Shown here: one piece after another, positions 1 to 14,167 of the stretch | Numbering within the stretch: position 1 is the stretch's first letter | Layout: every line of letters begins with the position of its first letter | Translations under genes and position numbers: made by a program | Source: Armatimonadota bacterium | GTDB lineage: Bacteria > Armatimonadota > Hebobacteria > GCA-020354555 > CP070648 | DNA: 14,167 nt | Reading direction: 5' to 3' | Assembly (NCBI GenBank): GCA_020354555.1 | Contig: CP070648.1 | Coordinates: 685,278 to 699,444, forward strand | Notes under the pieces: generated by a model | Told to the model about the DNA's origin: nothing | The model's input: only the letters and a program-made list of their open reading frames with translations | The model's database searches: none

Positions 1-221
1 AGCGCCTGCTCGACCATCGCTTCGCCTTCGATCAGGAACTGCTGCGCCGCGGCGCGGCCCGCAGGAGTCAGCAGCGCCCGAGCCAGCCGCACGGCGGGAT
101 GTTTTAGGCTGGTGATACGTTCGTAGGAATCAATCACGGGGGTATCATACAGCGCGGCAGGGAGGCTTGTCACGCGGGGAGAGGGGCAGGGGGCCTGCGG
201 GCTGCGCTCAGGGTGAGCATG
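1..221 (-). CDS. TrmH/SpoU-family RNA 2'-O-methyltransferase, 5' end only; the gene continues past the left edge of the window
   Basis: The minus-strand frame is open to position 1. It translates as ...TSLPAALYDTPVIDSYERITSLKHPAVRLARALLTPAGRAAAQQFLIEGEAMVEQA. This fits the SpoU substrate-binding N-terminal domain signature (ITS..NP.VK.AR.L....GR....FLIEGE..V.EA). The start is uncertain: ATG at 221 (first ATG after the in-frame stop at 243-245) or GTG at 173. Neither has a clear SD. The six-frame track does not list it because it runs off the window. Confidence 0.5.
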
Positions 222-272
222 TTGCTGCTTCGCGGCAGAGGTCACCACAGGCGACGTCGGTGACGCCCGGGC

Positions 273-542
273 CTACGCCTTGGTCTCCGCCTTGGATGGC
301 TCGGCTTCCTTCTTGTCGGATTTCTTGTCCGGCTTGCCGCCGTTGTCGCCCGAAGACAGCCCCTTACGGGCGTAGTCCGTGGTATAGAACCCCGAGCCCT
401 TGTAGATGACCCCGACGGGGAATAGGAGCTTTCGCATTGGCCCGCCGCACTTGCGGCACTCCTTGAGCGGCGGATCGCTGACGCGCTGAATTAGCTCGAC
501 GCGGGATTTGCAGTCATTGCACTCGTATTCATATGTCGGCAT
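273..542 (-). CDS. FmdB-family zinc-ribbon protein (putative regulatory protein)
   Basis: The N-terminus MPTYEYECNDCKSRVELIQRVSDPPLKECRKCGG has the CxxC...CxxC pattern of the FmdB zinc-ribbon family, followed by a Lys/Glu-rich tail. RBS GAGGAGG lies upstream of the ATG at 542. Confidence 0.85.
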   Translation of the reverse strand: MPTYEYECNDCKSRVELIQRVSDPPLKECRKCGGPMRKLLFPVGVIYKGSGFYTTDYARKGLSSGDNGGKPDKKSDKKEAEPSKAETKA

Positions 543-638
543 CCCTGGACTGCCTCCTCACGGTGGGCGAGCGACGGGGGACACCGTCGCTCAAGAGAGC
601 GCAGCCGAGCGGGGAAGCCCGGCTGCGCGGCTAGGTCT

Positions 639-667
639 ATTATAGCACCGAGCGCCGGCTTTGGCAA
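639..667 (-). promoter_or_regulatory. Putative sigma70-type promoter for the FmdB-family gene: -35 TTGCCA (667..662), 17-bp spacer, -10 TATAAT (644..639)
   Basis: Read on the minus strand this is 5'-TTGCCA-aagccggcgctcggtgc-TATAAT-3'. The -10 hexamer is a perfect match and the -35 matches 5 of 6. Spacing is the ideal 17 bp. It sits about 95 nt upstream of the start codon at 542. An inverted repeat TTGGCA (661-666) / TGCCAA (683-688) overlaps the -35. Confidence 0.45.
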
Positions 668-870
668 TCTGCCGCGGAGAGTGCCAATCCCCGCGCTGGC
701 GCGAAGGTGCTCGGCGAGTTCGAAGAGGCGCAACGCCCACGACGCCGTCCGTGCGAGAGGTGGCTGGCGGCCGACGTCGAGCCCAGGGCAGGGGTCGCCA
801 GGCCGCGGCCAGAGCTGAGTGCATCACGAAACGAGGGACGTCCGTCGCGAGAGCCGGATAGGGCGAGCTG

Positions 871-2415
871 CTAGAGACCCGGCGCCGCCCCGGTCTCCGG
901 GGGAGCAATCGGTTCGGCGGGGGCGGGTTGTGCTGTCTCCGTCTCCTCCGCCGCTTCGCCGCCGGGCTGGGCGAAGAACCGCCATTGTCTCGTGGTCTCG
1001 TTCCCTCTCTGGTCGCGAGCCGTCACGCTCAGGGCGTGCCAGCCCGATTTGAGAGGCGCGAAGGCGCTCTGGTCGTCAATCGTGTAGGTGTAGTGACCAC
1101 TGTAGGGGTCATACTCGGCCTCGACCGGCGCGTCGTCGAGCGACATCGCAAGATCGGCAAGATCGAGCCCGCTCTGCTCGTCGAAGACCTGCGCGCCGAC
1201 CAGTTTGGGCAGGGTGATGCCGGTGACCATGTTCTCTCGCGGGGTCAGTAGGCGAATCGTCGGCGGGGAGATGTCCGGCCAGTTAGCGTCGAACCTGGCA
1301 AGGTTGCCGTCGTCCCAGACGAGGTAGAGCGAGCCGTTGCTATAGACCGCGGGGGCGGCCAAGTCGAAATCGGCCTTGGTGCCGGCGGCGAGGCCAGGTG
1401 GCCGCGCCAGATAGCGCCAGCGCGGCAGGCCGGTGGCGGCATCGAGCGCGTACACCATGCCACCGACGGCGCCGACGATGACGACGTCACCGACGACGGT
1501 CGGCGGCGTGGACATGAGCGTGTTGAAGGGGAACTCCCACAACGTCTTGCCCTTCTCGACGTCGAGGGCAAGCACGCGTCCGTCCACGAGGGAAATGTAG
1601 AGCCGGCCGTGTGCAACCGCCGGCGCGCCGGTGAGGAATGTGTTGAAGTCTACGGCCCATCTCTCCGTGCCGCGCCGGTTAAGCGCGGTGACATCGGATC
1701 GGCCGGCGACGTAGAGCGCGTCGTCGGTGACGACAACGGGATGAATCAGGGCCTTTCGGCGCGGCATGGTGATCTGCCGTCGAATCTTGCCGTCATCCGT
1801 GTCCAACGCAAAGAGTTGAGCATCCGCGGTGGGCACGAAGACGAAGCCGCCCGAGACCGCGGGGGCACCCCATAGCTCGTCGGTGAGCTGGGTTGACCAG
1901 CGGCGCGCGCCGGTGGCAGCGTCAATCGCCATGGCTCGGCGGTCGAGGGAGGTAGCGTAGACAACGCCGTCCACGACGACGGGGGCCGCGCGGATAGCCC
2001 GCGCGGCGGTTACCGCCCAGATCTCCTTGCCATCATCCGCGTTGAGGCAGACGACCTTGGTGTTATCGGCGCCGAGGAATACGCGACCGTCGGCGAAAGC
2101 CGGCGCGGCGAGGATGGTGTCACCGGCGTCATAGCTCCAGAGCCCGGCCCCGGTGGCCACGTCCAAGCAGTAGACGTAAGACCCGGCGGCGCAGAACACG
2201 CGGTCGGCGGTCACGGCGGGGGGCACACGCTGGCTGGATGCGGCCGTGGTGAACTTCCACACCAGGCTCAAGGGTGTCGCGAAGGCCTCCGCAGTGGCGT
2301 TGCGGCGCTCGGGCCCGTTGCGGTAGGCCAGCCAGTCGGCACCAAATGCGGGCAGCGTAACCGTCACCGCCACAGCCACGGCCAGCACGAGCACGAGCGA
2401 ACCCTTCGCGCGCAT
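871..2415 (-). CDS. Secreted PQQ-like beta-propeller repeat protein (BamB-like fold) with a C-terminal beta-sandwich and a Pro/Ala/Glu-rich tail
   Basis: Sec signal peptide MRAKGSLVLVLAVAVAVTVTLPAFG|ADW. Repeated [VL]Y[AC]LD..TG...W-type blades (VYCLDVATGAGLW, VVCLNADDGKEIW, AMAIDAATGARRW, LFALDTDDGKIRR, VLALDVEKGKTLW, VYALDAATGLPRW). Strong RBS GGAGG with a 6-nt spacer before the ATG at 2415. Confidence 0.85.
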   Translation of the reverse strand: MRAKGSLVLVLAVAVAVTVTLPAFGADWLAYRNGPERRNATAEAFATPLSLVWKFTTAASSQRVPPAVTADRVFCAAGSYVYCLDVATGAGLWSYDAGDTILAAPAFADGRVFLGADNTKVVCLNADDGKEIWAVTAARAIRAAPVVVDGVVYATSLDRRAMAIDAATGARRWSTQLTDELWGAPAVSGGFVFVPTADAQLFALDTDDGKIRRQITMPRRKALIHPVVVTDDALYVAGRSDVTALNRRGTERWAVDFNTFLTGAPAVAHGRLYISLVDGRVLALDVEKGKTLWEFPFNTLMSTPPTVVGDVVIVGAVGGMVYALDAATGLPRWRYLARPPGLAAGTKADFDLAAPAVYSNGSLYLVWDDGNLARFDANWPDISPPTIRLLTPRENMVTGITLPKLVGAQVFDEQSGLDLADLAMSLDDAPVEAEYDPYSGHYTYTIDDQSAFAPLKSGWHALSVTARDQRGNETTRQWRFFAQPGGEAAEETETAQPAPAEPIAPPETGAAPGL

Positions 2416-2507
2416 AAACCGCCTCCATGGAGGGTGTCACGATTCGGAAGCGCTGGCGCTGGCACACGCCTGGCTTCCGCGCAACCTCCGCCAACATCGT
2501 GCGCCTG

Positions 2508-2536
2508 AGTATAGCACACCAAGCGCCACCCGACAA
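2508..2536 (-). promoter_or_regulatory. Possible sigma70-like promoter for the PQQ-propeller gene: -35 TTGTCG (2536..2531), 17 bp, -10 TATACT (2513..2508)
   Basis: The hexamers match 4 of 6 and 5 of 6 with 17-bp spacing. This gives a leader of about 85 nt. It is weaker than the fmdB promoter. Confidence 0.25.
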
Positions 2537-2660
2537 GATTCAGCGCGACGCGCTCCGAGACGACCAAGACGAGCGAACCAGCGCACACGGGACGGGCTGC
2601 TGACGCTGCCGTGCGCCGCGTCAAGAGAGTCGGCCCGGCGCCTCGGCAGCCCTGCAGAGG

Positions 2661-3698
2661 TCACGGCGTTAACGTCGGCACTGGAATCCCTAGCTGGAGC
2701 GTCTCGGCGTAGCCGGCGACAATGGCCATGACGCAGATGATGGCGATGATGATCATCCCGTCGCGGGTGAGATTGGCAGGTGTCTCCCGGCGTGAAAGGG
2801 CCAGTGCCGCCCAGGCGCCGGCGGCCGCGGCGGCGAAGCCGCGAAGGACCCAGTGGACATCTTCCACGGCGTCCCCCCAAGCATCGAAGGTGATGAGCTG
2901 TACGTAACCGGTCAGTATCTGGAACGCCGCAGCCGCGCCAACGACCGACGCCGCGATCCACACGCCGCGTCGAGCTGCGAGCGCCATCCATGCTGCGGCG
3001 AGGAAGAGGGGCAGAACCGACGCGACCCTACCCGCCATGGCGAGGAGACGCCCTTCGGTATCGGGGAACGCTCTGTACGCGAACAAGACGGTCTGCGCCA
3101 GCGCCATTCCTGTTACCGAGGTCGCGCACCACGCGAGCGCACCGATGGTGACGAGGCTCAATGGCACGCGACGGAAGATGCGGGGTGACAAAGCGCCGCC
3201 GAGACCTCCGCCGGCCAGAACGACCGCGATCTGGACAACCGCCAGCGCGCCGATGTGGAACCGATAATGGAAGAGGGCGGTATCTCCGGAAGACAGCGGC
3301 GCCGCCCAATAGGTGTGGGCAAGCCAGAGAACGCACATCGCCGGCGCCACGACAGCGATCACGCCTGGGCCGACGAGCCACTTCCATCGCTTCACGGCCG
3401 CGCCAGCCAGCGCGCCCACGGCCAGCGCGATCAGCGCGTTGCCGATAATGCTATCAATGTGAAACGGGGGCACCCGAACGGGGAAGCGCGGAGCCGGGGG
3501 GCCACTGTAGGTCACAAGGAAGAAGCTCGGGACGACGGACAGCCACAAGCCCGCGAGTGCGGCCGCCGTGACAAGGAGTAGGATCCGGCCTCCCCGGGTG
3601 GGCGGACCTTCGTCGAGTAGAGCGAAGACCGGCGTGCAACGCGGCGGCGCAGGCCGCTCGACACGGGCACACTGCTGATCCGACCCCTCGCGGCTCAT
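2661..3698 (-). CDS. Polytopic integral membrane protein of unknown family (about 9 predicted TM helices)
   Basis: A long run of hydrophobic helices follows a roughly 40-aa polar N-terminal segment. The start is ambiguous: GTG at 3722, ATG at 3707, or ATG at 3698. A G-rich stretch lies about 10 nt upstream of the 3698 ATG. No family-defining motif was recognised. Confidence 0.55.
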   Translation of the reverse strand: MSREGSDQQCARVERPAPPRCTPVFALLDEGPPTRGGRILLLVTAAALAGLWLSVVPSFFLVTYSGPPAPRFPVRVPPFHIDSIIGNALIALAVGALAGAAVKRWKWLVGPGVIAVVAPAMCVLWLAHTYWAAPLSSGDTALFHYRFHIGALAVVQIAVVLAGGGLGGALSPRIFRRVPLSLVTIGALAWCATSVTGMALAQTVLFAYRAFPDTEGRLLAMAGRVASVLPLFLAAAWMALAARRGVWIAASVVGAAAAFQILTGYVQLITFDAWGDAVEDVHWVLRGFAAAAAGAWAALALSRRETPANLTRDGMIIIAIICVMAIVAGYAETLQLGIPVPTLTP

Positions 3699-3763
3699 GG
3701 TCTGCATACCCCCCGAGGCCACGCTGTCGCTCGCCTCTCAGCCGATCACCGGACGCTGTCCTC

Positions 3764-3793
3764 GGGGGCGCGCGAGGAGCCTCGCACGCCCCC
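3764..3793 (-). terminator. GC-rich hairpin 26 nt downstream of the secreted-protein stop (13-bp stem with 1 mismatch, 4-nt loop, no U-tract)
   Basis: gggggcgcgcgagg-(gagc loop region)-cctcgcacgccccc. Pairing runs 3764-3776 with 3781-3793, with one C/A mismatch. It lies immediately after the stop codon at 3819-3821 on the minus strand. Confidence 0.35.
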
Positions 3794-3818
3794 ACGATTC
3801 ACTTCGTCAAATAGGTCG

Positions 3819-5885
3819 CTACTGCATGCGGCGCAAGGTCTCGCGGCGGATCATGGCGCCGGTCTGCAAGTTGCGCAGCTCGACGCCAACATCGCGGAGC
3901 TGCGCCCAGTTGGTGGGGGCGAGCACCGCGCCGGTTTGGGCGGTGAGCGTCTGCGCGGGAAGCTGCAGCGACCCCACTGTGCCGGCCTGGAAGTTGCGTA
4001 TCTCGATCTCGTAACGCAGGGGCGAACCCGAGCGGTTCTCGACGTTGACGCCGCTGCGGTCGGCCTTGGGCTCGAACAGCACGCCGCGTGCGGCGTCGAG
4101 GAGCTTGATGTCGATGACGCGCTGCTGACGGGGGCCGACGCGCATGATGGTGCGCACCTGAGCCGGGATGTCCTGGGCGAGGAGCAGCGAAGTCTGGTTC
4201 GTCACCAACTTGTCGAGCGTGATGCCAGCCTGGTCGGCGTCAGACGCGACTTCGAAGACGAGGCCGGGGGTGAAGGCGCGCATTCTCCTGCCGCGCGCAT
4301 TGGCGAGCTGGACGTTGAGTTTCTTGTTGCGCGCGCGGCCAAAGACGTAGACATTCGGGAAGTCGGGAGCGGGCGTGATGCCTGTGTCGGGTACGAAGAG
4401 CCCGGCATACGGGATGCGGGTCTTGGAGTCAGTGTTGATGCGGTCGCCGACGTAGAGCCTGCGGCCGGCTTCATCGCTGATCTGGGTTACGCGCGCGGGT
4501 TTGTCCACGACGACGACGGCCATCATCGCGGCCTCGCCTTCCGTCGCTTCGGTCGGCAGGTGCGGGTCGGCGGGCGTGACATCGGCGTAACTGCGGCAGA
4601 TCGTTCTCGTGGCAGAGCCCCAGGTGAGGTCGTCGGTTGTCTTGTTGATGCGCACGACTCTCGTGGTGTCTGACGCTTCGTCCTCGGCATAGGGGACGTT
4701 GTTGTCATAGATGCGGATGCGGCGCTCGTTGCCGACCTCCTCGGTCTGATACGGCCACACGCAGTGCCCCCAGCCGGGGCCGTAAATGCTGAGGAGCGGG
4801 GCGTTCTTGGAGCCGAGTTGGCCGATGAGGTCGCGGCAGCGCTCCCAGGCCTCGTTATGGTCCTGGTTGTCGAGCAGCCACTGGCGGTTGGCCATGACGC
4901 TGGCTTCGAGCTGGGCGCCCTGGTGCTCGTTGACGCTGCGGTGGACTTCGTTGACGAAGTCGTAATTCCAAGCGCGGGGCAGCCGGTGGCTGTTCCACCA
5001 TGATTCGAAAAGCGACCACGGCTGCCAGAAGAGGAAGCGCTCGGCGGACAGGGTCATGCCGAAGCAGTTCCCGCCGGAGCCGACGCGCTTGTAGGTGCTG
5101 TCATACCAAGCCTGGGCAGCCGGGAGGTGGTTGCCGCCAGCGTCCTCGACTTCATTGGCGCCGAAGTAATGGCGGAAGCACTCCCAGGGTATAGTCGCCT
5201 CGCTGAAGTTGGCGAACTTCCAGCCGTGGAGGCCGCGCCAGCCGCGGGGAGCGACGACGCGGTAGTTCAGATGATTGCCGGTGCGATCGGCGGCCGTATC
5301 CTTGAGGTACAGGTCGTAGTCGTGGGCGATGGAGACGCTCGGTATCTCACAGCCGACGCACTCGCCAAAGTCTTCGCCCCACGGCATATAGTACGTGGTG
5401 CGGGCGCTGCCGTTGAACCACACCTGGCAAGTGCTGTTCACTTCGATCCCATAGATGAGGAGCCAACTGCCGGGCGCACCGTCGCCGCTGTCGGGCCAGA
5501 CGTCGGTGATGTGCGGAGGCTTGATCTCGAAGCGCGGGCGGGTCAGGATGTCCTTGCTGAAGCGCATGCTCGCCACGCCGAGTTGGCTGGCGATGCCGGG
5601 ATCGCGGCTTGCCACGACTGCCTGCTGCATGCCCGCGGGGAGTTGGGCGAAGGCGGTGACGACTCTCTGCTTCTGCGCGGTTGACCAGCTCTGCTTCGCC
5701 ACCATGGCCTGGAGGCTCTTCTGCAGGCTGGCCGTGGACAGCTTGACGATTTTCGCGGTCGGGACTGCGCTGACCTTCGGGGCGACCTTGACTTTGGGCG
5801 CTGCGACCTGGGCTTGGGCCGTAACGAGTGACAGCACCAAGGCGAGGCCGACGAGGATGCTGAGGGGAACGCTAACCTTTCGCAT
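3819..5885 (-). CDS. Secreted 689-aa protein of unknown function (Sec signal peptide; central Trp/Cys-rich domain with a possible Cys-His-Asp/Asn core; C-terminal beta-rich region)
   Basis: The true start is the ATG at 5885 (MRKVSVPLSILVGLALVLSLVTAQA|QV, a classic signal peptide). It is preceded by RBS AAAGGAGA with a 7-nt spacer. The 234-aa Arg-rich extension in the 923-aa track ORF overlaps the upstream aldolase gene in another frame and is spurious. Motifs: GSGGNCFGMT, GWGHCVWPY, IRIYDNNVPY. Confidence 0.75.
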   Translation of the reverse strand: MRKVSVPLSILVGLALVLSLVTAQAQVAAPKVKVAPKVSAVPTAKIVKLSTASLQKSLQAMVAKQSWSTAQKQRVVTAFAQLPAGMQQAVVASRDPGIASQLGVASMRFSKDILTRPRFEIKPPHITDVWPDSGDGAPGSWLLIYGIEVNSTCQVWFNGSARTTYYMPWGEDFGECVGCEIPSVSIAHDYDLYLKDTAADRTGNHLNYRVVAPRGWRGLHGWKFANFSEATIPWECFRHYFGANEVEDAGGNHLPAAQAWYDSTYKRVGSGGNCFGMTLSAERFLFWQPWSLFESWWNSHRLPRAWNYDFVNEVHRSVNEHQGAQLEASVMANRQWLLDNQDHNEAWERCRDLIGQLGSKNAPLLSIYGPGWGHCVWPYQTEEVGNERRIRIYDNNVPYAEDEASDTTRVVRINKTTDDLTWGSATRTICRSYADVTPADPHLPTEATEGEAAMMAVVVVDKPARVTQISDEAGRRLYVGDRINTDSKTRIPYAGLFVPDTGITPAPDFPNVYVFGRARNKKLNVQLANARGRRMRAFTPGLVFEVASDADQAGITLDKLVTNQTSLLLAQDIPAQVRTIMRVGPRQQRVIDIKLLDAARGVLFEPKADRSGVNVENRSGSPLRYEIEIRNFQAGTVGSLQLPAQTLTAQTGAVLAPTNWAQLRDVGVELRNLQTGAMIRRETLRRMQ

Positions 5886-6034
5886 CGGACTTTCTCCTTT
5901 GCTGTGACGATGCGCCATGGGTACGCTAGCGGAGCGTATTGTACGTGCGGGCCTCGATATCCTGCCGGGGGGGCGTATTTTCGCGGACAGCTGCCCGTCT
6001 CCGCGAATGGTTGGCGGGTGAGACGCCTGCCCTG

Positions 6035-7087
6035 CTACTGCTTGATGAGCGCCTTGGCCTCGTCGGACATCCATGCGTACTTGTGCCACCACGGCTGGCT
6101 GGTCGCGACGGTGAGGTCTTGGATGAGCTTCATGCGCGGCACGGCAACCGCGGCGAGCGCCGCTTCGAGAGCCTTCCAGTCCGTGACCCCGGGATCGGCG
6201 AACGGGTCCTTGAAGTACGCGCGGCCGCACATGGGCCCGGCGACGAGGTCGCAGACGATGCCGTACTGCGCGGCGTACTGCGGAAAGTCCACTGCCGCGC
6301 TGAGCACGAGCAGCGGGCGATCGACGACTGCCGCCATGGCCTCGGTTGTTTTGCGCACGACCTCGGGGCTGCTGATGCGCGCGAGCTTGCCGTTGTCGTC
6401 GGCCCAGAGCATGGGCACCTGCGTCTTGTAAAAGTCGCCGTAGGGGCCGAAGTCGCGGGCGATTTTGACGAGCGCCTCGGGGAGCCGCTCGCCGATCTCG
6501 CGCTTGGACATGTCGGCGGGGGTGTAGAGGGTCTCGTTGAAGAGCGGCTTGCCGAGCTTGCGGGAGCGCTCCCAGACGCCCGTCAGCCATTCCAGGTTCC
6601 GCTCCCAGGACTCGCGGTGGGCGGGGTCCACCTTGACCAGGGTCTTGAAACCGTCCACGCGGTCGGCGACTTCCTCGGGCTGAGCGGCGAGCTGAGGGAT
6701 CTGGCCTTTGCCGTCTTTCGTGGTCAGGAACTTCGTGTCCTCGAGCCTGCCGATGAGCATAGTGTCGGCGCCGAGGAGGGCGCGGAATCCCTCGGACATG
6801 TAGGCGAGGCTGTTGAACAGCGCCGCGGCCGGGACGCCGCCGAGGACCTTGGCGAACAAACGGGAGACCTCGGTGACGTGATCGTCGGTCGCCTTGTCAG
6901 GGAAGTCCTTCTCGCTGCCGCCGGCGGCGCGGGCGGTCTGGAAGAACCGGGTGAGCAGGCGCAGCACCGAGCTGTGCTGGTCGCAGGCCAAGACATCTAT
7001 CACGCCGTTGGGGGCAAACTTCGCGAGGGTGCTGAACACCTCACGGCTGACCTCGACGCCGTCGGCGAACTCTGCGCATACCGGCAT
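6035..7087 (-). CDS. Class I aldolase of the LacD/tagatose-1,6-bisphosphate aldolase family (aldolase-type TIM barrel), 351 aa
   Basis: The true start is the ATG at 7087, with a very strong RBS GAAGGAGGG and an 8-nt spacer. The 43-aa upstream extension in the track is spurious. Motifs align with LacD. GVIDVLACDQHSS corresponds to ISALAFDQRGA. FKTLVKVDP corresponds to DVLKVEVP, which holds the Schiff-base Lys. LVLSAAVDF corresponds to IYLSAGV. GPMCGRAYF corresponds to GVLCGRATW. Confidence 0.75.
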   Translation of the reverse strand: MPVCAEFADGVEVSREVFSTLAKFAPNGVIDVLACDQHSSVLRLLTRFFQTARAAGGSEKDFPDKATDDHVTEVSRLFAKVLGGVPAAALFNSLAYMSEGFRALLGADTMLIGRLEDTKFLTTKDGKGQIPQLAAQPEEVADRVDGFKTLVKVDPAHRESWERNLEWLTGVWERSRKLGKPLFNETLYTPADMSKREIGERLPEALVKIARDFGPYGDFYKTQVPMLWADDNGKLARISSPEVVRKTTEAMAAVVDRPLLVLSAAVDFPQYAAQYGIVCDLVAGPMCGRAYFKDPFADPGVTDWKALEAALAAVAVPRMKLIQDLTVATSQPWWHKYAWMSDEAKALIKQ

Positions 7088-7104
7088 AGCTTGTCCCTCC
7101 TTCA

Positions 7105-7130
7105 GTGCGCCGTGGAGTGGTTCGGCGCAC
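7105..7130. promoter_or_regulatory. Perfect 8-bp inverted repeat GTGCGCCG-N10-CGGCGCAC immediately upstream of the aldolase RBS (candidate operator or 5'-leader hairpin)
   Basis: Positions 7105-7112 pair exactly with 7123-7130. The repeat sits 5-17 nt upstream of the SD on the aldolase mRNA, inside the 300-bp divergent intergenic region 7088-7387. Confidence 0.3.
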
Positions 7131-7387
7131 GACTCACACGCGGATGCAAACGCATTGGCCGTATGAGATGTCGTTTTCGCCGGGTCTGGGGCGGCTCCTG
7201 CGCTACCCGCGCACAAGCCCGGAACCGCCGTTGGGATGCCAGGATGTTCGCGGCCCGGCGGGGAAAGGGGTAAGCCAACGAGCGCTGGGGCGCCGTGGGC
7301 GCGCCGGGACAGGCAGCGGACCGGTACCGGCGGAGGGAAGGCTCGGCGCCCGGCAGCAAGTCACGCCCCACGCTGAGGAGGACACGG

Positions 7388-8131
7388 ATGATCCTGATAC
7401 CCCTGGGCATCGTAGTGCTGTATCTCATTTCCGGCATACGTCTCCTGTACCAGTACGAGCGCGGCGTGGTGTTCACCCTCGGCGTGTACAAATCCACGCG
7501 CGAGCCGGGCTTGCGGTTCATCTGGCCGATCTTCCAGACCATGCGCAAGGTTGACATCCGGATCAAGACCGCCGACATTCCGCGACAGGAGGTCATGACC
7601 AAGGACAACATCCCAGTGCTTGCGAACACGGTGGTGTATTTCAAGGTGGTCAAGCCGGAGGACGCGATCATCAAGATCGAGGACTACGTGTTCGCGGTAC
7701 GCCAGTACACGCAGGCGGCGCTGCGGGACGTGGTGGGCAACCACGAGCTGGACTTCGTGCTCAGCGAGCGAGAGCAGATCGGCGGGGCCATCGGCGAGAT
7801 GGTGGAACAGGAGACGGCCGACTGGGGGGTGGCGATCGAGTCGATCAAGATACAGGAAATCGAGTTGCCCGCCGAGATGAAGCGGGCCATGGCCAAGCAG
7901 GCCGAGGCGGAGCGCGAGAGGCGGGCGGTGATCATCGCGTCCGAGGGTGAGCTGAGCGCGTCGGTCAATCTGCAGCAGGCGGCGTCGAACCTGTCCAAGG
8001 CCGAGGGTGCGCTGCATCTGCGGACGCTGCAGACCCTGCGCGACATCGCCGCCGATCCGTCGGAGAAGATCATTGCCTTCCTGCCCTCCGAGGCGATCGG
8101 CGTGGCGCGGCGACTCGCATCCGGGGAATGA
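7388..8131 (+). CDS. SPFH/band-7 domain membrane protein (stomatin/prohibitin-like, QmcA/YbbK type)
   Basis: N-terminal TM MILIPLGIVVLYLISGI is followed by a typical SPFH core (ERGVVFTLGVY..., IRIKTADIPRQEVMTKDNIPVLANTVVYFKVVKPEDAI, ALRDVVGNHELDFVLSEREQI) and a coiled-coil Ala/Glu/Arg-rich segment (AEMKRAMAKQAEAERERRAVIIASEGE). RBS GAGGAGG with a 6-nt spacer. The start is the ATG at 7388, not 7295. Confidence 0.9.
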   Translation: MILIPLGIVVLYLISGIRLLYQYERGVVFTLGVYKSTREPGLRFIWPIFQTMRKVDIRIKTADIPRQEVMTKDNIPVLANTVVYFKVVKPEDAIIKIEDYVFAVRQYTQAALRDVVGNHELDFVLSEREQIGGAIGEMVEQETADWGVAIESIKIQEIELPAEMKRAMAKQAEAERERRAVIIASEGELSASVNLQQAASNLSKAEGALHLRTLQTLRDIAADPSEKIIAFLPSEAIGVARRLASGE

Positions 8132-8137
8132 AAGATT

Positions 8138-8803
8138 ATGCTCGACCGCCGCGTACGATACCTGCAACTTGCGTTCAATGAGGACGTCGCCGAGGCCGCG
8201 CGGATTGTGCCGACGCTGCCGCAGGACGAGCGCATTCTGCTGGAGGCGGGGACGCCGTACGTCAAACGGGAGGGCCTGGCGGGGATAGGCAAGATCCGGT
8301 CGCTGTGGCCGGGCGGCCTGGTAGCCGATATCAAGACGACGGATGGCGGGGTGGAGGAAGTCGAGCTGGTGGCGGGGGTCGGGGCGACTGCGGCGACGGT
8401 GATGGGGAGCTGCCCGACCGAGACGCTGGACCGGTTCATCGCCGCCTGCCACGAGTGGGGGATTGACTCGTTGGTGGACATGCTGGGGGTAACCGATCCG
8501 CTGCACGTGCTGCGCCACCTGCGGAGGCCGCCGGCGGGAGTGGTGCTCCACCTGGGGCGCGACGAGGAGAGCACCCGCGGCAAGGTCATCCAGTACCGGC
8601 ACGTCACCCGCATCCGCAGCAAGTATGACGTTGCGATTTCCGCGGCAGGTGGGGTCGGCCTCAAGGAAGCCCGCACGGCGATTTTCAACGGCGCCAACAT
8701 CGTGGTCGCAAACATCGTGGCCACGGGCAAGCCGTGGAACGGCATCCCCGCGGAGGGCGACGTGGCAGGCCTGGCCCGTCAGTTTCTGGCGACGATAGAA
8801 TGA
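8138..8803 (+). CDS. OMP-decarboxylase-suprafamily TIM-barrel protein, 3-hexulose-6-phosphate synthase / 3-keto-L-gulonate-6-P decarboxylase (HPS/KGPDC)-like
   Basis: Starts 6 nt after the SPFH stop. Motifs match KGPDC/HPS. LQLAFNED corresponds to LQVALD on beta1. ILLEAGTP corresponds to IIEVGT (metal Glu). LVADIKTTDGG corresponds to the D-x-K-x-x-D motif. VVLHLGRDEE corresponds to VYHRSRD (His). SAAGGVGLKEARTAIFNGANIVVA corresponds to the C-terminal phosphate-binding GG loop. The conserved beta1 Asp appears to be Asn. Confidence 0.75.
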   Translation: MLDRRVRYLQLAFNEDVAEAARIVPTLPQDERILLEAGTPYVKREGLAGIGKIRSLWPGGLVADIKTTDGGVEEVELVAGVGATAATVMGSCPTETLDRFIAACHEWGIDSLVDMLGVTDPLHVLRHLRRPPAGVVLHLGRDEESTRGKVIQYRHVTRIRSKYDVAISAAGGVGLKEARTAIFNGANIVVANIVATGKPWNGIPAEGDVAGLARQFLATIE

Positions 8804-8986
8804 GGCGGCGGAACGCAGGCAGAGGTCGGCCCGCCTGCCTCGTGCCGGTCTCACGGCCCCCTAGCCACTGCACAAAGTGCCGGATCCCTGGCCGGAGTCG
8901 ATTCATCCCGCTGATCTGTCGCACCGGGAGAGGCATTGGCCCCGCGTGCCCCGGAATCCGGAGCTGCACCCTCGGGTGACGGGGCG

Positions 8987-8995
8987 TGTTATAAT
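8987..8995 (+). promoter_or_regulatory. Possible extended -10 promoter element TGtTATAAT
   Basis: A perfect TATAAT (8990-8995) preceded by TGn lies in an otherwise GC-rich intergenic region, about 60 nt upstream of the ATG at 9057. No convincing -35 is present. Confidence 0.3.
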
Positions 8996-9056
8996 GCGCC
9001 TGCGGCCATGGCCAGCCGCACACCGTCTTCTCGCGAGATGCCGCGACAGGTCGCTT

Positions 9057-9434
9057 ATGGGCTACTTCGATCCGGGAATCGGCGGGCTCGGCGTGACTAG
9101 TCTATTCACGCTCGTGGGCATCGCGTTGATGACGGCTTTCTTCACGTGGCTGAGCGGGTACCGGGGGTGGATCGCGGAGATCACCTTCGGCAACGCCCTG
9201 TCGTTTGGCTTCCTGTACGCCATCACTTACTGGGTGATATGGTTCGCCCTGTCGTTTAGCGGCGCACGCCCCTTGATCGCCTGGATCGTCAGCATCATCA
9301 TGCTACTCCTGCTAATCAAGAGAAGCTTCGCCGCGACCTGGCGGCGCGCGCTCGTTACGTGGCTGGTAACGGTAGCCGGACTAGCCGCAACAGGCATCGT
9401 GCTTGGAATGACAGTCTTCACCCGCTCCCAATGA
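9057..9434 (+). CDS. Small (125 aa) 4-TM membrane protein of unknown function
   Basis: The sequence is hydrophobic throughout (MGYFDPGIGGLGVTSLFTLVGIALMTAFF...). The likely start is the ATG at 9057; the track's 8877 start is preceded by non-coding-looking sequence. Codon usage is atypical for this genome (cta, aga, aag, ttt). The SD is weak. Confidence 0.5.
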   Translation: MGYFDPGIGGLGVTSLFTLVGIALMTAFFTWLSGYRGWIAEITFGNALSFGFLYAITYWVIWFALSFSGARPLIAWIVSIIMLLLLIKRSFAATWRRALVTWLVTVAGLAATGIVLGMTVFTRSQ

Positions 9435-9537
9435 GTCGGGCCCGGCACGCGACGGCGCCCCGATAAGCGTCCTACATCGCAATCGGCTCATCTGATGCGC
9501 AGCCTGCGCTCTAGCCCGAACTGAGCCGAACGTGGAC

Positions 9538-10374
9538 TTACCCGCTGCGCTTGAGCTTGCCGTGGCGCTTGCAGTAAGTCTCGGCGAGGCTGAAGACCCA
9601 CAGGCCGAGCGGAATCAACGCCACCGCCGTGACGATCAACGGCAGGATATCTCCCCACAGCTCGCGCATGCCGGCCCCATCGAGGATCGCCGCGCGCATG
9701 CCGTGCAGCGTGTAGGTTATCGGCGAGAACTGAGAGAAGAAGCGCAACCAGCCCGGCAGCACGTCAATCGGGTAGTACACGCCGCTGACCATGAGCAAGG
9801 CGGCCTCGAAGATGTTCGTCATCTGAGTGCCCTTTTCGGTGTAGATGAGGGGGAGCGCGGCGGCGGCCAGACCGAGCCCGACCAGCGACAACGTGGCGAT
9901 GGCGAGCACGGCGCATGCGCCGACGAGGTTGGCCGAGGCGAGGTCGATGTCAAACATGAGCGCGCACACGGCAGTCAGAATGACCAGCCTCCCGCCGGCG
10001 TAGCAGACCGAGAATGCAGTCATCCCGAACAGGTGCGTCGCGCGGGAGACGGGCGCCATGAAGGTGTGCTCGATGGTGCCCTCCCACCTCTCATAGGAGA
10101 TGACATTGCTCGTCTCCCAGAACAGCTCCGAGAGATAGCGCCACAGCAGCGAACCGGTCAACAGGTAGATCAGCACCTTGCCCACCGGCACGTCGGCGCC
10201 GCTGACCTGCCCAACGCCGACGGCGAGGAAGCCGATGGAGAGGACGATGGCGCTGGAGTAGATGAGCCAGCTCACTTCCCACGGCCAGTAGCGCTTCATC
10301 AGGGCGAAGCTGCGCCCGAGGAAGGCGTAGAACGGCCGCGCCTTGAGGCGGACCGTCATGGCTATTGCTTGCAT
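9538..10374 (-). CDS. ABC-2 type transporter permease
   Basis: Six-TM ABC-2 architecture with the typical N-terminal cytoplasmic helix (FYAFLGRSFALMKRYWPWEVSW) and a conserved C-terminal portion. RBS AAGGAG. It lies 54 bp downstream of the ATPase gene on the same strand, so the two form an operon. Confidence 0.85.
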   Translation of the reverse strand: MQAIAMTVRLKARPFYAFLGRSFALMKRYWPWEVSWLIYSSAIVLSIGFLAVGVGQVSGADVPVGKVLIYLLTGSLLWRYLSELFWETSNVISYERWEGTIEHTFMAPVSRATHLFGMTAFSVCYAGGRLVILTAVCALMFDIDLASANLVGACAVLAIATLSLVGLGLAAAALPLIYTEKGTQMTNIFEAALLMVSGVYYPIDVLPGWLRFFSQFSPITYTLHGMRAAILDGAGMRELWGDILPLIVTAVALIPLGLWVFSLAETYCKRHGKLKRSG

Positions 10375-10428
10375 CGCTTGATGGCTCCTTTGATTGGCGC
10401 GAACCGGTCCCCGCCGCGGCTCGCGGCA

Positions 10429-11262
10429 CTATCCGCGGTTTCCGTTATCTCGCGCTTCGAGCGACTTGCCGGTGAGCTCGATGAACACGTCCTCGAGAGT
10501 CGGCGCGGGGCGGTCGTCGCTGCGCACGCGGGCCTTGAGTTCGTCGGGCGTGCCTTCCGCGACGATCTTGCCGTCGGCCATGATTCCCACGCGGTGACAC
10601 AGGCGGTCCGCCTCCTCCATATCGTGGGTGGTAAACAGCATGGTTGCGTCGTGATCCCGTAGGACCGAGCGCAGGAAGCCATGCACGTCGCGTTTGGACT
10701 GCGGGTCGAGCCCGGTCGTCGGCTCGTCGAGGAGCAGCAAGACGGGCGAGGTGAACAGGCCGCGGGTGATCGCCACCTTCTGCTGCTGTCCGCGCGACAG
10801 GTTCTCAACGGAATCGTGGATGCGGTCGATGGGGAAGCCCATCACCTCAAGCATCGCTGTCGCCGTCTTCGCCGCCTCGCGGGGGTCCATGCCGTAGAGG
10901 CGCGCGGCGTAGAGCAAGTTCTCTATCGCCGAGAGTTTCTTGAAGAATGATGCTTCGACTGAGACGCGGTTGACGAGCTTGCGCACCGCGGCAGCCTCGC
11001 GCACCACGTCACGGCCGAACACGCTGGCGGCGCCCGCGTCGGGAAGCAGAAGTGTCGCGACAATGCGGACGAGCGTGGACTTGCCGGAACCGTTGGGCCC
11101 GAGCAGGCCGTAGATCTCGCCGCGGCGCACCTGCAGACTGACGGATGACAGTGCGGTGATCGTGCGCCACTTCTTCCCGTCGCCGTCGCCTTGCGCGCGA
11201 CCACGTTTCTGTCTGAATGACTTGGTGACGCCTTGCAGCGTCAACGGCAATGCTTCATGCAT
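10429..11262 (-). CDS. ABC transporter ATP-binding protein
   Basis: Walker [11 protein letters not shown]-loop, ABC signature LSRGQQQKV, Walker B LLLLDEP, and H-loop TTHDM. RBS GGAGG with a 9-nt spacer before the ATG at 11262. Confidence 0.9.
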
Positions 11263-11368
11263 GTGTTCGGACCTCCGGAATGCGAGCGCCGGGAAGCAAC
11301 AGAGCCGCCGGCCTGGAATGACCCGCGGCTCATGAAGAGGGAAGCGATTGCTGAAGTGGGTGTTACGA

Positions 11369-11399
11369 GAACCGCGGGCTTGATCGGCGCCCGCGGTTC
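11369..11399. other. Perfect 11-bp GC-rich hairpin (gaaccgcgggc / gcccgcggttc, 9-nt loop) inside the 315-bp non-coding gap between the fusion gene and the ABC operon
   Basis: Positions 11369-11379 pair exactly with 11389-11399. There is no flanking U/T tract on either strand. It could be a terminator for the upstream gene, an attenuator or leader element of the ABC operon, or a protein-binding palindrome. Confidence 0.35.
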
Positions 11400-11577
11400 C
11401 TCACCGATTCGAGATAGGCCGGTGCGGAACGTGCATACGAGAGCGCGTGCGCCGTGTCACGCCGAGAGGACGGTATGGAACTCGATAGGATTGCGTACGC
11501 GCATGGTTGTCTCGCTGCTCGCCTCGTTCGTGCTTGAGGTTACGACGATCGAATAGTAGCGAGAAGCCGCAGGCTTG

Positions 11578-14167
11578 TCAAGATCCAAACCGAGGCGGCA
11601 ACGCGATTTCGACCAGAACAGTATCCACGTCGCGGTCGGCACCGACGGCGAGGATGGCTCCGGCTTCGTCGACGGCGACGCCGGCGCCGCCGTAAGTGCG
11701 GCCGGTCCACGGGCCGTGCGCAATCTGGCCGACCAGATCCACGCCGACGACGGGCGCGCCGATCGCGGTTGCGGCGGCGGCGACGGTATCGTGCAGCCGC
11801 TGGTGATGCTGCGGCCAGGCCTCTTCCCGTTCCGCCCACCCGTAGGGGACGATGACGAGCTGCGGCCGGCATCGGCGCATGGCGCCAAGGATGTCCTCGC
11901 GAAAGGTATCGGCGCAGATGAGCATCCCGATGCGGCCGAGGCGGGTCTCGACGGCGGCGATATCCTCGATGATCCCCTTGCTGTAGGGCGGTTCCATGAG
12001 CCAGTCCAAAGTGTTGATCTTGCGATGCTTGAGGAGCAGTGTGCCGTCGGAGTCGATGAGCGCGGCCGCGTCGTAGAGCTTGTCGCCGTCTTTCTCCGCG
12101 AGGCCGATGGCGAGCATCAGGCCGTACTCACGGGCGAGCGCACCGAGGCGCTCCGTGTCCTCGCCGGGGATGGCGTGTCCGCGCTTGTGCGCCTCGGGGT
12201 TGACCCAGCCGAGCAGAGACATCTCGGGGAAGCACGCGATATCGGCCCGTTGCTCGCGCGCGCGGGCGAGGGCGCGCTCGATGCGGGCGTAGTTGCCGCT
12301 CTTGTCGCCGTCGAGGCAGAGGATCTGACACATCGCCGCACGCAGGGTCATTGCTGTCTCGCGTCCAGGGGTCGTTGACTCGGTTTTCCCGCGGGCGAGG
12401 TATGGTTCCTGCCGCGCCGCGAATTGCCCACGCACGCTTCCGTCCGCGCCACGGATGACCGCCGCCGCCTCGCCCGGGAAGTCTTTCTGGTCGAGGCGGA
12501 GGGCGCCTTCCCGATCGGCGAAGGCGACGGTAACGATCTCGTCGCCGCGGTGCAGCCGTACGCCGGGGCATCGGCCCGGCAGGGCCTCGACTTCCACTAC
12601 TGCCGACGGCTCGCCTTCCCGCGCCACGGCGATGACGGTGATGAAGTCCGCGGTGCGAGCAGGCTCTGCGGTTTCGACGGTGAGATGCCATTCGGGCACG
12701 GTCTTGCCGGTCTCGGGTTCGAGCGGATAGCGGTCGGTCTGGGTGAAGCGGACTTTGGCCGGCGCGACGAAGCTGATGCGCGCCCGGGCATTGCCGTGCC
12801 GCAGCAGCACGGTGTTGTCGCGCTCGGATATCTCAAACGGGGAGCGCCCGTGCGCCAGCCACTGCACGGCAACCGGTTCGTCCGCGACCACGCGATCGTG
12901 GATGACGAAGACATCCGGGCGCACGAACATGATGCGGCGCGCGACCTCCCGCGCGTTGTCGTAGGCGGCGCCCGCATCGCCGGAGGTGTATGTGAAGCGC
13001 CCGTCGTGCCGGAAGGCAGTGATATTGCCCACCGCATTCGCGCTGCGCGACTGGCCTTCGCCGTTGACGAGGATGCAGTTGTGACTGAGCGTCGCCCAGT
13101 AGTACTGGCGGCAGAACTCGCTGCCGTACCACGGGCGGATGCCCGTGTTGACGAGCAGCGGTTCCCCATAGGCAGCAAGGACGATAGCATTCTGGTCGGC
13201 GTGGGCGTGGCTGATGTTGCCCATCGCACTGCTGCGGAACATGAGCTGGACGTCATCATCCGGATTGGCGAGATCGGTGTGCATCGCGACCCAGCCGGTG
13301 CCGCGGAAGAGCCTGGCGGTGGGCAAGTCGTCCGGCGACTTGGCCTCCGCCGGCGGTCGGGCGGCGCGCAGGAAGCCGATGGGCGTGTCCTCGTGTTCTG
13401 CCGCACCCCACGCTTCCGCGTACCACTTCCAGTACGGGTTGCCCACGGCATCGGCGAAGTAGTTGACGACTCGGCCCGCGCTGGACGGGGCGCCGCGCTC
13501 CCCGTAGTCGCCAAAGCCGCTGATCGGCGAACGCGGAGCGGCGCAATACAATGGGAAGTCGCCGACCTTGCTGAAGAACGGCTTCCGCGTGCCGTCAATG
13601 CCGGTCGCGACGTTGAGCGCGTCGAGCCACCACGTGACGCGGTTGATGTAGCTGTTCCAGTAGGCGATCCCCTCGGACCATCCGCCGTCGCTATCGGACC
13701 AGATGGGGTACCAGCCCCAGAAGATGGCGATGGCGTACTCGAGCCAGCGATCGGCCTCTTCGATCTCGTCGTGGTACGCGATCGCCGCCTCGCCGAGGAA
13801 GTGCCACATGCGGCCGCCGTGGCTGTCGTAGGCGCGCTGCTCGTAGGGGCGCCCGTGGAGTCGCCGGTAGGCCTCCTCGCCGCGGGCGCGAATCATGTCG
13901 CGCAGGACGCGGCGGTCGTCGTCGCTCAGCGCGTCGTGGATCCAGTCGTAGGCGCGCGAGGTGATATGGAGAATCGGCATGCCCGCCTCGTCGTTGACCT
14001 TGATGCTCGTGCTGCCCGCAGGATCCCACGACGCGATATGCAGCAACCACTCGCGAACGCGCTGCGCGTACTTCTTCTCGCCGCTGATGAGGTAGGCAAA
14101 CGCCATCGTCTCGATCCCGTTACACGCCTTGACCACTGCGCCGTAGTTGCGTCGCCACTCCGCGGCA
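11578..14167 (-). CDS. Bifunctional-looking fusion of an N-terminal heparinase II/III-like domain and a C-terminal carbon-nitrogen hydrolase (nitrilase-superfamily) domain; the 5' end runs past the window edge
   Basis: One uninterrupted minus-strand frame. The N-terminal part contains DGGWSEGIAYWNSY and the Hepar_II_III hallmark SSAMGNISHAHADQNAIVLAAYGEPLLVNTG (compare GHGHADALSFEL..GEPLLVDSG). The C-terminal 257 aa have the CN-hydrolase Glu-Lys-Cys triad context: MCQILCLDGD...ACFPEMSL (Glu), TLLLKHRKINT (Lys), GMLICADTF (Cys). The track's GTG 'start' at 14136 is not preceded by a stop, and the frame stays open to 14167, so the true N-terminus is outside the window. Confidence 0.8.
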   Translation of the reverse strand, partial: AAEWRRNYGAVVKACNGIETMAFAYLISGEKKYAQRVREWLLHIASWDPAGSTSIKVNDEAGMPILHITSRAYDWIHDALSDDDRRVLRDMIRARGEEAYRRLHGRPYEQRAYDSHGGRMWHFLGEAAIAYHDEIEEADRWLEYAIAIFWGWYPIWSDSDGGWSEGIAYWNSYINRVTWWLDALNVATGIDGTRKPFFSKVGDFPLYCAAPRSPISGFGDYGERGAPSSAGRVVNYFADAVGNPYWKWYAEAWGAAEHEDTPIGFLRAARPPAEAKSPDDLPTARLFRGTGWVAMHTDLANPDDDVQLMFRSSAMGNISHAHADQNAIVLAAYGEPLLVNTGIRPWYGSEFCRQYYWATLSHNCILVNGEGQSRSANAVGNITAFRHDGRFTYTSGDAGAAYDNAREVARRIMFVRPDVFVIHDRVVADEPVAVQWLAHGRSPFEISERDNTVLLRHGNARARISFVAPAKVRFTQTDRYPLEPETGKTVPEWHLTVETAEPARTADFITVIAVAREGEPSAVVEVEALPGRCPGVRLHRGDEIVTVAFADREGALRLDQKDFPGEAAAVIRGADGSVRGQFAARQEPYLARGKTESTTPGRETAMTLRAAMCQILCLDGDKSGNYARIERALARAREQRADIACFPEMSLLGWVNPEAHKRGHAIPGEDTERLGALAREYGLMLAIGLAEKDGDKLYDAAALIDSDGTLLLKHRKINTLDWLMEPPYSKGIIEDIAAVETRLGRIGMLICADTFREDILGAMRRCRPQLVIVPYGWAEREEAWPQHHQRLHDTVAAAATAIGAPVVGVDLVGQIAHGPWTGRTYGGAGVAVDEAGAILAVGADRDVDTVLVEIALPPRFGS

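Follow-up and report, generated by a model that had tools for sequence, protein, structure and literature searches.

We examined a 14,167-nt stretch of Armatimonadota DNA (hereafter the window; contig CP070648.1, positions 685,278 to 699,444 of the forward strand, assembly GCA_020354555.1), in which a p-stomatin ("slipin", SPFH1-type) gene is followed almost immediately by a gene encoding a TIM-barrel protein related to 3-hexulose-6-phosphate synthase (HPS). The features of this locus are collected in the table below. ATG 7388 as the start of the stomatin gene, rather than the GTG at 7295 that begins the mechanically called ORF, is supported by an upstream Shine-Dalgarno-like sequence and by homologues of 247 aa that start at the same position. 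Long minus-strand ORFs cover the same region, but these are shadow ORFs: the plus-strand genes have GC3 of 0.86-0.89, and the antisense frames shrink to about 109 codons in homologous loci with 35% GC.

Features of the stomatin-barrel locus, in coordinates of the window
Position	Strand	Feature	Remarks
6035-7216		Divergent aldolase-like gene	No homologue in any related locus
7361-8854	-	Long ORF	Shadow ORF
7376-7381	+	Shine-Dalgarno-like AGGAGG	6 nt upstream of the SPFH start codon
7388-8131	+	p-stomatin gene, 247 aa	ATG 7388-7390, TGA 8129-8131; identical protein deposited as "SPFH domain-containing protein", Armatimonadota MAG
7391-7447	+	N-terminal membrane anchor of the stomatin	Residues 2-20
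7684-8745	-	Long ORF	Shadow ORF
8132-8137	+	6-nt spacer	GGGGAA purine run 9 nt upstream of the barrel ATG
8138-8803	+	Asn-type HPS-like (beta/alpha)8 barrel gene, 221 aa	ATG 8138-8140, TGA 8801-8803; no TM segment; deposited as UCH35301.1 "hypothetical protein"
8177-8179	+	Codon for N14	Replaces the first-strand Asp of the suprafamily
8243-8245	+	Codon for E36 (strand 2, LLEAGT)	Aligned with the metal-ligand Glu of KGPDC/HPS
8327-8344	+	D64-I-K66-T-T-D69	D-x-K-x-x-D motif of strand 3
8549-8584	+	H138-L-G-R141-D-E-E-S-T-R147-G-K149	Strand-6 His and the loop after it; residues 141-151 have pLDDT below 50 and may be mobile
8648-8653	+	G171-G172	Strand-7 phosphate-binding loop
8702-8737	+	V189-V-A-N192-I-V-A-T-G-K-P199-W200	Remodelled strand-8 region
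9057-9434		4-TM ORF	No homologue in any of the 84 related loci

The first protein matches Pfam Band_7 (PF01145) at 135.5 bits (2.6e-39; cut-off 23.6), and among solved structures it is closest to the stomatins, with PH1511 at 2.7e-45 and the human stomatin 16-mer cage at 3e-45, the latter aligned over residues 16-236 and hence through the helical and C-terminal regions that build the cage; QmcA (1e-28) and HflK (1.7e-12) are more distant, and NCBIfam HflK/HflC/FloT models are all far below cut-off. Its N-terminal hydrophobic segment (Kyte-Doolittle mean of 2.35 over 19 residues) has no Lys/Arg before it and two after it, so by the positive-inside rule the SPFH domain is predicted to be cytoplasmic, in agreement with the orientation reported for YbbK/QmcA (PMC2636767). 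An AF2 model of this protein was poor (pLDDT 50, with a shallow alignment) and was not used for fold comparison.

The second protein matches Pfam OMPdecase at 44.2 bits (cut-off 27), and its best solved relatives are HPS structures (9lj9, 4.6e-19; 3f4w, 4.2e-16; 3ajx, 4.5e-13), followed by KGPDC. Its AF2 model (pLDDT 87) has eight beta-alpha units, and Foldseek comparison gives a TM-score of 0.80 to HPS 3f4w, about 0.74 to KGPDC and about 0.7 to OMPDC. The barrel thus stays in the HPS/KGPDC branch of the OMPDC suprafamily by sequence and by predicted fold. An earlier note, made from the sequence alone, had proposed that the otherwise conserved Asp of the first strand is replaced by Asn in this protein, and we confirm this: both a single-sequence search and a family-profile search align N14 with the Asp of LQ[VL]ALD in HPS and KGPDC. 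The nearby D16 aligns with the helix-cap Asp of HPS itself, so shifting the register does not restore the Asp. The note was likewise correct as to the gene coordinates, the retained motifs and the resemblance to HPS and KGPDC, and each of the tests it proposed came out in favor of its interpretation. Two corrections are needed, however: that the genes are co-translated, which it took as evident, is an inference from conserved close spacing, and the small 4-TM ORF that it placed just downstream is not part of the module.

The stomatin gene is directly upstream of the barrel gene, on the same strand, in 84 of 84 related loci fetched (82 non-redundant), from about nine bacterial and archaeal phyla including Armatimonadota, Chloroflexota, Aminicenantes/Acidobacteriota, WS1 and several archaeal phyla. 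In these loci the stomatins are 63-85% identical, and the distance from the SPFH stop to the start codon of the barrel (the conserved start, or that of its N-terminal extension) is 1-15 nt in most cases, with a median of about 9. No third gene is found in more than 10 loci; all-against-all ORF clustering found nothing conserved beyond the pair, and a minus-strand cluster present in 80 loci is made of antisense shadow ORFs. Pairwise distances of SPFH and barrel correlate at r = 0.73, with 0 of 2000 permutations reaching that value, indicating co-inheritance. It should be noted that nearly all loci come from metagenome-assembled genomes, that only the 80 best of about 420 genome hits were inspected, and that the Fisher and Mantel statistics are not corrected for phylogeny.

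The association recurs with a different gene arrangement in a sister clade in Patescibacteria (CPR), which also has Asn. In 5 of 5 of these loci, two Asn-type barrel paralogs (CPR barA and barB) lie next to a convergent Band_7 gene that is 56-59% identical to that of the window, and 4 of 5 CPR barB proteins carry a hydrophobic stretch of about 30 residues with a central [ND]-P, as do many representatives of 310-400 aa. In contrast, the nearest Asp-type relatives are archaeal Fae-HPS fusions, bona fide Fae/Hps (a control scores 644 bits against a cut-off of 274), and 0 of 80 have SPFH nearby, although 57 of them have room for an upstream gene.

The Asn is invariant in 83/83 operon-clade sequences, 5/5 CPR barA and 122/122 CPR barB, against Asp in 80/80 of the nearest relatives and in every solved HPS/KGPDC sequence that covers this position. 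Across these 210 Asn-type sequences, spanning three clades about 40% identical to each other, E36, D64, K66, D69, D114, H138 and D142 are invariant, as is the GG loop except in one CPR barA sequence; E36 may serve as a Mg2+ ligand, by analogy with Glu33 of KGPDC. The strand-6 segment is invariant in the operon clade, where R141 aligns with KGPDC R139, a position at which HPS has I/L/T and the CPR clade has V. The Asn-type-specific residues N184 and K149 are invariant or nearly so. In strand 8, N192 and W200 are invariant in the operon clade, and MAFFT places W200 (and the Trp of the CPR clade) in the column holding the strand-8 Gly in 80/80 Fae-HPS controls and in solved HPS, whereas phmmer puts A191-N192 opposite G-S; the Gly-Arg/Ser phosphate motif is absent under either alignment. 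The paired changes at strands 1 and 8 define a new functional subgroup of the OMPDC suprafamily.

We consider the most likely explanation, with a probability of roughly 0.6, to be that the two genes form a conserved, horizontally mobile two-gene module on the cytoplasmic membrane face, consisting of a p-stomatin of the cage-forming type and a soluble HPS-like TIM-barrel enzyme of a distinct Asn-type clade, with the barrel taking the operon position that NfeD proteins usually hold next to prokaryotic stomatins. Whereas the genetic linkage is established, physical association, cage formation and chemistry are inferred. One could envision the barrel being made from the same mRNA a few nucleotides downstream, probably forming a dimer like its relatives, and being held at or in the stomatin assembly, where it would carry out Mg2+-dependent enediolate-type chemistry on a phosphorylated sugar-like substrate that differs from the ribulose-5-P/hexulose-6-P pair of true HPS. 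The self-anchored barrel paralog of the CPR sister clade lends independent support to the idea of a membrane-anchored enzyme, which the earlier note had raised. However, there is no direct evidence of protein-protein contact, and no SPFH-barrel fusion was seen among the 84 loci, the one apparent 485-aa fusion having an in-frame TAG 12 nt before the barrel ATG. Roughly equal co-expression would not fit a 16-26-mer cage enclosing its partner, so any encapsulated fraction would have to be small, or the barrels would sit on the outside. Loss of the strand-1 Asp and of the strand-8 phosphate motif is also what a non-catalytic derivative might show, although the conservation pattern favors catalysis.

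Alternatively, the barrel may be an ordinary HPS used for formaldehyde fixation or for reverse-RuMP pentose synthesis, with the stomatin merely co-transcribed, for example as a membrane-stress protein, and the two proteins not touching. HPS structures are its closest solved relatives, the HPS domain of Fae/Hps is its best NCBIfam hit, D114 and A170 match the HPS-type residues at KGPDC positions 112 and 169, and JGI annotates family members as Fae/Hps. Nevertheless, we regard this as unlikely. Scores fall well below the curated cut-offs (82.7 against 200 for HxlA, TIGR03128; 131 against 274 for Fae/Hps, PRK13307), and the strand-1 Asp and strand-8 Gly-Arg/Ser, both invariant in true HPS controls, are replaced in every member. 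R141 occupies the position that was changed to Val in the engineered KGPDC E112D/R139V/T169A variant (1xbx, 1xbz), a variant apparently made to raise HPS activity. No isomerase or any other third gene is conserved nearby, although an isomerase encoded elsewhere in the genome cannot be excluded, and a mere co-regulation link would not explain a self-anchored paralog in CPR.

It is somewhat less likely still that the barrel is a non-catalytic, ligand-binding subunit (a pseudoenzyme) that senses a sugar phosphate or a metal and regulates assembly or gating of the stomatin complex. Two hallmark positions of the suprafamily are altered in the whole family, and conservation is unusually high over the entire length of the protein, with 67% mean identity across phyla and 63% between bacteria and archaea, which suggests constraints beyond an active site. 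However, pseudoenzymes usually lose residues such as the metal ligands, the Lys and both Asp of D-x-K-x-x-D, D114, H138, D142 and GG that are retained here, and Asn keeps the hydrogen-bonding capacity of Asp. A fortuitous adjacency, or one peculiar to this genome, is refuted by the recurrence of the same pair in the same order and spacing while all other neighbors differ.

In known SPFH-NfeD operons (E. coli QmcA-YbbJ; P. horikoshii PH1511 with PH1510), a prokaryotic p-stomatin is likewise co-transcribed with one dedicated partner gene, and the pair is inherited and laterally transferred as a unit (PMC2636767). Here, the partner is a TIM-barrel enzyme homologue which in the clade of the window has no membrane segment at all; no NfeD (PF01957) is listed in the Pfam annotation of the 8 annotated related loci, and none of the window ORFs scanned against Pfam matched it. 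As compared to HPS (HxlA) and the HPS domain of archaeal Fae/Hps, the barrel shares the Glu and Asp metal ligands, D-x-K-x-x-D, the His-x-Gly-x-Asp-Glu motif and the GG loop, but it has Arg at position 141 (operon clade only), no Fae domain (only profile positions 173-359 of Fae/Hps are matched) and no isomerase partner. Identity to KGPDC (UlaD) is only about 20%, with an NCBIfam score of 36.5 bits against a cut-off of 294; of the Glu112/Arg139/Thr169 triad, here Asp114/Arg141/Ala170, only the Arg matches, and no ascorbate-utilization genes are nearby. HflK/C-FtsH, an SPFH cage enclosing an enzyme, and flotillin-associated rhodopsins are precedents for SPFH assemblies that organize or enclose a specific client protein and for conserved SPFH gene partners other than NfeD (PMC12478178, PMC12624060, PMC10308929), but those clients are integral membrane proteins (a protease, a rhodopsin), whereas here the client would be a soluble metabolic-type barrel, or one tethered by a hairpin. 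We found no prior description of the pairing in the literature searched, including a 2009 survey of prokaryotic SPFH operons.

A more speculative possibility, which we consider doubtful, is that the stomatin ring encloses, or is lined by, the barrel enzyme, forming a membrane-attached protein nanocompartment. The sugar-phosphate-type reaction, possibly one that releases a reactive small molecule such as formaldehyde or CO2, would then run inside a cap about 12 nm wide whose pore of about 1.8 nm gates metabolite traffic. This would be the first enzyme cargo of a prokaryotic stomatin, and would give a biochemical function to an SPFH family that is retained even in the minimal genomes of CPR bacteria and DPANN archaea.

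What prokaryotic stomatins do is still largely unknown, and their only recognized dedicated partners are NfeD proteins; the module described here may give them a concrete enzyme partner to study. About 420 species-level genomes hold a relative of the barrel, there is a large sister clade in Patescibacteria, and the module is kept in reduced CPR and DPANN genomes and is highly conserved, at 63-68% identity between bacteria and archaea, all of which argues for an important role. Because these barrels are currently auto-annotated as "Fae/Hps", "KGPDC" or "orotidine 5'-phosphate decarboxylase", false calls of the RuMP pathway or of pyrimidine synthesis could arise in metabolic reconstructions of uncultured lineages.

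There were no PADLOC hits to suggest a defense system for either protein or for the 4-TM ORF. No Rfam match was found in 6900-9600 even at E <= 1. No sigma-70-like promoter was found, the two terminator-like hits lie inside the 4-TM ORF, and the hairpin after the barrel stop folds no better than shuffled sequence (z = -0.65). Finally, although the two genes share a frame in this window, spacers of 5 and 8 nt are common elsewhere, and programmed read-through was therefore rejected.

Both genes of the pair show the codon-position GC pattern of real genes in a 66% GC genome, with GC3 of 0.86-0.89, and they abut on the plus strand with a spacer of only 6 nt. The long minus-strand ORFs over the same DNA are shadows, as the longest antisense frame falls to about 109 codons in homologous loci of 35% GC. 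Identical proteins are deposited from an Armatimonadota metagenome-assembled genome, on a 4.88 Mb contig, under the names "SPFH domain-containing protein" and "hypothetical protein". Coordinates of these and of the other features are collected in the table below.

Positions of features in the window and in related loci (L numbers are our designations for fetched loci; an empty cell means that no value was recorded)
Locus	Position	Strand	Feature
Window	7388-8131	+	Stomatin gene, 247 aa; ATG at 7388, preceded by AGGAGG; TGA at 8129-8131
Window	8138-8803	+	HPS-like barrel gene, 221 aa; ATG at 8138, TGA at 8801-8803
Window	6035-7216	-	Aldolase-like protein, 393 aa, divergently transcribed
Window	11578-14136	-	Heparinase II/III-like region with C-terminal carbon-nitrogen hydrolase domain, 852 aa
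Window	3819-5900	-	Large ORF without Pfam hit; mechanical ORF 3819-6590
Window	2661-3722	-	Large ORF without Pfam hit, 353 aa
L002 (Chloroflexota)	6001-6741		Barrel with N-terminal extension
L010 (Chloroflexota)	from 5842		Barrel with N-terminal extension
L014, L015, L027 (Chloroflexota)			Barrel with N-terminal extension
L004 (same contig as L012; protein P0236)	5075-5992		Partner stomatin ending in a zinc ribbon
L085 (CPR)	5001-5939		Barrel B with hydrophobic stretch
L089 (CPR)	5001-5954		Barrel B with hydrophobic stretch
L090 (CPR)	5001-5927		Barrel B with hydrophobic stretch
L091 (CPR)	5001-5939		Barrel B with hydrophobic stretch
L087 (CPR)	6224-6481	-	ORF with EF-Tu domain-2-like fold, 85 aa
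L089 (CPR)	6422-6679	-	ORF with EF-Tu domain-2-like fold, 85 aa

The first protein is a standard prokaryotic stomatin. It easily passes Pfam Band_7, and its best solved relatives are P. horikoshii stomatin PH1511 (2.7e-45) and human stomatin (3e-45), followed by QmcA (1e-28) and, far behind, HflK. A single N-terminal hydrophobic segment (residues 2-20) has Lys/Arg only on its C-terminal side, which by hydropathy rules predicts a cytoplasmic SPFH domain, as reported for E. coli YbbK/QmcA (PMC2636767). A structural model of this protein was of low confidence (pLDDT 50) and was not used.

The second protein is an HPS-like TIM barrel, but it is not an HPS by the curated criteria. Pfam assigns it to OMPdecase, whereas among the NCBIfam models the HPS domain of archaeal Fae/Hps ranks first (131 bits, cut-off 274), HxlA follows (82.7, cut-off 200), and UlaD is far lower (36.5, cut-off 294), all of them below threshold. 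An AlphaFold model built on 25 family members has pLDDT 87 and eight beta-alpha units, and Foldseek comparison of the model ranks HPS structures first (3f4w, TM 0.80; 3ajx; 9lj9), then KGPDC (about 0.74), then OMPDC. Profile-to-PDB alignments fix the active-site register: E36, D64-x-K66-x-x-D69, H138, D142, and G171-G172 match the catalytic and phosphate-loop residues of HPS and KGPDC, although the roles assigned to individual residues rest on homology and on the general picture of KGPDC and HPS. At the three positions altered in the engineered KGPDC E112D/R139V/T169A variant (PDB 1xbx and 1xbz), the protein has Asp114, Arg141, and Ala170, a mixture of HPS-like, KGPDC-like, and HPS-like residues, respectively. 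N14 sits opposite the Asp of LQ[VL]ALD in every alignment, and because the nearby D16 pairs with HPS's own helix-cap Asp, no register shift restores the Asp.

The pairing is both conserved and specific. A search of 5.8 billion proteins found about 2000 relatives, of which the top 120 are 63-99% identical, and a scan of one genome per species found about 420 genomes encoding a relative. We inspected only the 80 best of these, nearly all of them metagenome-assembled; they come from Armatimonadota, Chloroflexota (mostly Anaerolineae), Aminicenantes/Acidobacteriota, WS1, and the archaeal Woesearchaeota, Nanoarchaeota, Iainarchaeum, Altiarchaeales, Methanosarcinales, and Nitrososphaerota. In all 80, and in four further loci reached through individual proteins, tblastn finds a stomatin gene 63-85% identical to that of the window immediately upstream on the same strand; after removal of duplicates, this is 82 of 82 loci. 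Some of the partner stomatins (302-305 aa) end in a zinc-ribbon domain (PF13240/PF13248), an unusual C-terminal addition to a stomatin. The distance from the stomatin stop to the barrel start is 1-15 nt in most loci, with one locus having a 471-nt gap. The other longer gaps belong to Chloroflexi barrels with an N-terminal extension of 25-52 aa (also seen in aligned family members P0045, P0053, P0056, and P0120), whose own start codon again lies about 5-6 nt after the stop; the extension has a conserved basic start (ML+xI[IL]RKQ[LIV]..A) and could be a docking or membrane-binding peptide.

Clustering of all flanking ORFs shows no third gene shared by more than 10 loci, and neither the 4-TM gene nor the aldolase-like gene of the window has a counterpart in any of the related loci. 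The latter is weakly related to tagatose-1,6-bisphosphate aldolase (NCBIfam NF009498, 61.6 bits against a cut-off of 184), has no Pfam hit, and is a second sugar-phosphate-type barrel next to the module in this genome, but it is not conserved there elsewhere. Pairwise distances of the stomatin and the barrel correlate (r = 0.73, reached by 0 of 2000 permutations, without correction for shared ancestry), so the two are inherited and transferred together. Mean identity is 72% for the stomatin and 67% for the barrel, and bacterial and archaeal copies are still 68% and 63% identical, respectively, which points to strong constraint, to transfer between the domains, or to both.

A sister clade shows the same association in a different form. 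An exhaustive search of cluster representatives revealed a second tier at 38-50% identity, many of whose members are 310-400 aa long with the barrel at the C-terminal end, and these also carry Asn at the strand-1 position (YLQIALN). Their N-terminal extension begins with about 30 hydrophobic residues split by a conserved Asn/Asp-Pro (for example IAFIAFILFLVNPIFSLFFIIVTIL) and followed by a Lys-rich stretch, with a low-complexity linker of about 70 residues, a layout that resembles a monotopic hairpin anchor. These proteins belong to Patescibacteria. In five of five loci from different lineages, a soluble barrel A (222 aa) and a barrel B (about 310 aa, with the predicted anchor in four of the five) are followed by a convergently oriented Band_7 gene 8 to about 900 nt away, while other neighbours vary. 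In two of these loci, the 85-aa ORF with an EF-Tu domain-2-like fold (PF03144) lies between the barrel genes and the stomatin gene, and an adjacent ORF of about 150 aa has no Pfam hit and looks membrane-embedded in L087. Both barrel paralogs are Asn-type and 39-42% identical to the barrel of the window, and the stomatin is 56-59% identical to that of the window. The link between Asn-type barrels and stomatin thus survives a change of gene order and strand, and in this clade, to judge from hydropathy, the barrel is tied to the membrane directly.

For comparison, the nearest relatives with the canonical Asp were used to scan metagenome contigs. All 80 loci recovered read YLQ[IV][AS][LFMI]D, and none has a stomatin homologue in the fetched flanks; of these, 57 have at least 1.5 kb upstream and 44 have room on both sides. 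They are archaeal Fae-HPS fusion genes, and one representative scores 644 bits against the Fae/Hps model. One further Asp-type relative at 40% identity also has no Band_7 neighbour. Asn at strand 1 and stomatin adjacency therefore coincide perfectly in this sample, 87 against 0 (nominal Fisher p of about 1e-41, not corrected for phylogeny).

A joint alignment of 83 operon-clade, 5 + 122 CPR (barrels A and B), and 80 Fae-HPS sequences plus solved structures identifies what distinguishes the Asn-type barrels. Position 14 is Asn in all Asn-type sequences but Asp in all controls and in the solved structures that cover it, and N184 and W200 are invariant in all Asn-type clades and variable or absent in the controls. 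The Trp falls in the column of the strand-8 Gly of the Gly-Arg/Ser motif, which is Gly in 80/80 controls, and the operon clade has in addition an 8-residue insertion beginning with the invariant N192. R141 is specific to the operon clade, being Val in CPR and Ile in Fae-HPS. The metal ligands, Lys66, both Asp of the strand-3 motif, D114, H138, D142, and the GG loop are invariant throughout, save for the GG loop in one CPR barrel A sequence. The loop 141-151 (RDEESTRGK) is invariant in the operon clade but modelled with low confidence, as expected of a mobile active-site loop. Soluble Asn-type barrels have Arg or Lys at position 158 (Arg 74/83 and Lys 9/83 in the operon clade; Arg 4/5 and Lys 1/5 in barrel A), on a helix that in the window is rich in basic residues (R154, H155, R158, R160, K162), whereas the anchored CPR barrel B has Gln at positions 155 (121/122) and 158 (122/122); this may be a surface for binding the stomatin or the membrane. 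In this suprafamily, the strand-1 Asp probably hydrogen-bonds substrate hydroxyls or the strand-2/3 residues, and the strand-8 Gly-Arg is likely to grip the phosphate. Changing both while keeping the enediolate-stabilising core suggests an active enzyme with a different substrate or a different binding mode rather than a dead one.

Human stomatin is a 16-mer about 10.4 nm high, with an inner diameter of about 11.8 nm and a pore of about 1.8 nm (PMC12344292), and QmcA, solved together with its NfeD partner YbbJ, is a 26-mer (Tan et al. 2024, as cited in PMC12624060 and PMC12478178). Sequestration of clients inside SPFH cages is an idea actively discussed in the field (PMC12624060). By analogy, we propose that the stomatin described here forms such an assembly on the cytoplasmic face, to which the barrel, made from the same transcript, would be recruited. 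The CPR version would reach the same location by giving one paralog its own anchor, possibly as an A/B heterodimer, since relatives are dimers with shared active sites. However, physical contact, cage formation, and chemistry are all inferences, and no fusion of the two genes exists among the loci examined to serve as a Rosetta stone.

Alternatively, one could envision a plain HPS with an unrelated, co-transcribed stomatin, but this is disfavoured by the sub-threshold scores, the altered strands 1 and 8, the missing isomerase or Fae partner nearby, the perfect contrast with true Fae/Hps, and the anchored CPR paralog. A non-catalytic sensor subunit remains possible, given the changed hallmark residues and the conservation over the whole length, although it is unlikely, fitting poorly with an otherwise invariant catalytic core. 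Chance adjacency is excluded.

The 2009 survey of prokaryotic SPFH operons recognised only NfeD partners and states that the other subgroups have no identifiable conserved partner (PMC2636767), and none of our literature searches found a paper linking stomatin, SPFH, or band 7 with HPS, OMP decarboxylase, or HUMPS proteins; PADLOC and Rfam likewise gave nothing. What appears to be new is thus an SPFH operon-partner module in which an enzyme-type barrel of a new OMPDC-suprafamily subgroup replaces NfeD. Databases label the barrels generically or wrongly ("hypothetical", "KGPDC", "orotidine 5'-phosphate decarboxylase / HUMPS family"), with JGI and NCBI pipelines calling Asn-type barrels "bifunctional enzyme Fae/Hps", "3-keto-L-gulonate-6-phosphate decarboxylase", or "orotidine 5'-phosphate decarboxylase", which could produce false calls of the RuMP pathway or of pyrF in reconstructions of CPR, DPANN, and Chloroflexi genomes.

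Elsewhere in the window, the 852-aa protein combines a heparinase II/III-like region (DUF4962 + Hepar_II_III_C) with a carbon-nitrogen hydrolase domain, an unusual fusion. Of the two large ORFs without a Pfam hit, the 353-aa one has several long hydrophobic stretches by eye and may be membrane-embedded, whereas the other, in its mechanical form, begins with a long Arg/Pro-rich stretch that is probably not coding, so that its real start is likely internal.

Follow-up and report, generated by a model that had tools for sequence, protein, structure and literature searches.

We analysed a window of 14,167 nucleotides from a MAG of an Armatimonadota bacterium. Its last part carries, on the minus strand, a single open reading frame (11578..>14167) that is free of stops from 14166 down to a TGA at 11580..11578. 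The frame comprises 862 sense codons and is open at its 5' end, where the window ends. Its product is identical to GenBank UCH35305.1 ('MAG: DUF4962 domain-containing protein, partial [Armatimonadota bacterium]'), which is recorded on a 4,875,825-bp MAG contig. As a preliminary description of this DNA had claimed, a heparinase-type module and a CN-hydrolase module lie in this one uninterrupted frame, and Pfam profiles run on the translation assigned both halves with scores far above the gathering scores. The length of 862 aa given in that description was also correct, but the translation is a fragment: full-length homologues extend approximately 225 residues further at the N-terminus, including a signal-peptide-like start, and these residues, which in a PL15-type lyase would hold the signal peptide and N-terminal β-domain, fall beyond the window. 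The ORF listing begins the frame at an internal GTG at 14136, purely as a result of that listing's ORF definition.

The N-terminal part of the product has the domain order of a PL15-type lyase. DUF4962 (DSE-like_N), the (α/α) toroid part of such enzymes, lies at 13408..14130 (minus strand; aa 13-253) with a score of 96.1 bits against a cut-off of 28.7. The match covers profile positions 210-448 of 476, and the first ~210 positions fall outside the window. It is followed by Hepar_II_III_C at 12637..13323 (minus strand; aa 282-510; 83 bits against a cut-off of 24), so that the two Pfam domains of a PL15-type lyase are present in the correct order, both above the gathering score. The two assignments proposed earlier, heparinase II/III-like and CN-hydrolase, were appropriate, except that the N-terminal domain is DUF4962 and not Hepar_II_III_N. 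Similarity to stand-alone lyase homologues continues to about aa 586 (12409).

Among solved structures, the oligo-alginate exo-lyase Atu3025 (3A0O) matches the ORF at E 3e-66 over aa 3-440, and the exo-heparinase BIexoHep (6LJA) matches it at E 2.4e-38. The catalytic base/acid of Atu3025 is formed by His311 and Tyr365, and His531 is the third histidine (PMC11921355). On the minus strand of the window, these residues align with His116 (13819-13821), Tyr169 (13660-13662) and His320 (13207-13209), respectively, all of which are invariant across 9 close homologues. The layout of DUF4962 plus heparinase II/III C, preceded in homologues by a signal peptide, is common to the window ORF, PL15 Atu3025 (PDB 3A0O/3AFL) and PL15_2 BIexoHep (PDB 6LJA/6LJL) (PMC7904915, PMC11921355). 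Identity between the window lyase and the characterised PL15 enzymes is just ~30-35%. Unlike the window ORF, neither these enzymes nor the approximately 270 homologues that we inspected have a CN-hydrolase module. One lyase relative (P0349) bears a C-terminal CBM_4_9 domain, indicating that the family tolerates C-terminal additions. A crude hydropathy test indicated a signal-peptide-like hydrophobic N-terminus in 84 of 100 full-length lyase homologues. Judged from its sequence, the window lyase would be an exported PL15-family exo-lyase-like enzyme that cuts uronic-acid-containing glycans by β-elimination.

The C-terminal part is a complete CN_hydrolase module of 257 aa (11581..12351, minus strand). 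The Pfam match (11602-12342, aa 609-855) spans profile positions 1-247 of 256 with a score of 106.1 bits against a cut-off of 23.2. The catalytic triad whose motifs were noted in the preliminary description is intact: Glu648 (in CFPE, 12223-12225), Lys716 (in HRK, 12019-12021) and Cys751 (in ICAD, 11914-11916), all read from the minus strand, occupy columns that are invariant among 16 family members. A full-length domain and a Glu-Lys-Cys triad are also features of other members of the nitrilase superfamily, such as Nit2/omega-amidase, N-carbamoylputrescine amidase and the aliphatic amidases, and the nearest solved relative of the module is mouse Nit2 (2W1V, E 1e-11). The module would thus be a nitrilase-superfamily amidohydrolase, predicted to hydrolyse a non-peptide C-N bond via a thioester on Cys751. 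It matched no characterised branch among those covered by six NCBIfam equivalog models (nitrilase, N-carbamoylputrescine amidase, deaminated-glutathione amidase, formamidase and NAD+ synthase), with scores of 18-49 bits against cut-offs of 406-503; the top score, 49 bits, compares with a cut-off of 503. The same hydropathy test found signal-peptide-like N-termini in 73 of the 120 closest CN-hydrolase homologues listed. Such a predominance is unusual for the nitrilase superfamily, and the subfamily is uncharacterised. The very closest homologues (P0121-P0124 and P0126) are leaderless, stand-alone proteins. Other N-terminal fusions occur within this CN-hydrolase subfamily, for example Peptidase_S41 plus CN_hydrolase in P0374.

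Between the end of lyase homology and the CN-hydrolase module lies a joint of 17 codons, Tyr589-Ala605 (YLARGKTESTTPGRETA; 12352..12402, minus strand). Its GC content by codon position (0.63/0.68/0.58) differs from that of the two modules (0.66/0.50/0.87 and 0.72/0.47/0.86), and its base composition resembles that of non-coding DNA in each of the three frames, with a GC3 of 0.58-0.65 in frame 0 and, by count, ~0.59 in the +2 frame. From its sequence, the joint looks like a former intergenic spacer rather than the coding tail of a gene with an ATGA overlap. It contains four runs of three to four identical bases: CCC (12395-12393), GGG (12390-12388), AAAA (12387-12384) and CCCC (12371-12368). 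Programmed frameshifting at a G_GGA_AAA heptamer (~12391-12385) was considered and rejected, as the slippery pattern exists in the +2 frame alone, which the lyase does not use.

The joint is followed by the internal methionine of MTLRAAMCQIL, Met606, which is encoded where it had been placed before, at ATG 12351..12349. It aligns with the start methionine of the closest stand-alone CN hydrolases (MTVRAAMCQIL in P0121). The base after this ATG is an A, which creates a TGA in the +2 frame (ATGA). Removal of one base anywhere in the joint would yield a lyase gene ending in that TGA and overlapping the ATG, and ATGA overlaps are very frequent in nature and likewise work without a Shine-Dalgarno (SD) site. 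The earlier observation that Met606 has no good SD sequence was borne out, with no GGAG-type site before ATG 12351 and just a 3-nt GAG at -9..-7. The accompanying statement that every other gene in the window has a strong GGAGG site applies to six of the nine other likely starts that we examined, which have GGAG(G), but not to the remaining three. These are two membrane-protein starts with ambiguous SD status and an OMPdecase-like gene at 8138, which has no SD and starts 6 nt past the stop of the SPFH gene.

We found the two genes separate in the nearest relative, a locus on JGI contig Ga0326327_1012394 (L004), whose CN hydrolase is 77% identical to that of the window. We compared the two junctions codon by codon and by BLASTP. 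The gene order, a lyase tail and then a CN hydrolase, is shared, and the start methionine of the L004 CN hydrolase aligns with Met606; the upstream-gene tail is homologous to the window lyase tail (13/24 identical, E 2e-6). In contrast to the window, the two genes of L004 are separated by a stop codon and 116 nt of spacer with an AGGAG ribosome-binding site. The position of its TGA stop is occupied in the window by joint codon TAC (Tyr589, 12402-12400). Local alignment of the joint with the L004 spacer scored 13, compared with a mean of 13.5 for shuffles, and does not identify the mutation that removed the stop. A 10-nt deletion of the AGGAG site, apparent by eye, was dropped as a candidate because this alignment is no better than those of shuffled sequences.

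The preliminary description did not recognise this architecture as a described one, and our searches of sequences and literature agree. Using a word-indexed search of 5.8e9 proteins, we found no CN-hydrolase domain in the 119 closest lyase homologues listed for the whole ORF, and no lyase domain in the 120 closest homologues listed for the CN half. In an exhaustive phmmer search of 1.84e9 representatives, which gave 7,192 matches, none of the best 150 covered both halves. The fusion was likewise not found in 27 genome loci from GTDB species genomes (tblastn of both halves on the fetched loci) or in 15 JGI metagenome loci (query spanning the joint). Distant fusions scoring less than about 250 bits in total would escape these searches. 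UCH35305.1 itself is a one-member cluster among about 15 billion proteins, and a literature search returned no account of a lyase-CN-hydrolase fusion or of uronamide amidases. The same two-domain architecture, which the preliminary description had suggested looking for in other genomes, was absent from all the sets covered, within which the window ORF belongs to no conserved lyase-CN-hydrolase fusion family.

Our favoured explanation is that two adjacent, co-directional genes would have become one reading frame through loss of the stop codon of the first. That gene would have encoded a signal peptide, DUF4962 and the heparinase II/III C domain, with the conserved His/Tyr pair for β-elimination, and the second a stand-alone amidohydrolase with its Glu-Lys-Cys triad; the 17 codons between the modules would represent the spacer that once separated the genes. 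Provided that the deposited sequence is right, the product would be a single polypeptide of about 1,085 residues. In that case, the amidohydrolase, which has no leader of its own, would leave the cytoplasm by means of the lyase signal peptide and reach the place where most of this CN-hydrolase subfamily seem to work. Because signal-peptide-like N-termini are frequent among both the CN-hydrolase (73/120) and the full-length lyase homologues (84/100), export of the fused amidohydrolase is topologically plausible. On balance, we consider the chances evenly divided as to whether stop-loss fused the neighbouring genes in the organism itself and the fused product is made and exported. Several observations count against this reading: the architecture is a singleton, with the closest relative keeping the genes apart, and the closest CN-hydrolase homologues are leaderless, such that fusion to an exported protein would switch the enzyme's compartment. 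The retained start methionine and the lack of coding composition in the joint imply that any real fusion would be very recent and untested by selection. With no second such sequence found and the genes separate in L004, the frame reflects a sequencing error or else a fusion of very recent origin. The earlier view that a translational fusion is the simplest reading, drawn from the single frame and the missing SD site, is unproven. It depends on a single sequence, and the stop, spacer and AGGAG of L004, the stand-alone start methionine of the CN part and the resemblance of the joint to former intergenic DNA all weaken it.

Stop-loss in the organism and an error in the assembly consensus explain the data about equally well. 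Under the latter explanation, the genes are separate in the organism, and the lyase stop was lost through an error of base calling, polishing or assembly: a miscalled stop codon, or an indel in the joint (insertion of 1 nt or deletion of 2 nt). We regard such an artefact as a substantial possibility, though one that falls short of even. The sequence is a singleton, the genes are separate in L004 and the joint contains the runs noted above. The chromosome-size contig probably derives from a long-read MAG assembly, and homopolymer indels are the usual error of long-read assemblies. The true arrangement would then most naturally be a lyase gene that ends in ...ARQQ-TGA, overlaps the CN-hydrolase ATG by 4 nt and is translationally coupled to it. 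In agreement with this state, the +2 frame is open back into the lyase tail and its TGA overlaps the ATG, and a coupled ATGA pair would be expected to lack an SD, as does the OMPdecase-like gene close behind the SPFH gene. Such an overlap requires a long-standing coding tail, whereas the joint is non-coding-like in three frames; its resemblance to an old spacer favours substitution or deletion of the stop codon over a simple indel. Furthermore, long-read errors are usually deletions, and with one base restored the lyase frame would run on, implausibly, for about 85 codons within the CN-hydrolase gene. A miscalled stop is disfavoured, as polished consensus sequences rarely contain substitution errors at stop codons. 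The seven other Pfam-recognisable genes of the window, which span about 8.7 kb, show no frameshift, and all have full-length domain matches.

It is also conceivable that the frame is continuous but that the CN hydrolase is made mainly, or additionally, as a separate cytoplasmic protein of ~28 kDa by internal initiation at Met606. In that case the stop-loss would be recent and near-neutral, perhaps just a strain variant captured in the MAG consensus, and the long read-through protein would be a minor or non-functional side product. The exact retention of the ancestral start codon, the leaderless, stand-alone state of the closest homologues and a joint with no sign of selection as a linker are consistent with such a product, as is the weak GAG upstream. 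Because most genes of the window and the L004 orthologue have an SD and Met606 has no GGAG-type site, independent initiation is not favoured. Ribosomes arriving through an upstream coding part occlude an internal start, and those translating the lyase part would block Met606. We consider this alternative unlikely. A chimeric mis-assembly joining two unrelated genomic regions at about 12350-12410 might be suspected from the MAG source and the singleton architecture. The order of lyase tail and CN hydrolase recurs on the independent metagenome contig L004, from another sample, which already makes a chimera very unlikely, and overall GC and codon-position GC are alike on either side of the joint. 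Taken together, these observations leave almost no room for a chimera.

The ORF is a plausible candidate for a lineage-specific fusion of two known enzyme families. Each module is an ordinary representative of a known family, with no pointer to a new kind of system. In NitFhit (PDB 1EMS) and in glutamine-dependent NAD+ synthetase, a CN-hydrolase domain shares its polypeptide with an unrelated enzyme from a linked pathway. Those proteins have the nitrilase domain at the N-terminus, and their partners are functionally coupled and fused across many species, whereas the window ORF has its CN domain at the C-terminus and a glycan lyase as partner, in a fusion found once. The coupled processing of an amide-bearing glycan, as suggested in the preliminary description, is speculation. 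In its strongest form, the fusion would be real and selected, yielding an exported bifunctional enzyme whose CN module acts on a uronic-acid-containing glycan, stripping off an amide or N-acyl substituent (turning uronamide into uronate, for example) to give the free C-6 carboxylate that the PL15 module needs for β-elimination. We think this improbable. Were it true, the nitrilase superfamily would gain its first glycan-active member, and a large, mostly secreted, uncharacterised CN-hydrolase clade would acquire a function. Even a real joint as such would be a "Rosetta-stone" fusion that, with the adjacency in one relative, ties an uncharacterised and apparently mostly secreted nitrilase branch to acidic polysaccharide degradation, and would offer a testable lead for substrate discovery, such as amide-substituted uronic acids. 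If the joint is an error, it illustrates how a "novel architecture" can arise from a single base of a MAG consensus and pass into protein databases (UCH35305.1).

Adjacency of the lyase and the CN hydrolase was found solely in the window and L004. There was no CN hydrolase downstream of the four closest lyase homologues, and lyase adjacency was absent at 42 other CN-hydrolase loci. Neighbours of the CN-hydrolase homologues vary (GH5, BNR, MBL-fold, PGK/TIM, nitroreductase and GH123), with no consistent partner. Rfam gave no match anywhere in the window, and no intrinsic terminator was found in 11100-12600. The preliminary description also proposed a functional link with the downstream ABC-2 exporter, which our data do not support. 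The downstream neighbour in L004 differs and is not an ABC transporter, and of 27 related genome loci, just 4 have an ABC ATPase close to the CN hydrolase, in varying positions and orientations. The tight spacing and conserved co-occurrence expected of an operon with the exporter are both lacking. In the window, a 315-nt gap separates the ORF from the ABC ATPase gene (start 11262, with a GGAGG site). At the head of this gap, overlapping the ORF stop codon, is a promoter-like site, TTGACA-17-TACTAT (11553..11581, minus strand), recognised by consensus match only. This arrangement suggests that the genes of the ABC-2 transporter are transcribed separately from the ORF.

The open reading frame runs on the minus strand from position 14166 to a TGA at 11580..11578. 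It contains 862 sense codons without a stop and is still open at the window end, so its translation is a fragment. This translation is identical to GenBank UCH35305.1, the only member of its cluster, which is recorded on a 4,875,825-bp contig. Three Pfam domains, all on the minus strand, scored far over threshold: DUF4962 (current name DSE-like_N; aa 13-253 of the fragment), Hepar_II_III_C (aa 282-510), and CN_hydrolase (aa 609-855). The preliminary description was therefore right to place both domain types in one uninterrupted frame. The DUF4962 alignment enters the profile at position 210, and the N-terminus is longer by ~225 residues in full-length homologues.

Residues 1-590 are assigned by sequence to polysaccharide-lyase family PL15, whose members consist of a signal peptide, DUF4962, and a heparinase II/III domain, with a fold that pairs an (alpha/alpha)6 toroid with a beta-sheet domain (PMC7904915, PMC11921355). 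Among solved structures, its closest matches are two exolytic enzymes, the oligo-alginate lyase Atu3025 (3A0O, E 3e-66) and the heparinase BIexoHep (6LJA, E 2.4e-38). In Atu3025, His311 and Tyr365 serve as base and acid, and His531 is important (PMC7904915, PMC11921355). In a HMMER alignment, their counterparts in the window protein are His116, Tyr169, and His320, all invariant across its close homologues. A crude hydropathy test gives 84 of 100 apparently full-length lyase homologues a signal-peptide-like N-terminus.

The C-terminal 257 residues make up a complete nitrilase-superfamily domain, with the Glu648-Lys716-Cys751 triad in invariant alignment columns. Scores against the NCBIfam equivalogs were all far under the cut-offs, matching no characterised branch, and the best solved relative, Nit2, reached an E-value of only 1e-11. 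Of the 120 closest homologues, 73 are extended at the N-terminus by 30-50 residues that include a strongly hydrophobic segment, and some of these exported-type proteins (e.g., P0125) carry a Cys that is a possible lipoprotein site. This uncharacterised clade (P0121-P0240) thus seems to be mostly exported, which is unusual within the superfamily. The homologues closest to the window module are leaderless. Elsewhere in the subfamily, P0331 combines a signal peptide and an uncharacterised 366-aa domain with CN_hydrolase, with a Met close to where they join. A contig labelled 'Promethearchaeota archaeon', an Asgard MAG (JBHLOF010000104.1, 4664-5416), carries a CN hydrolase that shares 50% identity with the bacterial-type window module, which could reflect bin contamination or horizontal transfer. 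Each module is an ordinary member of a known family.

Their combination is unprecedented in the searched databases and known from one sequence. In a word-indexed protein search, none of the 119 best whole-ORF homologues joined the lyase to CN_hydrolase; all were 700-1,080 aa with DUF4962 and Hepar_II_III_C, covered the first 57-68% of the query only, and had their ends no more than a few positions from window residue 590. For the CN half, every one of the 120 best homologues was a stand-alone protein of 233-340 aa. That search did not list UCH35305.1 itself (P0001) despite a 100% identical segment. Because word-indexed searches can miss long multi-domain proteins, we also searched 1.84 billion cluster representatives exhaustively with phmmer; none of the best 150 proteins matched both halves. 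P0349 was the sole candidate to extend far at its C-terminus, and it was rejected because it carries a CBM_4_9 there. Across 27 species-representative genomes and 15 metagenome contigs, we found no lyase homologue flanking relatives of the CN hydrolase and no match spanning the joint. These searches reach fusions except those with very weak similarity in both halves. The preliminary description did not recognise this as a described architecture, and no counterpart turned up in the protein, genome, and metagenome data searched.

The nearest relative points to how the joint arose. The closest CN hydrolase (P0121, 77% identical) lies on a 1,436-bp metagenome contig, L004 (JGI Ga0326327_1012394), where it directly follows the 3' end of another gene. 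The final 30 residues of that gene's product, which end in FSGEACALICAADRKVRAQFRAMEGD, are homologous to the window lyase end, FPGEAAAVIRGADGSVRGQFAARQEP (13/24 identical, E 2e-6), so the order of lyase then CN hydrolase is common to two lineages. A chimeric assembly of the window joint was rejected on the basis of this shared order. Unlike the window, L004 retains a lyase stop, aligned with the window TAC (Tyr589, 12402-12400) and followed by 116 nt of spacer with AGGAG at its end. The start Met of P0121 (MTVRAAMCQIL) aligns exactly with the internal MTLRAAMCQIL of the window (Met606, ATG at 12351..12349, minus strand), which the preliminary description had pointed out. The ancestral state was therefore two genes, and the 17 codons between the modules (YLARGKTESTTPGRETA; 12352..12402, minus strand) are former spacer. 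Their GC content by codon position (0.63/0.68/0.58, compared with 0.66/0.50/0.87 and 0.72/0.47/0.86 in the two modules) agrees with this origin, and a GC3 this low occurs in only 4% of the ORF's 17-codon windows. In DNA of this GC content, the chance that such a spacer is in frame and stop-free after stop loss is roughly 0.2, so a special mechanism is unnecessary. Other genes, not CN hydrolases, follow the four closest lyase homologues, and CN-hydrolase neighbourhoods vary widely across relatives. The adjacency is lineage-specific, and the fused architecture is evidently very young.

We give a genuine genomic fusion by stop loss about an even chance. Met606 is preceded only by GAG at -9..-7, confirming that it has no recognisable Shine-Dalgarno sequence, and GGAG-type sites precede six of the nine other window starts and the L004 orthologue; this counts for real stop loss. 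Export is normal in the CN subfamily, and other N-terminal fusions occur there, including P0374 (Peptidase_S41 plus CN_hydrolase, with no Met at the joint); both count for a real fusion. The tentative rival, to which we assign a lower but still substantial probability, is a consensus error in the assembly. The fused sequence is a singleton, its 4.9-Mb contig probably implies a long-read MAG, in which homopolymer indels are the typical error, and the joint contains four runs of 3-4 identical bases. With one base fewer, the lyase would end in a TGA overlapping the ATG (caATGAcc). Such ATGA overlaps are the commonest natural type and can do without a ribosome-binding site, which is also missing from the OMPdecase-like gene at 8138, located 6 nt downstream of the stop before it. 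The L004 CN-hydrolase start also reads ATGA, so the A belongs to an ancestral Thr codon in both sequences. Since the closest CN hydrolases are leaderless, fusion would also move the enzyme to another compartment. Against an error, the joint is non-coding-like in all three frames, which argues against a long-standing coding tail in another frame, and full-length, uninterrupted domain matches in seven other recognisable window genes (~8.7 kb) indicate a low local error rate. The small remaining probability falls to a genuine read-through of no functional relevance, combined with internal initiation. Observed a single time, the joint architecture cannot be told apart from a one-base consensus error. 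The fusion interpretation of the preliminary description is partly supported: the domains, their shared frame, the missing GGAG-type site, and the architecture without counterpart bear it out, and its view that a translational fusion is the simplest reading is weakened by the single sequence, the separate genes in L004, and the consensus-error rival. The +2 frame of the joint contains a slippery-type heptamer, G_GGA_AAA (12385-12391, minus strand), followed by a TGA overlapping the ATG at 12348-12351; we found no evidence of programmed frameshifting at these sites.

A real fusion would yield one polypeptide of ~1,085 residues, which would be exported. Its PL15 module would take terminal units off a uronate-containing glycan by His/Tyr-mediated beta-elimination, and its C-terminal module would act on an amide-type C-N bond, hydrolysing it via a Cys751 thioester. 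A flexible joint of 17-20 residues, not shaped by selection, would connect the two. One might speculate, from adjacency in two lineages, that the amidohydrolase unmasks carboxylates, or strips N-substituents, for the lyase.

The suggested functional link to the downstream ABC-2 exporter, part of the original fusion interpretation, found no support. A 315-nt gap (11263-11577, minus strand) separates the ORF stop from the start of the ABC ATPase gene, itself provided with a GGAGG site; a promoter-like TTGACA-17-TACTAT (sigma-70-like, 11581-11553, minus strand) heads the gap and overlaps the ORF stop codon; and the L004 CN hydrolase has a different downstream gene. The gap is unusually long, has a lower GC content (0.62), contains no Rfam match or terminator-like site, and may serve the transporter operon as a long 5' leader. 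Elsewhere in the window, two minus-strand genes with good Shine-Dalgarno sequences, one for a 688-aa protein that begins with a signal-peptide-like segment (MRKVSVPLSILVGLALVLSLVTAQA; 3819-5885) and one for a 350-aa protein (6035-7087), matched neither a Pfam family nor the sequence of any solved structure. On the plus strand, an SPFH/Band-7 gene (7388-8131) and the OMP-decarboxylase/HUMPS-family gene (8138-8803) resemble a pair coupled through translation and make an odd combination of functions.
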